A stretch of 64,000 bases of DNA from an uncultured Gammaproteobacteria bacterium (GTDB lineage: Bacteria > Patescibacteriota > Microgenomatia > PFEM01 > DATLAM01), in NCBI GenBank assembly GCA_964566925.1, contig CAZMIZ010000001.1, positions 7,248 through 71,247 of the forward strand, read 5' to 3'. Numbering within the stretch: position 1 is the stretch's first letter; each line of letters starts with the position of its first letter. The notes under the pieces were generated by a model, which worked only from the letters and a program-made list of their open reading frames with translations, was not told the DNA's origin and did not search any database. This document shows positions 1 to 64,000 of this stretch, piece by piece. Position numbers and translations under genes: made by a program.

Positions 1-188
1 TTCTTTGTTTCAGTTGATGAAATACCTACTTGCTTTAAGGTTAAAGCTGATGATTTGGGCGGATTAAGAAATTCTTGTTGTTGTTTTTTGGTTTCCAAGC
101 CCCGATTTTTAAGGATTGTTTTAATGATTTCTGTTTGTCGGGCCGCTCTATCTTTTGATCTGATCTTACTTAAAATTCGCCACCTCAT
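1..188 (-). CDS. Partial ORF (N-terminus only; continues past window start). The N-terminal region has a weak RecJ/DHH-family flavour (ILKNRGLETKKQQQEFLNPP)
   Basis: ATG at 188..186. Open frame runs to position 1 with no stop. It is divergent from cca, with about 20 nt between the two starts. Homology is a weak impression from a 62-aa N-terminal fragment. Confidence 0.25.
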   Translation of the reverse strand, partial: MRWRILSKIRSKDRAARQTEIIKTILKNRGLETKKQQQEFLNPPKSSALTLKQVGISSTETK

Positions 189-208
189 TGTGCTATGATA
201 ATACCAGG

Positions 209-1597
209 ATGAAGGTTAAGTTGCCAGCCTTTGTGAAAAAAATTTTGGCTACTTTTGAAAAAGAGGGCCACCAGATTTATATTGTGGGTGGGGTGGTCCG
301 AGACCTGGTTATCGGTCGTCAAGCGGTTGACTGGGATTTCACCACTGATGCTCCCCCAAAAGTAATCCTCTCCATTTTTCCTGATGGCTTCTATGACAAT
401 CAATTCGGAACCGTTGGTGTCGTCGACCTAAAAGAAAAGAAAAAGAGAGATATTTATGGTAAACCTCTTGTTTATGAAATTACCACTTTTCGAAAAGAAA
501 TTGGCTACACTGATCGGCGTCATCCCGACCAGGTCATTTGGGGAAAAACTTTAGAAGAAGACTTAGTCCGGCGGGATTTTACTATTAACGCCATGGCTCT
601 CCAAAGGATTAAAGGCGATGAATTTAAAATTATTGATCCTCATCGGGGCCAAGAAGATATTAAAAAACGCCTTATTCGGGCTGTCGGTAATCCTAATAAG
701 CGCTTCCAAGAAGACGCTTTACGGATGATGCGCGGCATCAGAATCGCTACCCAGCTCGGTTTTAAAATCGAAGAAAAAACTTTCCAAGCGATGAAAAAAA
801 ACATTAATCTGATTAAACATGTCAGCGCCGAAAGAATCAGGGACGAACTTTTTAAACTTCTCTCTTATCAATACGCAGCTGATGGCTATCTGATTTTAAG
901 AAATTCCGGCTTAGGTGAAAAAATCCTTCCTGAAGCAGAAAAAATGTTTGGGGTTGAACAAAAATCGCCAGGAAGACATCATCTTGACGACGTCGGCACC
1001 CACGCGGTCAAGTCTTTAAGAGCCAGTCAATCAAAAGACCCGATTCTCAATCTGGCAATCCTTCTTCATGATGTTGGCAAACCGATTGTCGCTGGTAAAG
1101 ACAAAAAGGGAACGATTACCTTTTACAACCACGAAGTGGTGGGAGCTTCAATTGCCAGAAACATTGCCCAAAGATTAAAGTTTTCTAAAAAAGATCGGGA
1201 ACGATTCTTTACTCTGGTTCGCTGGCATCAGTTTACGGTTGACGAAAGACAAACCGACAAAGCTATCCGCCGATTCATTAGAAATGTTGGCAAGGAAAAT
1301 TTGGCTGATATCCTAGAAGCTAGACGGGCTGATCGAGTTGGAGGCGGAGCCCGAGAAACCTCTTGGCGATTGGAACGATTTAAGAAAAAACTGGTTGAGG
1401 TCCAAAAACAACCTTTTTCGGTTGCTGATTTGAAGGTTACCGGGCATGACGTGATGAAAATCTTAGACCTCCACCAAGGTCCTTTGGTGGGAAAAATTTT
1501 AAATCAACTTTATCGAGAAGTGGTTGAAGATAAAAATAAGAATAAACGCCCCTATCTTCTCAAACGGATTAAGGTGGTTGGGAAAAATCTAAACTAA
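209..1597 (+). CDS. cca: CCA-adding tRNA nucleotidyltransferase / poly(A) polymerase-family enzyme with C-terminal HD domain
   Basis: Pol-beta nucleotidyltransferase head (GGVVRDLVIGRQAVDWDFTTD). HD motif LAILLHDVGKP. The ORF track starts at a TTG at 188; the in-frame ATG at 209 (MKVKLP) is preferred. Confidence 0.8.
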   Translation: MKVKLPAFVKKILATFEKEGHQIYIVGGVVRDLVIGRQAVDWDFTTDAPPKVILSIFPDGFYDNQFGTVGVVDLKEKKKRDIYGKPLVYEITTFRKEIGYTDRRHPDQVIWGKTLEEDLVRRDFTINAMALQRIKGDEFKIIDPHRGQEDIKKRLIRAVGNPNKRFQEDALRMMRGIRIATQLGFKIEEKTFQAMKKNINLIKHVSAERIRDELFKLLSYQYAADGYLILRNSGLGEKILPEAEKMFGVEQKSPGRHHLDDVGTHAVKSLRASQSKDPILNLAILLHDVGKPIVAGKDKKGTITFYNHEVVGASIARNIAQRLKFSKKDRERFFTLVRWHQFTVDERQTDKAIRRFIRNVGKENLADILEARRADRVGGGARETSWRLERFKKKLVEVQKQPFSVADLKVTGHDVMKILDLHQGPLVGKILNQLYREVVEDKNKNKRPYLLKRIKVVGKNLN

Positions 1598-1600
1598 AAA

Positions 1601-1620
1601 AAGACGGATTTCTCCGTCTT
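1601..1620. terminator. Bidirectional intrinsic terminator hairpin between convergent cca (+) and the 1643..1876 (-) gene
   Basis: aAGACGGAtttcTCCGTCTt is an 8-bp stem with a 4-nt loop. An A7 run lies 5' of it, which gives a U-tract on the minus strand. T-rich sequence follows 3'. Confidence 0.55.
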
Positions 1621-1642
1621 CTATCTTCCCAAGATTACTCTT

Positions 1643-1876
1643 TTAATACATTCCTTTTTCGCCTGCTTTATAAGTGGCGATGTTCTTACACTCGTCAAAC
1701 TCCGTTTCCCCTAGCGTCTTGAATTCCAAAATACATTTCGCTCGGGCGGTTTCTGCTTCTATTTCATTTTTATCAAATAAATATTCTCTTACCGTTAAAA
1801 TTAGAAGCAGACCTAAAACAAAAACAATCAGTTGCCAAATCAAAGAATCCTGATCTAGTTTCACAATTCCTCTCAA
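1643..1876 (-). CDS. Hypothetical small protein with one predicted TM helix
   Basis: 77-aa ORF with a hydrophobic stretch LIVFVLGLLLILTV. No recognisable motif. Confidence 0.35.
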   Translation of the reverse strand: MRGIVKLDQDSLIWQLIVFVLGLLLILTVREYLFDKNEIEAETARAKCILEFKTLGETEFDECKNIATYKAGEKGMY

Positions 1877-1905
1877 GGTTACTATATTAAACTTCCCTCA
1901 TCTTG

Positions 1906-2292
1906 TCAATTTTCAGGTATAGACTCATCCCCAGTTCGGGTTTTGAGAAGATGGAGAAACAAAAGCACTTCCATACCTTCGGTTACTCTTTGTCTTTCTT
2001 CTAAAGGGACGTCTTTTAAAAGATCTTCCCTTTCAGTTTGGGCCGCTTCTATTCCTCCTGCCGCCAACAGGTCGGCATAAGTCCCAATTACCAGTCGGGC
2101 TGATTCCGAAGAGCCTTCAAAAGCTTCAAATATCCTTTCCTCTGTCATGGTTTCTTTTACTGAATCTGGGCATTCTCCCTTAGCACCTCTCTGTGGGTCT
2201 TTACATTCAGTAAGACAAAATTTTTTAGTAATTGGGCCTCTGACCCCTGACTGATAACAAAAAAATTCTTCTTTTCCAGTTTTCTCAGCCAT
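1906..2292 (-). CDS. Hypothetical protein with a 4-Cys cluster (CYQ..C..EC...C)
   Basis: The ORF has two in-frame ATGs. The one at 2292 (MAEKTGKEEFF) is preceded by an AGGAG RBS with 8-nt spacing. A candidate promoter TTGCTG-17-TAAAAT lies about 45 nt upstream. Confidence 0.4.
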   Translation of the reverse strand: MAEKTGKEEFFCYQSGVRGPITKKFCLTECKDPQRGAKGECPDSVKETMTEERIFEAFEGSSESARLVIGTYADLLAAGGIEAAQTEREDLLKDVPLEERQRVTEGMEVLLFLHLLKTRTGDESIPEN

Positions 2293-2430
2293 TTTTACTC
2301 CTGTTTTCAATTAAATTTTTCTCGACTTCAATTTTACCCTATAAATTTGCTTTCAGCAACTTAAAGGGCAGATCATTTCCTAAAGAAGGAAGAAATTGAT
2401 GGTTAACTAATTAAGGTTAGTCAATAATAA

Positions 2431-3177
2431 CTAAAGTTCGATTTTGGAGAATAAATAACTGCCAACGACCAACAAAACTCCGGTTGCCGTGCCCAGAAGC
2501 AGAAAATCCTGGAAAAAACCAAACTGATAACCAGTCCCTAAAGCTCCTCTTAAACCATCCACCCCATAGGAAAGCGGGTCAATCATCGCCACCACCGTTA
2601 AAGCCCTGGGTAAGTTTTCTAAAGGAAAAAGAGCACCTGACAAGAAAAAGAGGGGCATCACTAAAAAATTCATAATTAATTGAAAGCCGTGCATGTCTTC
2701 CATTTTTGAGGCAATGGCTGTTCCGAAAGCCGTAAAAAGCAAGGCAATCAGGAGCATAAAAAGGTAAACTAGGAAAAAAGACAACCAGCTACTTAAACGA
2801 AAACCAATTAAAAAAGAAATCAAAAGAACCACCGTTCCCTGAAAAATGGCCACCGTCGCCCCGCCCAAAGTCCGACCAATCATAATCTCCATTCTTGAAA
2901 CCGGCGCCACCAAAGTTTCTTTTAAAAAACCAAACTGGCGATCCCAAATAATCTCAATTCCGGAAAACATGGCCGTGAACAAAACGCTCATGGCAATGAT
3001 CCCGGGCACCAAAAATTTCATATAGGACTCCCCGGCCGCTCTTTGATAAATTGGCCCAAAACCAAACCCTAAGGCAACAAGAAAAAGCAAAGGTTGACCC
3101 AAAGCACCCACTAATCGGGACCGAGACCGGAAATATCTTTTTAATTGTCTTAACCACAAAATATAAATAGTGTTCAT
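2431..3177 (-). CDS. ABC-2 family transporter permease
   Basis: 248 aa with six predicted TM segments. It overlaps the upstream ATPase gene by 4 nt. Confidence 0.7.
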   Translation of the reverse strand: MNTIYILWLRQLKRYFRSRSRLVGALGQPLLFLVALGFGFGPIYQRAAGESYMKFLVPGIIAMSVLFTAMFSGIEIIWDRQFGFLKETLVAPVSRMEIMIGRTLGGATVAIFQGTVVLLISFLIGFRLSSWLSFFLVYLFMLLIALLFTAFGTAIASKMEDMHGFQLIMNFLVMPLFFLSGALFPLENLPRALTVVAMIDPLSYGVDGLRGALGTGYQFGFFQDFLLLGTATGVLLVVGSYLFSKIEL

Positions 3178-3989
3178 CTTCCCCTCGCTCTCCTCATTAA
3201 GTGGAGGCGATCAAAATTTTTGACCTCCTCTTCTCTAATTTCATAACCAGTGAGAGTAATAAAAGCTTCTTCGAGAGATTTCTTTTTTGTTTTTCTTTTA
3301 AGCTGATTGGCTGAACCCTGGGCAATAATCTGGCCGTGATCCATAATGGCAATTCTGTGAGCCATTTTTTCTGCTTCTTCCATATAATGGGTGGTAAAAA
3401 AGATAGTCGTTTTCTCCTTTCGATTAAGCTCTTTAATATAATTCCAAATATGGGTTCTTGTCTGGGGGTCTAGGCCTAAAGTGGGTTCATCCAGAAAAAA
3501 GATTTGAGGGTTATGCAAAAGCCCTCGAGCCACTTCGAGCCTTCTTCTCATTCCACCGGAAAAAGTTTTAATTAAGTTATCTTTTCTTTCCCAAAGCTCA
3601 ACGAATTTTAGAAGCCGCTCAATCCTCTTTTGACGTAAATCACGAGGAACTTTATATAAAGCGCCGTGAATTTCCATATTTTCCCAAGCCGTCAATTGAT
3701 CATCTAAACTAGGATCCTGAAAAACAATTCCAAAGGAGCGCCGCACCTCATTTTCTTGACCAGCGGGATCATAACCATTAATTTTGATAGAACCTTGGCT
3801 AGGATTAGTCAGGGTAGTGAGAATTTTAATGGTGGTTGTCTTACCAGCACCATTAGGACCTAAAAAAGCAAAAATTTCCCCTTTTTTAACATTGAAGGAG
3901 ATGTTATCCACCGCCCTTAAACCATTGTAGGTTTTGGTTAAATTTTTGACTTTAATAATTAAATTGTTTCGAGATCTTTTTGGTTTCAT
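3174..3989 (-). CDS. ABC transporter ATP-binding protein
   Basis: Walker A GPNGAGKTT, signature LSGGMRRRLEVARGL, Walker B FFLDEPTLGLD. The start is trimmed to the internal ATG (MKPKRS), because an extended -10 promoter (TGcTATAAT) sits inside the longer ORF-track extension. Confidence 0.8.
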   Translation of the reverse strand: MKPKRSRNNLIIKVKNLTKTYNGLRAVDNISFNVKKGEIFAFLGPNGAGKTTTIKILTTLTNPSQGSIKINGYDPAGQENEVRRSFGIVFQDPSLDDQLTAWENMEIHGALYKVPRDLRQKRIERLLKFVELWERKDNLIKTFSGGMRRRLEVARGLLHNPQIFFLDEPTLGLDPQTRTHIWNYIKELNRKEKTTIFFTTHYMEEAEKMAHRIAIMDHGQIIAQGSANQLKRKTKKKSLEEAFITLTGYEIREEEVKNFDRLHLMRRARGR

Positions 3990-4005
3990 CTTCTTAATCT
4001 GGTTG

Positions 4006-4031
4006 ATTATAGCACAATTTTTTCTTGACAA
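4006..4031 (-). promoter_or_regulatory. Candidate sigma70 promoter with extended -10 (TGcTATAAT) for the ABC ATPase/permease pair
   Basis: Minus-strand TTGTCA-14nt-TGcTATAAT. The -10 is on the plus strand as attata at 4006-4011. The spacer is short, but the extended -10 may compensate. Confidence 0.35.
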
Positions 4032-4077
4032 AAGCCAGCTTCCGCGCTATTTTCTCGGGAATCTAAAAAATAAGAGG

Positions 4078-4962
4078 TTATTTTTTTCTTCGCTTCTCGA
4101 TTTGCTCCCAAATCACCAAAAACGGGGCGGCTGTGAATGTTGAGGAATATGTGCCGGCAATCGTGCCGATCAGAAGGGCCGCTACGAACCAGCGAATAGT
4201 CACTCCCCCTAAAAGTAGTAAGGCAATCAACATGAAGATAATTGTCAGAGAGTTATTCAAAGACCGGGCTAAAGTTTCGGTAATCGCCTTATTAATCAAA
4301 TCTTCAAAAGGCGTTCCGGGTAATCTTTTTTGCGACTCCCGAATCCGGTCATAAACCACCACCGTATCATGAACCGAAAAAGAAAGAATGGTTAGGACAG
4401 CGGTCACAAACAAAGTATCGACCTCCACCCCGAAAAAGTGACCCAGTAAAGAAAAACTGCCCAAAAGGATAAGGCTGTCATGAAACATCGCCAAAATTGC
4501 ACAAACCCCAAACTTTAAATCTTTAAATCGCCAGGCTACGTAACCCAAAATAGCCCCAGCCGCCAAAACAATGGCCACCATCGTTTTTACTAAAAGTTCT
4601 CTACCTAAAGTCGGCCCCACGGTTTCAAAGCGGACTTCTTCGGGCATTTCCTCAAATTTTTCTCCAAGAGCTGATTTGATTGTCGCCACATCATCTTTGG
4701 CGATTGGTTTCATCCGGATCAAAATCGTTTTTTCACCAGAAGACTGGACCGAGGAAACCTCAAAGTTTTGGTCTTCAATCAGTTCCTTTAATGACTGATG
4801 ATCGATGGTTGATGATTGATGTTCGAATCTTAATTCAAGTAGAGTGCCGCCAGTAAAATCAATGGCAGGACGAAGGCCATGAAGGGCCAAGGAAATAATC
4901 CCTGGAATCAAAACCAAAGCTGACAAAACAAAATAAAACCATTTAAAGCGCATGAAATTCAT
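4078..4962 (-). CDS. secF: Protein-export membrane protein SecF
   Basis: N-terminus MNFMRFKWFYFVLSALVLIPGIISLALHGLRPAIDFTGGT. SecDF-type TM topology. Lies directly downstream of secD. Confidence 0.85.
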   Translation of the reverse strand: MNFMRFKWFYFVLSALVLIPGIISLALHGLRPAIDFTGGTLLELRFEHQSSTIDHQSLKELIEDQNFEVSSVQSSGEKTILIRMKPIAKDDVATIKSALGEKFEEMPEEVRFETVGPTLGRELLVKTMVAIVLAAGAILGYVAWRFKDLKFGVCAILAMFHDSLILLGSFSLLGHFFGVEVDTLFVTAVLTILSFSVHDTVVVYDRIRESQKRLPGTPFEDLINKAITETLARSLNNSLTIIFMLIALLLLGGVTIRWFVAALLIGTIAGTYSSTFTAAPFLVIWEQIEKRRKK

Positions 4963-4966
4963 AGGC

Positions 4967-4994
4967 TAGGCATTAGGCACTAGGCATTAGGCAC
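4967..4994. repeat. Tandem 14-bp repeat (taggcattaggcac, two full copies plus partial copies on both sides) spanning the secD stop and the secD-secF spacer
   Basis: Direct reading: ataggc TAGGCATTAGGCAC TAGGCATTAGGCAC taggcg. The secD C-terminal residues SAPSA and the TAA stop are encoded inside the repeat. Confidence 0.6.
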
Positions 4995-6330
4995 TAGGCG
5001 CGGACACCTCCTTTCTTGAAAAAACACGCAAAATTGTTCGGGTAACGACAATGCCGGTGAAAAGGCTTAATAAAACCCCGATTCCTAGGGTTAAAGCAAA
5101 ACCTCGAACCATCCCTGAAGTAACTAAAAATGACCAGTTAAAGGGATTGAAAAGAATAAAACAGGTAATTAAAGTACAAATATTGGCGTCTCGGATCGAA
5201 TCCCAGGCCCGCCCAAAGCCCAGTTCCATCGCCACCGATCGTGGTTTACCAGAACGGACCTCTTCTTTCATCCGCTCAAAAATCAAAATATTGCTATCCA
5301 CCGCCATCCCGACGGAAAGAATAAAGCCGGCTACTCCCGGAAGAGTGAGGGTGACCGGAATTAACTTATAAAGAGCCAGGGTAATTAAACCGTAGATAAC
5401 CAAAGAAAAATCAGCTAAAATCCCGAGATAGCCGTAATAAGCCGCCATAAAACCAATCACCATTAAAAGCCCAATTAACCCAGCTTGAAGACTCCTTTGA
5501 ACCGATTGACTCCCTAAAGTAGCCCCAATGTTTCTTTGTTCAATAATCTTAATGGGGGCAGGTAAAGCCCCGGCATTAAGCTGAATCGAGAGTTTTTTAG
5601 CTTCATCTATATTAAATTCACCGGTAATCACCGCGTCGCCAGTGGTAATTTCCTCCTGAACCATCGGAATGGTAATCGGCAACTCATCAAGAAAAATCCC
5701 CACTGGCCGACCCACATTTCTTTTAGTGATTTCGGCAAACTTCTTCGCTCCCTCACTATTAAATTCTAAACCAACCACCGGCTGGCCAGTATTCGGATCA
5801 AACTGGACTTGAGAGCGAGCCAAATCCTTGCCAGTTAAACCGGTCTCTTGGTAATCAGCTAAGGTCGCTGCTTCGGTAGCTTCCGGAGAAAGTTCCCTAA
5901 AGTCAAGCTGGGCCGTCTGACCGATTAAATCAATAGCTTGATCGATTTCTCCGACTCCAGGCAACTCAACAATTAACCGGTAGCCTTCGCCGATTTTAGA
6001 AGTTTGGATTAAAGGTTCAGCAACCCCAAAAAGATTGACCCGGCGATCAATATTTTCTTTGGCCGCTTCCAGAGCTGAATCCCGATCTTCATCGGCAATC
6101 TCGCTCATGTCCGCCTGGAAAACCAAGTGGGTGCCGCCAGCTAAATCAATTCCCTGTTTAATCTCAAGATCCCGAGAAAATTGGAATTTACCTAAATTAA
6201 GATCAATCGCCGGCCGAGAAATTTCCTGATCTAAAAGGCGGAAACTGCTAGGTAAATCAATAAAAACAGAAAAAGCAGTTAAAACGATAATTAGCCAAAA
6301 AATTATTCGCGGCCGCATCGGCTCTATCAT
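4987..6330 (-). CDS. secD: Protein-export membrane protein SecD
   Basis: Motifs DLAGGTHLVFQAD, large periplasmic-type loop, and C-terminal 6-TM SecDF domain. Confidence 0.85.
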   Translation of the reverse strand: MIEPMRPRIIFWLIIVLTAFSVFIDLPSSFRLLDQEISRPAIDLNLGKFQFSRDLEIKQGIDLAGGTHLVFQADMSEIADEDRDSALEAAKENIDRRVNLFGVAEPLIQTSKIGEGYRLIVELPGVGEIDQAIDLIGQTAQLDFRELSPEATEAATLADYQETGLTGKDLARSQVQFDPNTGQPVVGLEFNSEGAKKFAEITKRNVGRPVGIFLDELPITIPMVQEEITTGDAVITGEFNIDEAKKLSIQLNAGALPAPIKIIEQRNIGATLGSQSVQRSLQAGLIGLLMVIGFMAAYYGYLGILADFSLVIYGLITLALYKLIPVTLTLPGVAGFILSVGMAVDSNILIFERMKEEVRSGKPRSVAMELGFGRAWDSIRDANICTLITCFILFNPFNWSFLVTSGMVRGFALTLGIGVLLSLFTGIVVTRTILRVFSRKEVSAPSA

Positions 6331-6366
6331 AGCACAAAACTAAGAATCCAGATATAATGAAACGCG

Positions 6367-7533
6367 ATGAAAGGTAATGTCCGTAAATACTATTTTTATC
6401 AGTTTTTTAACCACTTTGAGCTTTTCGGACCGGTGATTGTTCTCTTCTGGCAAGCAAGGGGTTTAAACATGACCCAAATCATGATTCTACAGTCTATTTA
6501 TGCTCTGGCTATTGTTTTTTTAGAGTTACCTACGGGCGCTATCGCTGATTATTTCGGTAAAAAACTAAGCCTTATCTTAGGCTCTCTTCTCTTCGCAATA
6601 GGAATGTTTGTTTATGGCCTGAGTTTTAAGTTTTGGCAATTCACTATTGGTGAGGTTATTTTGGCATCCGGGGCTGCTTTCATTTCTGGCGCCGACCGAG
6701 CTTTTATTCATGAAGTGCTTAAGGCGATCAAAAGGGAGAAAGATTATAAAAAGGTTGAGGGCCGCGCTCAAGGTTTGAAACAAACAGCCCATACCATCGG
6801 CAACTTGATAGGAGGTTTTGTAGGTACTTTTTCTCTTGGTCTTACCTTAATTATTTCGGCGGCAACTAGTTTAGTCGCTTTCTTTTTAGGAATGACCTTC
6901 AAAAGAACAAGAGAAAAGCTTCCAAGAGAAGAAGAAACAAAATACCTTGAAATCATTAAGCAAAGTCTGGCGATTATCAAAAACAACGAAAGGGTTTTGT
7001 GGTTAACTTTATTTTTCGCTGCCTTTAATGGTTTAGTCTGGACAACTAACTGGTTTTCTCAACCTTATTTGCAAATGTTTAAGGTGCCGGTGGTCTATTT
7101 CGGTTTAATCTTTGCCGCTTTTAATATTATCTCGGCGATTGGCTCATCCTTGGTTCCCCAATTCGAGAGAATAACTCGCGGCAGGCCATTTCTGGTAATG
7201 GGACTAATTGTCTCTATTTCAATGTTTTTACTTGGCCGGTTTCCTGGTCTTTACATCTTCCCACTCTGGTCACTTTTTGTCACCTTTTTGGTCATGAATC
7301 AAACTTTAGTTTCGGATCAGGTTTTGGCCTTGGTCCCGGCTGACCGGGCAGCGACAATTCTTTCTTTCCAGAATTTGTTAAGAAGATTTATCTATGCTGG
7401 ATTCGGGCCGGTTTTGGGGGTTGTTGCCGATAAACTTGGAATTTTGATCGCCTTACAATTAAACGCTATGGTTTTGTTTTTAGCTTTAGGCTTGTTACGC
7501 TTTACCCGCCGCAAAATCATTACTACAGGATAA
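6367..7533 (+). CDS. MFS-family transporter
   Basis: 388 aa with about 12 predicted TM helices and MFS-like loop motifs. A TATAAT box at 6353-6358 sits only 8 nt upstream of the ATG, so the mRNA may be leaderless. Confidence 0.65.
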   Translation: MKGNVRKYYFYQFFNHFELFGPVIVLFWQARGLNMTQIMILQSIYALAIVFLELPTGAIADYFGKKLSLILGSLLFAIGMFVYGLSFKFWQFTIGEVILASGAAFISGADRAFIHEVLKAIKREKDYKKVEGRAQGLKQTAHTIGNLIGGFVGTFSLGLTLIISAATSLVAFFLGMTFKRTREKLPREEETKYLEIIKQSLAIIKNNERVLWLTLFFAAFNGLVWTTNWFSQPYLQMFKVPVVYFGLIFAAFNIISAIGSSLVPQFERITRGRPFLVMGLIVSISMFLLGRFPGLYIFPLWSLFVTFLVMNQTLVSDQVLALVPADRAATILSFQNLLRRFIYAGFGPVLGVVADKLGILIALQLNAMVLFLALGLLRFTRRKIITTG

Positions 7534-7562
7534 AAATTTGTTTGTGATATACTAACGACAAA

Positions 7563-7904
7563 ATGAAAGTCATCAGAAAAAATCAAACCAAAAGATTTAA
7601 AAATAGTCCTGTTTGTATCGCCCATGAATATCCTCTGGGCGATAAAGATATCAACGGGGTGGTTATTGAGCTTAAAGGAAGATACCCCGACAAAGGCAGG
7701 GTTGTTAATCTTAAGTGTAAAGAATTGGTTTATCTTTTAGACGGCTCTGTTTTACTTGAGGTTGAAGGAAAAAAGATAAAACTAGAAAAGGGTGATGAAG
7801 TTTTAATCATGCCAAAAGAGAAGTATCTTTGGGATGGAAATTGTAGAATCTTTACCGCTTGTACTCCTGCTTGGTATCCCGAGCAACACAAAGAAGTCAA
7901 GTAA
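7563..7904 (+). CDS. Cupin-fold small protein
   Basis: 113 aa with a beta-rich pattern (VIELKGRYPDKGRVVNLKCKELVYLLDGSVLLEVEGKKIKLEKGDEVLI) typical of the cupin barrel. Confidence 0.4.
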   Translation: MKVIRKNQTKRFKNSPVCIAHEYPLGDKDINGVVIELKGRYPDKGRVVNLKCKELVYLLDGSVLLEVEGKKIKLEKGDEVLIMPKEKYLWDGNCRIFTACTPAWYPEQHKEVK

Positions 7905-8114
7905 TTACTGCTTCTTCGGGCGGCGTTTTTTAATGAAGGTCTTGGAAAGAGCTAGTTGTTTAGTGCCGGAAAAAGTATAAATGACCCGTCCCGTTTCAGG
8001 TTCAACCCTTACTTGGACTTCCTGCCCGGCTTTAACCCCCACCGAATTAACGAATTGAGAGGGAATGGTCACCGCCAAACTATTGCCGGTTCTAATAATC
8101 TTCTGTTTGGGCAT
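7905..8114 (-). CDS. AbrB/MazE/SpoVT-family DNA-binding small protein (antitoxin-like)
   Basis: The motif IIRTGNSLAVTIPSQF is characteristic of the swapped-hairpin AbrB/MazE fold. 69 aa with a basic C-terminus. Confidence 0.55.
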   Translation of the reverse strand: MPKQKIIRTGNSLAVTIPSQFVNSVGVKAGQEVQVRVEPETGRVIYTFSGTKQLALSKTFIKKRRPKKQ

Positions 8115-8115
8115 C

Positions 8116-8700
8116 TTAACCTACCTTACTCACCAATTCTTCTTCATCACCCACAATCATTATCCGAGAACCCCCAAGGATGCTTAAAACAAAAGGGTCG
8201 CGACGCCTTTTCCGAAACTCAAATTCGTCTTTGGTCATCACTGTATAATTGATTTCTCGCTCCAGTTTGGTTTCTTCCTCTCTAACTATTTTGGCTAATT
8301 CCGGCAAAACCAATTCACCCACAACCAAAAGATCGACTCCTCCCTCGATTGGCTCGAGGCAGCGGGCAAAGCGACCGGAAAGCATGGCAAACTTCACCTT
8401 TCCTAGCTTACTTTTGTTTTTGATAATCTTTCTGCCTAAACCGGCGGTCTTAGCAATCATTGAAAGAAGGTCTTGAAAGAGAGGGTAATCATTCCGAAAC
8501 CAATAGTAAAGCCGGTTGCCACGGGGTTCCTTTTTGACTAGCCCTCGCTTTTCCATCCGGGCCAACTCACGACGGACGGCATTAATTTCCTCCCCGGTGG
8601 CCCGCACTAAACCCCGAACATGATACATCTCTCCAGGTTTATAAAGGAAAATTTTGAGAAGTTTTACCCGGACTTTTGAGACCATTAAATCTTGCAACAT
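8116..8700 (-). CDS. Winged-HTH regulator fused to a minimal nucleotidyltransferase-like domain
   Basis: N-terminal wHTH (VRGLVRATGEEINAVRRELARMEKRGLVKK). C-terminal MLSGRFARCLEPIEGGVDLLVVGE resembles the NTase [GS]x9-13D[h]D motif. Lies 1 nt upstream of the AbrB-like gene. Confidence 0.4.
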   Translation of the reverse strand: MLQDLMVSKVRVKLLKIFLYKPGEMYHVRGLVRATGEEINAVRRELARMEKRGLVKKEPRGNRLYYWFRNDYPLFQDLLSMIAKTAGLGRKIIKNKSKLGKVKFAMLSGRFARCLEPIEGGVDLLVVGELVLPELAKIVREEETKLEREINYTVMTKDEFEFRKRRRDPFVLSILGGSRIMIVGDEEELVSKVG

Positions 8701-8793
8701 CTGTCTCCTTTTCCGCCTTCGCCCTTCGATTAACTCAGGACTACGGCGGATAAACCGGGCAGTCCAGCCCTCCGCAAAGAGCTGGGTAAAGCT

Positions 8794-9960
8794 TTAATAG
8801 ACAACTTCCTTCCCCGCCGGCACAACCTCAATCCAAATTTCGCCTTTATTGAATTCAATCTCTTTACCCTTACTATCTAAAAACTTTGTTCGATCTTCTC
8901 GGTCACCCTTTTTCCAAGTCCCTTTAATTACCTTACCATCGAGGAAAACCAAAGCCTCGCCGGTACCCGTCGTGTCATAGAGTAAATGTTTAAGATCATC
9001 AATTGGGCCTGTTTCGCGTGCAAATTGAACAACAATGTTTTTAGCGATCAACTGTTCATCATTGTTAAGATCTTTATGGGAACTACCACCATTGTTCCTT
9101 TTATAAGCATTCGCTCCTTGGTCATATTCCCAGGTAACTTTATATTCTCCATAGCCACTCCAAAAACTAATTTCAATTTTGTCAACATCGCCCCGGTCAC
9201 TATCATCATCTTTGAATTTCCAAGAGGTAAAGTCTTCTTCCCAACTGTTACCATTCTGGTCTTTTTCTGTGATGCCTCGTTCTTGGGCCACCTCCCAAAG
9301 CTTGTCGGCGGTAGAATACATCGTATGCTCGGTGGCTACCGGATGATCTAGTCGCTCATAATCGCGCCAAAAGGTGGGAAAACCAATGGAAAATTGGTTC
9401 ATATCATTGCCCTCAGCCAACCAACCATAATCCGCGATTTGGCCTAAGGCATTGGCTGGACCGGCCACATTGGCCCCGCCAACATGAGCATAAAGAGGAA
9501 ATTCGCCGTATTCTGAAATCCAATCAAGATAATAAGTTCGTGCGCTTCTCACTGGGCCAACGGTGATATCTTCAGCCGAAGCACCACAATAATAAACAGC
9601 CATAAAACGAGTGATGCCGCCTTCGGCGACCGCTTCATAGACAATGTCAGCTCGGGACAAACCAGATTGTGGCCGTGCTTCGGAGTGGTTTTCAATCATC
9701 ACTCCCAGTGGTCGGCGTTCTTTCCAGATATCCCTCTCCGCCGCCGTATACATTTTACCGTTAAGAGGACAGCTTTCTGTTTTAGGCGCATTGGGATCAA
9801 TCCGGAAACGACTTTCCCCCACAGAAACTGGTGAAGTTAAACCAACACCCGGCTCGCCCCGAAGGTAAGAAAAGGCAGCGTAAGAGAGACCCGAAGAAGC
9901 TAGATAAAGAACGAGTGCCCCGACAATTAAAGTTAATTTTTTCTTTTTTGAATCGTCCAT
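8794..9960 (-). CDS. DUF3048-family secreted/membrane-anchored protein (YerB-like)
   Basis: N-terminal TM anchor. VMIENHSEARPQSGLSRADIVYEAVAEGGITRFMAVY matches the DUF3048 core. Confidence 0.55.
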   Translation of the reverse strand: MDDSKKKKLTLIVGALVLYLASSGLSYAAFSYLRGEPGVGLTSPVSVGESRFRIDPNAPKTESCPLNGKMYTAAERDIWKERRPLGVMIENHSEARPQSGLSRADIVYEAVAEGGITRFMAVYYCGASAEDITVGPVRSARTYYLDWISEYGEFPLYAHVGGANVAGPANALGQIADYGWLAEGNDMNQFSIGFPTFWRDYERLDHPVATEHTMYSTADKLWEVAQERGITEKDQNGNSWEEDFTSWKFKDDDSDRGDVDKIEISFWSGYGEYKVTWEYDQGANAYKRNNGGSSHKDLNNDEQLIAKNIVVQFARETGPIDDLKHLLYDTTGTGEALVFLDGKVIKGTWKKGDREDRTKFLDSKGKEIEFNKGEIWIEVVPAGKEVVY

Positions 9961-9964
9961 AATT

Positions 9965-10438
9965 TTATTTTATCTTTTTAGCGCTTTTAATGGCTCGTTT
10001 CTCCTCGGTTGAGAGCTCGTAACCCGAAGCCTTACCTTTCTTTACTGGCTTGGCATAGAGTCGGGTTGAATCACGGCTGTGGAGGCTAGAAATGACAAAA
10101 CCGCTACCTTCATCGTTTAAAAGGGCGAGGGTAAAGCTTTGGTTCCCACCCGTGTCAGCAAAAGGATTAAACCGAACCAGCCCTACCTTTTGAATATGTA
10201 AATGTCCGTCTCTCTCTACATTTTCTAACTGCTTAACGATTTTGTCAATCCTCTCTTCTTCTTTCTCGGCACCTTTTAAGAGTTTCTCTAAAATCGTTTT
10301 TAAGTCTTTTTTGGTTACCCCGGCCGTTAAGCGCCGATAATGAGTTAAATTGCGATAAGCCAACCAGGATAGAGCTGCGAGCCAAATAAAGACGGCGCCC
10401 GTGATTAGCCAGCCAATTTGGTCCAAATTGAGTAACAT
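9965..10438 (-). CDS. DUF4446-like membrane-anchored protein
   Basis: N-terminal TM helix. VGLVRFNPFADTGGNQSFTLALLNDEGSGFVISSLHSRDSTRLYAKP resembles DUF4446 proteins. Confidence 0.45.
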   Translation of the reverse strand: MLLNLDQIGWLITGAVFIWLAALSWLAYRNLTHYRRLTAGVTKKDLKTILEKLLKGAEKEEERIDKIVKQLENVERDGHLHIQKVGLVRFNPFADTGGNQSFTLALLNDEGSGFVISSLHSRDSTRLYAKPVKKGKASGYELSTEEKRAIKSAKKIK

Positions 10439-10491
10439 CCGTGTCCTTTATTCTAATGAGTTAATTCTTGACTGTCAACAGGAGCCTTAAT

Positions 10492-11148
10492 TCAATCTTT
10501 TCCCTCCCACTCGGCAAAAAATTGATTTAGATAGTCTTCCATAAACTGATGTCTTTTTTCAGCCCAGCGCTTACCGGTTTTGGTATGCATCCGGTCTTTC
10601 AGGAGTAAAAGTTTTTCATAAAAATGATTAAGCGTTGTTTGGCTCCCCTTTTTATAATCTTTAAAAATTAAATTCTTCCTCGGTTTAGCTTTTGGATTGT
10701 GAAGCAATCTCCTTTTTCCCCCACCATAAGTAAAGGCTCTGGCAATTCCTATTGCTCCAATTGCATCCAATCGATCCGCGTCCTGAACTACCCTGCCCTC
10801 AATTGATTTTAATCTATCCTTTTCATTTTCGCCCTTAAAAGAAACACCAGCAACAATTTCGCTCACGCAAGAAACTATCCCCAGAGTCACCCCTAGGTTT
10901 TCCAGCCATTCCTTGGCCACCATAGCTCCAACCGAAGTTTCTCTTTTGTCTTGGAATTTCCAATCAGCAATGTCATGAAGAAGAGCTCCAAGTTCGACTA
11001 CGAACATGTTTGCTTTTTCTTTTTTGCCAATTTTCTTAGCCATTTGCCAAACCCGATAGGTATGCCACCAATCATGTCCGCTTTCTCCACCAGAAAGCTT
11101 ATCTTTGACAAACTTTTCTGTTTTTTTAATAATCTCTTCTTTCGTCAT
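10492..11148 (-). CDS. HD-domain phosphohydrolase
   Basis: Metal-binding motifs H..HT and LHDIADWK, and a downstream D. Confidence 0.65.
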   Translation of the reverse strand: MTKEEIIKKTEKFVKDKLSGGESGHDWWHTYRVWQMAKKIGKKEKANMFVVELGALLHDIADWKFQDKRETSVGAMVAKEWLENLGVTLGIVSCVSEIVAGVSFKGENEKDRLKSIEGRVVQDADRLDAIGAIGIARAFTYGGGKRRLLHNPKAKPRKNLIFKDYKKGSQTTLNHFYEKLLLLKDRMHTKTGKRWAEKRHQFMEDYLNQFFAEWEGKD

Positions 11149-11186
11149 CCCCTTATTCTCCTACACTAAGAGCTTCGCATTTTAAA

Positions 11187-11816
11187 CTACAATCTTTTCA
11201 TTAAATATTCATCAAACCATTTGGCAGGAGGCTTTCTTTTTTGCCTCTTAAACGGTTTACTTTTATTTGTTTCCAAAATTTTAAAATAAGCTCCAAAAAG
11301 TTGCTGGATCTCTTTTTTAGAAAATAAATAGATCGACCCCACGCTGCGGCGGGCAAATTCTTTTTTAACACCCTCTTTACTAAAACATCTTAAAAGTAAT
11401 CTTCCTCCTTTTTTAGTGTGCTTGGCTACTTCATTAATATATTTCTTTCTTTTGCTTTTTGGGATGCCATGAAGATTAGCCCAATCCAGAACAAAGTCAA
11501 ACTTCTTATTGCTAAGAAAGCTCAAATCAACAGCATCTGCCACGATAAACCTTATTTCAACTTTTTCCCTTTTAGCCTTTTCTTTGGCGAATTTGATCGC
11601 TGTGGGAGAAATATCAATTCCAGTAACTTTAAACCTTTTTTTAGCCAGGTAAATCGCTTTTGCGCCAAGACCACAACCTAAATCCAAAGTTAAACCAGGT
11701 TTAACTTTCCCTGATTCGATAACGCTAGTAAAATAACTCGCCTGAGTCTTTTGCCAATAGACCTTTCCTAAAGGGGTTTTCGCGTAGAACCGCTCCCACC
11801 CAGAACGAGGATCCAT
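11187..11816 (-). CDS. Class I SAM-dependent methyltransferase
   Basis: Motif I LDLGCGLGAKAIYLAKKRFKVTGIDIS. An acidic residue follows in motif II. Confidence 0.7.
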   Translation of the reverse strand: MDPRSGWERFYAKTPLGKVYWQKTQASYFTSVIESGKVKPGLTLDLGCGLGAKAIYLAKKRFKVTGIDISPTAIKFAKEKAKREKVEIRFIVADAVDLSFLSNKKFDFVLDWANLHGIPKSKRKKYINEVAKHTKKGGRLLLRCFSKEGVKKEFARRSVGSIYLFSKKEIQQLFGAYFKILETNKSKPFKRQKRKPPAKWFDEYLMKRL

Positions 11817-11845
11817 GCCCTCATTCTATCACAAGCAAAGCCTCC

Positions 11846-12175
11846 TTGATTCCCGAACTTTTTTATGCTAGGCTAGGGGCACTTATGGCTAAGAAAAGAA
11901 AAACTAAAAGAGAAAAAATCATTATCCAACTAAGAAGAGAGCTTGCCAGACAAAAACAAAAAACGATCACTCCAAGCACAAAATCTGAAGTCAGTCAAGA
12001 GGCAATTTCAAAACAGGTTCAAATCAAGCCTAAAAAGCCTAAACCGATAAAAAAGGCCGATATTTCCATCTTTTTTTACGATCCGAGGCTAGTGAAGAGA
12101 GATCTAGCTAAGACTTTGATCCTGGCTTCAATTGCAATTAGCCTCGAAGTTGTGCTATACTTATACCTGCGTTAG
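11846..12175 (+). CDS. Hypothetical basic protein with C-terminal TM helix
   Basis: The ORF is Lys-rich with a terminal hydrophobic segment. The start may be the internal ATG at 11885 (MAKKRKTK). Confidence 0.3.
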   Translation: MIPELFYARLGALMAKKRKTKREKIIIQLRRELARQKQKTITPSTKSEVSQEAISKQVQIKPKKPKPIKKADISIFFYDPRLVKRDLAKTLILASIAISLEVVLYLYLR

Positions 12176-12177
12176 GT

Positions 12178-12207
12178 TTGACATTTATCTCTGCCCGAAA
12201 ATAAAAA
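12178..12207 (+). promoter_or_regulatory. Candidate sigma70 promoter (TTGACA-18-TAAAAA) for the small zinc-ribbon gene
   Basis: Consensus -35 TTGACA at 12178-12183. An A/T-rich -10 lies 18 nt downstream. Confidence 0.35.
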
Positions 12208-12261
12208 TATTCCTTAGCCCCGCCCCTGGCGGGGTGAGAAGAGAGGGGGTGAAAAGAATCT

Positions 12262-12402
12262 ATGGCAGATTTCTATTGTGTAAAGTGCCGCGCTAAGAGG
12301 AACGGAAAGAACGTTCAAAAAGTGACCATGAAGAACGGCAAACCCGCCAGAAAAGCAGTTTGCGAGAAGTGCGGTACCACTATGTTCCGAATCGGCGGCT
12401 AA
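12262..12402 (+). CDS. Small zinc-ribbon protein (46 aa, 2x CxxC). It resembles the widespread MAxxYCVKC...CGTxMFRI small-protein family. Absent from the ORF track.
   Basis: Translation: MADFYCVKCRAKRNGKNVQKVTMKNGKPARKAVCEKCGTTMFRIGG*. Strong RBS GAGGGGGTG about 12 nt upstream. A GC hairpin (12218-12234) lies in the 5' leader. A long terminator-like hairpin follows. Confidence 0.55.
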   Translation: MADFYCVKCRAKRNGKNVQKVTMKNGKPARKAVCEKCGTTMFRIGG

Positions 12403-12426
12403 GGAGGACTTTAAAATCTTTCCTTA

Positions 12427-12465
12427 AAACAAACCTGACTCCCTTTGTCGGGAGGAGGTTTGTTT
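12427..12465. terminator. Long imperfect hairpin with an A-run on its 5' side and a T-run on its 3' side. It is a candidate bidirectional terminator between the zinc-ribbon gene (+) and the ComM-like gene (-)
   Basis: AAACAAACC..CTCCC-tttgtc-GGGAG.AGGTTTGTTT, giving about 15 paired positions with a small internal loop. Confidence 0.45.
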
Positions 12466-12497
12466 ATATGCGCTTTAAGGCGCTTTTTTTATTTCTC

Positions 12498-14024
12498 TTA
12501 AGCCTCTTCTCTAGGCCGGTATTGAAGGGCCTCGGCAATATAAGTCGGACTAATTTCATCATCACCAGCTAAGTCGGCAATCGTCCTGGCCACCTTAATC
12601 ACCCGGAAATAACTCCGGGCAGAAAGATTTATTTGGGAAACGGCTTGGCGAAGAAGATTAAGACAATCTTTAGAAAGTAAGCAAAACTTCTTAATGTGGC
12701 GGGTTTGCATTTCAGTATTACAGGTAAGCTTCTTATTCCTAAAACGTTCTCTTTGCCGGTCTCGAGCTTTTTGAACTTTTTGGCGAATACTTTTTGATTC
12801 CTCGGCCACAATCCCCTCACGGGTGAGTTTGTCTACATCAACGGTCGGAACTTCAACATGAAGATCAATTCGATCAAGAATGGGACCGGAAAGTCTTTTT
12901 TGATAGCGAATTATTTGACCGGGGAGACAACGACACTGCTTCTTCTTATCCCCTAAATAACCACAGGGACAAGGATTGGAAGCGGCCACCATAATAAACT
13001 TAGCCGGAAAAGAAAGGGTCCCTCTGGCTCGAGAAATAGTAACAATCCCATCTTCCATGGGTTGACGCAAGGCCTCTAAAACATGACGGGGAAATTCAGG
13101 AAACTCATCCAGAAAAAGAACGCCGCGGTGGGCCAAGGAAATTTCACCAGGCCTAGGCCGCGTGCCGCCGCCGATAAGGCCAATTCTGGAAGTCGTGTGA
13201 TGGGGCGAACGAAAAGGTCTCTGTTTAATCACCGAAGTGCCTTGAGGGAGGTTGCCTGTAATGGAATAGATCTTGGTAACCTCCAAGGACTCTTCCTCAG
13301 TCAAATCTGGCAAAATTCCCGCTAAAGCCCGTGCTAACATTGTTTTGCCTGCTCCCGGAACACCTTTCATAAAGAGATTGTGTCCCCCAGCCGCTGCAAT
13401 TTCTAAGGCTCGTTTGGCTTGTTCCTGGCCGCGAACCTCAGACATGTCAAATTCGAATTGAACATCTTTGATCAAAGAAGAAAAACTGGTATGGGGCTGC
13501 TTTCTGATTTTATCAATTCCGGTTAGATGACTAAAAAGCTGAAGGAGCGAAGCAATCGGATAAACTTTCAAGCCTTTGATAATTGAAGCCTCTTTGGCAT
13601 TAACCGCCGGCAAAAACAGTCTTTTAAATTTTTTCTTTTTAGTCAAAAGAGCTAGTGGTAAAACCCCATTAGTGTGACGCAATGAGCCGTCTAAAGAGAG
13701 CTCACCCAAAACAAGAGTATCGTCCAGTTTAGCTTTTAATTGACCGGCGGCCATTAAAATGCCTAAAGCCATCGGCAGATCATAGGCCGGCCCTTCTTTA
13801 GGAAGGTCTGCCGGAGCCAGATTAATGGTAATCCGATGGGTGGGAAAATCAGCTCCGGAATTTTTGATGGCACTTCGAACCCGCTCTTTAGCTTCCTCGA
13901 CCGCTTTATCGGGAAGACCAACGATCGTGAAAGAAGGTAAGCCTGCAGAAGAAACATCAACTTCGACTTCTACGGGGATTGAATCCAATCCCACTGTTGC
14001 CCCAGAGAAAACCCTCGCCAGCAT
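12498..14024 (-). CDS. YifB/ComM-family Mg-chelatase-like AAA+ ATPase
   Basis: N-terminal Lon-protease-like ChlI domain (MLARVFSGATVGLDSIPVEVEVD...). Walker A GVPGAGKT. C-terminal Mg-chelatase subunit ChlI domain. Confidence 0.85.
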   Translation of the reverse strand: MLARVFSGATVGLDSIPVEVEVDVSSAGLPSFTIVGLPDKAVEEAKERVRSAIKNSGADFPTHRITINLAPADLPKEGPAYDLPMALGILMAAGQLKAKLDDTLVLGELSLDGSLRHTNGVLPLALLTKKKKFKRLFLPAVNAKEASIIKGLKVYPIASLLQLFSHLTGIDKIRKQPHTSFSSLIKDVQFEFDMSEVRGQEQAKRALEIAAAGGHNLFMKGVPGAGKTMLARALAGILPDLTEEESLEVTKIYSITGNLPQGTSVIKQRPFRSPHHTTSRIGLIGGGTRPRPGEISLAHRGVLFLDEFPEFPRHVLEALRQPMEDGIVTISRARGTLSFPAKFIMVAASNPCPCGYLGDKKKQCRCLPGQIIRYQKRLSGPILDRIDLHVEVPTVDVDKLTREGIVAEESKSIRQKVQKARDRQRERFRNKKLTCNTEMQTRHIKKFCLLSKDCLNLLRQAVSQINLSARSYFRVIKVARTIADLAGDDEISPTYIAEALQYRPREEA

Positions 14025-14073
14025 TAATTAAATAATAACACAAGATTAAGAATTCCTATTTTCCGAAGACTAA

Positions 14074-14490
14074 TTAAGATTGAAGTTTAGCCAGTTCTTT
14101 TTTTAGCCTTTTCATTTCCTTAGCCAAATCTTTCTGGATTCTCTTAATTTCCATTAATTGGCGATCAGCCTTCTCATCAAGCTTAATATCATGTTCTATT
14201 CGTTCTCGATCCCTTTTTCTTAGCCTGGCTTCATGAAGGTCTCTTTTTAATTCCGCTTTATTGGCGGCCATTAGAAGAAAAATGCCAATAAAAATCGCCT
14301 CTAGAGAAACGCTAAAGGTCAGCAGATTAACATCAAAATCAAGAATCAACCAAAGGCTGAACCAAAGAGTATGAAAGAAAACCGCCCACCAACTACCCAA
14401 AAACCAAGAAATCAAATCAGTAAACTTCTCCATCAAAGTCTTGGTCTTTTTGGGAATCTTAGCAGCTTTATTTAAAGGCTTAACATCCAT
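14074..14490 (-). CDS. DUF1003-family membrane protein
   Basis: GSWWAVFFHTLWFSLWLILDFDVNLLTFSVSLEAIFIGIFLLMAANK matches the DUF1003 core. The C-terminal coiled-coil is K/E-rich. Confidence 0.5.
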   Translation of the reverse strand: MDVKPLNKAAKIPKKTKTLMEKFTDLISWFLGSWWAVFFHTLWFSLWLILDFDVNLLTFSVSLEAIFIGIFLLMAANKAELKRDLHEARLRKRDRERIEHDIKLDEKADRQLMEIKRIQKDLAKEMKRLKKELAKLQS

Positions 14491-14558
14491 CGCTTAATTC
14501 TACTATAACAAACCAAAAAACCGAAGGTCAACCAACTAAACAACAATTTTTAATGTCT

Positions 14559-15086
14559 CTACTGCTTCGCCGCGTCTCTAGAAATCTCAACCCATGGCTC
14601 TTGAAACTCTTGTCTCCATTTCCTATGATAATAATTCTCTGCTTCTTTAAGTTCAGGCCGCTCCCCCTTCTGTTGTTTAACCCAATCACGCATCGAAAGC
14701 CAAACCCTTCTAGCTTTTTCCAAAGATTTAGGCTTAGACCAATCAGAAGCTTTAACTACTTTTTGGGCTTCTTTCAATCTTTCTCTTATATCATCAGGCA
14801 GCTCAGAAACGCCAGTTTCCCAATCTAAACGAGCTAATAATAAATGGCGAGATTTCTCAGCTAAATCAGGCCTAGAAGTAGTTATGGGAGCAACGCAAGC
14901 ATCATCATCTCCGGTAATAATATGGAGAGTAAAACCTAATATTAACTTTTCAATATCCTTTTGATCAAATCCGTATTGGGGAGCAACTGCCCGCAGCCAG
15001 TCAGATTGAACCTGAGGAAATTTTCCCCAAAATTGAGGATCTTCCACTTTGGGTTTAGGAATGTCGGGTTGCTCAAATTCGGCCAT
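14559..15086 (-). CDS. Hypothetical protein
   Basis: 175-aa ORF with a strong frame. No recognisable motif. Confidence 0.4.
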   Translation of the reverse strand: MAEFEQPDIPKPKVEDPQFWGKFPQVQSDWLRAVAPQYGFDQKDIEKLILGFTLHIITGDDDACVAPITTSRPDLAEKSRHLLLARLDWETGVSELPDDIRERLKEAQKVVKASDWSKPKSLEKARRVWLSMRDWVKQQKGERPELKEAENYYHRKWRQEFQEPWVEISRDAAKQ

Positions 15087-15121
15087 AATGGCTTTTATTC
15101 TATCATTTTAAGCCAAAAGAG

Positions 15122-16678
15122 TCAGGGGAGATGATACTCAAATCTTTTAACCGCTTCCCATTGCTCCGGAGAAATTTCTTCTACCTTGGTTTCCTTAACG
15201 TATAAACAGGTTTTTTTACCGGCAAAGTAAAGTTGGACATAGTTAACAGCTCTTTCTTCGGAGAAGTTTCTAGCGGTCGTTGTGCCCGAAGGACAAAAGC
15301 CGTAATAGAAATCCGGAGGCTGATGACGAAACATCTCCTCCCGGGCCTCAACATAGCGAGGAAAACCCTGCATTAAGTAGGTATACCAAGAATATTGATA
15401 GGCTGGCTTAAGATCAGCCTGCCAATAAACTAAATCCTGCCTATTATCGTCTAAAAACAAAGTATCACCGGGGTTAGCTAAAAGCTTAATCACTTCTCCT
15501 TTTGATAAATAGTCAGCATAATTGGTGACTAACTCCTCATGGCGATCAACTTTATCCCAGAGATAGGAGCCTGGTTTAAGCATCAAAAAACCTAAAGCTA
15601 TAAAAATCAAAGCGGTCAGGCCATAAGCCAACTCTTTCCTGGAATCGCTAAGGGATGATAAAAGGAAAAAAATGGTTATCAAAAACAAGGCATACCACTG
15701 AATCATATGAAAGGCTTCGTAAAAAATTGTTCCAGAAATGACCACCCGGAGGTTGGCCAAGCCTAAGAGAAAAATAAGGATGATGATTGGCTTTGTCTTT
15801 TTCAGCTTCTTAATCCCCAACCAAATTAAAAAAAGAAAAACGCTGTCCAACACCACTAGAAAAATCCGAAAAGAGTTCCATTTACCACCAAAGAAAAGGA
15901 ACAAAGGGTAAGCAAAGCTTTTAATGATTCCCCCATCAGCCAGAAGATTGTTTTTTGTTTCGGTCATGGCCACTGAAGCCGCATTGACTTTAAAAACATT
16001 GAAAAAATAATCTCTTAAAGGAAAAGATAAGAGCGTTAGCGAGGTTAAAAAAAGGAAAATCAGAAAGGAAATCAGTTTTGTTTTCCTCTTTTTCTCGTTC
16101 CATAAAAGAAGAAAATATAAAAAGGCTGCTAAGGGAACATAGGGTTCCCTGGCAAAAATCACCAACCAGGTAAAAAGACCGGCCAACAGATAATCAGCAC
16201 CCCAAATCGGCCGCTTTTCAAATTGATACCAAACTAGCCCGAATAAATAAACTAAAGGATAAACAATAAACGATTCAGCTAAAAAGCGGTCGCCAAAAAG
16301 ATAAAATTTGGTTAACTCATAGAAAATAATGAATCCCACTCCCGCCAGGCGAAATCTTAAAATAATTAAAACGCCCATCGCCAAAGAAAAAGCAAACAGG
16401 CAAAAACGATGAAATAATAAAAGCTCATAAAGGTTGGTTGGTTGAAGAACTTTTTGGACCAGATAGCTAAGAAAAGCCATCAACGGCTGGTGATTGAAAT
16501 AGATTTCTGAATATAAAATCTTACCTTTAAGCATAAAATAGCCAGCCACATAATTAAAACAGTCATCAAAGCAGCCAAAAGAAGAAGTCCGCGAGATCAA
16601 GATTTTGAAAACAAGAACAAAAAGGGGAATTAAAAGGAGAGAAATGAAAATGTTTCGTTTTTTGTTCACCACTGACAA
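15122..16678 (-). CDS. Polytopic membrane protein, probable GT-C-fold glycosyltransferase (PMT_2/ArnT-like)
   Basis: At least 11 TM helices. An acidic FDDCF motif sits in the first extracytoplasmic loop. A C-terminal soluble domain is present. Confidence 0.4.
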   Translation of the reverse strand: MSVVNKKRNIFISLLLIPLFVLVFKILISRTSSFGCFDDCFNYVAGYFMLKGKILYSEIYFNHQPLMAFLSYLVQKVLQPTNLYELLLFHRFCLFAFSLAMGVLIILRFRLAGVGFIIFYELTKFYLFGDRFLAESFIVYPLVYLFGLVWYQFEKRPIWGADYLLAGLFTWLVIFAREPYVPLAAFLYFLLLWNEKKRKTKLISFLIFLFLTSLTLLSFPLRDYFFNVFKVNAASVAMTETKNNLLADGGIIKSFAYPLFLFFGGKWNSFRIFLVVLDSVFLFLIWLGIKKLKKTKPIIILIFLLGLANLRVVISGTIFYEAFHMIQWYALFLITIFFLLSSLSDSRKELAYGLTALIFIALGFLMLKPGSYLWDKVDRHEELVTNYADYLSKGEVIKLLANPGDTLFLDDNRQDLVYWQADLKPAYQYSWYTYLMQGFPRYVEAREEMFRHQPPDFYYGFCPSGTTTARNFSEERAVNYVQLYFAGKKTCLYVKETKVEEISPEQWEAVKRFEYHLP

Positions 16679-16808
16679 TCTACCAGCATTATATCATCCG
16701 AACCGGAGTGGAATCCGAATTGTGGAAAAACACATGCTTCCCAGAGAATTCTAAAAAGTTTTTCGTCCTTTGAAGTTTTGGGGCAATTTCAAACCGCTCT
16801 GGGCAGGT

Positions 16809-16830
16809 CCAGCCCTTCACGAAGGGCTGG
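16809..16830. promoter_or_regulatory. Perfect 10-bp GC-rich hairpin (CCAGCCCTTC-ac-GAAGGGCTGG), followed by a second imperfect hairpin and a T-run, in the 168-nt spacer between two minus-strand genes
   Basis: Direct reading. On the plus strand it looks like an intrinsic terminator, though no plus-strand gene lies upstream. It may be an RNA structural or regulatory element. Confidence 0.4.
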
Positions 16831-16846
16831 ATCCCCTTCTAAGGGA

Positions 16847-17365
16847 TCACCATTTTTCTGGATGAACTCGATTTTCGTTATACTCTGATTCGTTGTGGTC
16901 TGGAATTTTTTCGTCGGGATAGCCAATAGGGAAAAGACAGAGAATTCTTTTTCCTTCGGGAATGTCCAGCTCTTTCTTGACCAACAATTCTCTTTCTTCG
17001 CCTTTTTCGTTCTTGCCTTTTAAAACATGAGCCCAACAGGTCCCTAATCCCTGATTGGTCGCCTCCAAATAAATGTGAGCGGCCGCCAAAACCGCATCTA
17101 ACAACCAAAACCTCTCGCTTTTGCCTGGATCAGCGACCACGACAATGACCACCGAAGCCCTTTTAATAAAATTTTGAAAGGAACCACAGGTTGAAAGCTT
17201 TTCCAGCTTTTGCTTGTCTCTAACGACCACATAGTCTAAAGGGTGAAGACTCTGGGCTGAAGGAGCAACCATGGCCGCCGTTAAGATTTGTTTTATCTTT
17301 TCATCACTAACCTTTTGACTGGTATACTTTCTGATGCTTCGTCTTTTTTTAAACAAACCGTGCAT
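16847..17365 (-). CDS. Nitroreductase-family protein
   Basis: N-terminal RRSIRKYTSQKVSDEKIKQILTAAMVAPSA and a central GxxWxH-type motif, typical of NADH/FMN nitroreductases. Confidence 0.75.
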   Translation of the reverse strand: MHGLFKKRRSIRKYTSQKVSDEKIKQILTAAMVAPSAQSLHPLDYVVVRDKQKLEKLSTCGSFQNFIKRASVVIVVVADPGKSERFWLLDAVLAAAHIYLEATNQGLGTCWAHVLKGKNEKGEERELLVKKELDIPEGKRILCLFPIGYPDEKIPDHNESEYNENRVHPEKW

Positions 17366-17396
17366 GTTAAGTTGATTTTACCAAAATTTTCTAATT

Positions 17397-17426
17397 TTTG
17401 CGATCAAGAATTCGTTTGTAGTATAA
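17397..17426 (+). promoter_or_regulatory. Sigma70-type promoter TTGCGA-18-TATAAT upstream of 17454
   Basis: -35 at 17397-17402 and -10 TATAAT at 17421-17426. RBS GAGAGGA lies ahead of the ATG at 17454. Confidence 0.45.
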
Positions 17427-17453
17427 TATAGGCTGTTTAGTTGAGAGGATTCT

Positions 17454-18275
17454 ATGCCCTTAGCTACAATCGAAATCCCACGTAATCTATATGATACCTT
17501 ACCAAAGGAAAGCAGAGAAGAATCTGCTGTGGCTGTATGTAATCAAGCCCTTGATTCTACCCTTCAAGGGCTGAAAATTCCGGACCTCGAAGATCGTGAA
17601 TATAGAGTAGCTTTAGTTGGTGACGATGAAAAGTCAAGGTTATCAATCGAATTCACCTGCGGAACCGATGAATACGAAACAGGAGAAATCTTTAATCCAG
17701 CAGAAGAACAGATCCACGCCACTGGTGTAGAAGTCCAGGCTAGCGCTCAAAGATCTGAATTCAACGTGGCGGAAACCGAAATAATATCATGGCGTGATAC
17801 CACATTTATTGAACGAGAGGAAGGTACCATAGAACCAACCGAATCGCTATCGCCAGGATGTGGAGACAAAGTAAGGAAAGCCAAAGTAACCCTCACGCTG
17901 TCGCCTGACGCAACCGAACGTATTCTTACTAGTCAAGCTGGTAGAGAACTCGAGTCAAGTAAATCCCCCGAGCTCGATGCAGCTAATACCATTGGGGAGG
18001 GGTTATCACTTTTAATTGCTGAAGCCCTCAGGCTGCCCGAAAATACTGAAAGATCTGTGAAGGTTTCACTTCCTCTTCTTGCTGAAACCCATATTGCCGT
18101 TGATGTTGATTTAGAGGTATCCGGAACCATTTCATCAGAAGACCGTTTGCTTCTAGCGAAAGCGATTGAGAGTCATCTTAATTCAAACGAACCCACCAGC
18201 CAGGGTATTGGTACCATTTGGGTTCGGCAAGGACAGCCAGCCAAAGATACTATTACCTCCGAAGATACAAAATAA
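17454..18275 (+). CDS. Hypothetical acidic protein
   Basis: 273 aa, Glu/Asp/Ser/Thr-rich. GC looks higher than its flanks. No known motif. Confidence 0.45.
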   Translation: MPLATIEIPRNLYDTLPKESREESAVAVCNQALDSTLQGLKIPDLEDREYRVALVGDDEKSRLSIEFTCGTDEYETGEIFNPAEEQIHATGVEVQASAQRSEFNVAETEIISWRDTTFIEREEGTIEPTESLSPGCGDKVRKAKVTLTLSPDATERILTSQAGRELESSKSPELDAANTIGEGLSLLIAEALRLPENTERSVKVSLPLLAETHIAVDVDLEVSGTISSEDRLLLAKAIESHLNSNEPTSQGIGTIWVRQGQPAKDTITSEDTK

Positions 18276-18336
18276 TCCTGAACGGCGCTAATTTAAATAA
18301 AAGATTCATCCAGGGACGGGATGTTAAGAAAAAAAC

Positions 18337-18651
18337 TCAAGCGAGAGCCAAAATCAGGATAAAAAGAAAAGTAAAGAAAGCCAGCCACCCAGCTGTAAAA
18401 ATCACCAACTTAAGCGCCTCAATCGTCTTCTTCTTCTCCCAAAATAAGATAAAAGGATAACCTAAAACAATTAAGGCGGAAATAATGGCCGAGACCACGA
18501 AAAGAACTAAAAACATGGCTGGAATTAAAAAGGTAAAGGGAGGCCCAAAAAGATTCTCTCCCTGCCAAAATAAAAGCCCAATTAGGCTACAATAAATCAC
18601 CAAACCAGTAGCCTGTAAAAAGGCAATAAAGCCAAGAGAAAATTTCCTCAT
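18337..18651 (-). CDS. Small membrane protein (3 TM)
   Basis: 104 aa, almost entirely hydrophobic helices. Confidence 0.35.
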   Translation of the reverse strand: MRKFSLGFIAFLQATGLVIYCSLIGLLFWQGENLFGPPFTFLIPAMFLVLFVVSAIISALIVLGYPFILFWEKKKTIEALKLVIFTAGWLAFFTFLFILILALA

Positions 18652-18757
18652 TTTAAAATCCCCTCTTTTTTATTATAACACCTAAAGGAATCTCCCTGCT
18701 TTTTCTTTTCTGGAGCCCTGATTTTTGTTTGACCTATCCGATTCAAAGAAAAATGAA

Positions 18758-19045
18758 TTATTGGGGTCTTTCGGGTCTTGAATGAAAATCTCTGGGTTGT
18801 TTTGGCCGAGCTTCGTTAACAATGATTTTTCTTCCGCCAAAATCATTACCATTAAGCATTTCAATCGCTTTTTTCGCTTCTTCTTCGCTGCTCATTTCCA
18901 CAAAACCAAAACCTTTTGAACGACCGGAATACCGATCGGTGATCACTGTTGCGCTTGTCACCTTGCCTGCTTGGGCAAAATGCTCTCCTAGCTGCTCGTC
19001 GGTAACACCATAATCGAGATTACCAACATAGAGTTTAGTACTCAA
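18758..19045 (-). CDS. RRM-domain RNA-binding protein
   Basis: RNP-2 LYVGNL and RNP-1 KGFGFVEM. TTG start preceded by AGGAGGTG with 8-nt spacing. Confidence 0.8.
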   Translation of the reverse strand: MSTKLYVGNLDYGVTDEQLGEHFAQAGKVTSATVITDRYSGRSKGFGFVEMSSEEEAKKAIEMLNGNDFGGRKIIVNEARPKQPRDFHSRPERPQ

Positions 19046-19200
19046 GTTTATTCACCTCCTTTTCTTTTGCATAAATTTAAAAATTTTGGGAGCTTCTTTG
19101 GATGCCGTCTGAAGTCCGTCTGGAGACCAAGAGAAAGCTACCTCTCATACTGATAAACAATCATAACAAAAAACCTAATAAAAGTAAAGCCCTTTTATCT

Positions 19201-20307
19201 TCAACTTTTCCTGCCTACCCCTAAATAAGCGGCTAGAAAAGTAGTTAATGGAACCGCGGCGATCAAACCAATGCTTCCCACTAGGGTGCGAATTATTTCT
19301 TCGGTAATAATCTCGTAGTTAATTACCTGGGAAAATGGCAAGGGATTGTTAATAAATAACAAAAGTAAAGGGAGGGCGGCCCCGGTGTAGACTAAGACCA
19401 GGGTGTTGACCATTGAAGCAATGTGGTCCTGGCCAACATTCATCGCTCGTAAAAATAATTCCTTAAATTTTATCTTCGGATTCGCCTCTCTTAATTGTTG
19501 AACAATCGCCGATTGGGCCACAGTAATATCATCCAAAACCCCTAAAGCGCCAATAATAATACCTGCCAAAACAAGACCCTTGATATTAATGGCTCCGGGT
19601 CGATCTGATTGTAAAAAGCCGGCCTCTTCTGAAGCAAAGCCAGTTAGTCGGGTCACCTCAACAAAATATTTGGCTAAAAAGCCGGTAATTACCAAAGCCG
19701 CTAAAGTGCCTAACATGGCCACAGCCGTCTTTTGATTCAATCCATGAGAAAGATAAAAAGTTAAGGGAATGATCGCCAAAGAACCGAGGATGGCGATCAT
19801 GACTGGATCGCGGCCGGAATTAATCTGGGGTAAGATGAAAAGAAAAATCACCAAAAAAGAAATTCCTAAACCGATAATTGAAGTGGCCCCCCGCCAACGG
19901 CCAATCACCACCGCCAAAATCACAAAAAGCAAAAACAACCAAAAAAGGTATTTTCTCCTGATAAGCTCGGTCAGATAAAAAATCTCTTCTCCTTCAAGGC
20001 CAAGGCTTTTACTGATTAAAACTTCATCACCAACCCGGTATTTGGGTAAGCCAATAATAGGAATATCACCCACTTCAACGACGATCTCTCTATCTTTAAT
20101 TGAACCGGCAGTAATCAAGATTTTTAACTTCTGATAAAGATTTTGTTCGCCTTCTTGGGTGATGACATCTTCTTCGAGAATTTCAATGATCCGACCCTCG
20201 AGAATCTCTTCCTTGGGGGCCTGGTCTATTTCTTGACCCAAAACCTTTGAAGAAAAAAGAGAAAGGAAAATCAAAGGCAAAAATAGAAAAAGTAGTTTTT
20301 TAATCAT
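19201..20307 (-). CDS. YibE/F-family membrane protein
   Basis: Signal/TM anchor, extracytoplasmic N-domain, then a multi-TM YibE/F-like core. Overlaps the upstream gene by 4 nt. Confidence 0.5.
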   Translation of the reverse strand: MIKKLLFLFLPLIFLSLFSSKVLGQEIDQAPKEEILEGRIIEILEEDVITQEGEQNLYQKLKILITAGSIKDREIVVEVGDIPIIGLPKYRVGDEVLISKSLGLEGEEIFYLTELIRRKYLFWLFLLFVILAVVIGRWRGATSIIGLGISFLVIFLFILPQINSGRDPVMIAILGSLAIIPLTFYLSHGLNQKTAVAMLGTLAALVITGFLAKYFVEVTRLTGFASEEAGFLQSDRPGAINIKGLVLAGIIIGALGVLDDITVAQSAIVQQLREANPKIKFKELFLRAMNVGQDHIASMVNTLVLVYTGAALPLLLLFINNPLPFSQVINYEIITEEIIRTLVGSIGLIAAVPLTTFLAAYLGVGRKS

Positions 20308-21221
20308 CCCAAAATCTTTCTGAGCTTATTGTAAATGTCTTCTATTTCTTTTTTAGCGGAGAGGTTGGTTTTCATGATTGGCGTTAAGCCAGCAATGGCC
20401 TGAAAGATTTTTTGATCATAGCCTATTTTGCCTAAAACCTTTCCTTTAGCCCACTTTTCCATTTTAGCACTTTCTTTTTGGTTAAGATCCCACTTATTGA
20501 TTACCACCCGATAGGCAATCTTAAAATGTTTAACAATCGCTAAAACCCGCTTTAAATCGGAAAAACCAGAGGGGGTCGGTTCGGTCACTAAAACAACAAA
20601 ATCGACGCCGTTAAGAGCAGCAATAACGGGACAACCGATCCCTGCTGGGGAGTCAATAATCATCATTTGGTGGTTAAATTGTTCGGCTTTTTCTTTAATT
20701 AAATCAACGATTTTGCCTGAACCGGTTTGGCCCGGATGAAGCTGGGCGGAAACTAAAGGAAAACCGTGGACATTTTTTTTAATTTTGATTTCGCCGTTAA
20801 TAATCGGCTTCATCTTAATCGCTTTAGCCGGACAAACTACTTCGCAAGCACCACAACCTTCGCAAAAATATTCATTGAGAACTGGCTTTTTCTTCTTTAA
20901 ATTGAGAGCGGAAAAGGCGCAAATTTCAACACATCGACCGCAGCCAGTACACTTTTTCAGATCGATAATCGGTTTTTCGTTGGTAGAAACTTTTTTAATC
21001 TTATCCCAATGCTCACCTTCTTCCCCCTTTGCCGAGGCTTCGAGGGACAAGCCCAACCATAAATGAAGATTGGGGGCATCAACGTCAGCATCAACGGCAA
21101 CCACCTTTGCTTTTCGTGTAAAAAGCATTGCCAAAGAAGAAGCGAGCATGCTTTTCCCAACTCCACCCTTTCCAGAAGCAATAGCAACCTTTAACTTTAC
21201 TCTTTCCATTTTTAATATCAC
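20304..21221 (-). CDS. MinD/ParA-superfamily P-loop ATPase with inserted 2x[4Fe-4S] ferredoxin domain (COG1149-like)
   Basis: Deviant Walker A ASGKGGVGKS. Two CxxCxxCxxxC motifs: CTGCGRCVEIC and CEGCGACEVVC. Confidence 0.75.
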   Translation of the reverse strand: MILKMERVKLKVAIASGKGGVGKSMLASSLAMLFTRKAKVVAVDADVDAPNLHLWLGLSLEASAKGEEGEHWDKIKKVSTNEKPIIDLKKCTGCGRCVEICAFSALNLKKKKPVLNEYFCEGCGACEVVCPAKAIKMKPIINGEIKIKKNVHGFPLVSAQLHPGQTGSGKIVDLIKEKAEQFNHQMMIIDSPAGIGCPVIAALNGVDFVVLVTEPTPSGFSDLKRVLAIVKHFKIAYRVVINKWDLNQKESAKMEKWAKGKVLGKIGYDQKIFQAIAGLTPIMKTNLSAKKEIEDIYNKLRKILG

Positions 21222-21228
21222 ATTTCGT

Positions 21229-22416
21229 CTATACCCAACCTAAAATCATGGCTATCCCTAGACCAAAAATAATTAAACCAGCGACCAAATGAAGATAGCG
21301 GATGTTTTTTTCTTTCCAATCGGCAACATTCTCAACCGTAGCCAAGCCTAGATAACAAACAGCGACAATGACCAGCATTGGCAAAATGAAAATCAGGTTA
21401 TACAACAGTAACCAAGGAATGGTTTGCCAAAAAGAAAGTGAACAAAGAACACCTCCACAAATCACATAAGGACCAATCGTACAGGGGAGTAAAAAAACAG
21501 TCACTAAAGCCCCGACAACAAAGGCCCACCAAGGGTTGGTGACTTTGAAAAACAAGCTTTGAGCCTTAGGACGAAGGAACATGGGCATTTCTGTTAGAAA
21601 ACCACCGGGTTGATAATAAATGAAGTCTTTGATGTTTAAAACTCCTAAAACAAGCGCCACCATCCCTAAAGCTTTATAAAGCCAAAAACGAATATTGGCT
21701 AGTGCTTGAATTATCTGAAAAAACTTAATAATCGCCAAACCATAAAGAAAATACATAATCAGAACCGCGCTCGAGAAAGCCAAGCCAGCTACTAAAACAT
21801 TGCGTTTCTTTTTCGGACCTAAGGTGATAATGGCTAAAAGCATTAAGACTAAAACCGCTAAAGCGCAGGGATTAACGGCATCAACGGCCGCCAAAGAAAT
21901 TACCTTAGCCAAAGTCAATTCTCGGGGAACCATCTCCTCAACCATCTCGATCTTCTCATTTAATAGCTCGGGCCAAATCTTGGGCTTTCCTGATAGAGAA
22001 GCAAAATCAAGCTCTTCAAAATCAACAGTGGTTCCATCAATTAAAGGACAAGGATTGCTTCCCTTTTCAATTAAGCTTCTTACCCCATCAATAATCGGCC
22101 TATCACCAACCAAATATTTATCCTGGCCAAAAATAATCAAAGGAATACCTAATCCAGAATCGTAAACCTGATTATACTCATAAATCAATGGGGCATTTTC
22201 CTGATCTTGATAGATTTCGTATTCAATAATAACCAGTTGGGGATACTCTTTAAGGAGTTGATCAAAAATAAAGGGATCAACTTGGGCACAATGAGGACAG
22301 CCGATCCCCGTAAAATAGACAGCACAGACAGTCTGATCGCCTTCCGCTAAAGATGGAGACGAAAAAAGATTGAGTAGAAGAACCACTAAGACAACAATAA
22401 TTCCCAGTTTCTTCAT
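21229..22416 (-). CDS. Fusion of an extracytoplasmic thioredoxin-like domain (CPHC) with a CcdA/DsbD-type transmembrane thiol-disulfide transporter
   Basis: Signal peptide. GIGCPHCAQVDPF is a CxxC thioredoxin fold. The TM domain carries the conserved Cys pair AVNPCALAVL and LLPCTIGPY. Confidence 0.65.
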   Translation of the reverse strand: MKKLGIIVVLVVLLLNLFSSPSLAEGDQTVCAVYFTGIGCPHCAQVDPFIFDQLLKEYPQLVIIEYEIYQDQENAPLIYEYNQVYDSGLGIPLIIFGQDKYLVGDRPIIDGVRSLIEKGSNPCPLIDGTTVDFEELDFASLSGKPKIWPELLNEKIEMVEEMVPRELTLAKVISLAAVDAVNPCALAVLVLMLLAIITLGPKKKRNVLVAGLAFSSAVLIMYFLYGLAIIKFFQIIQALANIRFWLYKALGMVALVLGVLNIKDFIYYQPGGFLTEMPMFLRPKAQSLFFKVTNPWWAFVVGALVTVFLLPCTIGPYVICGGVLCSLSFWQTIPWLLLYNLIFILPMLVIVAVCYLGLATVENVADWKEKNIRYLHLVAGLIIFGLGIAMILGWV

Positions 22417-23237
22417 AGATTATTTACTTCCTTTAACCTGCCTTTTGAATAAACTTTGGCCAGCTCCTTAGAATAAGGTATTTTATATTTGATTGCAACT
22501 TGGGATCGCTTAGCAATCCTTTCAACTAACTCGCTTTTCCCTAGATCAGCTTGATTAAGAACAATTTTAGCAGGAACTTTAAGAGTTTTTAATAGCTTTA
22601 AAATTAACTCCAAATCATGAGCGCCGAGAGGAGTCGGTTCGGTGACAGCATAAGCTAAATCGACGCCTATCAAAGCCCGGATAACACCACAATGGATACC
22701 AACCGAAGTATCAATCAAGAGATAATCAGCTTTATTTTTTCTGACTAATTTTTGAGCATATTCCCTCATTCTGGTCACAATCGGTCCGGTTTCATCGACA
22801 ACCCCGACAGAACGACCGGTCACTAAATAAAAATTCTCGTCAATCTGGTTCTTAAAGATTTCCCCAATCACCTTTTTCTCGGCTTTAATGGCTTTTTGAG
22901 GACAAAGACGCCAGCACAAACTGCATCCAGAGCAAAGTTCGTGAAGGAAAAGAGGAAACCTTCCTGGTGCTTGAAAGATGGCATTTGAGCGGCAGTTTTT
23001 AACACATAAGCCACATTGACTACATTTCTGTTTATCAAGAAAAGGAAATTGAGCAAAAATTATTTCAGCCGACTGGCCTAATTTTTGTCCCAACAACAAA
23101 TGATCGTTCGGGCATTCCACATCAGCATCAGCCAAAACAACCTTTTTCCCTTGACTTCTTAGCTTATTGGCTAAAAGAATGGCGACAGTCGATTTACCTG
23201 TACCGCCTTTTCCACCGGTGATAGCGATGGTCTTCAT
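22413..23237 (-). CDS. MinD/ParA-superfamily P-loop ATPase with inserted 2x[4Fe-4S] ferredoxin domain (paralog of 20304..21221)
   Basis: Deviant Walker A GGKGGTGKS. Two CxxCxxCxxxC motifs: CSQCGLCVKNC and CSGCSLCWRLC. Confidence 0.75.
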   Translation of the reverse strand: MKTIAITGGKGGTGKSTVAILLANKLRSQGKKVVLADADVECPNDHLLLGQKLGQSAEIIFAQFPFLDKQKCSQCGLCVKNCRSNAIFQAPGRFPLFLHELCSGCSLCWRLCPQKAIKAEKKVIGEIFKNQIDENFYLVTGRSVGVVDETGPIVTRMREYAQKLVRKNKADYLLIDTSVGIHCGVIRALIGVDLAYAVTEPTPLGAHDLELILKLLKTLKVPAKIVLNQADLGKSELVERIAKRSQVAIKYKIPYSKELAKVYSKGRLKEVNNL

Positions 23238-24478
23238 GTCTTCTCCTTAGTTGGTTTCGATAATATTTCTAATCCTCCTTTAATAAAACTATCAATAATT
23301 GTTTTTGCCTTCTCACCTTGAGCTTGATAGATATCAAACAAATTCTCTCGTAGGGCATGGAAAGAGATTTCCCCTATTTCTTTAGCAATGAGAATTTCGC
23401 TTTTTTGTTTAGCCAGAAGTTTGGCAGCTGCCAAGCCAGCTCTCATCTTTTGATCTTTGAAAGGATTATCAAGTAAATAATAGCCTTTAATTTTTTCGCC
23501 CTCAAGGTTGACCAAAAGAAAAGCCGGTGCTCGACCAAATTGGTCAGCTACCGGAGAAGATAGCCCGTTTTTAGTCTTTATTGGAATCGCCAGATGGCGA
23601 TAATCGCTTTTAAAAGGTTCTATGTGAATTGAGAATGAATCAACTTGGGGCACTTCTTTTTTAATCGCTCTTTCAACCTTCTCGGCAATTTCGTGAGCCC
23701 GCCTGACATCAATGAATTTCCTAACTCCCACCTTGGTCTCACCAAAAATAAAAGGGCCTGCCCTTCTTAGACGTAAATCAAAAAACTCTTCAATTCCCGG
23801 CACGGATTTGATCGCTTTAACAACCTTTTTCTCAACTGCCTTACTGGGACTAACATCCATAAGGGCAAAAAAAGAGTCTTTGGCGCTCGTTAGGCCAATT
23901 TTAAAGATAAGAAAAGAGATGACGATGGTAATCACTCCCTCAAGGTAGGGAGTTTGGTAATAGGCTGCTAAAATGCCTACAAAAACTGCCGTTGAGGAAA
24001 AAAGATGAGTTCTATTTTCTTTACCCATGGCCACTAAACTTTGAGCATTAATTTCCTCGCCCACTTTAATTTCATAATTGCCAAAAAAGAACAAAACTAA
24101 GGCGTCCAGCAAAGAAACCGCCAAGGCCAAGAAAGGAATTTCAATTGGGGAAGAAAAGAAAAGTCGGGCATAGCCATTGACAAACATCTCCCAAGCAGCC
24201 AGAAGAATTAGAATAGAGACAATCGCTGCTCCAAGGTTTTCCGCTTTATAATAACCATAAGGAAAGCGCTCGTCCGCTTTTTTTTGAGCAACTTTTAAAC
24301 CAAACCAAGAAGTAAAAATTGATAAAATATCCGAGCCACTATGGATCGCGTCGGAAATAAGAACAATACTGCCTGATAAAAAACCGATCACCGCTTTAGC
24401 CGTCGCCAAAAAGCCTTCCAAAAAAATGGCAACGGTTGCTAGCTTCTCTCCTTTTTTTAAATCTTCTTTTTGTGTCAT
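23234..24478 (-). CDS. Cation diffusion facilitator (CDF) transporter fused to a C-terminal NifX/NafY-like (Nitro_FeMo-Co, PF02579) domain
   Basis: CDF TM core (HSGSDILSIFTSWFGLKVAQKKADERFPYGYYKAENLGA). C-terminal LAIPIKTKNGLSSPVADQFGRAPAFLLVNLEGEKIKG matches the dinitrogenase FeMo-cofactor-binding fold. Confidence 0.7.
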   Translation of the reverse strand: MTQKEDLKKGEKLATVAIFLEGFLATAKAVIGFLSGSIVLISDAIHSGSDILSIFTSWFGLKVAQKKADERFPYGYYKAENLGAAIVSILILLAAWEMFVNGYARLFFSSPIEIPFLALAVSLLDALVLFFFGNYEIKVGEEINAQSLVAMGKENRTHLFSSTAVFVGILAAYYQTPYLEGVITIVISFLIFKIGLTSAKDSFFALMDVSPSKAVEKKVVKAIKSVPGIEEFFDLRLRRAGPFIFGETKVGVRKFIDVRRAHEIAEKVERAIKKEVPQVDSFSIHIEPFKSDYRHLAIPIKTKNGLSSPVADQFGRAPAFLLVNLEGEKIKGYYLLDNPFKDQKMRAGLAAAKLLAKQKSEILIAKEIGEISFHALRENLFDIYQAQGEKAKTIIDSFIKGGLEILSKPTKEKT

Positions 24479-24553
24479 AAGTTAATTAAGCTCGGTTCAG
24501 TCACCGGCGAATCCAGATTTATTTTAAGCAAAGATTGCTTTTTTATTTCTTCT

Positions 24554-24976
24554 TTATCGTCTACCTCTTCCCCAACCTCCCCCTCGACTTAGACCTTCTC
24601 CCGCCCCTTGTCCTTTATTCATACCAGCAGAAGGGCCTGCCATTTCATTTTCTTTCAGCTTTCCTTCTTTATATTGCTCTAGCACATCTTTAACAGTCAT
24701 GTCAGAAACACCACCAAAAGTCTTAATTCCACTAGAATTGAGAACATTAATGGCATTCGGGCCGAAATTACCGGCAATAACCGCCCCGACCCCTTTATCA
24801 ACCACTAACTGAGCGGCAGAAATACCAGCTCCTCGGGGCGCCTGCCCGGCTGTGTTTTTAATCACTTTAAATTCCTTGGTTTCGCTATTAATAATCAAAA
24901 AATAAGGACACCGTCCAAATCGAAGGTCAACTAAGCTATCGAAATCTTTGCCTGATGAGGCAATAGCGATTTTCAC
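24554..24976 (-). CDS. NifX/NifB-C-terminal-like (Nitro_FeMo-Co family) protein with Gly/Arg-rich tail
   Basis: MKIAIASSGKDFDSLVDLRFGRCPYFLI...GVGAVIAGNFGPNAINVL is the canonical PF02579 pattern. The C-terminus is GQGAGEGLSRGGGWGRGRR. Confidence 0.75.
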   Translation of the reverse strand: MKIAIASSGKDFDSLVDLRFGRCPYFLIINSETKEFKVIKNTAGQAPRGAGISAAQLVVDKGVGAVIAGNFGPNAINVLNSSGIKTFGGVSDMTVKDVLEQYKEGKLKENEMAGPSAGMNKGQGAGEGLSRGGGWGRGRR

Positions 24977-25005
24977 TCAATCACCCCCCTTCCACTCTAT
25001 TTAAA

Positions 25006-25506
25006 TTATCTCTTCCTAATCATCGGCGAGCCGCATTTCGGACATTTAGTCTGGTAACAGGGTATACCGGCTTGATGGGATACCTCATTTTTACACTCGG
25101 GATTAGTACAAAGACAGGCCCCTCCCGGACCAGCGGCAAATGGGCCACCCATTCTCCCTCGGCCGGCCCCCCGACCAGCGCCTCGACCCCGACCAGTACC
25201 TCGACCAAATCCTGCTGGCATAACTGTCTCACCTCCTTTTATTTTGATCGCTTTGCCTAAAACCAATGCCTCCGCAATTTTCTTATGAGCTTCAGTCAAA
25301 ATCCGTTGGAAAGTACTTTGAGAAATTTTCATTATTTTAGCAGATTCAATCTGCCCCAAGCCTTCTAAATCGGCCAACCTAATTGCCTCTAATTCATCAA
25401 GTGCTAAAATCGCCTCCCTTAAAAAGTCCGAGGGAATTCCACGAGGCCTAAAATAATCGGCTTCTGGTTCAGAACCTATCCGTCTTGGTTTCTTTTGCCT
25501 AGTCAT
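25006..25506 (-). CDS. DUF134 (UPF0251) predicted DNA-binding protein with RGG/GRG-repeat linker and C-terminal zinc ribbon
   Basis: Sigma-70 region-4-like HTH (LEAIRLADLEGLGQIESAKIMKISQSTFQRIL). A GRGTGRGRGAGRGAGRGR repeat follows. The C-terminal motif is CxxxxC...CxxC. Confidence 0.6.
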   Translation of the reverse strand: MTRQKKPRRIGSEPEADYFRPRGIPSDFLREAILALDELEAIRLADLEGLGQIESAKIMKISQSTFQRILTEAHKKIAEALVLGKAIKIKGGETVMPAGFGRGTGRGRGAGRGAGRGRMGGPFAAGPGGACLCTNPECKNEVSHQAGIPCYQTKCPKCGSPMIRKR

Positions 25507-25535
25507 GATTTAAATCCAATTATGAATATATACCC

Positions 25536-25564
25536 ATTATAGGGAACTAGGGGACATTTGTCAA
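25536..25564 (-). promoter_or_regulatory. Near-consensus sigma70 promoter (TTGACA-17-TATAAT) for the DUF134-led cluster
   Basis: Minus-strand TTGACA at 25564..25559 and TATAAT at 25541..25536. The ATG at 25506 is about 23 nt downstream of the predicted TSS. Confidence 0.55.
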
Positions 25565-25569
25565 GAGGG

Positions 25570-26016
25570 TTATTTTTTCACTAAAAGCCAGCTCTTTTTC
25601 TCAAAAGTGGGCGGATGGAAAATACTAAACTCCCCTTTTAATTTCTTGCCGGAAAGTTTGAACTTGATCGAATTATTAGCCCTCTCAATAATTTCTAGTT
25701 TTCCTTTATCCCAAATTTCAACCTTCCCCGCTCCGTATTGACCTTCCGGGATAACGCCCTTAAAAGAGGCGTACTCTAAAGGGTGATCTTCAACCTGAAT
25801 GGCTAAGCGCTTTTCACCTGGTTTTTGAGGCGGACCTTTGGGGACAGCCCAGCTCTTTAAAACCCCTTCTGTCTCTAGTCGAAAATCGAAATGGTGGTGA
25901 CTAGCCCAGTGCTCATGAACCACAAAAATGGGGAGTTTTTTGGTTTTCGAAACTTTTCCTTTAGGCTCAGAAGTCTTACCAAAGTCTCGTTTTTTTTGAT
26001 ACCTTTTTAGTTTCAC
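25570..26016 (-). CDS. Stand-alone LigD-type 3'-phosphoesterase domain protein (LigD_N / PE domain)
   Basis: FVVHEHWASHHHFDFRLE...GVLKSWAVPKGP is the signature of the NHEJ ligase D phosphoesterase module. Confidence 0.75.
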   Translation of the reverse strand: MKLKRYQKKRDFGKTSEPKGKVSKTKKLPIFVVHEHWASHHHFDFRLETEGVLKSWAVPKGPPQKPGEKRLAIQVEDHPLEYASFKGVIPEGQYGAGKVEIWDKGKLEIIERANNSIKFKLSGKKLKGEFSIFHPPTFEKKSWLLVKK

Positions 26017-26654
26017 ACTTTAGTTTTTAGAAGTTCTACCTCATCTCTTTCAATCGACTCTCCAGATATCTTTGTGAGGCCAGTATTAACGTTTGCCTGA
26101 ATCTGGTTCTCAATCCGATAACAAGCAGCTATCAGTTCATCCAGGGTATCTAACTTACGATATATGTCCAGTCTCGGTAAAGCTTCATTAAGTCGCTCTT
26201 TCAAAGATAAAATTCCGAAGGGTCCAACTCTTAAGTCCGCGTAAAATAAGATCTTCGCCTCCCAATTGCTTGATTCTGCCATTTTGAGAGCATTAGAAAA
26301 AGTTTTAGATTTAACAAGAAGGCTCATTCTTGAATTAACCCCTAATTCTTCAAGCATTTTTAAAGTAGCTTGATGGTCATCGGTCCCATATTGATCGGTA
26401 ATGTCTTCCTGGACCTTTAGCCAAAAATTAACCCTTCCCTTTTCCTTACCAAGAAATTTCGGATATTTCTTAAGATCAAATTTGACAATATTCCCTAAAT
26501 CGTGAAGAAGGGCGCTCTTTTTGATCAAATCATGGTCGATCTTTGGCCCAACCCAATGATCGGTGATAAAAAGAGCCACTTTAGTAACCCGGAGTAAATG
26601 CTCTTGTAAATTAGGGGGAAGCTTAAATCGTTGATAAATCTTTTGAACGGTCAT
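26013..26654 (-). CDS. HD-domain protein
   Basis: LLHDLGN motif. Overlaps the downstream LigD-PE gene by 4 nt. Confidence 0.5.
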   Translation of the reverse strand: MTVQKIYQRFKLPPNLQEHLLRVTKVALFITDHWVGPKIDHDLIKKSALLHDLGNIVKFDLKKYPKFLGKEKGRVNFWLKVQEDITDQYGTDDHQATLKMLEELGVNSRMSLLVKSKTFSNALKMAESSNWEAKILFYADLRVGPFGILSLKERLNEALPRLDIYRKLDTLDELIAACYRIENQIQANVNTGLTKISGESIERDEVELLKTKV

Positions 26655-27328
26655 CAGCGAACATAATACCCAGAAGTTCTCAGCTGTTTGATTATCTCTT
26701 TAAGGTTGCCGCTTATTTGATTAAAAAGACTTGCCCCTTCTGCTTGAGAGGCCTGGGTTTTACCTTCCACGCTAAAATAAAAGTCCCAAATCTGGATACC
26801 GGAACCAGCAATTGGTGATTCGGCGAAAAAAGTTCCTTCCAGATCATAAACGCTACCTATTTGCCAACCAGGGCAATTATAATCACAATTACCCGGTTCT
26901 CTGACACACAAAGATTCTTCTTCTGGACCGAAAAGGGGCAGGTTGCGGGGCTGGTCTGAAAGAAAAGGTAAATCTGCATCTGAGACAATCAAGTTCTTCT
27001 TTAAAGGGCAACCACAACAAGGGTCATTTTTCGGGCAACTAAGACGTTCGCAAACAACCTTATCGTCAGAAACTCTGCCCCTAACTACCAATTGGCGATT
27101 GGCATACTTTTTCTTGTCAGCCAGAACCTCGCTCGGTTTAACGACTTCTGATTCGGGAGTGGCCACCACCCTGGATTTTAAAGCCTCCATTTTTTCTTTG
27201 AAAGGCAGGTGTTCGTAAGGAATTGTTTCGAACAAAAAAATGCCAGCCACAACTGCCAATACCGGCAAAACAATAGTAAAGAGGACAATTAAACCTATTA
27301 GGATGTCTTGATTCCCTTTTTTCTTCAT
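26654..27328 (-). CDS. Hypothetical membrane-anchored, Cys-rich extracytoplasmic protein
   Basis: N-terminal TM anchor. Cys-rich cluster: VVCERLSCPKNDPCCGCPL and GNCDYNCPGW. Confidence 0.35.
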   Translation of the reverse strand: MKKKGNQDILIGLIVLFTIVLPVLAVVAGIFLFETIPYEHLPFKEKMEALKSRVVATPESEVVKPSEVLADKKKYANRQLVVRGRVSDDKVVCERLSCPKNDPCCGCPLKKNLIVSDADLPFLSDQPRNLPLFGPEEESLCVREPGNCDYNCPGWQIGSVYDLEGTFFAESPIAGSGIQIWDFYFSVEGKTQASQAEGASLFNQISGNLKEIIKQLRTSGYYVR

Positions 27329-27332
27329 CTTT

Positions 27333-28109
27333 TTAGACTAAAAAAAGGCTAACTATGCCCAGTATGACACAGTAAAAACCGAAAATCCAGAGACTGGCTT
27401 TCAAAAGAAAGATCTCTAAAAGCCTTAAGGCACCATAGCCCACCAATCCAGCAATAATCATCCCTAGAAGGCCCTGACCTAAATTAGTTATTGAACCATT
27501 GAAAAAATCAGGGATCTGAAAAAAAAGCGCCCCCAAAATCGCAGGAATGGCCAAATAAAAGGAAAATTGAAAAGCGGTTCGTCGATCAATCCCTCGCCAT
27601 AAACTGCCCACAATGGTTGATCCAGAACGCGAAACTCCTGGTAAAATCGCTAAAGCCTGAAAAAGACCAACAATAAAGGCATCATTCGGAGATAATTCCT
27701 CAATCGATTTCGTTAGTTTTTTAATCAATTTCGTAGAGAAAAGAAGAATGGCAGTAACCAGAAGAGCTCCCCCTACTAAATCTGAAGAACTAAAAAGAGT
27801 TTCAATCTGTTGATTTAAAAAAAGGCCAACAATTCCAGCTGGGATTGATCCAATTACAATCTTTGCGAGAAGAGCAATTGATTTTCTTTCCCCTCGCACT
27901 AATTCATTTAAAATTTTTATTAATTGATTTTTAAAGTAAAAAAGAACCGCCCCCAAAGTGCCAACATGAACCATAATATCAAAAAAAACTGGAGGCTTAT
28001 CGATACTAAAAAACTTTTGCAAGAGAACCAAATGACCCGAAGAAGAAATAGGTAAAAACTCAGTTAACCCTTGAACAAGGGACAAAACGAAAGCCTGTGA
28101 ATAGCTCAT
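27333..28109 (-). CDS. uppP: Undecaprenyl-diphosphatase
   Basis: N-terminus FVLSLVQGLTEFLPISSSGHL and the downstream SRSGSTI motif are the BacA/UppP signature. Confidence 0.85.
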   Translation of the reverse strand: MSYSQAFVLSLVQGLTEFLPISSSGHLVLLQKFFSIDKPPVFFDIMVHVGTLGAVLFYFKNQLIKILNELVRGERKSIALLAKIVIGSIPAGIVGLFLNQQIETLFSSSDLVGGALLVTAILLFSTKLIKKLTKSIEELSPNDAFIVGLFQALAILPGVSRSGSTIVGSLWRGIDRRTAFQFSFYLAIPAILGALFFQIPDFFNGSITNLGQGLLGMIIAGLVGYGALRLLEIFLLKASLWIFGFYCVILGIVSLFLV

Positions 28110-28793
28110 TTACTTCTTTAGTTTATCGTACCAATCGTCAAGGGTTTTAGCAACCACATCTTTGGCTCCGAGACCAATCGCTAAGCCAACTGCCAAAACG
28201 ATCGTGTAGGTTAAACCCGTAAAAAAGGTGTCAACCAGGTCCTGGGCCACTTTTAGCTCAGAAATGGCCGTAAAAAGGGCAATGACTAAAACCACCCAAC
28301 GAGCCAGTTGGCTAACCAGCTTCGCTGCCTCATGATCCACTGTTGCCAGGGCCCCTTTGACCAAACCTTCAACCAAATTGGCCACAAAAAACCCGACCGC
28401 GAAAATCAAGGCAGCCGAAACGACATTGGGAATATAAGCCAGAAAACCAGTCAAAACTTTAGAAACGGTAGTCAGGCCTAAAATGTCAACGGTAGCGATA
28501 AAGAAAACCAGGATAATAAACCACTTTACGAAAGCGCCAATTATTTGGGTGGTGGTAAATTTTATCTCAGCTCTTTTCCAAAAAGATTCAGCCCCGATTT
28601 TCCTAGCTAAATTCTGAAAACGAACCACCTCTAAAACACCTTCAACTATCTTCTTTGCCCAAGACGCAACTAAAAGACCAATCACAAAAACAACTAGAGC
28701 GCCAATAAACTGGGGCAGAAAACTGATAAAAGCCGACCAGATTGGCTGCCAAGCTTCAATCAAGGCTTGTTGCCAGTCTATCCAATAAGTCAT
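28110..28793 (-). CDS. Membrane protein with conserved TM-helix repeats (mechanosensitive-channel-related TM_helix family)
   Basis: Repeated amphipathic and TM segments. Strong RBS AAGGAGGTG. Confidence 0.4.
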   Translation of the reverse strand: MTYWIDWQQALIEAWQPIWSAFISFLPQFIGALVVFVIGLLVASWAKKIVEGVLEVVRFQNLARKIGAESFWKRAEIKFTTTQIIGAFVKWFIILVFFIATVDILGLTTVSKVLTGFLAYIPNVVSAALIFAVGFFVANLVEGLVKGALATVDHEAAKLVSQLARWVVLVIALFTAISELKVAQDLVDTFFTGLTYTIVLAVGLAIGLGAKDVVAKTLDDWYDKLKK

Positions 28794-28885
28794 TTTTCAC
28801 CTCCTTTCCCGCCCGCCAGATGGCGGACTCCAAAATTCTTCTCTTTTATTGTGTGAAAAAATGGAGTGTTTGTCAAATTTTAAGC

Positions 28886-28914
28886 TTGTTTTTTGAGGTT
28901 AACCATGATAAAAT
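28886..28914 (+). promoter_or_regulatory. Candidate rnpB promoter (TTGTTT-17-TGaTAAAAT, extended -10)
   Basis: -35 at 28886-28891 and extended -10 at 28906-28914. This places the TSS at about 28921, coinciding with the 5' strand of the P1 helix. Confidence 0.45.
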
Positions 28915-28920
28915 AACTAT

Positions 28921-29193
28921 ACCTAGGAAGCTGGGTAACTGCTCTGCCTTTTATAAAAGACAGAGAGGAAAGTCCAGACAGCAGGAAGCAGGGTGTCCCG
29001 CGTAAGCGGGAGCGGGTAACCGACAGTGAAGCCACAGAGACGAGTCCCACGTCTAACGTGGGGGTGAAACGAGGCAATTCTCCCCGCTGCAACCTCCGAT
29101 CGGTGCGTTATGAGCTGCTTCCGCCAGCACCAAAGCTTGAGGGCATAGACAGATAGTTACCTAGAACAGAATCTGGCTTACGAGCTTCCTAGG
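28921..29193 (+). ncRNA. rnpB: RNase P RNA (bacterial type, size-reduced to about 275 nt)
   Basis: The P4 5' strand GAGGAAAGUCC and the CAGGGUG...GGUAAC and ACAGAAuCuGGCUUA blocks align with E. coli M1 RNA. The P1 helix forms between CCUAGGAAGCU at the 5' end and AGCUUCCUAGG at the 3' end, followed by a U-tract. ORFs 28742..29005 (+) and 28880..29092 (-) overlap it and are spurious. Confidence 0.75.
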
Positions 29194-29222
29194 TTTTTTC
29201 TTGGTCTTTTTTAGAAATTTCT

Positions 29223-30209
29223 TTAAAATCCTTGAAGTTCCTTAGCTGTAAAAAACTCGGCAGCAACTACCTGAGCGACCAAAACGATAGGGACTGAGAG
29301 AATCGCTCCAGCGGCTCCTGCCAGTTTAAAGCCAATTGTCAGAGATAAAATCGTCACCAAGGGATTAACTCCAGCCACTCTCTCCATCACTTTAGGCACG
29401 ACCACTACATTTTCAATCTGCTGAATAAGAAAATAAAGCGCCGCCACTGCCAAGGCTAAAAGGGGTGAAGTAGCTAGGCCAGCCAAAATGGCCGGAATTG
29501 AGGCTAAAATTGGTCCTACATTAGGCACAATCTCTAAAATTCCAGCCAAAAGAGCCAGTGGTAAAGCAAAATCAATTCCTAAAAGCCGCAAACCTAGATA
29601 GCTGATAAGGCTGATAAAAACCATGAGCGTTATTTGAGCCCGGATCCAGCCGCCAAGCCGCTCCTCAACTTTGTCGATTAGTTTTTCTGCTTTTCCTTCA
29701 TCTTTTTTGCCAAAAAGAATTAAAAGATAACGATCCAGATTCTTTCGTTCGAGGAGAAGATAAAAAGTAATCACTATTAAAACGAAAAAGGCCAACATGT
29801 TTCCAAAAATCGCTATTGTTAAACGAAACAGGTTGGCTGGAATTGAACCTAGATGGCTAATTTGAGAACTAACAATTCTTTCGTCAACCGCTGGCAAACC
29901 CACTTTTTCTAAATAATCAGGCAAGCTTGTTACCAAGGTAGTTGTTTGATCAACTAATGGTGGGATTAAACAAGTCAAAATGACCCCGATGCCGCCGAAG
30001 ATAATTATATAAACGACAAGAATGGCTAGGGCTCGTGGGATCTTGAGTTTCTCCAGTCTATCAACCGCCGGGCTTAAAGCGGACATAATAATTAGAGAAA
30101 CAAAGAGGGCCAGGATAATCTGGCGAATTTGAAAAAGGACCCATAAAAGAAGAAGAAAGAAAACGGTAAAAACGATTGTCCGGTGAGAAATTTCAACTTT
30201 TTGCGGCAT
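29223..30209 (-). CDS. AI-2E family transporter (PerM/UPF0118)
   Basis: 8-TM topology with a characteristic N-terminal segment. Confidence 0.7.
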   Translation of the reverse strand: MPQKVEISHRTIVFTVFFLLLLWVLFQIRQIILALFVSLIIMSALSPAVDRLEKLKIPRALAILVVYIIIFGGIGVILTCLIPPLVDQTTTLVTSLPDYLEKVGLPAVDERIVSSQISHLGSIPANLFRLTIAIFGNMLAFFVLIVITFYLLLERKNLDRYLLILFGKKDEGKAEKLIDKVEERLGGWIRAQITLMVFISLISYLGLRLLGIDFALPLALLAGILEIVPNVGPILASIPAILAGLATSPLLALAVAALYFLIQQIENVVVVPKVMERVAGVNPLVTILSLTIGFKLAGAAGAILSVPIVLVAQVVAAEFFTAKELQGF

Positions 30210-31173
30210 CGGTTTTAGTATACCAGTCTTTGACCAGTTTTTCTACCCTCAACCCAAGCTCTGGCTTAGTAAAATCAAACCATTTAATCCTTTTATCCCT
30301 TTTAAACCAGGTTAACTGACGACGGGCATAAGTGTGCTCAGCAAACTGCCACTGCTCGATTGTCTCCTCTCTGGTAGTCTTACCCTCAAAATAAGAACCC
30401 CTCGCCTTGCTCGGGAACCTTGTTTCTCGCTGGCGCTCAAAATGGGCTTGCCATTCTTGATAGCCGATCGTTGCCCCTAAAGCCGAATTCTCCCAAGTAT
30501 AACCTCTTCCCAGCAACCTCTTAATTTCACCTTCGATCCCTTGTTTAACTCTCTCTCTTACCCGATCATCGATTCGCTGATAAAGGACTTCATTGGCGGC
30601 AGTCAGGCTGATCATTAAAACGTTGGAGGTTAGGCGTTGGATATTAAAAGATTTTTTATTAGCAAGGGCGATTTCGATTGCTCTAATCAATCTTCGAGGG
30701 TTTTGCCTGTCCGACTGGTTCATCTTCTCCCATTTTCTAGGATCTAGCCTCTTTAATTTATCCTTTAATTCCTCAATTTCCAATTTATCTAATTCTTTTC
30801 TTAATTCCCAATTCGGTTCAATCCCCAAACTTTCTATTCCATCAACTATGGCTTTAATATAAAAACCGGTGCCACCAACAATAATCGGCAATTTTTTCTT
30901 TCTCCAAATTTCTTTAATCGCCTTCCAGGCTAATTGATAGTATTTGGCGACGTTAAATTCCTGATCAGGCTTAATAACATCAATTAAATGGACAGGAATT
31001 TTCGATTTCCTGATAACTTCCAGATCTTTGCCGGTACCAATGTCCATCCCTTTGTAAACTTGTCGGCTATCAGCGGAAATAATTTCGCCTTTAAACTTTT
31101 TTGCCAAATGGATTCCCAATGAAGTTTTCCCAGTAGCCGTTGGTCCACAAATAACTAAAAGTGGTTTTGCCAT
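30193..31173 (-). CDS. miaA: tRNA dimethylallyltransferase
   Basis: P-loop ICGPTATGKT. The motif ISADSRQVYKGMDIGTGK matches MiaA. Confidence 0.85.
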   Translation of the reverse strand: MAKPLLVICGPTATGKTSLGIHLAKKFKGEIISADSRQVYKGMDIGTGKDLEVIRKSKIPVHLIDVIKPDQEFNVAKYYQLAWKAIKEIWRKKKLPIIVGGTGFYIKAIVDGIESLGIEPNWELRKELDKLEIEELKDKLKRLDPRKWEKMNQSDRQNPRRLIRAIEIALANKKSFNIQRLTSNVLMISLTAANEVLYQRIDDRVRERVKQGIEGEIKRLLGRGYTWENSALGATIGYQEWQAHFERQRETRFPSKARGSYFEGKTTREETIEQWQFAEHTYARRQLTWFKRDKRIKWFDFTKPELGLRVEKLVKDWYTKTDAAKS

Positions 31174-31211
31174 GATGTGGTAATATATTATAACTGAAAG
31201 GGGGTGAAGAG

Positions 31212-31796
31212 ATGAAACAAACGCTGGAGAATTTAACCAAAGCCTTTATTGGGGAAAGCCAAGCCAGAAATCGCTATACCTTCTACGCCAAGATTGCCAG
31301 AAAAGAAGGATATGAGCAAATTGCCGAGACTTTCTTAGTGACTGCCGAAAACGAAAAAGAACACGCCAAAAGACTGTTTGAACATATTCAGGAATTGAAA
31401 AAGAGAATGAGGCAAAAAATGGATGAGCTGGAAGTTGAGGCCTTAGCCCCCACGGTCTACGGCAAAACAGCTGATAATCTTCAAGCGGCCATCGATGGCG
31501 AGCATTATGAATACTCTGAAATGTATCCGGATTTTGCTAAGGTAGCCGCTAAAGAAGGCTTACCCCATATTGCCAAAAGATTAAGAGCGATTGCCATTGC
31601 CGAAAAACATCACGAGGAAAGATACAAAAAGCTTCTTAAAGAAGTCAAGGCAAAATCCGTTTTTAAGAAAAGGAAAAATGTTTGGTGGGTTTGCCGCGAA
31701 TGTGGCTATGTCCACTACGGCAAGCAGCCGCCAAAGAAGTGCCCATCCTGCGACCATCCACGAAGTTTTTATCAGATTTTGTGTGAAGAGTACTAA
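31212..31796 (+). CDS. rbr: Rubrerythrin
   Basis: Diiron four-helix-bundle motifs (E..E..H repeated). C-terminal rubredoxin-like CRECGYV...CPSC. RBS AAAGGGGGTGA. Confidence 0.85.
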
Positions 31797-31812
31797 CTAA
31801 AAGGGGGTGAGA

Positions 31813-31935
31813 ATGATGTGTAAAACTTGCGGCTGTCGCCCTTGCCGATGCGGCCGAGAGATCAAAGATAAGGTTTGCCAAGGTTGCGGCAAGCCTTATG
31901 ATGAATGCGACTGCGAAGAGAAAAAAGAAAAGTAG
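31813..31935 (+). CDS. Cys-rich 40-aa peptide (10 Cys), a possible metal-binding peptide. Absent from the ORF track.
   Basis: Translation: MMCKTCGCRPCRCGREIKDKVCQGCGKPYDECDCEEKKEK*. It has the same strong RBS (AAAGGGGGTGA) as rubrerythrin and sits between rbr and dfx. Confidence 0.4.
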   Translation: MMCKTCGCRPCRCGREIKDKVCQGCGKPYDECDCEEKKEK

Positions 31936-31951
31936 CTAATCGGATTCCAAA

Positions 31952-32326
31952 ATGACGAAACTAAATCAAATTTACAAATGTAATGTTTGTGGGAATGTTG
32001 TCACCGTTTTACACGCTGGTGTGGGTCAACTGGTTTGTTGCGGCCAACCAATGGAACTGTTGACTGAAAAAACTAAGGATGAGGGGCTGGAAAAACATGT
32101 TCCGGTGATTGAAAAAACCGAAATCGGCGTTAAGGTTAAAGTAGGTTCTGTTCCCCATCCGATGGAGAGAAAGCACTTTATTGAATGGATTGAAATCATC
32201 GCTGATGGTCAGGTTTATCGGCAATTTCTAAAGCCAGGGAGCCCACCCGAAGCTGATTTTACGATCAAAGCAGAAAAGATTCAGGCGCGTGAATATTGTA
32301 ATGTTCACGGCCTTTGGAAATCATGA
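31952..32326 (+). CDS. dfx: Desulfoferrodoxin (2Fe superoxide reductase)
   Basis: N-terminal desulforedoxin CNVCGNVV...CCGQPM. C-terminal SOR centre HVPV...H...CNVHG. Confidence 0.85.
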
Positions 32327-33370
32327 AGGTTGATTAATTAGCCTCTCTAAGATCTGCCACCTTCTTTTCTTTTCTTCAGGTGAAACATTATCTTTTAATT
32401 TAAAGGCGGTGGTCCCAGGGCGCGGTGAATAGCGAGCGATGTAAGCTTTAACAAAGCCCACTTTCTGACAAAGTTTAACCGTGTTTTCGAAGGATTTTTT
32501 TGTTTCGCCGGGAAAGCCAACAATAATATCTGTCCCGATTTTAATATCAGGAATCTTCTTTTTGATTTTTTTCACTAATTTAATATATTGAAGTGGGGTG
32601 TAAGGCCGATTCATTTTCTTTAAAATCCGGCTATCACCTGACTGAACCGGTAAATGGAGATAATGATCAATTTTCGGAAGAGCCATCGCCTCAACAATCT
32701 CCCCTGTTAAATCCCAGGGGTTTGAAGTAAGAAAGGAAATCTTTTTAATCCCCTTGATTTGGTGAACTCGCTTTAAAAGCTGGGCAAAATTCCTTTTTGG
32801 TTTCGATCCTTTTCCATAAGAATTAACGTTTTGGCCTAATAAAACAATTTCTTGATAGCCTCTCTTCGCTAAGGATTCAATTTCATAGATAATTTCTTTA
32901 AACGGTCGGCTAATTTCTTTTCCTCGGGCATAAGGAACTACACAATAAGAACAGAAGTGGTCACACCCCTCCATAATGGGCACAAAAGCACTGATTTTCT
33001 TCTTTCTTTTCGGGGTTATTTTTTCAGAACCAACTAGCTCTTCAATAGTTTTAAATTCGTCAACTTGAGGTAAGCGCCTTTTAAGGGCAAACGGCGAATA
33101 ACGTCGTCTCTCGCCTCGCGCAGAACCAAACATACAACCAGTAAGAATGATTTTTTGCTGTTTTCTTTTTTGTCCAGCTAGATTGTTAACCAAACCAAAA
33201 ACCCGGTTTTCGGCGGATTCGCGCACCGAACAGGTATTAATAATAACAATGTCTGCCTTTTCAATTTTCTTTGCTAGTCGATAGCCCTTTTTCTCAAACA
33301 CGGCAGCTAACTTTTCCGAATCCGCCTCATTAGCCTGGCATCCGTATGTCTTAATGAAACAGGTTTTCAT
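32321..33370 (-). CDS. miaB: Radical-SAM methylthiotransferase, MiaB-like, apparently lacking the C-terminal TRAM domain
   Basis: MTTase N-domain [11 protein letters not shown]...INTCSVRE. Radical [11 protein letters not shown]. Start trimmed to ATG 33370 ([12 protein letters not shown]). The protein ends after the ARYSPRPGT motif. Confidence 0.7.
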
Positions 33371-33433
33371 TGTGGATAATTTTATCATCTTTAGTTTGAC
33401 CTTTAAAGGTAAATCTGCTATTTTCCAATTGAA

Positions 33434-33940
33434 ATGGCAGCAAGAGAAGAAATCAGGCCGGCGAATGAAGAAATGGCACCCGGTCAAAGCCTTTATCTCC
33501 AAGCAATGGGTTGCCTTAACGAAAAGACGGGGAAAAATTCGAAAGTGTCTGGTTATCTAGATCGTAATGAAGAGATAAAACAAGCCGCCCAAGCGCTCGG
33601 CTTATCAGATGGAGGGAAATTACCCTCTTTCTCTTCTCTGCGTTTCAGGCTTTCTCAGGGGCGCAGACGGTTAATTGGGAAAAAAGAAGTTAGGCTTCGA
33701 GTGGAGGCAAAATTAAGGACTGAAACAATAAAAATCTTGATTCTAGCTGTTACTTCTGATGGTGAGTGCCAACATAAAATAACCCAGAGAGGTTCAATTA
33801 TTATTGGCCCTTATGGAGTCGAGGAAAACGATAAAACGGGAACTGTTAGACCGAAAAGAAAAACCACGGCAGAGGAAATAGGTGCTTGTCAGATCCTTTT
33901 AGCTGGGATTGAGAGCCAGGCAAGACAATCTGATACTTAA
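33434..33940 (+). CDS. Hypothetical protein
   Basis: 168-aa ORF with a possible TTGACC-17-TATTTT promoter at 33396. No motif recognised. Confidence 0.3.
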   Translation: MAAREEIRPANEEMAPGQSLYLQAMGCLNEKTGKNSKVSGYLDRNEEIKQAAQALGLSDGGKLPSFSSLRFRLSQGRRRLIGKKEVRLRVEAKLRTETIKILILAVTSDGECQHKITQRGSIIIGPYGVEENDKTGTVRPKRKTTAEEIGACQILLAGIESQARQSDT

Positions 33941-33953
33941 AAACCTGCTTGGG

Positions 33954-34640
33954 CTATTTTCTCCAAAAATCATAATTCCCGCCTAAGAAAATGCTGATTC
34001 GGCCAAGAAAGTCTTGGAAGAAACAAGCCAAGGGATAAAGAAAAGGTAGTCTTGTTTTTTTATAGTAAAAATCAATGATAGAAAAACCCTTAGGCGGCTT
34101 TTGAATTTTTCGATCCTCAAAAGCAGCTAGGTCATACCTTCTTTTAGGGTTACCTTGAGAGGTCAAGATTCCATAATAAGCGGTCATCGCCGGGACACCA
34201 ATAAATCTGGCCCCGTAAAAAGAATAGCGCGTCGGTTTGATCGCCTCGCTATGGGCAATGGCGCTGATATTTTTGGAGATCTTGCTAATAAAATTTTGAT
34301 TTTCGTCAAATTTGCCAAGAAAAATAGTTAACGTGAGTAAATCTTTACTTAATGCCTCAACCCAAAGAAAATCAAAACCAAAAAGGGTAAATCTTTTTTC
34401 TTTAATCTGGTAACCGGCTTTTTCTAGTTCCTGATAAAGTATTTTTTTATCTTCGGTCTCAATCATTAAATCAATATCGCCTAGCTTTCTTTGTGGTCGC
34501 CCTAAAAGGGCGGCCGGAATGACTGAGCCAAAAATTCGATATTTAATCTTTAAGTCAGCCAAAATTTTACTTAAAAGCCTAATCGTTCTTCTAAGCTTCT
34601 CTCTTTCCTTCTTTGAGATTTGAGAAAATCGACTACTCAT
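33954..34640 (-). CDS. Nucleotidyltransferase-fold protein
   Basis: RIFGSVIPAALLGRPQRKLGDIDLMIE fits the GS...DxD NTase motif. Confidence 0.4.
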   Translation of the reverse strand: MSSRFSQISKKEREKLRRTIRLLSKILADLKIKYRIFGSVIPAALLGRPQRKLGDIDLMIETEDKKILYQELEKAGYQIKEKRFTLFGFDFLWVEALSKDLLTLTIFLGKFDENQNFISKISKNISAIAHSEAIKPTRYSFYGARFIGVPAMTAYYGILTSQGNPKRRYDLAAFEDRKIQKPPKGFSIIDFYYKKTRLPFLYPLACFFQDFLGRISIFLGGNYDFWRK

Positions 34641-35887
34641 CGCTCAGCCTTTACTAAATTTTCGATTGCTTTTAAGCTAATAAATGGGGCGAAGCCAATG
34701 ATAACGACTATTAATCGATAAACGACGTCAAAGGAAAAATAGTTAGTCAGAAAAATTAAAAGGGTTATCCCAAAAATCCTTCCAAGGTTAAGGAAAATCT
34801 CAATGTCTACTAAGTAAAGATATCTTTGGCCTGCGGGCAGATATCCCCCATCCATCTCTCTCATCTCTGTTGGAATATGGATTGTCCAAAGAAAGGTATC
34901 ACCAATGGTTACCATTGTTGAATAGATAAAAAAGCCAATAAGGGAAAAGTTTATTCCGAAAACCAGTGAGCCGAAAAAGAAAACAACCACTCCCAAAATC
35001 GTTATTAATAGTCGTCTTTCTGGAAGGGCGTAACGACCAGCCAAATAGGCAGCCAGAGCACAAATCGCCCCCATCAAACCATTAAACCAACCGACTTCCA
35101 GTTCTTTGCCAAAAAATTCATAAGCTAAAAGACCAAAAGAGAAGAAAAATATCCCGCTGGAGATTCCGTGAGCCATGTTTAGAAATCTGACGCTGATCCA
35201 CTTTTTACTCTTATTTGTTAAAAAGAGATTTCTAAAAGAGAATTTTGAATGTTTTTCTTCAGACTTAATCCTGCCAGCAAAAATGGCGGCCATTAAAAAA
35301 ATTAGTCCGGCAATTAAAAAAGAAAGGTAGTATGAATAACTAATATTTAGGTGAAGTCTGTTTTGTCCTAACGACTCAATCACAAATCCTGCCAAAGGAG
35401 GAGCAATAATCCCAAGGATTGAACTTAAAGAGATGTCTAAGCCGCTAAAGTAGGCTCGGATTCTATCGTAAGTCAGGTCATAGATAAGCAGGTTCATGTT
35501 GGCCCAATAAAAAGCGCTGCTTAGTCCATTAATAAATCCCAAGGGAATTAAAAACTGAAAAGCTTTATCTTTTAACAAAATCAGAATAAAAGGAAAGGCG
35601 GATTGAAAAAGAAGGCCCATTTGAAAAGCAGTTTTATTGCTAATCTTTCCCAGCAAGAAACCGTTAATAATAAAGCCGACTGGTAGGCCAATAAAATAAA
35701 AAAGATTGAAAAAGCCAATTGCCTGGAGACTATTCACCTCCCGCCACAAATAAACATTTAAAAAAAGGCCAATGAATGGCCCGGCAAACCAAAAAAGGCC
35801 CGAACAAAGCAAGAGAAGTTTGCTGTCCCGACTCAATTCTTGAAAAACAGCAATTTCTCTTTCGATTCTGGAAATTATTCTTTTCAC
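34637..35887 (-). CDS. MFS-family transporter
   Basis: 416 aa with about 12 TM helices. Possible GTG start. Confidence 0.6.
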   Translation of the reverse strand: MKRIISRIEREIAVFQELSRDSKLLLLCSGLFWFAGPFIGLFLNVYLWREVNSLQAIGFFNLFYFIGLPVGFIINGFLLGKISNKTAFQMGLLFQSAFPFILILLKDKAFQFLIPLGFINGLSSAFYWANMNLLIYDLTYDRIRAYFSGLDISLSSILGIIAPPLAGFVIESLGQNRLHLNISYSYYLSFLIAGLIFLMAAIFAGRIKSEEKHSKFSFRNLFLTNKSKKWISVRFLNMAHGISSGIFFFSFGLLAYEFFGKELEVGWFNGLMGAICALAAYLAGRYALPERRLLITILGVVVFFFGSLVFGINFSLIGFFIYSTMVTIGDTFLWTIHIPTEMREMDGGYLPAGQRYLYLVDIEIFLNLGRIFGITLLIFLTNYFSFDVVYRLIVVIIGFAPFISLKAIENLVKAER

Positions 35888-36001
35888 AATCAGTCTTTAG
35901 ATTTTAATTATACCGTCTCCTGCGTCATAGTTAAACTATGAAGGTGTTTTTTCTTGATCGTCTGGAGCTATTTATAAAGAGATGATTAAAAAGATGAAAA
36001 A

Positions 36002-36030
36002 AGAAAGCGGTGCTTTTTAGCTAAGCACCG
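36002..36030 (-). terminator. Intrinsic terminator hairpin (AAGCGGTGCTT-ttttagct-AAGCACCGCTT) with minus-strand U-tract
   Basis: 11-bp stem. An A-rich run on the plus strand 5' of the stem gives a U-run on the minus-strand transcript. Confidence 0.5.
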
Positions 36031-36280
36031 CTTTTAATGGGAGGCGCTTACTTTTTCTTCTTGCCTCCCTTTTTCTTCTTTCGGGCCACAATCACCACCT
36101 CCCTTCAGTCACTAAAAAAGACTCTCAAGGAATTTGGTGAGAGCCTCTAAAAATCAAACTCGAAGATATTAAATTTTTGGGCACATTTTTAGGTTTATTT
36201 CTAAACCTAAAAACTATATAAATCTTTTTAAAGCAATTTGTCAAGATATCAAAGAAGATCAATTCAATAACGGCTTCTGG

Positions 36281-37075
36281 TTAGCTCGAAGCCGAGGAAT
36301 AACGGGTCAAGGCAAACCGCCAGAATCTTAAAGAAACCAAGACTAAAACAACACTCGCCACCAGAACCACTACTACTCCCCAGGGGGAAATCAGGCCTAA
36401 GAGGGCTTTGGCCGGAACAGTAACCATCACCGCCACTGGAATAACAAAAGTTAAGACCCAGCGGACTCCCTGAGGGTAGATGTCCGTTGGGAATCGAGCC
36501 ATATTAATCAAGTCACGATAAACTAAAATCATGTGGTCAATCTCGGTGGTCAACACACAAACTGAAGCTACAAAAAGATGAAAGGCAAAAGCGATTAACT
36601 GGCTTGCCAAATAAAGAATAAGAAAATAAACAAAGTGGATTGGGGCCTTAACCAAACCGTGGTTGAAAATAAAATATAAAGTGAAACCCCATAAGGGAAC
36701 TAAAACCACTAAGTCTAAAACGTCAGCCCAATGGAAAAGGGGGCGAAAAAAGGAGGGTAAAGGTTTAACCAAATAAAAATCAAACTCGCCCCGGACCACC
36801 AAAGGGCGGAAGCCGTAAACTGCCCTAAATAAAAACTGAGCCGTAGTGTCAATGATATTAAAAATCAAAAAGAAAAAAACAACCTGATAAGGATCATAGC
36901 TTGCCAGAAAATTGATTGAACGGACCACCACCAAAATAAAGATAAAAAAGAAAAGGAATCGAACAATTTTTCCTAAAGTGAAAAAAATAGCCGCATAACC
37001 GGTCGTCATCTGGCTAAGAGCCACATTTCTGGTAGAAAGCAACCAAACTCGAAAAAACTTCTTAATTTTTCTCAT
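36281..37075 (-). CDS. ABC-2 family transporter permease (COG3694/COG4587-like)
   Basis: 264 aa, 6 TM. Last gene of the operon. Confidence 0.6.
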   Translation of the reverse strand: MRKIKKFFRVWLLSTRNVALSQMTTGYAAIFFTLGKIVRFLFFFIFILVVVRSINFLASYDPYQVVFFFLIFNIIDTTAQFLFRAVYGFRPLVVRGEFDFYLVKPLPSFFRPLFHWADVLDLVVLVPLWGFTLYFIFNHGLVKAPIHFVYFLILYLASQLIAFAFHLFVASVCVLTTEIDHMILVYRDLINMARFPTDIYPQGVRWVLTFVIPVAVMVTVPAKALLGLISPWGVVVVLVASVVLVLVSLRFWRFALTRYSSASS

Positions 37076-37869
37076 CTTCCTGGAACATCATAGGCTCTTA
37101 ATCCTTTTTGCCAAATAAATTCTAAAGTTTTATAAAAAACAATGATCCAAAAACTGCTCACCAAAATTCCTAAGATTATCTGACTACCAGCAACCTGCCC
37201 CAACCAAATCTTTAAAGGAAAATAGACCAAATAAGGAAAGGGGGTAAATTGGAGGATTTTCATAAAAATCGGCGGCAAGACATCTAAAGGAAAAACCGCC
37301 CCACTCAAGAATTCCAAAAAGATGGCCATAAAAAGGAACCGAACCGACCAAACATCAATTAGCCAAAAACCGCTCATGCCAAAAATCTGATTGACGATAA
37401 AAAAGAGACAAACCGCCAAAGAGCAAATAAGAAAAAAGCCGACAAGATAAAAGGGGTCTGTTTGCACCAAGACTGGCGGTTTAAAAATAGCTATTAAAAT
37501 CCCCAGCTCGAAAACAATAAAAATCAGATTAAGGATTTTATCTGCTAAATCTCGGGCCAGCCAAAATCTAAAAAAGCCAATTGGCCGCAAAAGCCAATTG
37601 GCAGCATCCCCACTCCTGATTAGGCCCGCCAAATCACCACTCCGATTTCCTAAAACCAATCCCCGTAAAACCGCAATCCCCAGGGTATAGGTTAAAATTT
37701 GGTTTTTTTGGTAGCCAAAAAGATCTTCCCGACCAGCAAAAATAGCTGACCAAAAGAAAAATAGAGAAAGAAGGAGAATAAAGCTTCTAAATCGCCAAAG
37801 GGTAAAATTCAGCCGGTAAACAAAATATTCTTGAAAAGTGTTTTTCAAAACCTGAAAATATTTTCTCAT
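37072..37869 (-). CDS. ABC-2 family transporter permease
   Basis: 265 aa, 6 TM. 4-nt overlaps on both sides. Confidence 0.6.
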   Translation of the reverse strand: MRKYFQVLKNTFQEYFVYRLNFTLWRFRSFILLLSLFFFWSAIFAGREDLFGYQKNQILTYTLGIAVLRGLVLGNRSGDLAGLIRSGDAANWLLRPIGFFRFWLARDLADKILNLIFIVFELGILIAIFKPPVLVQTDPFYLVGFFLICSLAVCLFFIVNQIFGMSGFWLIDVWSVRFLFMAIFLEFLSGAVFPLDVLPPIFMKILQFTPFPYLVYFPLKIWLGQVAGSQIILGILVSSFWIIVFYKTLEFIWQKGLRAYDVPGR

Positions 37870-38816
37870 TTTCGTTTCTGGCCAGTGTAAATTGGGCCCT
37901 TAAAACGGCCCTTGATAATCGCTTTGGTTTTAGGTGTCATTTTTAGAATGTAAAGTGAACTGCGACTGCCAATTGATTCCGCTCCTTGATAGCGATTAAA
38001 ATCTTGAAGTTTCTCTTCAATTAAAAGCCCTAATTGGCTGATAATTTTTTGGGCTTCTAGGCCTCGCTCCCGAGCCCGGTCGCTGTAACCATAACAAAAA
38101 TAAAACGTGGCTTCATTCTCACCAACGGCCTCAATTGCTCTTGAAAGAAAAACCTTAAAACCGTTAGGGGTGTAAGGAGGATCGGAAAAAACAATATCAA
38201 AAACCCCTTTCATGGCTGGAGGGAGGGGCTGCTTAGCATCGTAATATAAAAATTCAATTTTTAGTCTCTCTTTTTGGACAATCTTCTCAATTAATCTTAA
38301 AAGTTGGCGATCAATGTCAGCCACTATAATTTTTTCCGCTCCCCTAAACAAGGCAAAAGCAATACTGGTCAAATCATAATCTCCTAAAAAAAGAGCTCTC
38401 TTTCCCTCTAAATCACCTCTCTCTTGAATTAAGGAGGCTCTTTTAATCACAGTCTCCAGTGTTGCCGGAAACTGGTCAAGGTTTCTTTTAGACTTTGATC
38501 GAAAGGCAAAGAAACGCTTTAATTGATCAAAGAGGGGTTTTTTAAGAACCTTTTCTGATGATGAACCAATCATTTCTGCTTCAACGAACTCTCTTCCAGT
38601 CTGGTTCAGGGTTACGTATTGAGAGGGCTTCTTTAGGAGCGGCTGAAGATCTTTTAAAAAATCCCGGATCACCGATTTAGGCAAACCACTCTCCCTCACT
38701 AATTTTTGATTTTCGGTCTTCTTATTCTGATACAAAAACCAAAGAATTTCTCTAATTTTTTGGGGTCTAAGCCCAGTTTTTCGGGAAACCTCTTTTAAGT
38801 TGACTTTTTCAGGCAT
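37866..38816 (-). CDS. N-terminal wHTH plus C-terminal DUF43 (BpsA-like branched-polyamine-synthase / class-I MTase-fold) protein
   Basis: C-terminal motifs FLGDYDLTSIAFAL...VADIDRQLL...IVFSDPPYT. Start set to ATG 38816, which overlaps the ATPase stop (TATGCCTGA). Confidence 0.45.
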   Translation of the reverse strand: MPEKVNLKEVSRKTGLRPQKIREILWFLYQNKKTENQKLVRESGLPKSVIRDFLKDLQPLLKKPSQYVTLNQTGREFVEAEMIGSSSEKVLKKPLFDQLKRFFAFRSKSKRNLDQFPATLETVIKRASLIQERGDLEGKRALFLGDYDLTSIAFALFRGAEKIIVADIDRQLLRLIEKIVQKERLKIEFLYYDAKQPLPPAMKGVFDIVFSDPPYTPNGFKVFLSRAIEAVGENEATFYFCYGYSDRARERGLEAQKIISQLGLLIEEKLQDFNRYQGAESIGSRSSLYILKMTPKTKAIIKGRFKGPIYTGQKRK

Positions 38817-39792
38817 AGTCTTTGCCAGTGAAGAGCTCGCGAATGATGTCGTCAATTGGAGCTTCCTCAACATTCAAATCAGCTACCGGAAATTTTTGGA
38901 GCAACTGAGCCGCGGCCACCGAAGCTGCTTCTCTTTTAATAGAAAGCGTCGCCTTAGGAAAATCATAATCTTTTACCTTGCCAATTGCTTCAAGTTTTTT
39001 GGGATCAATCTCTTTGGCAAAAACCACCGACAGAAGCTTGTGATCAGCGTATTTTTCTACAATTTCGGAGAGTTCTCCGTCAAAAACAATTTTCCCTTTA
39101 TCAATAATTACCACCCGCTCGCAAAGCTCTTGGACATCGCCCATGTAGTGTGAGGTGAGGATAATGGTTGAGTTATATTTGTGGTTATAACTTTTAATAA
39201 AGTCACGCATCTTTTTTTGCATGACGACATCGAGGCCAATAGTAGGTTCATCAAGGAAAAGGATCCTAGGTGAATGAAGGAGGGCCGCAATTAACTCGCA
39301 CTTCATCCGCTGCCCTAAAGAGAGCTTTCTCACCTGAACTTTCAAAATATCTTTAACATCCAGAAGTCGAACAAGATCACTTAAGGTTTCCTTATATTTT
39401 TTGTCTGGAACTTCATAAATCTCCTTATTGAGAATAAAACTTTCAATCGCCGGCAAATCCCACCAAAGCTGATTTTTCTGACCCATCACTAAAGCGAACT
39501 GCTTCTGGAATTCCGGCTTTCTATCCCAGGGATCATAGCCAAGAACCGAAACTTCTCCGCTAGTAGGGTACAAAAGACCAGAGAGGCATTTTAAAGTGGT
39601 CGTTTTACCTGCTCCATTGGGCCCAATAAAACCAACTAATTCACCTTCTTCAATGGTAAAAGAAATGTTATCCACGGCCTTAACAGTCTTATATTTTCTC
39701 TTAACCAAAGACTTTAGAGATCCAAAGAAGCCTGGCTCTTTTTGGTGAACCTGATAATATTTTTTTAAATTCTTTACTTTAATAACATTCAT
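38809..39792 (-). CDS. ABC transporter ATP-binding protein with about 90-aa C-terminal extension (COG4586-like)
   Basis: Walker A GPNGAGKTT, signature LSLGQRMKCELIAAL, Walker B LFLDEPTIGLD. Confidence 0.85.
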   Translation of the reverse strand: MNVIKVKNLKKYYQVHQKEPGFFGSLKSLVKRKYKTVKAVDNISFTIEEGELVGFIGPNGAGKTTTLKCLSGLLYPTSGEVSVLGYDPWDRKPEFQKQFALVMGQKNQLWWDLPAIESFILNKEIYEVPDKKYKETLSDLVRLLDVKDILKVQVRKLSLGQRMKCELIAALLHSPRILFLDEPTIGLDVVMQKKMRDFIKSYNHKYNSTIILTSHYMGDVQELCERVVIIDKGKIVFDGELSEIVEKYADHKLLSVVFAKEIDPKKLEAIGKVKDYDFPKATLSIKREAASVAAAQLLQKFPVADLNVEEAPIDDIIRELFTGKDYA

Positions 39793-39814
39793 TGCTTTCC
39801 TTTATCTTATCATA

Positions 39815-40648
39815 TCAACCCGCAGCGCTTGAATAGCGGCGGAGAGCAAATTGCCAAAATAGCTGGGAAAAAGCGAAACTGGCTAGACTGATAATCACTC
39901 CCACTAAAACTAATTCAAAGCCTGTTTCTCCTAAAAGCGCTTGGGTGGGAAAAGTAGAAACAAAGGCAGTCGGAATAAAATAAATAAAGAAGGCTCTTGC
40001 TTTATCCTTAAATACGTAGACTGGCGCCCGACCAACGTCGACCATCTCTGAACATAGATCACCTAAATTAAACAGATTCGTAAACCAAAAATTAGTGGTG
40101 GTGATAATGAAGAAGAGATTATAAAAAATAAAAAGTCCTAAAATAAAAAGAAGGGCCGCGTTTAGCCATGCAAAAAGTGCTGGTTGAACCTGAAGAGTTT
40201 TTAATAGTCCGGGGATGAGAAAAAGAATAACCAACATTCGCGGATAATGGTCATTGTCAAAATAGCGAGTCGAGACAAAAAAACGCGGACTAACTGGTTT
40301 TAAAAGAACCAAGTCTAGCTCCCCATGACGCACTAAACGAGAAAACTTTCTTAGATTGATTAAGAAAAAAGTCCAGAGGAAATCAAAGAATAAAGCCTGG
40401 ACGAAAACAAGGAGTAAAACTTTATCCTTAGACCAGCCAGCAATCGCCTCAACTTGACCAAAAATAAGATTAACCGAGGCGAGCATTAAGCCAAACCAAA
40501 GAAAATTCATGATGGCCCAAGTCGTGACCTGGAAACGAAATTCCAAATCTCGCATCAGGCAATTTTTGAAAAAATGGAAATAGAGAGATAAATAGCGCTT
40601 CATTTTTATTGGCCAAAGGCCGTATAAGCTCGTCGGCCTCGACTCCAC
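39815..40648 (-). CDS. ABC-2 family transporter permease
   Basis: 277 aa, 6 TM. Confidence 0.6.
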   Translation of the reverse strand: MESRPTSLYGLWPIKMKRYLSLYFHFFKNCLMRDLEFRFQVTTWAIMNFLWFGLMLASVNLIFGQVEAIAGWSKDKVLLLVFVQALFFDFLWTFFLINLRKFSRLVRHGELDLVLLKPVSPRFFVSTRYFDNDHYPRMLVILFLIPGLLKTLQVQPALFAWLNAALLFILGLFIFYNLFFIITTTNFWFTNLFNLGDLCSEMVDVGRAPVYVFKDKARAFFIYFIPTAFVSTFPTQALLGETGFELVLVGVIISLASFAFSQLFWQFALRRYSSAAG

Positions 40649-41397
40649 ATTAACTTATAAAGCTGAACTGAAATCCCGATCCAAAAAATGGCGATAATCA
40701 TACCCTGGATCACTTCCATCCCTGAAAGCTTGCCAAAATAAATCTCCAAAGGAAAAGAAAACATATAACGAAAAGGTAAAAGTTTAATCAGCGTCTGAAA
40801 AGCGGGAGGAATAAAACTAATGGGAATACCCTGGCCACCCAAGATTAGTCTTGAAATCCAAAAAAGGCTATCCAGTGATCCTACCTCGATAAACCAAAAC
40901 GCTAAAAGACCCATGCAAAGACTAAAACTGAAAACCACGAAAATTGCCAGAATGATCGCCAGGATTAAAATTAGAATTTTGGTTAAAAATAAATCAAAAA
41001 CGATATAATTCCGAAGGAGAAAGGCAAATAAAAAGGTCGTAGCTAAACCAACCGATGAAGAGATGGCGTGCCAACCCAGTTCTCCAGTAAATTTCTGCCA
41101 GTAATAGGAAATTGGCTTGATTATCATGCTAACAATTCTCCCTTCTTTAATTTCGTCTCGGACGTCATAAAAAGGAAACCAACCAGTCAACCATTGTAAA
41201 AACAGGGCAGCTACATAATAGGTAATTAATTCTGGCTTGCTGTAACCGCCGATCATTTCTCCGGCAGAAGCCGAAAACCAAATAGCAATGGTCGTTATCA
41301 AGGACAGGGCGTTACTAGCCAACCAAATTAACATCGGCCCTCGGTAGATAAAGGCATTTTGTAAACTCGTTTTATAAAAAGCGTAATATTTTTTCAT
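40606..41397 (-). CDS. ABC-2 family transporter permease
   Basis: 263 aa, 6 TM. First gene of the operon. Confidence 0.6.
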   Translation of the reverse strand: MKKYYAFYKTSLQNAFIYRGPMLIWLASNALSLITTIAIWFSASAGEMIGGYSKPELITYYVAALFLQWLTGWFPFYDVRDEIKEGRIVSMIIKPISYYWQKFTGELGWHAISSSVGLATTFLFAFLLRNYIVFDLFLTKILILILAIILAIFVVFSFSLCMGLLAFWFIEVGSLDSLFWISRLILGGQGIPISFIPPAFQTLIKLLPFRYMFSFPLEIYFGKLSGMEVIQGMIIAIFWIGISVQLYKLMWSRGRRAYTAFGQ

Positions 41398-41412
41398 TTC
41401 TCTCCAAAATAA

Positions 41413-41438
41413 AAAAGCGCGGTTCTCACCGCGCTTTT
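41413..41438 (-). terminator. Intrinsic terminator of hup (AAAAGCGCGGT-tctc-ACCGCGCTTTT)
   Basis: 7-bp GC stem extended by A/T pairs, with a U-tract on the minus strand. It lies between the hup stop and the ABC operon start. Confidence 0.55.
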
Positions 41439-41457
41439 GGAAAAATTCAAATTTTTC

Positions 41458-41730
41458 TCATCTCACCGCCCTTTGGAGGGGCTTGCCAGGACGAAACCTG
41501 GCGGCGCGGTGAGCCTTAATTGTCCGTTTCTCTCCGGTTCTAGGGATAACTACCGGCTTATCTTTAACATTGACAACCTTGAACGTGCCAAATCCAGAAA
41601 GAACAACACGATCACCTTTTTTTAATGCTTTAGCAATTTCCCCTAGAAAAGTGTCAATTGCTTCTCTGGCTGCCTTACGGGTCAGGTGGGCTTTACGAGC
41701 CACCAAATCGATCATCTCGTTTTTGGTCAT
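41458..41730 (-). CDS. hup: HU-family DNA-binding protein
   Basis: MTKNEMIDLVARKAHLTRKAAREAIDTFLGEIAKALKKGDRVVLSGFGTFKV... is the HU/IHF fold signature. Confidence 0.85.
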   Translation of the reverse strand: MTKNEMIDLVARKAHLTRKAAREAIDTFLGEIAKALKKGDRVVLSGFGTFKVVNVKDKPVVIPRTGEKRTIKAHRAARFRPGKPLQRAVR

Positions 41731-41757
41731 CTCTTTCCTTTCCGGGCAGTTGCTCTA

Positions 41758-41786
41758 ACCATACACTTTCTTTATTAGTTTGTCAA
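41758..41786 (-). promoter_or_regulatory. Sigma70 promoter TTGACA-17-TATGGT for hup
   Basis: -35 at 41786..41781 and -10 at 41763..41758. Confidence 0.45.
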
Positions 41787-41813
41787 GGTTTATAGGCATT
41801 TTCGATCAATTGG

Positions 41814-43247
41814 TTACTTGGCTTTAGTCGTCCCGCTCACTCTCATCTCCCGAATCCCGCTCACTTTAATCTGGCCTGCATATTGGACCTCTTTTTCCAG
41901 TTTTTCGGTAATTTTATTTACCAGAACAGTCAATTCGTCATCACTTATCTCTTGAGGATTAACTAAAACCCGAACATCTCGTCCAGCCTGATAAGCGTAA
42001 GCTTTATCCACTCCGTCGAAATCACCGGCAATTTTCTCAATCTGAGTCATCCTTTTGACATATTCTTCATGAGGTTCATAACGAGCTCCGGGTCGGGCAC
42101 CCGAAGCTGCATCGGCAATCCAAATAATCCTTGATTCAGGTGAGGAAAAAGGCTTATCTTCATGGTGCTCTTCAATACAGGCAATTACCTCTGGAGGCAG
42201 GTTGTACTTTTTAGCAACATTAACTCCTAATTCGACGTGGGTCCCCTCTTGATCGGTAATCACCTTGCCGATGTCGTGAAGAAGACAACCTAGACGGACA
42301 ACCGTAACATTCGCTCCAATTTCAGCGGCAATGGCCACCCCAATTTTAGTCTCCTCTAGGGTATGAGCAATCATGTTCTGGCCATAAGAAAAGCGAAACT
42401 TAAACCGGCCTAAAAGTTTAACCAAATCAGAGTGAAGGTTATAAACTTTAACGGTATGACAAAGTCTTTGGCCTTCTTCCAAAAGAATTTTGTCCATCGT
42501 TTGTTTGGTTTTCTCAACCACCTCTTCGATTCGAGCCGGTTGAATGCGGCGATCCCGAATTAGTCTTAAAAGCGCCCTCCGAGCAATCTCTCTTCTCACT
42601 GGATCAAAGGAAGAAAGGTGAATCTCATTAGTTTCGCCAAGTTCAATTTCTACCCCAGTCGCTTGTTCAAAAGCACGAATGTTACGTCCTTCTCGGCCAA
42701 TAATTCTTCCTTTCATTTCTTCGTTGGGAAGCTGAACCGTCGAAACAGTGTATTCGGCCACGTAGTCCGTTACCCCGTGCTGCATGGCGTCAGTCAAAAT
42801 CTCTTGGGCTTTTTCATCCGCTTCGGCCTTAATCTTTTCCTCAGCCTCTCTGATTCGACGAGAAACTTCTCCAGCCAACCGTTTTTCGGTGGCTTCAAGA
42901 ATGAGTTTTTTAGCTTCTTCTCGAGTCAATTTAGCTGCCCGTTCGAGGCGGGCTAATTGCTCCTTTTTAATCCCCTCCAATTCAACTAGCTTCTTTTCCA
43001 GTTCTTTTTCCCTTCGGTCAATTTGTCTTTCTCGTTCTTCAAGAATCCCCAACTTGCGGTCGATTTCCGCTTCGCGCCTGATTATTTCAGCGGAAGGTTT
43101 AATCTTTTTTGGAGTCGCTCTTTTTGTTAACCGCAAAGGTTTTTGTCTTGACGATCTCCCCTTGGCCTTCCCTTTAATAGTTCGCTGACGAGAACCTTTT
43201 TTGGGCGGCTCAGCCACACCGGCTAAGCGATCGAATATTGAAGCCAT
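41814..43247 (-). CDS. rny: Ribonuclease Y
   Basis: Coiled-coil, then KH domain (GRIIGREGRNIRAFE), then HD domain (LLHDIGKV). The N-terminus is basic and lacks an obvious TM helix. Confidence 0.85.
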   Translation of the reverse strand: MASIFDRLAGVAEPPKKGSRQRTIKGKAKGRSSRQKPLRLTKRATPKKIKPSAEIIRREAEIDRKLGILEERERQIDRREKELEKKLVELEGIKKEQLARLERAAKLTREEAKKLILEATEKRLAGEVSRRIREAEEKIKAEADEKAQEILTDAMQHGVTDYVAEYTVSTVQLPNEEMKGRIIGREGRNIRAFEQATGVEIELGETNEIHLSSFDPVRREIARRALLRLIRDRRIQPARIEEVVEKTKQTMDKILLEEGQRLCHTVKVYNLHSDLVKLLGRFKFRFSYGQNMIAHTLEETKIGVAIAAEIGANVTVVRLGCLLHDIGKVITDQEGTHVELGVNVAKKYNLPPEVIACIEEHHEDKPFSSPESRIIWIADAASGARPGARYEPHEEYVKRMTQIEKIAGDFDGVDKAYAYQAGRDVRVLVNPQEISDDELTVLVNKITEKLEKEVQYAGQIKVSGIREMRVSGTTKAK

Positions 43248-43283
43248 AATTTCTCCTTTTGTCTGGCGAAAAGCAACGGAAAA

Positions 43284-43301
43284 GAGGCGCTTCCTAGCGC
43301 C
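43284..43301 (-). terminator. Hairpin (AGGCGCT-tcct-AGCGCCT) plus U-run downstream of recX. It lies only about 35 nt upstream of the rny start codon
   Basis: 7-bp GC stem. On the minus strand it is followed by a T-rich stretch and then the rny RBS AAAGGAG. Confidence 0.4.
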
Positions 43302-43392
43302 TGATCAGAAGGATAACGTTAAAGGTTTTAAAATCGCTTCTGAAGTCATTTTAGATGCCAATTTCGCCAAAATTATTTAACTGGGGGTTATT

Positions 43393-44010
43393 TTACTCTT
43401 TTTTTGCATATTGGTCAATCACTGATTTGATGGTTGACCAAGAAAAGCCCCGGCGAGCCAGGAAAGCAGAGAGCTTGTTTCTCAATTCCTGAGGGGGTAG
43501 TTTTTGGTAAGCTTTGAGTTTTTTTTGAGCTGTTTTCCTGGCTAAAGGCAATTCATTAACTTTTTCCAATGCTTTATCAATAACCTCTTTTTTAATTCCT
43601 TTTTGTCTTAACTCTAGACGCAAAGCCATCTTCCCTCGAGGTCTGAAAGTCGCTCTTTGCCCAATCCACCAATGGCTAAAATTCCGATCATTAAGGTAGT
43701 CTAACTTTTTCAGCTTTTTGATAATTTTCTGGGAAACTCTAGGCGTGGCTCCTTTTTTAGCTAAATAATCTTTGATCTCTTTTTCTGAGCGGGGCCGAAG
43801 AGATAAAACTCGATACGTCTTGTCCAAAAGTTTTTGAAATTCGTTCTCAAAAATGAGATTTTCGACCTGGTCTTCAGACAACTTCCGGCCAATTTCCAAC
43901 CCAGCTTTCAAGAAATTGTTTATATCCAAACCGAAAGCAAACCGGCCATCAAGGTAAATATTAACCCGCTTCTTATTCCTCTGGGTCTTAATCTTGGTAA
44001 TAATCGCCAT
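43393..44010 (-). CDS. recX: Regulatory protein RecX
   Basis: Lies downstream of recA. Contains the three-helix repeat pattern KRVNIYLDGRFAFGLDINNFLKAGL... Confidence 0.8.
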   Translation of the reverse strand: MAIITKIKTQRNKKRVNIYLDGRFAFGLDINNFLKAGLEIGRKLSEDQVENLIFENEFQKLLDKTYRVLSLRPRSEKEIKDYLAKKGATPRVSQKIIKKLKKLDYLNDRNFSHWWIGQRATFRPRGKMALRLELRQKGIKKEVIDKALEKVNELPLARKTAQKKLKAYQKLPPQELRNKLSAFLARRGFSWSTIKSVIDQYAKKE

Positions 44011-44034
44011 GGCCTTATTTTACACTAAAAATCC

Positions 44035-44054
44035 GCCAGCTGGCGGATTAAACT
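44035..44054 (-). terminator. Palindromic hairpin with U-tract between recA and recX (attenuator/terminator)
   Basis: AATCCGCCAGCTGGCGGATT is a perfect 20-nt palindrome. It is followed on the minus strand by TTTTT. Confidence 0.5.
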
Positions 44055-44076
44055 ATTAAGCTTTAGCTGTTTAACC

Positions 44077-45102
44077 CTAACTTTTCTTCCTTGGCAACTC
44101 CAATTTTCCTGCTTTTGCCTCTTTCCAAATTTCTCTTTCAAGTTGTTTCGTCACTTTGGGGTGTTCTTGGAGAAAAATTTTAGCGGCTTCCCGACCTTGA
44201 CCAAGCATGGTTTTGCCAAATTTAAAGAAAGCACCCGATTTCTCCACGGCGCCTAGATCAACCGCTAAATCCAAAATATCGCCTGTTTTAGAAATTCCGC
44301 CCACGTTCATAATGTCAAATTCGGCCACCCTAAAGGGAGGAGCCACCTTATTTTTAATCACTCGAGCGCGATGACGAGAGCCGATAGCGGTGTCACCATC
44401 TTTTAAAGTTCCTATTTTCCTCAGATCAATCCTGACTGAAGAATAAAATTTTAAAGCTAAACCACCTGGCGTAGTTTCCGGATTGCCAAACATTACCCCG
44501 ATTTTGTGACGAATTTGATTGGTAAAAATCACCACTGTTTTTGATTTAGAAATGGCCGCCGCTAATTTCCTCAAAGCTTGAGACATCAGTCTTGCCTGAA
44601 CTCCAATCATGGCGTCACCCATCTCTCCTTCAATTTCCGCCCGAGGCACTAGAGCGGCTACCGAATCAATGGCAATCACGTCCACAGCCCCAGAACGAAC
44701 TAGAGTCTCCACAATCTCTAATGCCTGTTCGCCGGTATCCGGTTGAGAAATTAAAAGATCATCAAGGTTGACCCCAATTGATTCCGCCCGAGCTGGGTCT
44801 AAAGCGTGTTCGGCATCAACAAAAGCCGCCACTCCCCCTATTTTCTGGGCTTCGGCAATAATATGAAGGGCTAAAGTTGTTTTTCCTGAAGCTTCGGGAC
44901 CATAGACTTCCACTACCCGGCCGCGGGGCAAGCCTCCCACGCCCAAGGCAATATCTAGGCCTAGACTGCCAGTGGGGATAACATCAACTTTCTTCACTTC
45001 TCCTTTTCCTCCCAGCTTCATAATCGCCCCTTTACCGTATTGTTTTTCGATCTGTTCCATCGCCATTTTAACGGCGGAAAGCTTTTTCTTATCTTTAGTC
45101 AT
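44077..45102 (-). CDS. recA: Recombinase RecA
   Basis: Walker [10 protein letters not shown] and canonical RecA core motifs throughout. Confidence 0.95.
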
Positions 45103-45148
45103 CGCGGTTCAATTTTGGCACAAAATTTGCTAAAATACAAGTGTGGTT

Positions 45149-45215
45149 CGGGGAGTAGTTTAGTGGTAGAATACGCGCCTGTCTGCCGACAGGCAGGCAT
45201 GGGGTGCGTGTGGCC
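45149..45215 (+). pseudogene. Truncated copy of the tRNA-Pro 5' portion (acceptor 5' strand, D arm, anticodon arm, start of the variable loop). It is interrupted by a 20-nt hairpin insert between tRNA positions 31/32 and lacks the T arm and 3' acceptor strand
   Basis: 45149-45178 and 45199-45215 are identical to 45453-45482 and 45483-45499 of the intact tRNA. The insert ctgtctgccgacaggcaggc folds into an 8-bp stem with a GACA (GNRA) tetraloop. Confidence 0.6.
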
Positions 45216-45221
45216 AACAAA

Positions 45222-45467
45222 ATGTGGTTAGTCTATCGCATAACAAATAAGCAGAAAGATTATTCTTATGTAGGGATAACACAAGGCACGGAAAAAAGAC
45301 TGCAAAAACATAACGAAGGGGCAACAAGATCAACAAAACCATATAGACCATTTAATAAGATAGAGGTCATAAAGGCTTGTCCGACTAGAAAAGAGGCACG
45401 ACACTGGGAAAAATATTATAAATCTGGAATCGGCAGAGAACAGCTAAAAACACGGGGAGTAGTTTAG
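45222..45467 (+). CDS. GIY-YIG nuclease-superfamily small protein (YhbQ/UPF0213-like)
   Basis: MWLVYRITNKQKDYSYVGITQGTEKRLQKHNEG is the GIY-(10)-YIG motif with the conserved R and H/N. The last 5 codons and the TAG stop overlap the 5' end of tRNA-Pro. The ORF track begins at GTG 45204; ATG 45222 is preferred. Confidence 0.7.
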   Translation: MWLVYRITNKQKDYSYVGITQGTEKRLQKHNEGATRSTKPYRPFNKIEVIKACPTRKEARHWEKYYKSGIGREQLKTRGVV

Positions 45468-45523
45468 TGGTAGAATACGCGCATGGGGTGCGTGTGGCCC
45501 GAGTTCAATTCTCGGCTCCCCGA
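45453..45523 (+). tRNA. tRNA-Pro (anticodon GGG)
   Basis: Cloverleaf fold: acceptor CGGGGAG/CTCCCCG; D stem GTTT/GAAT; anticodon stem CGCGC/GCGTG with loop ATGGGGT (U33, G37); variable loop TGGC; T stem CCGAG/CTCGG with loop TTCAATT; discriminator A. CCA is not encoded. Confidence 0.85.
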
Positions 45524-45594
45524 CTAAGAGATCTAAAAATTCCTTGCTTGTTATTATAAACATAAAACACCCGGGCGTGGGTAAATAGAATAGA

Positions 45595-46380
45595 GTGGCG
45601 TTTAAACTTATCTATCCGGCTGAACAATCAGGAAAACCGCTTGTTGAAGGCGAGCCAGTTTCACCACAAGATTATTGTGCAATTGAAACAGAGATCGTGT
45701 CTTTAGACGGAATTTCCCGCACACAATACGTCTTACAAGAAAAACGCGGTGGACTCTTCGTTAAGATTAATGCAACCCCTCTTCCTTTAGCGACAGCTAA
45801 GACAAGGTTCTTGGATGTTCTATTTCCAGAAAGAGAAATTTCCGAATTCGGCCATTCCGACCCTCTTAATGTCAGGTTAATGAATGGACGGTGGGTCTGT
45901 TTTGAAGGAAATCCTGAAGAAAGAACAATTTTTAGAAAATTGATCGAAGAACAGCTTGAAAAAGTATGTGACCCTGACGCTCTCCAAAAAAGGTATGGAT
46001 TTCGCTCCTTTAAAATTAAAGAGCTCGGCCCGGAAGACCAAAGATTGGAAGAATTAGTTGAAACTTTGAGAGATGATTGGGGTTCAAAAGACAAAGGTAC
46101 CCTGCCAAAAGCTAAATATTTGGAAACAATTTATGTTTTAAGGCTTGATGAAAACACCCTCCATCAACTCGCCTCCCAAGATTATGGGAAAGAAAAATTT
46201 TGGCTTGGAGTTTTATTCCTTACTAAGTTAAACCCAAGAATCGTGGTCTTCGGTCCACCTGGCAGTTTTACCCTTACTGAAATAGCGTCTGCTGGAGTAG
46301 CCATGGGTGCACCTTTGGAAACTCCGGATGCAACTTTAATTACTCACGAAAGAAAAGAGGTCCAAAGAAAGTTGGCTTAA
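45595..46380 (+). CDS. Hypothetical protein (GTG start)
   Basis: 261-aa ORF immediately downstream of tRNA-Pro. No recognisable motif. Confidence 0.4.
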   Translation: MAFKLIYPAEQSGKPLVEGEPVSPQDYCAIETEIVSLDGISRTQYVLQEKRGGLFVKINATPLPLATAKTRFLDVLFPEREISEFGHSDPLNVRLMNGRWVCFEGNPEERTIFRKLIEEQLEKVCDPDALQKRYGFRSFKIKELGPEDQRLEELVETLRDDWGSKDKGTLPKAKYLETIYVLRLDENTLHQLASQDYGKEKFWLGVLFLTKLNPRIVVFGPPGSFTLTEIASAGVAMGAPLETPDATLITHERKEVQRKLA

Positions 46381-46404
46381 CAAAATTGTAACCTCGGTGT
46401 AATC

Positions 46405-47427
46405 TTGAGAGTCTCTCCTTGTTTTGGTAAAATTGCGCCAAAGATGAAGGCTAAGATCTCCGAAGTTAAAAAAACGCTTGAAACTGCCTTGGTTAAACAT
46501 GGTGCCTCTAAAGAGGAAGCAAAAATAATTGCCGACGAATATTTAGAAGGCGAGCTTCAAGGAAAAACCTCTCATGGCTTAATGGCTTTTCCTTCATTGG
46601 TCAAAAAACTTACTGGAAAAAGGAAAAAAATAAAGATAATTAAGAAAACCAACGCCATTATCTTTTTAGACGCTAATGAGAATATCGGCGCTTTTGTTGG
46701 AGAGCAGGCAGCCAATTTAGCCATTAAAATGGCCCAAAAAGAAGGTTTAGCTCTTGCTTTAATAAAAAATATGATTACCTGGTTAAGGCCAGGCACCGTC
46801 GCTAAAAAAATTGCTGACAAGGGTTATCTTGCTTTAGTAATTAACAATGGCGGCAAACCGATGGTTGCTCCACCAGGCGGTTATGAGCCAATGATTGGCA
46901 CTAACCCAATCGGGGTCGGGATTCCTACTGCAAAAGAGCCTTTTCTCGCTGACATGGCCACCTCTGTTAGAGCCTGGGGCGAAGTTAGGAAAGCAGAAAA
47001 AACAGGCAAGAATTTACCTAAGAATTCATATTATGATAATCAAGGAAAGTTTGCCGTTAAAGCGCAAGATGCCTATTCTGCTCTGCCTGCAGGAGGCTAC
47101 AAGGGTTTCGCTTTAGGATTTCTAATAGAAATTTTAACAGGTTCGCTTCTTGGCTTGTTAATGGGCCCCCAACAGATGAAAGGCGACTACAGAATACTAA
47201 CCCGAGGTGGTTTTATTTTAGTCATCGATCCTCGAAAAATAACCAGACTGGAGGATTTTAAAAAAGCTAATACCAATCTTGTTAAGGAAATAAAAAAATC
47301 CAAAAAATTAAAGGGGGTTAAAGAGGTTTTTGTTCCTGGAGAAAGAGCAATGAGAACTAGAAAAGAAAATATAAAGAGAGGGTCTTTGGAAGTTAATGAT
47401 GAACTTTGGACAGAAATTAAAAAATGA
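46405..47427 (+). CDS. Ldh_2-family (malate/L-lactate/sulfolactate dehydrogenase-like) oxidoreductase
   Basis: N-terminal LEGELQGKTSHGL and the pattern of Gly-rich segments match Ldh_2 (PF02615). The start may be the internal ATG at 46444. Confidence 0.55.
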   Translation: MRVSPCFGKIAPKMKAKISEVKKTLETALVKHGASKEEAKIIADEYLEGELQGKTSHGLMAFPSLVKKLTGKRKKIKIIKKTNAIIFLDANENIGAFVGEQAANLAIKMAQKEGLALALIKNMITWLRPGTVAKKIADKGYLALVINNGGKPMVAPPGGYEPMIGTNPIGVGIPTAKEPFLADMATSVRAWGEVRKAEKTGKNLPKNSYYDNQGKFAVKAQDAYSALPAGGYKGFALGFLIEILTGSLLGLLMGPQQMKGDYRILTRGGFILVIDPRKITRLEDFKKANTNLVKEIKKSKKLKGVKEVFVPGERAMRTRKENIKRGSLEVNDELWTEIKK

Positions 47428-47822
47428 AAAAAGTGGTTTTGGGAATCATCTCTCGGAAAAACAAAAAAAGTGAGGAAGAATATCTTTTAGTTAGTACTCC
47501 AAAAGATTTTGGTCAGTATACTGGCTTTTATTACCCTCCTGGTGGTCATCTCAGAAAGGGTGAATCCGAAAAGCAGGCATTAATCCGAGAACTCAAAGAA
47601 GAACTTAATCTTTTGATCGAACCCTCTAAAAAAATTGCTGAAACTCCCGGTGATATTAAGGGGGAAAGAGACTCCTGGTGGCTCTGCCAAATCAAAGGAG
47701 GAAAGTTAAAGGCTAGAAAAGGGGAGATTGTTAAGGCAGACTATTTTAGCCAAGGAGAAATGGCAAAAATGAACCTCTGGCCCGCCACTAGAAAATTTTT
47801 TAAAAAATATATGCTAAAATGA
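47424..47822 (+). CDS. NUDIX hydrolase
   Basis: Nudix box GGHLRKGESEKQALIRELKEELNL (Gx5Ex7REUxEExGU). Confidence 0.75.
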   Translation: MKKVVLGIISRKNKKSEEEYLLVSTPKDFGQYTGFYYPPGGHLRKGESEKQALIRELKEELNLLIEPSKKIAETPGDIKGERDSWWLCQIKGGKLKARKGEIVKADYFSQGEMAKMNLWPATRKFFKKYMLK

Positions 47823-48151
47823 TGGTGTTAGGAGGTAAGATGGAAAAACAAACAAAGATAACTTATTTACTCTTAGTTGGCGGAGTAGTGGGTTCAATTA
47901 TTCACAATCTTATTTATGGCTCCCTTGGCGTTGAGGAGCCGGTCTTTTTCTTTGTCAGTGTTTTCTCTTTCCTAGCTTTTTTTGCCTCTATCCCTTTTAA
48001 CCTTTTCACCTACAAAACAAAAGGTAAGCCTAAAGACCTTTGGAAATTGGGGTGGTTGGGAATATTAGGATTAGTTGGCCTTTTACCTAACTTCGGCCCA
48101 GGTTTTTACGGCCTTTATGGCTTCTTTGGATTCTTTGGTTTTAAAAAATAA
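47819..48151 (+). CDS. Small membrane protein (2-3 TM)
   Basis: 110 aa, hydrophobic with a Gly/Phe-rich C-terminus. Confidence 0.35.
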   Translation: MMVLGGKMEKQTKITYLLLVGGVVGSIIHNLIYGSLGVEEPVFFFVSVFSFLAFFASIPFNLFTYKTKGKPKDLWKLGWLGILGLVGLLPNFGPGFYGLYGFFGFFGFKK

Positions 48152-48153
48152 AA

Positions 48154-48942
48154 ATGGCAAACAGTCTGAAGATTAAGAAACCATTCGTCTCGGCCATTGT
48201 TCCTTGTTTTAATGAGGCAATGTGGGCCGCCGAAGGAATCAAGGGGCTCTTAGCTTGCCCCTTGGTCAATGAAGTCATTGCCGTCAATGATGGCTCAACT
48301 GATAGGACCCTTAAGGTTTTAAACCAATTCAAAAACCAAATCAAAATCATCAGCTACCAGAAAAATAGAGGTAAAGGCTATGCCTTAACTGCCGGCCTTA
48401 AAAAAGCTCAAGGAGACATTGTTGTTTTTATGGACGCCCACCATCTTAATATTCAAAACAGCCATATCAGAATTCTCACCGAGCCTTTAATTAAGAATCA
48501 GGCTGATGTTGTCCTGGGCACCACCGAAGAGCCGCCGCCAGATATCTGCTGGCGGTTCACTGGCTTCCGCGCTTATCGAAAAAAAGACCTTCTTCCCTTT
48601 TTAAATAAGCTAGAGGAAACCAGGTTTGGAGTGGAAATTCACCTCAATGAACTTTTTAAAGGCAAAAGGAGAAAAGTAGTCAAGCCGAAAGGGTTGGTCC
48701 ATTTAGGAAAACATCAGAAAATGCCCCTTTCCCAAATTCCCAGCGCTTCAGTTAATCAACTAATTGAAATGGCCTATGCCTTGATGCAAACTAAGGGAAT
48801 GCCACCCCAAAAGATCAAGCAAGCTCTTGATCCTCAAAAAATTAAGTCCTTAAAATCTTTTCAAAAAGCAATTGAGAAAATTAAAGACCAAGATCTCTTC
48901 AATTACTTAAAGAAATATCTATTGATCTACCTTAAAGAATAA
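48154..48942 (+). CDS. Family-2 glycosyltransferase
   Basis: SAIVPCFNE...VNDGSTDRT and the DAH motif are typical of the GT-A fold GT2 family. Confidence 0.75.
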   Translation: MANSLKIKKPFVSAIVPCFNEAMWAAEGIKGLLACPLVNEVIAVNDGSTDRTLKVLNQFKNQIKIISYQKNRGKGYALTAGLKKAQGDIVVFMDAHHLNIQNSHIRILTEPLIKNQADVVLGTTEEPPPDICWRFTGFRAYRKKDLLPFLNKLEETRFGVEIHLNELFKGKRRKVVKPKGLVHLGKHQKMPLSQIPSASVNQLIEMAYALMQTKGMPPQKIKQALDPQKIKSLKSFQKAIEKIKDQDLFNYLKKYLLIYLKE

Positions 48943-48948
48943 AGAAGG

Positions 48949-49404
48949 CTATCGTTTGGGGCTTTGTTTTTTCTTCCTCGCTCGACCCATTTGGCCGGCT
49001 TTTCGCCGCTCCTTCATCCGATCATCGCGAGTTAAAAGCTTGTGTTTTTTAAGAGGTTGATGATAAAGATTCTTGTTTTCTCTATCAAGAGCGCGGGCCA
49101 GCCCGTGAACCACCGCTCGCAACTGACCGTCTTTACCCGACCCTCTCACCTTAATGGTAGCGTAATATTTCCCTACTGTCTTCGTCAGCTGAAAAGGCTT
49201 AGTGTAGATAATTTTGGCAACTTTGCCTGGAAAGTACTCTCCAATCAGTTTATTATTAACTATCGTTTCTTTTTTTCCTTTAAAAAGCCGGATTCTCGCC
49301 GAGGCAGTCTTCCGACCGCCAGTCGCAAAAACATAGTCTTTCTCCCGAGACTTAATCCTAGATTTTTTAGTTTTACTTGATTTAGTCGCTTTTTTGGTAG
49401 CCAT
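48949..49404 (-). CDS. rpsI: 30S ribosomal protein S9 (N-terminal Lys-rich extension)
   Basis: The C-terminal ...RKAGQMGRARKKKQSPKR is the S9 signature. Confidence 0.9.
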   Translation of the reverse strand: MATKKATKSSKTKKSRIKSREKDYVFATGGRKTASARIRLFKGKKETIVNNKLIGEYFPGKVAKIIYTKPFQLTKTVGKYYATIKVRGSGKDGQLRAVVHGLARALDRENKNLYHQPLKKHKLLTRDDRMKERRKAGQMGRARKKKQSPKR

Positions 49405-49410
49405 TTTTAA

Positions 49411-49839
49411 TTATGAATGATTATCAATGAATTTTTGATTTTGATAAGGATGTTTCTTGTCGAGATAAATCCGCAATCGAGCCAACCTCTTTTTTCTCAA
49501 TTTATTTTTCGGTAACATCCCAGAAACGGCGTGCTTAACAACTTTAGCCGGGTCTAATTGCATCTGTTTCTCAAAGTTAATTTGCTTAAAACCGCCGGGA
49601 TAACCCGAATGACGATAGTAAAGCTTTTGACTTGCCTTTTTCCCAGTCACCTTGAGATTAGCCGCATTAATCACCACCACCCAGTCGCCACAATCAAGGT
49701 GGTGAACAAAATAAGGTTTATCCTTACCCATTAACAGTTTAGCTAACCTAGTGGCCAGCCGACCTAAGGTTTGATCCTGGGCATCAATTAGATGCCAAGA
49801 ACGTTTAATCTCGCTGGCTTTAGTCGAATGGGTTGTCAT
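49411..49839 (-). CDS. rplM: 50S ribosomal protein L13
   Basis: WHLIDAQDQTLGRLATRLAKLLMGK is the L13 N-terminal signature. Confidence 0.9.
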   Translation of the reverse strand: MTTHSTKASEIKRSWHLIDAQDQTLGRLATRLAKLLMGKDKPYFVHHLDCGDWVVVINAANLKVTGKKASQKLYYRHSGYPGGFKQINFEKQMQLDPAKVVKHAVSGMLPKNKLRKKRLARLRIYLDKKHPYQNQKFIDNHS

Positions 49840-50285
49840 GACTTTCCTTTTTCTTTAGCTCCTTTTCTGGTTTTCTTTGCCTCTTTAGCCTTCTTAACCA
49901 GTTTCTTTTTCTTTGGTTTTTTCTCTTCCTTTTTCTCGATTAGCTCCAATTTAACTATCATTGCATCATCCCCTCGACGGCGGCCCAAGCGAATTATTCG
50001 GGTAAAACCGCCTGGGCGAGATCCAAACCGAGGGGCAACCTCATCAACCAATTTATTAACTGCCTGTTTATTAGCCAAGAAAGCAGCAATCAGACGACGA
50101 GCATGAAGAGTTCCAGTTTTCCCTTGGGTAATCAATTTGTCAACCAAACCTCTGATGGCTTTAGCCTTGCTTTCGGTGGTCTTAATCTCTTCCCGAAGAA
50201 TAAGAGCGTTAATTAGATTTTTGAATAAGGCCTTTCGATGTCCGCTATCGCGGCCCAATTTTTTTCCTTTCACCCGGTGCCGCAT
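49836..50285 (-). CDS. rplQ: 50S ribosomal protein L17 (Lys-rich C-terminal tail)
   Basis: MRHRVKGKKLGRDSGHRKALFKNL is the L17 N-terminus. Confidence 0.9.
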   Translation of the reverse strand: MRHRVKGKKLGRDSGHRKALFKNLINALILREEIKTTESKAKAIRGLVDKLITQGKTGTLHARRLIAAFLANKQAVNKLVDEVAPRFGSRPGGFTRIIRLGRRRGDDAMIVKLELIEKKEEKKPKKKKLVKKAKEAKKTRKGAKEKGKS

Positions 50286-50286
50286 T

Positions 50287-51201
50287 TCATTCCCCCTTTA
50301 AACTGACATCTTTCTCGGCTAAGGCCGCCTGAATAATTTTCGTCGACTTCTCGCCTAAATTCTTCACCTTAGCAATATCTGTTGACTTGGCTGCTGTTAA
50401 ATCGCCAACCGTCTCATAGCCCCCTTTTCTTAAGGCATTGGCGATTCGAGTTGGAAGATTGAGTTCTTCCACCGTTAGCCTAAGCACCTCGCTTGGAAGC
50501 TCCTCTTTTTCTTCCTTGACCGGAGCTTCTTTCGGCTCCACGATCTGATGAAAGAAAGCAGTCAAGATTTTTGCTGACTCTTTAAGAGCCTCGCTGGGAG
50601 AAATGGCCTTATCGGTTGATATTTCCAAAATCAACCGATCAAGATCGGTCCGCCGGCCAACCCGGGTGGCTTCTAATCTGTAATTAACTCTTTTAACCGG
50701 GCTAAAAGAGGCATCAACCGGAATGACACCCAAACCGCCACCTTTTCTTTCTTCTGCAGGCAAATAACCGAAGCCTGACTCGACGACCATCTCTGCTTTG
50801 AGGGTATTTTTTTTATCTGCCAATCGGCCTAAAACTAGTTCCGGATTGACAATTTCGACATCAGCCGGGGCTTTGATGTCGCCAGCTTTTACTTCGCCCG
50901 GTCCGTGAGCTTCGAGCTTCATTTTGGCCGGCTTCTTTCCTTTATATTTAATTCTGATTTGCTTAATGTTCAAAATCAGCTCAACGATATCCTCTCTTAA
51001 TCCTTCTAGGGTGGAAAATTGATGGCGGACACCGGTAATTTTCACTTGGGTCACCGCCGCCCCCGGAAGACTGGTTAAGAGAACTCGACGGAGAGCATTT
51101 CCTAGGGTTTGACCATAACCCTTTTCGAGCGGTTCAAGAATAAACTCGCCGTAATCAGCGGTCTCTTTCTTTGATTTGATACTAAAAATTGGATCGAGCA
51201 T
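50287..51201 (-). CDS. rpoA: DNA-directed RNA polymerase subunit alpha
   Basis: N-terminal dimerisation domain motifs and the C-terminal CTD helix-hairpin-helix (ELNLPTRIANALRKGGYETVGDL). Confidence 0.9.
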   Translation of the reverse strand: MLDPIFSIKSKKETADYGEFILEPLEKGYGQTLGNALRRVLLTSLPGAAVTQVKITGVRHQFSTLEGLREDIVELILNIKQIRIKYKGKKPAKMKLEAHGPGEVKAGDIKAPADVEIVNPELVLGRLADKKNTLKAEMVVESGFGYLPAEERKGGGLGVIPVDASFSPVKRVNYRLEATRVGRRTDLDRLILEISTDKAISPSEALKESAKILTAFFHQIVEPKEAPVKEEKEELPSEVLRLTVEELNLPTRIANALRKGGYETVGDLTAAKSTDIAKVKNLGEKSTKIIQAALAEKDVSLKGE

Positions 51202-51216
51202 GAATACCTCCTTGGT

Positions 51217-51840
51217 TTATCTCGAATAAAATTCAACAATTAAGTGCTCATTGATGTCAGATCCGATTTCTTCCCTTTCAGGAAAGCGGATAACTTTTCC
51301 TACCGCTGCTTTCCTCTCAAGCCATTTAGGAATCTTCTTATCCTTTTCTGCTAAAGCCGTTTTTACCTGACTATTGGTCAACCCTTTCGGGGTAAGACTA
51401 ATCGTTTGCCCGGTTTTTACTTGATAGGAAGCAACATTAACCTTCTTACCATCAACTTGAATGTGCCCATGGCTAATCAGTTGTCTGGCAATTCCTCGCG
51501 AAAGAGTAAAGCCAAGCCGATAGACGACGTTATCTAATCTCCTTTCTAAAAGCCGAAGCAAGGCTTCACCAGTCGCTTCTTTTACTTTAGCTGCTTGCTT
51601 ATAATAACGCCGGAATTGGCGCTCAAGAACACCATAAAGGCGTTTGACTTTCTGCTTTTCTCTAAGCTGAACTCCGAATTCACTTAAACGCCTTCTCCTT
51701 TGTTGTCCGTGCTGTCCTGGAGGAACACCCCCTCGACGCTCAATAGGACATTTTGGCGAAAAACACCGCGATCCTTTTAAAAAAAGCTTAGTTCCTTCTC
51801 TTCGACACAGTCGACATTTAGCATCTTTATAGCGAGCCAC
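51217..51840 (-). CDS. rpsD: 30S ribosomal protein S4
   Basis: [27 protein letters not shown]-terminal zinc-finger region and an S4 domain. Confidence 0.9.
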
Positions 51841-51842
51841 GA

Positions 51843-52238
51843 TTATCCTCTCTTCCTTTTCTTGGGTCGAGGGCCATTATGGGGAATAGGCGTTACATCG
51901 GCAATCAGGCTCATCTTCAAACCTGCGGCTTTAATCGCCCGTAAAGCCGAATCTCTACCCGGCCCTGGACCTTTAATATAGACTTCCACCTCTTTAACTC
52001 CATGGGTAAGAACCTTTTTAGCAGCTGCTTCCACCGCTGTGGTGGCCGCAAATGGGGTCGACTTACGGGCTCCTTTAAAACCGGTCGTTCCCGCCGAACC
52101 CCAACAAATCGTATTCCCTTTGATATCAGTAAAAGTCACCAAGGTGTTATTAAACGTAGCGCTGACATACGCCCTAGCCTTAGCTAAATCTCGAGTAATT
52201 TTTGCTGATTTCTTCTTTTTTTGACTTTTTTTAGCCAT
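51843..52238 (-). CDS. rpsK: 30S ribosomal protein S11
   Basis: [28 protein letters not shown] is the S11 core. Confidence 0.9.
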
Positions 52239-52243
52239 CTTAA

Positions 52244-52669
52244 TTATTCTTCGCTTCCTTCTTTAATTTTTGACTGTTTCGTCTGGTCCAGCCTGGTTAA
52301 ATCTTTTTTCCGCATCGCCCCAATGGTCACCCTCTTACCTCTTTTCGTCCGAGCATTAGAACGTGTCCTCTGTCCTCGAGCCGGCAAATTTTGACTATGA
52401 CGCAAGCCTCGGTAGCTACCAGTTGATTTTAGGCGTTTAATATTTTCTGCCACTTGTTTACGCAATGTCCCCTCAGTTGGCAACCTATCAACTGCCTTTT
52501 GCAACCTAACCACCTCTTCACCGGTCAGGTTTTTCACCCGAGTGTCGGGATCAACTTTGGCTGAATTTAAAATCTTAATCACATTCCGGCGGCCAATTCC
52601 AAAGATGGCCGTCAAGCCAATATCGACCCTCTTTTCTCCAGGTAAATCAACTCCGGCAATTCTTGGCAT
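52244..52669 (-). CDS. rpsM: 30S ribosomal protein S13 (extended basic C-terminus)
   Basis: [29 protein letters not shown] is the S13 N-terminus. Confidence 0.9.
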
Positions 52670-52677
52670 ATTCCTTC

Positions 52678-52791
52678 CTATCCTTGTCTTTGTTTATGTT
52701 TTGGGTTTTCGCAAATAATGTAAACTCGTCCGCGCCGACGGACAACTTTACATTTCGAACAGCGCTTTTTAACACTCGCTTTTACCTTCAT
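52678..52791 (-). CDS. rpmJ: 50S ribosomal protein L36 (absent from the ORF track)
   Basis: Translation: [37 protein letters not shown]. It has the C..C...C..H zinc ribbon. Its ATG shares the A of the infA TAA stop (TAATG). Confidence 0.8.
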
Positions 52792-53009
52792 TATTTTAAT
52801 CTGTAAACAATTCTTCCTTTCTTTTCATCATAGGGCGTCAGCTCAACCTTAACCTTGTCGCCCGGCATTACTTTCACTCGATGGATCCGCATCTTGCCGG
52901 AAAGATGGCAGAGAATTTCTCTTCCCTCATCAAGATTGACCCGAAACATGGTGTTGGGTAAAGCTTCGGTTACCACCCCTTCCGCTTCAGTTTTATCTTT
53001 ATGTGTCAT
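52791..53009 (-). CDS. infA: Translation initiation factor IF-1
   Basis: [31 protein letters not shown]...[18 protein letters not shown] is an S1-like OB fold. The start is trimmed to ATG 53009. Confidence 0.85.
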
Positions 53010-53051
53010 AAACGAGACTAATTTTAACAAAATTTCTGCCTTGATTCAAGG

Positions 53052-53807
53052 CTATTCAAGTTTAGTGAGGGCTTTGCCTCCTTTATCAGTCACTAAAACC
53101 GTGTCTTCAAAAAGCCCCGCCTTTTCCCCATTAGCGGCGTTCACCGTCCAACCGTCTCGATCAAGGACCACCCCGGGTTTGCCCTGAATGTAAATAACCT
53201 CTATCGCCAACGTCATTCTTGAGGAAAGTCGAGGCGTTTCCTTAATTTCTCCTTCTAAAAAACAAGGGATCTGGGGCTCCTCGTGGAGTTTCTTGCCAAT
53301 CCCATGACCGGTTAAGGCCTTGACTGGACTGAAACCGCCTTTCCTGATTTCTCTTTCAATCGCTTTTGAAATATGACCTAAATGATTACCAGCTTTAGCG
53401 GCTTTAGTGGCTTCCTTTAAAGCCCTTTTGCCCACTTTAAGAAAGTTATCATCTTGAATCTGGTTACCCTGTATTTTTATTGTCCTGGCCATATCGGCGT
53501 GAAACCCTCGATAAAAGATCCCTACATCCACGCTAACCAGATCGCCATCTTTTACTTGGTATTCGTCAGGAATTCCGTGAACGACGCCCTCATTAATATT
53601 CAGACAAGTAGCCCAATGATAATTGGGAACCATTTTAAAAGATGGCTTTCCTTTTTGTTTTTTAATGAGCGACTCAGCTAAGCTATCAAGTTCTTTTAAA
53701 CTGACACCAGGCTTGATCTTTTTTAAAGTCTGAGCCAAAACCCAGGCTAAACGTTTACCACTCTCTCTCATTCGTTCAACCTCGGCCTTAGTCTTTATCG
53801 GAATCAT
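53052..53807 (-). CDS. map: Type I methionine aminopeptidase
   Basis: Pita-bread fold with conserved metal ligands (D..D..H..E..E pattern). Its operon position after adk is typical. Confidence 0.85.
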   Translation of the reverse strand: MIPIKTKAEVERMRESGKRLAWVLAQTLKKIKPGVSLKELDSLAESLIKKQKGKPSFKMVPNYHWATCLNINEGVVHGIPDEYQVKDGDLVSVDVGIFYRGFHADMARTIKIQGNQIQDDNFLKVGKRALKEATKAAKAGNHLGHISKAIEREIRKGGFSPVKALTGHGIGKKLHEEPQIPCFLEGEIKETPRLSSRMTLAIEVIYIQGKPGVVLDRDGWTVNAANGEKAGLFEDTVLVTDKGGKALTKLE

Positions 53808-54469
53808 TTCCCCGCCGCTTGATATTTTTTAATCCGATCCTTAATATCCTGATGGATTACCTCAATCGACCTCTCTCCGTCAACCTCTTCTAAAATTCCC
53901 TCTTTACGGACAGAATCAATTAGTGGCTGAGTTAATCGATAATAGATATCAAGTCTTCCCTTAATAAGCTGAGGGAAGTCGTCTTTCCGTTGAATCAATT
54001 TTCCCTGGCATCGATCACAAAGCCCCTCTTTTCTCGGCGGCTTAGTTACTAAGTTATATTCCAGATTACAACGAGGACAAATTCTCCTGGCTGACAATCT
54101 CTTAATGGAGGTGGTTCGACTTAGCTTTAAATAGATGACCAGATCAATCCCTTTCCCTTTTTTGGTTAATAGTCCCTGTAAATTTCGATACTGCTCTAGA
54201 TTTCTCGGATAGCCATCAAAAATAATTCCTTTTCCAAAATCGACTTTATTCAACCAATCAGCCACTATTTTCTTCATGATATTCTCAGGGACCAGTTTTC
54301 CTTCTTGATTTATAAACCGATTAATCTCTTGACCAAGAGAAGATTTTTCCTCGGCTTTTTCTCTTAGGACATCACCGATTTCTAAGTAATGACAGCCCAA
54401 TTTCTTTACTAAAAGTTTTGCTTGAGTTCCCTTACCTGATCCTTGAGGTCCTAAAAAAATTAAAATCAT
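53804..54469 (-). CDS. adk: Adenylate kinase (zinc-binding lid)
   Basis: P-loop [10 protein letters not shown]. Lid CPRC...CDRC. Confidence 0.85.
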
Positions 54470-55752
54470 TTTAAGAATCCCTCATAGCTCCTCATAATCA
54501 TCATTGATTCAAGCTGTTTAGTCGTCTCTAAAACGACTGAAACCACAATTAAAATTCCAGTGCCGCCTAAGGTCATGGTCGCCACCCCAGTTAAGCTCTG
54601 GGCGATTGAAGGTAAAATCGCCACCAGACCGAGAAAAATGGCTCCAACTAGAGTAATCCGATTTAAAATCCGGTTTAAATATTCGGCTGTCGGCGGTCCG
54701 GGACGAATCCCAGGAATAAAACCGCCATGTTTTTTAATTTCGTCAGCAATTTTAACCGGATTAAAAACAACCGCGGTGTAAAAATAAGTAAACCCGACCA
54801 CCAAAAGAAAATAGGTTAGGTTATAAATCAGCCCCCCTGGATTAAACAGAGTAGCTAGGCCGGTGGCGAAACCGGCAATTGTTTGGTTGGGAACCGCTCG
54901 TAAAAAGTTGCCTACCATTGAAGGAAGCAAAATTAGAGAAATGGCAAAAATGATCGGGATTACCCCTGCCTGATTAAGACGTAAAGGGAGATAAGTATCA
55001 CGACCACCATAGATCCTTCGACCCCGAATCCTTTTGGCATAAGCTACCCTAACCTGACGAGTCGCCTCATTAACAACGACAATCGCGGCCACCACCGCCA
55101 AGGCCATTGTCGCAAAGACCGCTAAATTAAAAAGGTTTTCTGGCTCGAGAATAACTGCAGTTTGGCCAATAGAAACCGGGAAGCGGCCGACAATACCCGC
55201 AAAAATAAGCATCGAGATACCATTGCCAATTCCATTTTCGGTCATCAATTCTCCTAGCCACATCAGGAGAATCGTTCCGGCGCTCATGGTAGCCACCAAA
55301 CCCAAGAGGTTTAAAGGAGGGAGAGCAGAAATAATCTGTTGATTCTTTAAAAGAGCATACATCCCAATTGCTTGAACACAAGCTAGGGGAACAGTCACCC
55401 AACGAGTATATTGATTGATTTTCTCTCGGCCATATTCACCTTCTTTAGAAAGTTCCTCTAGGGCGGGGATAACCATCATTAAAAGCTGGAAAATGATTGA
55501 AGCATTAATGTAGGGGTTCAACCCTAAGGCCATAATAGAAAAATTGGCGAGAGTTCCACCAGAGAAAATATCTAAAAGCCCTAATAATTGATTACGGGCG
55601 AACAGCTCTTTCAGAGCAGTAATATCGACCCCGGGGACAGGAATATGGGCGGCGAAGCGAAAGACAACCAAAATCCCGGCGGTAAAAAAGAGCCTTCGCC
55701 GTAAATCGGGGATCTTAAAAGCGTTGAGAATGGTGGTAATGAACTGATTCAT
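54466..55752 (-). CDS. secY: Preprotein translocase subunit SecY
   Basis: 10-TM SecY topology and conserved plug/hinge segments. Confidence 0.9.
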
Positions 55753-56309
55753 TGCTTCTTTTTAATCTTTTTAGTCTTTTTTTTAGGAACTACTTTATCG
55801 CTAGGTTTAGTGACTTTTTTACTCTTCGTTTCTGGTGCTTTTTTCTTCTTCTCTAATTTCTTAACCACTACTTTCCCGCCTGCCTTTTCTATTTTTTTAA
55901 CCGCCCCTTTTGAACAGGGCAGCTCCACCGTCAAGGGAACTTTCAATTCACCATCACCTAAAATCTTTACCCCAAACCTTTTCGCCTCTTTATCATCAAC
56001 GATTCTTTTTTTAACTAGCGCTTGAATATCCACGGTACTTTTTTTGGTCAAAAGATTAAGGAGGCGAACATTAACAATCAATGGACCCGAATTTAACGAT
56101 TTAAATCTACTTTTACCCCGTCTCAAGGGGAGCTTTTTTAAGAAAGATTTTTTAATTTTGGTCCCCTCGAAAGTGAGGGATACCTTGCTTCGCGCCTTGA
56201 AGCCTTTGGCCCCGCGACCAACAGTATGGCCACCTTTACCAGAACCGTAGCCACGCCCAGCGCGTTTCTTTTTTCTAGTAGCAGTTTTAGGTAATTTTTT
56301 AAGCTTCAT
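55749..56309 (-). CDS. rplO: 50S ribosomal protein L15 (with about 45-aa Lys-rich C-terminal tail). It directly follows rpsE with no L30 gene between
   Basis: [25 protein letters not shown] is the L15 N-terminus. Confidence 0.85.
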
Positions 56310-56797
56310 TTTTCTTTCCTTTCTTTCTTATTTTTCTTTTCTAAAGGTCTTAACTTTTTTAAAGCCTCAATTGTGGCATAAACATTGCTCGCCTGGTTAC
56401 TAGTGCCTAAAACCTTGGAAACAATGTCTCGAATACCAGCCGCGTCAACCACGGCTCGCACCGCCCCACCGGCAATAACTCCCGTTCCTGGCGGCGCTGG
56501 TTTCAGGATAATCTTTGCGGCTCCTTTTTTAACAAAAATTTCATGAGGAATAGTCCTTCCTCTCATTGGAACTCTGATAAGATTTTTCTTGGCCCGACTG
56601 ATGCCTTTTTTGATGGCTGAAACCACGTCTGGGGCTTTCCCCAAACCTACCCCTACCCGGCCTTTCCGATCACCGGCAACCATCAAAACCGAGAAACCAA
56701 TCCTGTTCCCCCCTTTGGTTTTCTTGGAAACACGGTTCACTTGAACTACTTTTTCCTCAAACTCTTTCTCTTCGTTTAGTGCTTGAGCTCTGAACAT
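56306..56797 (-). CDS. rpsE: 30S ribosomal protein S5
   Basis: S5 dsRBD and C-terminal domain motifs ([27 protein letters not shown]). Confidence 0.9.
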
Positions 56798-56813
56798 TTT
56801 TAGAAAACCTCCT

Positions 56814-57158
56814 TCAAAATTTAAGACCCGACTTTCTTGCCTCTTCGGCTAAAGCTTTAATCCGGCCATGGTAACGATATGAGCCACGATCAAAAATAAC
56901 TGTCTTAATACCTTTTTTGAGAGCTTTTTGGCCAAGTAAGCTACCAACTTCCTTTGCTTTTTCTGCTTTAGTCTTCCCTTCTAGTCCCTGATCAGTGACC
57001 GCCATCAAAGTCTCTCCTTTTTGGTCATCAATCAGTTGGGCATAAATTGCCTTATTAGAGCGGAAAACAGAAAGGCGGGGCCGGTTAGCCGTTCCTTTTA
57101 TCCGCGAACGGACCCTCATTTTCCTCTTTGCTTTGACATTTTTATATCGCTTAATCAT
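56814..57158 (-). CDS. rplR: 50S ribosomal protein L18
   Basis: [20 protein letters not shown] is the L18 core. Confidence 0.85.
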
Positions 57159-57727
57159 GAACCTTCTCCTCCACCGGGAAGGCCAGCTCCTACTTTAGCG
57201 GCTTTGCCCGGCTTCCGCCTGATCTTTTCTCCATCATAACGAATTCCTTTTCCTTTATATGGTTCTGGTGGTCGGACTCTTCTTATTTGAGCCGCGATTT
57301 GACCAACCAAAACTTTATCAACCCCAGAAACAGTGATTTTATTATTGTCTTGGACGGCAAAGCTAATTCCTTCGACTGGCTCAATTCTTACGGGATGAGA
57401 AAAGCCAACAGTTAAAATCAGGCTCTCGTCTTCGAGTTTAGCTCGATAGCCAGTCCCATGCATTTCTAACCTTTTTTCCCAGCCTTGACTAACGCCTTTA
57501 ATCATGTTAGCCACTAAAGTTCGAGTTAAACCATGAAGTGATTTAGCCAGTTTAGTCTCTGCACTTCGAGAGACAAAAACTTGGCCATCTTCAATGGAAA
57601 TTTTTATTTCCGGCCGAATTACTTGAACCAGAGACCCTTTGGTCCCTTTAACTAGAACTTTTCCGTCTTTGATTTCAACAGAGACTTCCGGCGGAATTTT
57701 AATTGGTTGTCTGCCCACTCTACTCAT
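57155..57727 (-). CDS. rplF: 50S ribosomal protein L6
   Basis: MSRVGRQPIKIPPEVSVEI is the L6 N-terminus. The start is trimmed to ATG 57727. Confidence 0.9.
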   Translation of the reverse strand: MSRVGRQPIKIPPEVSVEIKDGKVLVKGTKGSLVQVIRPEIKISIEDGQVFVSRSAETKLAKSLHGLTRTLVANMIKGVSQGWEKRLEMHGTGYRAKLEDESLILTVGFSHPVRIEPVEGISFAVQDNNKITVSGVDKVLVGQIAAQIRRVRPPEPYKGKGIRYDGEKIRRKPGKAAKVGAGLPGGGEGS

Positions 57728-57731
57728 AAAT

Positions 57732-58124
57732 TCACCAAACACTACAAATAATTTCCCCGCCAAGATTTTCCTTCCTTGCTCGACGGTTAGTCATTAAACC
57801 TTGAGGGGTAGAAATAATGATAATTCCTAGTCCCGATAAAACTGAAGGGACTTTGTCGGCGCGAGAATAAATCCGTCTGCCTGGACGAGAAATCCGCTTT
57901 ATCCCCATCAAGGATGGTTCTTTTCCTTTATAACGGAGGGTGAGAATAATCTTTTTTTCCTTTCCCTTGCCTTCAATTTTCTTTTCTCCTAAATATTTCT
58001 CCGCCACTAAAATTTCGGCAATTTTTTCTTTTATTTTCGAATAAGGAACGGAAACGCTTCTTTGATGAACTTGGTAAGCATTCCTTATCCGGGTGCAAAA
58101 ATCAGCAATAGGGTCAGTCAACAT
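57732..58124 (-). CDS. rpsH: 30S ribosomal protein S8
   Basis: MLTDPIADFCTRIRNA is the S8 N-terminus. Confidence 0.9.
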   Translation of the reverse strand: MLTDPIADFCTRIRNAYQVHQRSVSVPYSKIKEKIAEILVAEKYLGEKKIEGKGKEKKIILTLRYKGKEPSLMGIKRISRPGRRIYSRADKVPSVLSGLGIIIISTPQGLMTNRRARKENLGGEIICSVW

Positions 58125-58139
58125 TTTTTCCTTTCAGGC

Positions 58140-58328
58140 CTACCAACTGGCCTTACTTACTCCTGGCAACTCCCCTTTATGGGCGCGTTCGCGAAAACAA
58201 AGCCGACAAAGTCCGAATAGTCTAATATAAGCCCGGGGTCGGCCACACAGAGAGCAACGATTGTGCCTCCTGGTTGAAAATTTCGGTTTTCTCTTATCTT
58301 TAATAATTTTTGCTCTTTTAGCCATCAA
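58140..58328 (-). CDS. rpsZ: 30S ribosomal protein S14 type Z (zinc-binding)
   Basis: 61 aa with CSLCGRP...CRLCFRE, two CxxC pairs. Confidence 0.85.
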
Positions 58329-58874
58329 CTACTCCGTTTTTGTAAAAGGCATTCCCATTAACTCTAGCAATCTTTTTGCTTCTTTGTCTGAATTGGTACT
58401 AGTAACAATAGTAATCTCCAGTCCTCGAACCTTATCAATCTTAGCATAGTCTACCTCAGGAAAAACAATCTGTTCGGCTAAGCCCAAGCTGTAATTACCA
58501 TGGCCGTCAAAATTCTTTATTGGAAGCCCTTGAAAGTCGCGTAACCGAGGCAAGACAATCTTAAAAAGCTTTTCCAAAAAATCATACATTCTTCGTCCCC
58601 TTAAAGTAACCACCAGTCCGATCGGGTCACCAGCCCGGAGTTTAAAACCAGCAATTGACTGTTTAGCTCGAGCAATTTTTGGTTTTTGGCCGGTAATAAC
58701 TGCCAAGGTTTGACTGGGTGCCTTTAAAGACCCCTTATCACTGGCTCCTTCCTTAAGGCCAATATTGACAACCACCTTTTCCACTCGAGGAACAGAGAGA
58801 TGACTCTTAATCCCTAGTTCTTCTACCATTTGAGGGATAATTTCCTTTTGGAATTTCTTTTCTAAATTAGACAT
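58329..58874 (-). CDS. rplE: 50S ribosomal protein L5
   Basis: MSNLEKKFQKEIIPQMVEELGIKSHLSVPRVEKVVVNIG matches the L5 N-terminus. The start is trimmed to ATG 58874. Confidence 0.9.
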   Translation of the reverse strand: MSNLEKKFQKEIIPQMVEELGIKSHLSVPRVEKVVVNIGLKEGASDKGSLKAPSQTLAVITGQKPKIARAKQSIAGFKLRAGDPIGLVVTLRGRRMYDFLEKLFKIVLPRLRDFQGLPIKNFDGHGNYSLGLAEQIVFPEVDYAKIDKVRGLEITIVTSTNSDKEAKRLLELMGMPFTKTE

Positions 58875-58879
58875 TATCT

Positions 58880-59197
58880 TTAAATTACCTCCTGGCACTT
58901 TCGGCAAATTCGATATTTCTCCTTTTTGCCGGTATTTTTCCCAAGCTGAAAACCAACCCGTGTTTGTTTTTTACATTTCGGACATAAAAGGGCCACATTA
59001 GCCACCGGCAAAGGTTTAACTACATCGATAATTCCTCCAGGATTTTTCTCTCCTTGGGGCCGGACATGTTTCTTATAAATGTTCACTCCTGGAATCAAAA
59101 CCCTCCCCAGCCTAGGAAAAACTTTTTCAATCTTTCCCTGCTTGCCTCGATCTTTTCCGGCAATAATTTTAACGAGATCTCCCTTTTTAAGTTTCAT
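58880..59197 (-). CDS. rplX: 50S ribosomal protein L24
   Basis: KOW motif KKGDLVKIIAGKDRGKQGKI. Confidence 0.85.
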   Translation of the reverse strand: MKLKKGDLVKIIAGKDRGKQGKIEKVFPRLGRVLIPGVNIYKKHVRPQGEKNPGGIIDVVKPLPVANVALLCPKCKKQTRVGFQLGKNTGKKEKYRICRKCQEVI

Positions 59198-59214
59198 AAA
59201 ATAAACTCCGTTCT

Positions 59215-59583
59215 TTAGAGAACCTCTGATGCCAAAGAGGCTATCCTTGCATAACCTGCCTCTTTTATTTCCCGAGCAATCGGGCCAAAAATCCTGGTTC
59301 CTTTTGGGTTCCCATTTTTATCAATAATCACGGCGGCATTATCGTCAAAGCGAATGTAAGATCCGTCCTTTCTCTTTGTTTCCTTTTTGGTCCGGACGAT
59401 GACGGCTTTAACAATTTCCGAATCTTTAACCGTCCCATTTGGATCTACCTGATCAACTACTGCCGTCACAATATCGCCAAGATGTCCAAAACGTCGCTTT
59501 GAACCACCATGAACATGAATAACACGCAGGCGTTTTGCGCCGGCATTATCCGCTGGTTTTAAAATACTTCTTAGCTGAATCAT
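59215..59583 (-). CDS. rplN: 50S ribosomal protein L14
   Basis: [24 protein letters not shown] is the L14 N-terminus. Confidence 0.9.
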
Positions 59584-59810
59584 TTTTTAATTATCTCAAT
59601 AATTTTCCATTTTTTCATTTTACTAATCGGCCTCACTTCGGCCAGCTTCACCCAATCACCTTCTTTTACCTTTAACTCATCATGGGCCTGGTATTTCTTG
59701 GTCTGTTTAACCCGTTTTTTATAAATTGGATGGGCTTTTTTGGTTTCGACGGCCACCACCGCCGTTTTTTCTGTTTTGGTCGAAACTACTTTACCAATAA
59801 GAATCTTCAT
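59580..59810 (-). CDS. rpsQ: 30S ribosomal protein S17
   Basis: OB-fold [17 protein letters not shown]. Confidence 0.85.
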
Positions 59811-60010
59811 GCTGATAACTCCTTCTCACGGATAATTGTTTTTATTCTGGCGATCTCGCGTCGTTTTTCTAAGAATCGACGATGATTTTTTGACTTCTTT
59901 TTTTCTTGTTCCATTCGTAAATGAACTAACCCTTCTTGGGCTTTACTTAGTAGGCCATTTAATTCTTTAATTGTCTTGGTGTGTAGTTCCTTAATATCTT
60001 TTCTTTTCAT
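59807..60010 (-). CDS. rpmC: 50S ribosomal protein L29
   Basis: A 66-aa helical protein in the conserved position between S17 and L16. Confidence 0.8.
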   Translation of the reverse strand: MKRKDIKELHTKTIKELNGLLSKAQEGLVHLRMEQEKKKSKNHRRFLEKRREIARIKTIIREKELSA

Positions 60011-60011
60011 T

Positions 60012-60419
60012 CTATTCTCGACTGATAAGTTTAGATTTGAATGGTAGTTTGGCGGCGGCCCGCTTCATTGCTTCAGTGGCAATTTCTTCAGAAACGCCTG
60101 CCAGTTCAAAAAGAATCCTGCCCGGAGTGACCACCGCGACATAACCCTCAATATCGCCTTTACCTTTCCCCATTTTTGCGCCGGCTGACTTGGCGGTCAC
60201 CGGTTTATCGGGGAAAACCCGTATCCAAACTTTCCCTGCCCGCTTAGTGTAATGAGTGATTGCCTTTCGAGCGGCCTCAATTTGACGAGCCGTTAACCAG
60301 CCTCGACCTAAACTTTTGAGACCGAAATCGCCAAAAGTAAGAACCGTTCCTCTCCCGGCTACTCCTTTCATTGAACCCCGAAAGGCTTTTCGATATTTCG
60401 ATTTTTTAGGTTGCAACAT
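60012..60419 (-). CDS. rplP: 50S ribosomal protein L16
   Basis: [15 protein letters not shown] is the L16 N-terminus. The start is trimmed to ATG 60419. Confidence 0.9.
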
Positions 60420-60421
60420 TT

Positions 60422-61057
60422 TTACTCCCGATAAATCCAAACCTTAATTCCAATATAGCCTGATTTAGTCAAGGTCGGCACCTGGGCATAATCAATTTCG
60501 GCCCGCAAAGTTTGGAGCGGGACTTTCCCTTCGGCAAACTTTTCAGTCCGAGCAATTTCGGCACCACCAATCCTTCCGGCAAGAGTAACTTTAATGCCGT
60601 TTGCCCCTGCTCCCATCACCCGCTCCATTGTTTTGGAAACCACCCGACGATGAGGTAACCGGCGCTCAAGCTGTTCAGCAATTCTCATGGCCACTAGCTG
60701 GGCTGATAATTCAGGCTTTTTTACCTCTACTGGGTTGATTTCTAAATTCTTTTCTGGTTCGGCAATTGAAACCCTTTGACAAAGTTCCTTTTTTAATTGT
60801 TCTAGGCCGGTTCCTCCTCGACCAATCACCACCCCTGGGCGGCTCACATAAATAGTTATTTTCATTTTATTAATCGACCGCTCAATCTGGACGCTGACAA
60901 TCCCTGCCAGTTTAAGCTTTTTCATCAAGAAACGTCTTATCTTGATATCCTCAAGTAAATTTTGGCGATATTTTTTCGGGTCGCTGGCGAACCACCGCGA
61001 CTGCCAATTCTTAACCTGACTTAACCTGAAGCCAAACGGATTAACTTTTTGTCCCAT
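60422..61057 (-). CDS. rpsC: 30S ribosomal protein S3
   Basis: [13 protein letters not shown]-terminus, followed by KH and S3-C domains. AAGGAG RBS. Overlaps the rplV 3' end by 17 nt. Confidence 0.9.
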
Positions 61058-61430
61058 TTTTACTCCTTTTACTTTTCTTCTCCGCTCCTTCTTTTTTCGA
61101 CTTTCCCTCAAGAACTATCCTGATATGACTAGTTCTTTTTAAAACCTGATGAGCCTGACCACGAGACGCGGCTCGCCAACGCTTAAAAACCGGCCCTTCA
61201 CCGATTTGAATCTCTTTAATAATCAGGTCTTCGCTTTTAAGCTTAAAGTTATTGACCGCATTGCCGATTCCCTGCCTTAAAGTATCTAGTAAAGGTTTAG
61301 CGGCGCTTTTATTCGTCGCTTTAAGGGTAATTATCGCCTCTTCCGGAGATAATTGCCGGATGCTGTCCGCTACCAAGCGAACTTTTCTTGGGGTCATCCT
61401 AATATAGTTTGATTTGGCCATTATTTTCAT
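61041..61430 (-). CDS. rplV: 50S ribosomal protein L22 (Lys-rich C-terminal tail)
   Basis: YIRMTPRKVRLVADSIR is the L22 N-terminal region. Confidence 0.85.
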   Translation of the reverse strand: MKIMAKSNYIRMTPRKVRLVADSIRQLSPEEAIITLKATNKSAAKPLLDTLRQGIGNAVNNFKLKSEDLIIKEIQIGEGPVFKRWRAASRGQAHQVLKRTSHIRIVLEGKSKKEGAEKKSKRSKNGTKS

Positions 61431-61441
61431 AAATCAGTCCC

Positions 61442-61726
61442 TTAAGTTTTAGCAATAATTCTCTTAACCACCTTACCGTGTCCTCGAAAAGTCCGAGTCG
61501 GAGCAAATTCTCCTAAGCGATGGCCTACCATTGATTCATTGACAAAAACATCAATAAACTTCCGGCCATTATGAACAGCAAAAGTATGGCCCACAAAATC
61601 AGGCGGGATCTGGCTTGCCCGCGCCCAAGTTTTAATCGGCTCTTTTTTCCCGACCGCCTTCTGAGCCATTACCTTCTTAAGTAATTTCTGGTCGATATAT
61701 GGTCCCTTTTTAGATGAGCGAGCCAT
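61442..61726 (-). CDS. rpsS: 30S ribosomal protein S19
   Basis: [19 protein letters not shown]...GHTFAVHNG is the S19 signature. Confidence 0.9.
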
Positions 61727-62553
61727 TATTTTCTCCTCTTAATAATCATTTTATCACTATATTTTTTCCGCTTCCTCGTTCTTTTGCCAAGAGTTTTTTT
61801 ACCCCATGGTGATTTAGGCGAAGGCATCCCAATCCCTGATCGGCCTTCTCCACCTCCATGAGGATGGGCTCCTGGGTGCATGGCGACTCCGCGAACCGAA
61901 GGGCGAAAACCTAAATGACGTTTTCGACCAGCCTTTCCTAATTTAACTACTTTAAGATCAACGTTGCCTGATTGGCCAATCGTCGCCCGACAATCAAGTT
62001 TAACCCTCCTTAACTCTCCAGAGGGTAGTTTTAAAGTAGCCAGACCGGCTTCTTTGGCACTAATGGTCACCGCCGCTCCAGCCCCGCGTGCCAGCTTCGC
62101 ACCTTTACCTGGTGTTAATTCAACATTGTGAATTGCTGTTCCGATCGGGATCTTTCTTAAAGGCAAGGCGTGACCCACTTTAAGCTCTGCCTTTAACCCA
62201 GAAATGACCTCATCCCCAACTTTTAGTCCGGTAGGGGCAATTATATAGCGCTTCTCGCCATCAGTATAAATTAAAAGAGCCACATTAGCTCCCCGATTAG
62301 GATCATATTCAATCGTCGTCACCTTGGCAGGAATATTATCTTTATCTCTTTTCCAATCGATTAAGCGCAAAAATCGTTTTTGCCTCCCGCCGCGATGCCG
62401 AGTGGTAATTTTCCCACTAGCGTTTCTACCGGCGCGCTTAGGCAAAATCCTGGTCAATCTTTTATTAGGCCTACTTCGAGTAGCCTGGCTAAAATCAAGG
62501 TAAGAGGTAAACCTCTGCCCCGCTGTTGTTGGTTTTCTTTTCTTGATGGCCAT
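61726..62553 (-). CDS. rplB: 50S ribosomal protein L2
   Basis: Conserved L2 C-terminal GGGEGR...H region. Confidence 0.9.
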
Positions 62554-62564
62554 TTTTCTCCTAT

Positions 62565-62864
62565 TTATTTCTCGGTTGGCAATTCAAAGGCGTCAATTTT
62601 TTGCTCAGGTGCCAGCCTCACGATTGCCTTTTTCCAGTCAGGGAGTTTAATTTCTTGACGAAACCGACCCACCCGGCGCTTCTTGCCATATATTTTTATT
62701 GTTCTTACCGAGCGAACGTCAACCTTAAAAAATTTCTCTACCGCCCGGGCAATCTCCTTTTTTGTGGCTCTCTTACGGACTTTAAAGGTATACTCGCCCC
62801 GCGTGGTTAGCGCCATTGATTTTTCCGTAATAACTGGTTGAATTAAAACTTGGGCCAGGTCCAT
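62565..62864 (-). CDS. rplW: 50S ribosomal protein L23
   Basis: [16 protein letters not shown] is the L23 N-terminus. The start is trimmed to ATG 62864. Confidence 0.85.
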
Positions 62865-62868
62865 GATT

Positions 62869-63507
62869 TTATCCTTTATCTTTGAGAAAGGTCTCTTTAA
62901 GTTTATCAATCGACTCTTTCATTAAAATTAAGGTACCGCCATTTAAGACCTGATAGGTATTCAGCAGACTAGCCTGAACTAAACTTACTCCTTTAATGTT
63001 CCTTGCTCCTAAGATAACGTTCTCGGTCTTTTCTGACAAAACTATGGTCAATTTCCCCTCTTTAGCCAATTTCTTTAAAACCTGAGCCATTTCCTTAGTT
63101 TTAGGTTTTACCTTCTCTAGCCCTTTTACCACTTTAATTTCATCGGTTTTCAGTTTACTGGTGAGGGCACTAAAAAGAGCGGCGCGGCGCATCTTTTTGG
63201 TTAACTTCAGTTTCCAATTCTCTTCTCCGGTGGGACCGTGAGCAACACCGCCACCAACAAAGATAGGCGCATAACGATCACCGTGGCGAGCCCGACCGGT
63301 GCCTTTTTGGCGCCAGATTTTACGTCGTGAACCCTTAACTTCACTTCGCCTTTTAGCTTTAGCTCGAGCCTTCCTCTGATTTGAAAGATAAACCCGAACC
63401 GCCTGGGCCATTAAATCTTTGTTTATTTTGGCATCAAAAATCTCTTTAGGCAGTTCAATCGAGCTAACTTTCTTGCCTTGAAGGTTTAAAACATTAACTT
63501 TGGGCAT
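62869..63507 (-). CDS. rplD: 50S ribosomal protein L4
   Basis: Its position between L3 and L23, and the motif [24 protein letters not shown]. Confidence 0.85.
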
Positions 63508-64000
63508 CTTTCTCTCCTTTGTCAGCCGGCTGGTTCGCTGAAGTTTCGGCGGAGGCGGGTTTTTTCTCTGTCTCTTCGGCTTTTTCTGCCTCTTTAAGTT
63601 TTTCAGCTGCTTCTTTTTCTTTGGCTAGCCGCGCTTTTCTTTCTTCTTCTGACTCCTTAATCTTTTTTTCTCCTTTTACCATTAAGGGAATAAACTTTTT
63701 CTCCTCACCTATTTTCTGAATAACTAAAAGGCTATTTCGCGGACCAGGCACTAATCCCTTAATTAAAAGTTCGTCTTTCTCTTCATCAACGGCAATAACC
63801 GTCAAATTACTAATGGTCACTCGATTTCCGCCTGAACGTCCGGCCATTTTTTTACCTGGAAAAACACGCCCGGGATCGGCTGACTGACCAATTGACCCAG
63901 GTGCCCGGGCTCGATCTGATTGTCCGTGAGTCCGAGGCCCCCCAGCGAAACCCCAGCGCTTCATCACGCCGGTAAAACCCCTTCCTTTAGAAGTCCCGGC
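63494..64000 (-). CDS. rplC: 50S ribosomal protein L3, C-terminal part (gene continues beyond the window end), with about 90-aa Lys/Glu/Ala-rich C-terminal extension
   Basis: The L3 core segment [22 protein letters not shown] is followed by a low-complexity KE-rich tail. The frame stays open to position 64000. Confidence 0.8.

Follow-up and report, generated by a model that had tools for sequence, protein, structure and literature searches.

Seven genes of the 64-kb stretch of DNA analysed here (the window) lie one behind the other on the minus strand, in the order DUF134, NifX-like, CDF::NifX, MinD-ferredoxin, thioredoxin::membrane protein (Trx::GAP), MinD-ferredoxin and YibE/F, and are a real operon of an ultra-small (CPR) bacterium. 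From the promoter onwards the features are:

25559-25564, minus strand: -35 hexamer TTGACA, part of a promoter matching the consensus at 12/12 positions
25536-25541, minus strand: -10 hexamer TATAAT of the same 12/12 promoter, 17-nt spacer
25522-25537, minus strand: 16-bp palindromic operator ATGGGTATATATTCAT, family consensus ATGAAY-N4-RTTCAT
25006-25506, minus strand: DUF134/UPF0251 protein, 166 aa (Pfam DUF134, 81.9 bits, 5.2e-23)
24554-24976, minus strand: stand-alone NifX-family protein, 140 aa (Pfam Nitro_FeMo-Co, 84.2 bits, 7.8e-24)
23234-24478, minus strand: CDF::NifX fusion (Pfam Cation_efflux, ZT_dimer and Nitro_FeMo-Co; NCBIfam)
22413-23237, minus strand: MinD/ParA-class P-loop ATPase, paralogue 1, with an inserted 2x[4Fe-4S] ferredoxin domain (Pfam CbiA/ParA and Fer4)
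21229-22416, minus strand: Trx::GAP, with signal peptide, CPHC thioredoxin-fold domain and six-helix membrane domain (alignment, profiles, model)
20304-21221, minus strand: MinD/ParA-class P-loop ATPase, paralogue 2, with an inserted 2x[4Fe-4S] ferredoxin domain (Pfam CbiA/ParA and Fer4)
19201-20307, minus strand: membrane protein of the YibE/F family, 368 aa, closing the operon (Pfam YibE_F, 264.8 bits, 9.1e-79)

All of the ORFs and junctions of the co-directional unit described in the first-pass annotation were found behind its one promoter. Gaps of 29 nt (DUF134/NifX-like), 75 nt (NifX-like/CDF::NifX) and 7 nt (Trx::GAP/second ATPase) occur alongside 4-nt overlaps between CDF::NifX and the first ATPase, the first ATPase and Trx::GAP, and the second ATPase and YibE/F. 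The span originally given to the cluster, 20304-25564, leaves out the YibE/F gene (19201-20307), and the promoter, which had been called near-consensus, is in fact perfect: TTGACA-17-TATAAT at 25564-25536 matches at 12/12 positions and is the sole perfect copy in the window, where four matches are found against 0.34 expected if one mismatch is allowed. The -35 hexamer follows the stop codon of LigD_N, the gene upstream, at 5 nt, and at the -10 hexamer the string TATAATGGGTATATATTCATAAT is shared without change by the window and five of the loci compared below (L001, L006, L007, L010 and L016).

Nearly all of the original domain calls, YibE/F among them, are borne out by Pfam profile searches. 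The stand-alone NifX-like protein ends in a 30-residue Gly/Arg/Trp cationic tail (37% Gly, 17% Arg/Lys), like tails occur in 12 of the 40 stand-alone NifX proteins of the loci, and its matches among PDB sequences include MTH1175 (3e-22) and the Desulfovibrio gigas orange protein (ORP) 2wfb (4e-17). In the CDF::NifX fusion all three expected domains were found, the Nitro_FeMo-Co part at residues 307-399 (44.4 bits), and this three-domain architecture is kept in all 120 best homologues. Residues D43, H46, D50, E154, H158 and S162 are invariant, site A being an unusual HD-HS variant, and the AlphaFold model (pLDDT 79.8) matches YiiP (1.8e-12) and the NifX-like protein PH0822 (TM 0.85). Each of the two MinD-like ATPases has, as had been proposed, a CbiA/ParA P-loop and two Fer4 motifs, namely GGKGGTGKS (Walker A), CSQCGLCVKNC and CSGCSLCWRLC in paralogue 1 and GKGGVGKS, CTGCGRCVEIC and CEGCGACEVVC in paralogue 2, and the two are 35% identical.

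The protein between them had been read as a thioredoxin::CcdA fusion, of which the CPHC thioredoxin part stands, whereas CcdA proves to be a relative at the superfamily level only. The thioredoxin-fold domain is extracytoplasmic and its best PDB sequence matches are ScsC/DsbA-like (E 0.003), with thioredoxin folds also found. The membrane domain belongs to the GAP/SfLAP-DsbD_2 superfamily; in the window protein it reaches no Pfam threshold (SfLAP 25-28 bits against a cut-off of 35), and among relatives SfLAP is matched in 7/8 and DsbD_2 in 4/8 (best E 3.9e-7). Neither sequence profiles nor Foldseek matched this domain to solved CcdA structures; the model (pLDDT 71.7) has six long helices. Its cysteines, Cys184 (NPC) and Cys312 (LPCTIGPY), are together with the CPHC motif invariant in an alignment of 18 relatives. 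Homologues number 1724 and relatives occur in 427 GTDB species, with record titles naming CPR and DPANN lineages.

The recurrence of the cluster was examined in 80 species-level loci, chosen solely for the presence of Trx::GAP, in which partner families (DUF134, DUF5320, NifX-like, MinD-ferredoxin, CDF, ZIP, ArsP-like and YibE/F) were counted within 10 kb. The genes are co-conserved, usually on the same strand, across this sample, whereas a lack of co-conservation in related genomes had been named beforehand as refuting the cluster: at least one partner family was present in 56 of the 80 loci and none in the other 24. DUF134 was found in 37 loci (same strand in 36), NifX in 31, MinD-ferredoxin proteins with two ferredoxin motifs in 31, DUF5320 in 26, ZIP in 21, CDF in 18 (fused to NifX in 12), ArsP-like permeases in 9 and YibE/F in 6. 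In the last group YibE/F follows Trx::GAP directly (L016, L047, L055, L075) or one gene further on (L007), and in three metagenome loci (L115, L129, L133) it follows DUF134 or Trx::GAP. In one locus, L007, all seven genes recur in the same order, with identities of 64-77%. The combination had been considered unusual, but CDF::NifX, Trx::GAP and YibE/F recur with DUF134, NifX and MinD-ferredoxin in many CPR- and DPANN-labelled loci. ZIP and CDF are families better known for Zn. A ZIP importer and a CDF exporter occur in the same arrays in L013, L051 and L079, an odd pairing that would not be expected of simple homeostasis of one ion.

The DUF134/NifX/MinD-ferredoxin core is recurrent, as had been stated, but not wholly uncharacterised, as it resembles the orange-protein complex of Desulfovibrio (PMC6345978), with Orp3/Orp4-like ferredoxin-insert architecture in ATPase paralogue 1, and its NifX part resembles IssA, a storage protein for iron-sulfur (PMC5524996). 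MTH1175 belongs to the IssA clade, members of which bind thioferrate via a cationic Gly/Arg/aromatic tail (PMC5524996), a tail of 70 residues in IssA compared with the 30 in the window protein. The latter is an ORP/IssA-like predicted metal-sulfur binding protein, closer to the MTH1175/IssA type than to ORP. The first-pass interpretation is supported in part: layout, promoter, NifX-like and ferredoxin-insert assignments and CDF::NifX fusion stand, while the unusual status of the combination, the uncharacterised core and the CcdA-type label found no support or were incomplete. Its overall reading as metal/Fe-S trafficking or a redox relay is reasonable but unproven.

The most informative feature of the locus is the operator, which the original promoter reading, correct in itself, had missed. 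What is new here is a 16-bp palindrome overlapping the -10 box ahead of these clusters; at 25522-25537 it covers the last 2 nt of that box and the expected transcription start and stops 15 nt short of the ATG of DUF134, and the window has no other match at up to 3 mismatches. Bacteria and archaea alike have it ahead of the cluster's first gene, in 24 loci altogether (the window and 23 of the 80 anchored loci), and in archaeal loci it comes after a TATA box and adjoins the start codon. In 1.33 Mb of loci all copies with 0-1 mismatches lie upstream of DUF5320 or DUF134, except for one pair in L011 situated inside an over-long automatic DUF5320 ORF call. An unbiased metagenome scan with the bare 16-mer as query gave 80 exact matches that were examined, 40 of which adjoin DUF5320 or DUF134 starts on contigs with a GC content of 0.26 to 0.58; just 2 family members were found among 39 other matches (207 kb).

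The conserved palindrome points to DUF134, a protein of unknown function, as the candidate regulator of the operon. The HTH domain of DUF134 (residues 1-99) resembles sigma-70 region 4 and contains the motif ISQSTF, the protein also giving weak sigma-70 r4/ECF profile matches. The gene had been called correctly, without mention of its C-terminal part, which comprises an RG-rich linker followed by a tail of six Cys and one His (CxCx4C...H...PC...CxxC). This tail matches no Pfam family, is conserved in 14 of the 41 DUF134 proteins of the loci and occurs too as stand-alone proteins of ~75 aa. Where the motif reads [IV]S-Q-xTF (21 loci) the operator is ATGAAT..ATTCAT, and where it reads [IV]S-R-xTF (10 loci, from archaeal and bacterial MAGs) the operator is ATGAAC..GTTCAT, so that one helix residue follows operator base 6/11 (Gln with T/A, Arg with C/G) with 0 discordant among 31 loci (Fisher 2.3e-8, in a test that ignores phylogeny). 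The co-variation fits what is known of protein-DNA recognition, in which A is commonly read by Gln and G by Arg. Since this co-variation is perfect, DUF134 is very likely the reader of the palindrome, a prediction made from sequence.

The interpretation favoured here, to which about an even chance is given, is that the operon is an autoregulated regulon with iron and sulfide as its putative substrate. The consensus sigma-70 promoter would drive one operon, and DUF134 would most likely bind as a dimer, through its HTH, to the operator spanning the -10 box and transcription start and repress its own operon. The signal would probably be sensed by the RG-rich/six-Cys tail; a DUF5320 protein as a separate product, or a NifX domain as a fusion, would play this part in other genomes. 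Handling of iron and sulfide under anoxia appears to be the task of the structural genes: the NifX protein would be a cytoplasmic binder of non-covalently held metal-sulfur species, the two Orp3/Orp4-like Fe-S ATPases would act on or with it, and the CDF exporter, with a NifX domain of its own, would carry surplus metal out, Fe(II), Mn and Zn being candidates. The YibE/F permease would carry a substrate over the membrane, with ZIP or ArsP-like permeases apparently replacing or joining it elsewhere, and Trx::GAP may pass reducing equivalents from cytoplasmic thioredoxin via its two membrane cysteines to the outward-facing CPHC domain. An iron-sulfur link is supported by the kinship of the NifX protein with MTH1175 and ORP, by its cationic tail, by the cysteine desulfurase, NifU_N and thioredoxin neighbours counted below, and by Methanococcus voltae, in which growth on pyrite raises a redox-active disulfide protein and two homologues of IssA; the FeS(aq) transporter of that organism is unknown (PMC8516115). 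Weighing against the reading are the Zn associations of ZIP and CDF and the unusual site A, the importer and exporter in the same arrays, the Mo-Cu-S cluster bound by ORP, the shortness of the NifX tail, the absence of a CcdA structure match for Trx::GAP, the palindrome copies ahead of ArsR-family genes, a co-variation test uncorrected for phylogeny and the 24 loci that lack all partner families.

It is rather unlikely that the same regulation serves another thiophilic metal or thiometallate (Mo/W-Cu-S as in ORP, or Zn/Cu/Cd) in a detoxification or homeostasis system, with the outward CPHC domain acting like ScsC in copper tolerance. ORP itself binds [S2MoS2CuS2MoS2]3-, a Mo-Cu-S cluster and not Fe-S (PMC6345978), the thioredoxin domain matches ScsC 'suppression of copper sensitivity' and copper/metal resistance proteins (E 0.003-0.005), ZIP, CDF and ArsP-like permeases are frequent partners, a metal-type ABC ATPase is nearby in 13 loci, and the palindrome core equals operators ahead of ArsR-family metal-sensor genes. 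However, the nearest NCBIfam equivalogs of the CDF protein (MamM, MamB, MntE and FieF), though every score is below its cut-off, hint at an Fe/Mn type, the NifX protein is of the IssA-like kind with its cationic tail, Fe-S biogenesis genes recur as neighbours (cysteine desulfurase and NifU_N within 5 kb of Trx::GAP in 5 loci), and none of the molybdate/tungstate transport or cofactor genes was seen in the loci.

An envelope thiol-redox stress regulon, with the metal genes as secondary passengers, is a distinctly doubtful alternative; DUF134 would then be a sensor of redox potential or oxygen, using an Fe-S cluster or its cysteines, in the manner of OrpR at the orp genes, and the key output would be Trx::GAP as a reductase or oxidase for surface proteins. 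CPHC is the active-site motif of DsbA, and close relatives show a minimal conserved unit limited to the operator, DUF5320, DUF134 and Trx::GAP (L006, L010, L032, L060) or with YibE/F added (L001, L016). Thioredoxin lies within 5 kb of Trx::GAP in 9 loci and a further Trx-like family in 5, and medium redox potential controls the Desulfovibrio orp genes through the Fe-S sensor OrpR (PMC8359166). Yet DUF134 and the operator also head arrays without Trx::GAP within the available sequence (e.g. L099, L112, L125, L133), and the fusion of NifX to both exporter and regulator (DUF134::NifX in L045, L050, L054, P0339 and P0357) points to a bound ligand rather than pure redox sensing; single ORFs in L118 and L120 with DUF5320 and NifX profile matches are candidate fusions.

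That an ArsR/SmtB-type or other repressor encoded elsewhere binds the palindrome, with DUF134 having a different role such as RNA or G-quadruplex binding via its RG-rich region, is improbable. The palindrome is not exclusive to DUF134: two low-GC contigs (L123 and L157) carry its core in front of ArsR-family genes, at a distance of 31 nt, and RG-rich motifs of DUF134 and DUF5320 proteins have been flagged as possible quadruplex binders (PMC7565180). Against this, the window contains no ArsR homologue, no genes other than DUF134 and DUF5320 are shared by every bacterial and archaeal setting of the operator, and the Gln/Arg residue follows the operator without exception.

A system in which the ATPases and their partners position the septum or another structure, the transporters being unrelated neighbours, is very improbable: the ATPases are of the MinD/ParA class and ORP proteins have a putative role in division or septum positioning, with MrpORP at the cell poles (PMC6345978, PMC3897727, PMC4672049), but MinD equivalog scores are 52-67 bits against cut-offs >200, an unsystematic look found no ftsZ, minC or minE among the recurrent neighbour families, and in two domains of life the genes are tightly linked, on the same strand, with a regulator, metal transporters and NifX carriers. 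Among 53 relatives of ATPase paralogue 2 the eight ferredoxin cysteines and a ninth (Cys197, GxGCPVI) are 100% conserved.

Seven called open reading frames run head to tail on the minus strand of the window, three of their junctions being 4-nt overlaps and the remaining three measuring 29, 75 and 7 nt:

25006-25506, minus strand: DUF134 protein, first gene
24554-24976, minus strand: stand-alone NifX-like protein
23234-24478, minus strand: CDF::NifX, a cation-diffusion-facilitator (CDF) exporter with a C-terminal NifX domain
22413-23237, minus strand: MinD-Fer paralogue 1, a MinD/ParA-class ATPase with a two-[4Fe-4S] ferredoxin insert
21229-22416, minus strand: Trx::membrane protein (Trx::GAP), a fusion of a thioredoxin domain and a membrane domain
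20304-21221, minus strand: MinD-Fer paralogue 2
19201-20307, minus strand: YibE/F protein, last gene

The first-pass annotation had placed this cluster at 20304-25564; the set of seven genes is real, but that span omits the YibE/F gene. Its domain calls for DUF134, NifX-like, CDF::NifX, MinD-Fer and YibE/F were borne out by Pfam and NCBIfam, DUF134 matching PF02001 at 81.9 bits (cut-off 27) and YibE/F matching PF07907 at 264.8 bits (cut-off 27.2) over the full profile. The promoter that had been read ahead of the genes, TTGACA-17-TATAAT at 25564-25536, was also upheld and is the sole perfect (12/12) match in the window. Alignment of the upstream regions of related clusters revealed a 16-bp palindrome, ATGGGTATATATTCAT at 25537-25522, that begins within the -10 box and occurs only once in the window; six loci share the 23-nt string TATAATGGGTATATATTCATAAT without a single difference, although the identity of their proteins to those of the window is no more than 63-74%. 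A riboswitch was considered as an explanation of control and was dropped because an Rfam search of 18000-27000 matched no RNA element.

The distribution of this putative operator was followed in two ways. When 1.33 Mb of loci anchored on Trx::GAP were searched with 0-1 mismatch to ATGAATA-N2-TATTCAT, all copies, in bacteria and archaea, were found just upstream of DUF5320 or DUF134 as the first gene of the array, the one apparent exception being locus L011, where the automatic ORF call for DUF5320 is too long and takes in a pair of copies. Several archaeal loci carry two copies approximately 24 bp apart. A gene-blind search of a metagenome collection with the exact 16-mer returned 80 stretches, in 40 of which the palindrome lies between -120 and +207 nt from the start of DUF5320 (27) or DUF134 (13), and these 40 contigs span a GC content of 0.26 to 0.58. 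A second operator class, ATGAAC-N4-GTTCAT, heads Aenigmatarchaeota-type clusters, where it directly follows a TTTATAAA box and runs up to the start codon, and it also heads clusters in higher-GC metagenome-assembled genomes (MAGs) labelled Proteobacteria or Bdellovibrionales.

An important consideration is which protein recognises the site. The DUF134 helix-turn-helix contains the motif [IV]S-x-[PST]TF, and among the anchored loci, which were selected without regard to operators, Gln at position x accompanies the T/A operator class in 21 loci (the window included) and Arg accompanies the C/G class in 10 (4 archaeal, 6 bacterial), with zero discordant cases (Fisher 2.3e-8, loci being counted ignoring kinship). 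Locus L022 (ISRGTF; operator ATGTGCATATGCACAG) is concordant too. Gln commonly reads adenine and Arg commonly guanine. The co-variation, together with the occurrence of the Arg operator class in unrelated lineages, constitutes strong evidence at the sequence level that DUF134 reads the palindrome directly, and since the site covers the -10 box and start site in bacteria and follows the TATA box in archaea, repression is suggested. A 259-aa homologue (P0293) has two tandem DUF134 domains ahead of a Cys-rich tail, an arrangement that fits DUF134 acting as a dimer on the palindrome.

The regulator exists in several forms: a short one beside a DUF5320 gene; a long one, found in the window and in 14 of 41 DUF134 proteins overall, with an RG-rich linker and a conserved tail of six Cys and one His; and one fused to a NifX domain (L045, L050, L054, P0339, P0357). 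The Gly/Arg/aromatic, net-cationic composition of the DUF134 linker is common also to the N-terminal half of DUF5320 and to the tail of the stand-alone NifX protein. Interpretation of the long form as a DUF134-DUF5320 fusion was rejected, the DUF5320 HMM scoring approximately 3 bits on composition alone. Three free proteins of 74-94 aa (P0289, P0296, P0303) consist of the RG-rich stretch and the six-Cys/one-His motif alone; Pfam gave them only noise-level zinc-ribbon matches and no family, and they may be the counterpart of the small Cys-rich Fe-S protein from ORP operons. A search of published work on DUF134/UPF0251, DUF5320, COG1149 and COG1342 found no functional account of them and no record of a DUF134 binding site, and both the operator and the DUF134 specificity residue therefore appear new.

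ArsR/SmtB-family metal sensors such as CzrA and SmtB have autoregulated operators of the 12-2-12 type, and the present palindrome resembles these in its core, TGAA-N6-TTCA, and in its position, on or immediately beyond the -10 box of the promoter from which the regulator itself is transcribed. It differs in being paired with DUF134, which has a sigma-70-region-4-like helix-turn-helix rather than the winged helix of an ArsR protein, and in being used also in archaea beside TATA boxes. Among the metagenome stretches with neither DUF5320 nor DUF134 some sites are intragenic and two precede ArsR-family (HTH_5) genes: the exact palindrome ATGAATATATATTCAT follows a TTGACA/-10 pair 31 nt upstream of such a gene on two low-GC contigs (L123:8145-8160 and L157:2533-2548), so that two unrelated regulator families appear to use one operator core. 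No ArsR homologue was found in the window.

The gene combination had been singled out as unusual, but the set recurs widely. Trx::GAP has 1724 detectable homologues, whose sources name Patescibacteria and Woesearchaeota, and relatives were found in 427 species when one genome per GTDB species was scanned; record titles indicate CPR lineages, DPANN archaea and a few Proteobacteria-labelled MAGs. Judging by its named homologues, the window probably belongs to a Microgenomates-type CPR bacterium. A census was made of the 80 best loci, in which ORFs were called and partners within 10 kb of the anchor were identified using profiles derived from the window proteins and their first matches. DUF134 was present in 37 of the 80 (on the same strand in 36 of the 37), NifX-like proteins in 31, two-ferredoxin MinD-like ATPases in 31, DUF5320 in 26, ZIP in 21, CDF in 18 (12 of them fused to NifX), ArsP-like permeases in nine and YibE/F in six. 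Other recurrent neighbours were ABC ATPases (13 loci), family-4 UDG (12), thioredoxin (nine, plus a Trx-like family in five) and cysteine desulfurase with NifU_N (five). Conservation of the neighbourhood was thus confirmed, at least one partner family occurring in 56/80 loci, and chance juxtaposition was rejected on the basis of this figure and of a control, the 39 palindrome-bearing metagenome stretches without DUF5320 or DUF134, whose 207 kb contain just two members of the partner families. Locus L007 repeats all seven genes of the operon in unchanged order (64-77% identity) and L075 has all seven families in a different order; L006, at the same position after a LigD_N gene, has only DUF5320, DUF134 and Trx::GAP, and thus the unit is modular. 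The finding holds and extends further than was first thought. Since genome-reduced CPR bacteria and DPANN archaea have both the module and its operator, the two have evidently been kept as one unit in these small genomes or passed as one between lineages. Several GTDB records (L006, L007, L008, L010, L016 and others) bear the label 'uncultured Gammaproteobacteria' or 'Bathyarchaeia'; their clusters are 64-77% identical to the CPR-type window and match it in bacterial promoter and LigD_N synteny, and the labels look unreliable.

Among the known systems nearest to this one is that of Desulfovibrio vulgaris Hildenborough, the orange-protein (ORP) complex (Orp3, Orp4, Orp5, Orp8, Orp9/MrpORP), in which Orp8 (ORP) is joined by Orp3 and Orp4 (MinD-like, two [4Fe-4S] motifs each), a small Fe-S protein and MrpORP; the complex is under sigma-54/OrpR control responding to redox potential, and its role is unresolved (PMC6345978, PMC8359166, PMC3897727). 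Both systems have a small NifX-family protein, that of the window matching PF02579 at 7.8e-24 and Desulfovibrio gigas ORP (2wfb) at E 4e-17 over residues 2-108; both have paired MinD-type ATPases with two ferredoxin motifs each, matched here to Orp3/Orp4 by description; in both, NifX also serves as a module fused to other proteins (MrpORP in Desulfovibrio; CDF::NifX and DUF134::NifX in the present clusters); and both consist of clustered genes confined to anaerobes. There are also clear differences. The present operon has no Mrp/NBP35 gene, the NCBIfam MrpORP model (cut-off 450 bits) finding only partial matches in it, at 22-49 bits; its genes form one unit read in one direction, from a sigma-70 consensus promoter that carries a DUF134 operator, as opposed to divergent operons under sigma-54/OrpR/IHF; and CDF::NifX, Trx::GAP and YibE/F (elsewhere ZIP or ArsP) are undescribed for ORP. 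The two ATPases are MinD/ParA-class P-loop proteins with a deviant Walker A and two Fer4 (CxxCxxCxxxC) motifs each (Pfam, NCBIfam), are 35% identical to one another and differ from MinD structures in their ferredoxin insert, scoring 52-67 bits with the MinD equivalogs TIGR01968 and TIGR01969 (cut-offs ~200-213). The eight ferredoxin cysteines are invariant in 53 relatives. A ninth cysteine (Cys197 in 20304-21221, present also in 22413-23237), in the motif D-x3-G-x2-C-P-V-I or GxGCPVI, is likewise found in 100% of the 53; it may be in the switch II region and could be a ligand of a metal or cluster at a dimer interface.

A second comparison is with Pyrococcus furiosus IssA, which keeps iron and sulfide in store in the form of thioferrate and is built of a NifX-family domain and a cationic Gly/Arg/aromatic tail; MTH1175 has been placed in the IssA clade by Vaccaro et al. 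and called IssA-type, and a mesophilic 'IssX' clade is uncharacterised (PMC5524996). MTH1175 is the best solved relative of the NifX-like protein (3e-22), which shares with IssA the IPR003731/PF02579 globular domain and a disordered, Gly/Arg/aromatic-rich, net positive C-terminal tail (EMAGPSAGMNKGQGAGEGLSRGGGWGRGRR; 37% Gly, five basic versus two acidic residues, one Trp). The tail is 30 residues long as against 70 and has no proline-rich part, and the gene lies within an operon of regulator, ATPases and transporters. A second stand-alone NifX subtype (e.g. L020:4111-4470, L065:9058-9387, L079:2557-2958) has no cationic tail, its C-terminus being a short conserved Cys-x(1-3)-His motif; many clusters hold both subtypes. 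The system is of the ORP/IssA kind, extended by membrane components.

The most likely mechanism is one in which DUF134 would occupy the palindrome and keep the operon repressed, occupancy shifting as its Cys/RG tail (elsewhere its DUF5320 or NifX partners) binds or loses a metal-sulfur ligand. Once expressed, the IssA/ORP-like protein and the ATPase pair would handle cytoplasmic metal-sulfur species, CDF::NifX would vent surplus metal, YibE/F (elsewhere ZIP or ArsP) would move the substrate across the membrane and Trx::GAP would carry reducing power outward. The best-supported candidate for the substrate is iron with sulfide.

It is conceivable, if improbable, that the substrate is another thiophilic metal. 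The exporter is a CDF protein (Cation_efflux 140.4 bits and ZT_dimer 61.4 bits in Pfam; TIGR01297 218.5 versus a cut-off of 82) with a Nitro_FeMo-Co domain at residues 307-399; its AlphaFold model (pLDDT 79.8) superposes on YiiP (E 1.8e-12, TMt 0.76) and ZnT structures, and the C-terminal part on the NifX-like PH0822. With YiiP/FieF, MamB/MamM and MntE it shares Cation_efflux and ZT_dimer, the TM2 HxxxD and the His/Glu ligands of the cytoplasmic domain, but TM5 has HxxxS instead of HxxxD: H46-xxx-D50 in TM2 and H158-xxx-S162 in TM5 are invariant in 20 sequences, so that the canonical H-xxx-D site A is not present. None of the NCBIfam equivalogs MamM, MamB, MntE, FieF and ZitB was reached at cut-off. 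The fusion to NifX is kept in 120/120 best homologues, and no description of it was found in the literature searched.

A redox-stress regulon centred on Trx::GAP is a rather more doubtful proposition. The membrane domain of this protein had been called CcdA; the window protein itself matches only SfLAP, at 25-28 bits (cut-off 35), with no DsbD/CcdA model at threshold, but the signal peptide, the two Pro-Cys cysteines of the membrane domain and the CPHC site are invariant. A signal peptide is followed by a thioredoxin fold with invariant C40 and C43 (CPHC), C184 (NPCALAVL) and C312 (LPCTIGPY) are invariant in 18 sequences, and the model (pLDDT 71.7) has six long helices with breaks at C184 and C312. 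Relatives match SfLAP and DsbD_2, the latter in four of eight (best E 3.9e-7), and a precomputed DsbD_2 match exists for homologue P0107. Fold and profile searches against solved structures recovered the thioredoxin domain alone and no solved CcdA; a profile of the membrane-domain alignment had no match among PDB sequences even at E 10, and hhalign of the two membrane-domain halves gave no signal of a 3+3 repeat. The resemblance to CcdA/DsbD/ScsB-type systems, among which the mycobacterial Trx-CcdA fusion DipZ belongs, lies in six predicted TM helices with one invariant Pro-Cys cysteine in helix 1 and one in helix 4, in an outward Trx-fold domain with CxxC (cf. the partners ResA, CcmG, DsbD-gamma and ScsC) and in cytoplasmic thioredoxin genes that are often nearby. 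It differs in that the best match is to the GAP/SfLAP family of the same superfamily and in that the Trx domain is N-terminal and has a DsbA-type CPHC. There is variation in this protein: Trx and membrane domains are two adjacent ORFs in 14 loci (L035, L042, L045, L050, L054, L056, L061, L063, L070, L072, L073, L078, L079, L081), and a longer one-piece form (~470 aa) has an extra domain between the two parts. An ORF of ~156 aa (e.g. L067:3518-3988), with an N-terminal membrane helix with CGCP, a basic C-terminal half and no Pfam match, adjoins Trx::GAP in 11 loci, most labelled DPANN archaea (L027, L030, L051, L061, L067, L068, L073, L076, L077, L078, L081). A role in cell division, as proposed for ORP, is very unlikely.

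Returning to iron with sulfide as the substrate, a tentative joint reading, to which only a small chance can be given, is that polymeric or aqueous iron sulfide (thioferrate/FeS(aq)) is sensed, in bacteria and archaea alike, by DUF134 acting with DUF5320, or with its own RG/Cys tail, and with NifX modules, in which case one anionic Fe-S species would be the ligand of all the cationic Gly/Arg/aromatic segments, whether in the regulator, in DUF5320 or in the IssA-like protein. Were this true, the regulon would encode the pathway, long looked for, through which iron enters anaerobes, is stored and is released in the form of iron sulfide, with the permeases serving as FeS(aq) transporters, the outward CPHC domain as a reductase mobilising extracellular iron sulfide or polysulfide and the Fe-S ATPases as ATP-driven electron or cluster donors. 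When Methanococcus voltae is grown on pyrite two IssA homologues, encoded in its region Mvol_0689-0693, and a redox-active disulfide protein are up, and the FeS(aq) transporter of this organism and of anaerobes is unknown (PMC8516115); the regulon offers candidates for it. DUF134 (PF02001/UPF0251), an old family of 'unknown function' with 4158 50%-identity clusters matching at E<=1e-3, gains a concrete proposed function as a predicted repressor that reads ATGAAY-N4-RTTCAT and whose specificity is predicted to switch at one residue. What the known ORP complex and IssA-type proteins do in the cell is an open question, as is their control in organisms other than Desulfovibrio; here such proteins are tied to particular membrane transporters and to a putative transmembrane thiol relay.

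The flanks of the operon are functionally unrelated to it, with a stand-alone LigD 3'-phosphoesterase domain, an HD protein and UppP/BacA on the 5' side and an RRM protein and a nitroreductase on the 3' side. The LigD_N gene (25570-26016, 148 aa), directly upstream of the operon, overlaps the HD-domain gene (26013-26654) by 4 nt; no ligase or polymerase domain is nearby, and the same gene precedes the cluster in L006 and L007. At 26654-27328 there is a Cys-rich 224-aa protein (CxxxxC, CCGC, CxxxC) with an N-terminal membrane helix that matches no Pfam family. The RRM-type RNA-binding gene (18758-19045, 95 aa) lies 155 nt past the end of the operon and has a promoter-like site of its own, with an extended -10, at 19188-19160.

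Follow-up and report, generated by a model that had tools for sequence, protein, structure and literature searches.

We have found that the tRNA-Pro(GGG) locus at 45149–45523 of the window, i.e., the whole 64-kb stretch of DNA analysed here, apparently represents one copy of a seemingly undescribed selfish cassette that is widespread in tRNA operons of many bacterial phyla. No published description of such a cassette was found in the full-text, non-subscription literature searched. Our favoured reading, to which we assign a probability of roughly 0.55, is a small mobile cassette carried within tRNA transcription units, which probably spreads by nuclease-stimulated recombination via tRNA-derived homology arms, with a 20-nt palindrome as the cognate hairpin of the nuclease. 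In the window, the selfish cassette would be the segment of about 304 bp at 45149–45467, inserted between the promoter of tRNA-Pro(GGG) and the tRNA itself, and the plan of the family would be a nuclease ORF with an intact tRNA on one side and a dead, palindrome-split spare copy on the other.

Organization of the tRNA-Pro locus

Components of the locus are listed in Table 1. Direct reading and a repeat finder agree with the claim of an earlier, sequence-only reading of this DNA that the 5' part of tRNA-Pro(GGG), positions 1–47, is duplicated exactly upstream (45149–45215) in a copy interrupted by 20 nt; the repeat finder gives 30 identical nt (45149–45178 and 45453–45482) and 17 identical nt (45199–45215 and 45483–45499; 19 nt when a shared GC is counted). 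The insert had been placed between tRNA positions 31 and 32; its presence stands, but the register of the family consensus puts it between positions 29 and 30, with its boundary ambiguous by 1–2 nt. Arm A, in front of the insert, contains the acceptor 5' strand, the D arm and the anticodon stem 5' strand, and arm B, behind it, contains the anticodon loop, the anticodon stem 3' strand, the variable region and the first T-stem base; beyond arm B the resemblance to the tRNA is lost.

Table 1. Features of the cassette locus and its divergent neighbour (positions in the window)
Feature	Position	Strand	Basis or remark
recA, divergent neighbour, outside the cassette	44077–45102	-	Pfam RecA, E = 1.6e-130
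Probable native tRNA promoter	45108–45136	+	TTCAAT, 17-nt spacer, TGnTAAAAT; from conservation
Arm A, tRNA-Pro(GGG) 1–29, exact	45149–45177	+	29/29 identity to intact tRNA
Palindrome (pal) CCTGTCTGCCGACAGGCAGG, 20 nt	45178–45197	.	Between tRNA positions 29 and 30
Arm B, tRNA-Pro 30–47, exact	45198–45215	+	18/18 identity to intact tRNA
81-aa GIY-YIG gene (predicted nuclease)	45222–45467	+	Pfam PF01541, E = 4e-16
Intact tRNA-Pro(GGG), functional copy, 3' of the ORF	45453–45524	+	ARAGORN; Rfam tRNA, 58 bits

ARAGORN and Rfam assign a single tRNA-Pro(GGG), at 45453–45523/4, and neither calls the upstream copy, which on direct reading ends at tRNA position 47 without the T arm and 3' acceptor strand; the earlier view that this copy cannot form a tRNA is upheld. 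It is scarcely conceivable that the upstream copy represents a split tRNA or one with an intron, from whose RNA the 20-nt hairpin is removed: the insertion is exact and its site is the border of a stem and a loop, and a viral tRNA-Met (L109) carrying the palindrome in its variable loop is otherwise intact, but in addition to the missing parts of the window copy most spare copies of the family are truncated, Rfam finds neither an intron family nor a tRNA at the upstream copy, and an intact tRNA begins 238 nt 3' of the end of the truncated one.

Between the start of recA and the first tRNA copy lies a promoter block that alignment shows to be conserved just 5' of tRNA-Pro in cassette-free relatives, including L121, and to be present 5' of the tRNA fragment in both the window and the syntenic relative L003. 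Because this block is conserved, we infer that it functions as a promoter, a strict sigma-70 consensus scan having made no call there, and it probably now drives the whole cassette and the tRNA. We also considered a target-site duplication around the region A-pal-B (AAGTGTGGTT at 45139, AAATGTGGTT at 45220), and take this repeat as chance because it is absent from three other loci of the family (L002–L004). The repeated tRNA sequence is not an assembly artefact, a concern raised in the sequence-only reading, because the same architecture recurs in independent metagenome assemblies and in isolate genomes.

Empty and filled sites in relatives

With recA as the synteny anchor, empty sites, which the earlier reading had suggested looking for, were found in at least 20 metagenomic relatives (recA 68–81% identical), where the promoter and tRNA-Pro stand beside recA without the ORF or the palindrome and the tRNA is single. 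Two sites are filled, that of the window and that of L003, with the cassette 3' of the same promoter. Presence of the cassette is patchy relative to RecA similarity; the RecA N-terminus of the window is 88% identical to that of the empty L121 versus 86.5% to that of the cassette-bearing L003. Around the insertion point, the intact tRNA beside the cassette equals the tRNAs of empty sites (e.g., L126 and L136). The downstream 261-aa gene, used as another anchor, yielded a single homologue, and the 1.4-kb contig that carries it has no tRNA. These empty sites, the GIY-YIG ORF and the recurrence described below support the earlier proposal of a minimal mobile, homing-like cassette at a tRNA target, with homing as the putative mechanism.

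Predicted nuclease encoded by the cassette

The ORF has an ATG start without an obvious Shine-Dalgarno sequence 5' of it, encodes 81 aa and stops within the intact tRNA, whose positions 1–15 (45453–45467) supply its last four codons and TAG; the earlier reading had noticed this overlap correctly but counted five codons. Pfam GIY-YIG (PF01541) matches residues 7–74 of an 87-aa frame with E = 4.4e-16 and a score of 59.4 bits, where the cut-off is 22.6. The domain spans essentially the entire 81 aa, i.e., the protein is a catalytic domain only, and neither Pfam nor the structural model revealed in it a separate DNA-binding domain for a long asymmetric site. Seven residues (Y5, Y16, G18, R26, H30, N31 and E63) are invariant in 7 homologues and kept in an 82-sequence profile; if I-TevI and UvrC are a guide, the catalytic residues among them would be the Arg, the His, the Glu and the Tyr in each of GIY and YIG.

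The AF2 model (pLDDT 84.5) has the order beta-beta-alpha-alpha-beta-alpha-alpha, and its top Foldseek matches are 1zg2, I-TevI (1ln0) and Slx1 (TMq 0.66–0.68), with E-values that are weak (6e-3 or more) because the domain is small. A profile search of the PDB gave BH0048 (1zg2, 1.4e-4), EF2693 (1ywl, 2.1e-4) and Slx1 (7cq2, 6e-4). Judged by sequence and modelled fold, the ORF encodes a bona fide GIY-YIG protein of the UPF0213/SLX1-like kind and a predicted nuclease, which is in line with the earlier assignment to a YhbQ/UPF0213-like GIY-YIG family. PHROG 314, annotated as homing endonuclease, matches at 1.7e-5. No NCBIfam family matches the protein at E ≤ 0.01, PADLOC gives no convincing defence match and only a weak HEase match (E = 0.0011), tblastn against 50,697 phage records found no match, and a curated plasmid collection contained no protein match. 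Comparison of the ORF with that of L003 gives dN/dS of 0.07 at dS of 1.4; the ORF is under purifying selection.

A cassette family in tRNA operons of many phyla

Homologous ORFs define a set of 83 distinct loci in Bacteroidota, Ignavibacteria, Patescibacteria, Planctomycetes, Chloroflexi and others. A tRNA lies on the same strand within 200 nt in 73 of the 83 loci and on the opposite strand in none, against a background density of 5 tRNAs in 199 kb, and the palindrome lies within 250 nt of the ORF in 64 of the 83. Two layouts are found, A-pal-B-ORF-tRNA and tRNA-ORF-A'-pal-B-C, and layout and palindrome recur at 10 tRNA identities. Across host phyla, ORF clades go with the identity of the tRNA and its anticodon, not with host taxonomy, and the insertion position of the palindrome is clade-specific. 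The tRNA fragments are 93–100% identical to their own adjacent tRNA and track host-specific differences, remaining undecayed although the ORF has reached saturation at its silent sites; divergence of the arms increases mildly away from the palindrome, from about 3% to 5–7%, a gradient partly forced by the mapping rule. Tandem arrays of ORF, palindrome and fragment occur in eight loci (L007, L009, L012, L016, L024, L047, L067 and L077). The boundary of the duplication varies; several loci include 9–12 nt of the tRNA leader and others stop at +1, and the leader-including loci rule out an invariable boundary at tRNA +1, a pattern that would have hinted at an RNA-templated origin.

These observations bear on two other explanations. 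It is extremely unlikely that the locus is a passive remnant, i.e., a tandem tRNA duplication split by an unrelated gene, or the att repeat of a deleted integrase-type island. Integrative elements classically leave direct repeats of tRNA sequence behind, and the upstream copy is non-functional; against this, the repeat comes from the 5' part of the tRNA and integrases use the 3' part, no tyrosine or serine integrase gene lies between the repeats, where the GIY-YIG gene is the sole ORF, the extra DNA is only 304 bp, and the same layout and palindrome are found at the 10 tRNA identities in many phyla. The tandem-duplication scar, given as an alternative in the sequence-only reading, finds no support because relatives have a single tRNA at the site and the fragments have not decayed in comparison with the saturated silent sites of the ORF.

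Somewhat less remote, yet improbable, is a domesticated module beneficial to the host that serves the tRNA operon, for example in processing or regulation of the co-transcript, in repairing tRNA genes or controlling their copy number, or in defending the host against elements that integrate into them. Such a role would accord with the strong purifying selection on the ORF, with the strict co-orientation and co-transcription geometry, with the maintenance of fragments identical to the tRNA, and with the stop codon located inside the tRNA in many loci, where RNase P processing would be expected to compete with translation. It is opposed by the closest relatives, which lack the cassette at the same site, by the patchy distribution across phyla with copy numbers varying through tandem arrays, by the aforementioned PADLOC result, and by the truncation of the spare copies, which are unable to make tRNA.

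The palindrome

The key fact missed in the sequence-only reading is that the insert is a near-invariant palindrome common to the whole family, and it is on this ground that we regard it as part of the system, not as a local oddity or an intron. The family consensus is the perfect palindrome CCTGCCTGCCGGCAGGCAGG, with CCGG at its centre, and the insert in the window is a variant that is identical in L004, L017, L050 and L063. As had been proposed earlier, the window insert folds as a hairpin (-11.6 kcal/mol, z = -3.6), but the label of a GNRA hairpin is incorrect because the third base of its GACA loop is C. Searching for further copies, another earlier suggestion, found none in the rest of the window, even allowing 3 mismatches (0 expected by chance), but succeeded in the family, as the aforementioned 64 loci attest. 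In about 350 kb of control recA loci, no match to the consensus with 4 or fewer mismatches was found, and just three loose palindrome-like matches are present, in L151 and L193; L151 has a palindrome-like hairpin at an intergenic position. A chance hairpin is ruled out by the count in the window, the recurrence in the family and these control loci.

An Rfam E-value scan of the region A-pal-B found tRNA only and no other RNA family. In the main register of the palindrome, one compensatory pair (L079) and many single transitions to G.T are seen, and covariation is uninformative. A recurrent T5/A12 variant and the copy in L033 fit a shifted palindrome, CTGTCTG(C/-)CAGACAG. In distant ORF lineages the hairpins are GC-rich but of other sequences. 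The palindrome lies mostly 12–50 nt before the ATG, and in a few cases up to about 120 nt, in loci with the tRNA downstream, and mostly 6–47 nt past the stop in loci with the tRNA upstream. Its encoded peptide is included in a mis-called terminal extension in 21 of 156 family representatives.

These palindromes also suggest a two-component, transposon-like system following the logic of REP/RAYT or IS200/IS605, which we consider possible but doubtful. The palindrome would be the mobile part, mobilised in trans by the GIY-YIG protein; the hairpin would be excised as single-stranded DNA and inserted where hairpin-forming DNA presents a loop, and the tRNA duplication around the ORF would be a secondary effect of repeated breaks. 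Several properties of the palindrome favour this system. The 50 mapped copies are precise insertions without target duplication, and the sites are mostly D, anticodon and T loops or loop-stem borders. Multiple palindromes occur, three in tandem in L017 and pal-GATA-pal in L021, L029 and L031, and solo palindromes without the ORF are found in a second tRNA copy (L048 and L040). The palindrome is present alone in 35 viral contig stretches, for which the chance expectation is far below 1, and of the 42 exact viral-contig copies, 41 lack an ORF nearby. In addition, the palindrome is near-invariant despite protein identities as low as about 40%. On the other hand, GIY-YIG enzymes are hydrolytic nucleases that are not known to use strand-transfer or covalent-intermediate chemistry; the 64-kb window has a single palindrome and so shows no sign of REP-like genome-wide dispersal; the position of the palindrome is inherited within ORF clades and not scattered; and the constant fusion of ORF and tRNA is not explained by this model alone.

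Proposed mechanism of spread

According to the favoured reading of a cassette spread by nuclease-stimulated recombination, the ORF would be transcribed from the tRNA promoter, as the conserved promoter placement suggests, and the tRNA would still be produced by processing of the co-transcript. The nuclease may break cognate tRNA genes, adjacent DNA or hairpin-forming arms, a proposal based on its GIY-YIG/SLX1-like fold and on the precedent of T4 SegB. Repair would then copy the cassette, for which the tRNA-derived flanks of the ORF may serve as portable homology arms, and would regenerate one intact tRNA and leave one disrupted copy, with tandem arrays as a possible outcome. We infer the repair-copying step because of the two layouts, the tandem arrays, the clades tracking tRNA identity and the arms matching the adjacent tRNA. 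The palindrome may be the cognate hairpin of the nuclease or a dimer-symmetric site, and may mark and inactivate the spare copy, split the direct repeat and move alone; this role is suggested by its near-invariance despite protein divergence, by the other hairpins in distant lineages and by the solo copies.

Several points count against this reading or constrain it. With only 81 aa, the protein lacks a DNA-binding domain that could recognize an extended site, and pure site disruption would need no conserved palindrome sequence. The palindrome disrupts the spare copy, but because the intact tRNA has the sequence of naive targets, immunity simply by insertion into the target would not explain how self-cleavage is avoided. 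If repair simply copied a diverged donor by new synthesis, chimeric tRNAs and arms would be expected; both arms in fact match the local tRNA, so transfers are either confined to close relatives or accompanied by additional gene conversion. The unfixed duplication boundary and the lack of matches in the curated phage and plasmid collections likewise weigh against it.

We tentatively consider, at low confidence, a new class of mobile element in which a catalytic-only GIY-YIG protein obtains its specificity from a nucleic-acid partner, namely the 20-nt hairpin and the tRNA-derived flanks, the hairpin being separately mobile. The partner could be structured DNA, such as a hairpin or cruciform in tRNA-arm loops, or an A-pal-B leader RNA pairing with the tRNA gene. 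The hairpin would then be a 20-bp element inserting precisely into loops of structured genes in bacterial phyla and their viruses.

Comparison with known systems

Slx1 requires Slx4 and a RING domain. UPF0213/YhbQ and SLX1 proteins are, among solved structures, the closest matches to the cassette protein in sequence and, together with the I-TevI catalytic domain, in fold, and share its single small GIY-YIG domain, but Slx1 differs in the aforementioned dependence on Slx4 and RING, and typical UPF0213 genes are stand-alone host genes with no tRNA or palindrome (e.g., 5409–5723 in the relative L148, 3' of recX); the protein of the window moreover lacks an NCBIfam model match.

Short palindromes lying precisely within genes, including RNA genes, are known as Rickettsia palindromic elements and mitochondrial GC clusters, whose mobilising activity is unknown or debated. 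The likeness is this precise placement; the palindrome of the cassette is shorter (20 bp), crosses phyla and is linked to a candidate enzyme gene. As in REP/RAYT and IS200/IS605 systems, a short GC-rich palindromic hairpin adjoins the gene of a presumed enzyme, target duplication is absent and gene-less hairpin copies exist. The cassette differs from them in that its enzyme is a GIY-YIG hydrolase, the only Pfam match, and not an HUH/Y1 transposase, in that its hairpin is perfect and 20 bp long and its gene is embedded in a duplicated tRNA, and in that no dispersal is seen within the window. Integrase-borne islands and prophages likewise target tRNAs and regenerate an intact tRNA by a direct tRNA repeat, but the repeat in the window is the 5' part (1–47) interrupted by a palindrome, and the insertion is about 300 bp.

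The GIY-YIG homing endonuclease SegB of phage T4 lies in a tRNA cluster; its 27-bp recognition site includes the conserved TpsiC stem-loop motif, and its action favours the inheritance of its own gene together with the flanking tRNA genes (PMC2330249). Segmental amplification of tRNA loci is reportedly promoted by SegB as well (PMC13096335), a parallel to the tandem arrays of the cassette. Seg elements and the cassette share a free-standing GIY-YIG gene among tRNA genes, outside introns, and presence/absence polymorphism at a conserved site. In contrast to Seg, which is found in T-even phages, the cassette is chromosomal in many bacterial phyla, its 81-aa protein consists of the catalytic domain only, and it is paired with a partial tRNA duplicate carrying a conserved 20-bp palindrome, a pairing that Seg elements lack.

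Biological significance

If the favoured reading of a mobile cassette is true, an 81-aa nuclease and a 20-bp palindrome, about 300 bp in total, would be among the smallest autonomous selfish DNA units known, and would have spread into the tRNA operons of Bacteroidota, Patescibacteria, Ignavibacteria, Planctomycetes and further phyla. It would account for many annotations of GIY-YIG nuclease family proteins, tRNA pseudogene fragments and mis-called N-terminal extensions. The family would offer a natural system of target finding by a nuclease without a DNA-binding domain, through structure, palindrome or homology arms, and a candidate enzyme for the old puzzle of how short palindromes come to be placed so exactly within genes. 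There could be practical interest, too, in the portable homology that the tRNA arms provide and in the palindrome as a small module for recognition.

Anatomy of the locus

The tRNA-Pro(GGG) is the sole tRNA in the 64-kb window (ARAGORN, Rfam), and the sequence-only reading had described 5' of it an exact partial duplicate of the same tRNA, which direct reading and a repeat finder bore out, and an 81-aa GIY-YIG ORF, which a Pfam profile recognized. The 20-nt insert splitting the duplicate folds stably as a hairpin (-11.6 kcal/mol, z = -3.6), and no second copy occurs elsewhere in the 64 kb with up to 3 mismatches allowed. The insert is real as claimed, but the family-consensus register moves it from the proposed tRNA positions 31/32 to 29/30, and its GACA loop does not fit the GNRA pattern ascribed to it. 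The ORF does overlap the intact tRNA and ends there with TAG, but its final four codons, not five, are shared; together with the stop they form tRNA positions 1-15 (45453-45467).

Features of the window locus
Feature	Position	Remarks
recA		upstream neighbour of the cassette, opposite strand; Pfam
tRNA-Pro(GGG) positions 1-30, duplicated	45149-45178	equals 45453-45482
Palindrome insert CCTGTCTGCCGACAGGCAGG	45178-45197	family-consensus register; between tRNA positions 29 and 30
tRNA-Pro(GGG) positions 31-47, duplicated	45199-45215	equals 45483-45499
GIY-YIG ORF, 81 aa from ATG	45222-45467	Pfam E = 4e-16
tRNA-Pro(GGG), intact	45453-45523/4	ARAGORN; Rfam 58 bits
261-aa ORF directly downstream of the tRNA	45595-46380	no Pfam/NCBIfam match; one homologue only (46% identity) among 5.8 billion clustered proteins

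The same layout in other genomes

A word-indexed protein search with the window ORF gave 6 homologues (57-81% identity), and every retrievable contig has the same order of 5' tRNA-Pro fragment, hairpin insert, anticodon loop with 3' stem, ORF and intact tRNA-Pro. The tRNA sequence varies by contig, each fragment matching its own neighbouring tRNA, and the insert is constant, CTG(Y)CTGCCG(R)CAGGCAGGC. Scanning GTDB with each species represented by a single genome turned up 80 loci, in Bacteroidota, Ignavibacteria, many Patescibacteria, Planctomycetes, Chloroflexi, Margulisbacteria and various MAGs, and an exhaustive profile search found 526 clusters (50% identity) at E <= 1e-10. In a scripted analysis of 83 distinct loci, a same-strand tRNA lies within 200 nt of the ORF in 73 and an opposite-strand tRNA in none, the background being only 5 tRNAs in 199 kb lying more than 1 kb away from the ORFs. 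The tRNAs are for Pro, Leu, Arg, Asn, Gln, Lys, His, Glu, Cys and Met. Class U loci open with the insert-bearing fragment and close with the intact tRNA, class D loci the other way round, the ORF lying between the two in both; tandem ORF-insert-fragment units occur in 8 of the 83 loci. In class U, T8-A9-G10 of the tRNA often doubles as the stop codon of the ORF. With the stop inside the tRNA, as in the window and many class U loci, RNase P cutting at +1 would give a stop-less mRNA, possibly a built-in limit on nuclease expression.

Peptides encoded by the palindrome (CLPAGR, LPAGRQ or PACRQA) stand in a terminal extension of 21 of 156 family sequences, which supports independently its presence beside family ORFs. 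Gene callers run ORFs through the tRNA fragment and palindrome (proteins P0002, P0003, P0040, P0048 and 17 others), and the artefactual N-terminal peptides that result (MRACLPAGR or VAELVDLPAGRQA, for example) can be used as a database marker for the cassette.

The palindrome and its variants

Recovered as the sequence between contiguous tRNA pieces, the insert in almost all lineages is one 20-mer, the perfect palindrome CCTGCCTGCC/GGCAGGCAGG, found within 250 nt of the ORF in 64/83 loci; 34 copies match the consensus exactly and most others are 1-2 transitions off. Control (recA) loci of related organisms, about 350 kb in all, yielded no sequence matching the consensus with 4 or fewer mismatches, and a looser palindrome pattern matched three times there, in the loci L151 and L193. 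A palindrome-like hairpin in L151 (989-1009, CCTGCCTCGCCGGCAGGCGGG) occupies an A-rich intergenic stretch of a relative without the cassette, and the 3.4 kb examined there contain no family ORF. The palindrome's usual distance from the ORF is 12-50 nt ahead of the ATG in class U (as much as about 120 nt in a few loci) and 6-47 nt past the stop in class D.

Long variants retain the ends around a centre enlarged by 8-21 bases (loci L016, L024, L039, L040, L044), and distant ORF lineages carry different GC-rich hairpins (L001, L041, L056, L062, L071, L073, L080). In the Dojkabacteria locus L001 (WJKM01000016.1, 2805-3000), whose target is tRNA-Pro(TGG), the D loop of the spare copy is split by three tandem hairpin units of about 52 nt (CCTGCCCGACTGAGG...CGTTCAGGCGGG), which replace the 20-bp palindrome. 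Paucihalobacter ruber (L071, 1983-2430) has, 5' of an intact tRNA-Met and the ORF, an ORF-less array of four tandem 94-nt units, each made of tRNA-Met positions 1-37 and a 15-nt hairpin of another family, TCCGCCAAAGGCGGA. The double change C5>T + G12>A, which breaks the main palindrome and makes a shifted one (CTGTC-TGCC-GACAG), recurs in the window and in L004, L017, L050 and L063, and in reverse complement in L010, L054 and L070, so both orientations occur. An extra C10>A in L033 (2414-2433) gives a perfect 14-bp palindrome, CTGTCTGCAGACAG. Palindromes also stand in tandem, as pal-GATA-pal in L021, L029 and L031, and in a Flavobacterium sp. (L017, 2288-2450 and 2754-2793) as seven copies of mixed sequence variants, three of them abutting, which suggests that insertion happened more than once at, or beside, a palindrome already present.

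The palindrome can be present without the ORF. The bacterial loci L040 and L048 carry a second tRNA copy with the palindrome and no ORF, and the exact 20-mer occurs in 35 viral contig stretches as 42 copies, where chance should give far fewer than one (4^20 is about 1.1e12). The family ORF adjoins 1 of the 42, a class U cassette in L116 (IMGVR_UViG_3300035537_000177, 454-900); apart from this and L109, the viral copies are intergenic or within other repeats or hairpin loops. L109 (IMGVR_UViG_3300033148_008720, 2239-2330) has the exact palindrome in the variable region of an otherwise complete tRNA-Met(CAT), called by ARAGORN as 92 nt, and neither a family ORF nor a second copy lies close by; here the palindrome might stand in for a long variable arm, so that the tRNA could still function. 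The downstream tRNA of L116 carries a long structured insertion that begins in the anticodon loop and may be a group I intron of the kind reported in Patescibacteria tRNA genes, in which case two different selfish elements would sit on one tRNA.

Empty sites and the state of the tRNA arms

When the 80 metagenomic loci closest to the window RecA were searched for tRNA-Pro sites lacking the cassette, at least 20 had a tRNA-Pro(GGG) divergent from recA and 50-200 nt upstream of it, without family ORF or palindrome, as the mobility proposed in the sequence-only reading would lead us to expect. In the alignment and in L121, the empty sites run from the recA start through TTCAAT-17 nt-TAAAAT and about 13 nt to the tRNA; the window and its syntenic relative L003 have the same promoter block, then fragment, palindrome, ORF and tRNA, and the window is 304 bp longer than the empty site. 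The filled L003 is no nearer to the window than the empty L121 (86.5% versus 88% identity at the RecA N-terminus), so the presence of the cassette is patchy. The cassette thus appears to sit where the putative tRNA promoter, proposed from its conservation, would transcribe the ORF; a strict promoter scan did not call this block.

Silent sites are saturated between ORFs of different loci, and a neutral relic of such age would have diverged. The tRNA fragments are nevertheless 93-100% identical to their own adjoining tRNA and track host-specific tRNA differences (e.g. L002 versus the window), which points to fragments being made anew at each insertion or kept uniform by gene conversion with the tRNA under selection. 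The duplication takes in 9-12 nt of tRNA leader in some loci and ends at +1 in others, so its boundary is not fixed.

The protein

Y5, Y16, R26, H30 and E63 are invariant in the homologue alignment. The AF2 model (pLDDT 84.5) matches UPF0213 BH0048, the I-TevI catalytic domain and Slx1 at TM 0.66-0.68, and a PDB-sequence profile search gave the same set; PHROGs matched 'homing endonuclease' (1.7e-5), PADLOC gave only a weak HEase match and NCBIfam none for the window protein. Since the GIY-YIG domain spans the entire protein, there is no DNA-binding module. The ORF is maintained by selection, as judged from dN/dS of 0.07 (dS 1.4) between the window and L003. A neighbour-joining tree of 75 ORFs groups them by tRNA identity and anticodon, with hosts of several phyla intermingled inside clades. 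A relative of the window organism (L148, 5409-5723) has a stand-alone UPF0213-type GIY-YIG gene right after recX, without tRNA or palindrome, so the clade also contains ordinary, host-type relatives of the tRNA-associated family.

Mechanism and relation to known systems

The most likely mechanism is nuclease-stimulated recombination with homing-type repair. The tRNA-derived sequence on either side of the ORF would serve as homology arms: after a break in a naive tRNA at a clade-specific position, the palindrome-adjacent arm would invade and copying would run across the ORF and on into the intact tRNA, giving class U; the mirror process would give class D, and re-invasion tandem arrays. ORF clades would follow tRNA identity because the arms define the target. 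Insertion of the palindrome is exact, without duplication or loss, in the 50 copies mappable to an adjoining intact tRNA; its sites are mostly D, anticodon or T loops or loop-stem borders, and the position is fixed for each ORF clade (Arg 21/22, Pro 29/30, Leu 15/16 or 65/66, Maribacter Arg 32/33). A separate cut-and-paste-like reaction inserting the palindrome ranks second; we consider it rather unlikely, and it is compatible with the homing model. Under the homing model, the palindrome would most simply be the putative binding or cleavage structure of the enzyme, because it is conserved while the proteins drop to about 40% identity and because other hairpins replace it in distant lineages; the modelled SLX1-like fold would fit a structure-specific enzyme.

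T4 SegB, a GIY-YIG homing enzyme in a tRNA cluster that recognizes a conserved tRNA motif (PMC2330249), is a precedent for such enzymes acting at tRNA genes, and it is also reported to amplify tRNA segments (PMC13096335). We place the locus, by sequence and with cleavage putative, among free-standing GIY-YIG homing-type elements, outside the Seg family because the protein lacks a DNA-binding domain. The full-text literature searched, largely outside subscription journals, gave no prior description of the cassette, the palindrome sequence itself included. The best reading is a mobile selfish cassette family specialized on tRNA transcription units, in which a mini GIY-YIG nuclease, a spare copy of the tRNA and a cognate palindrome form an inseparable set.
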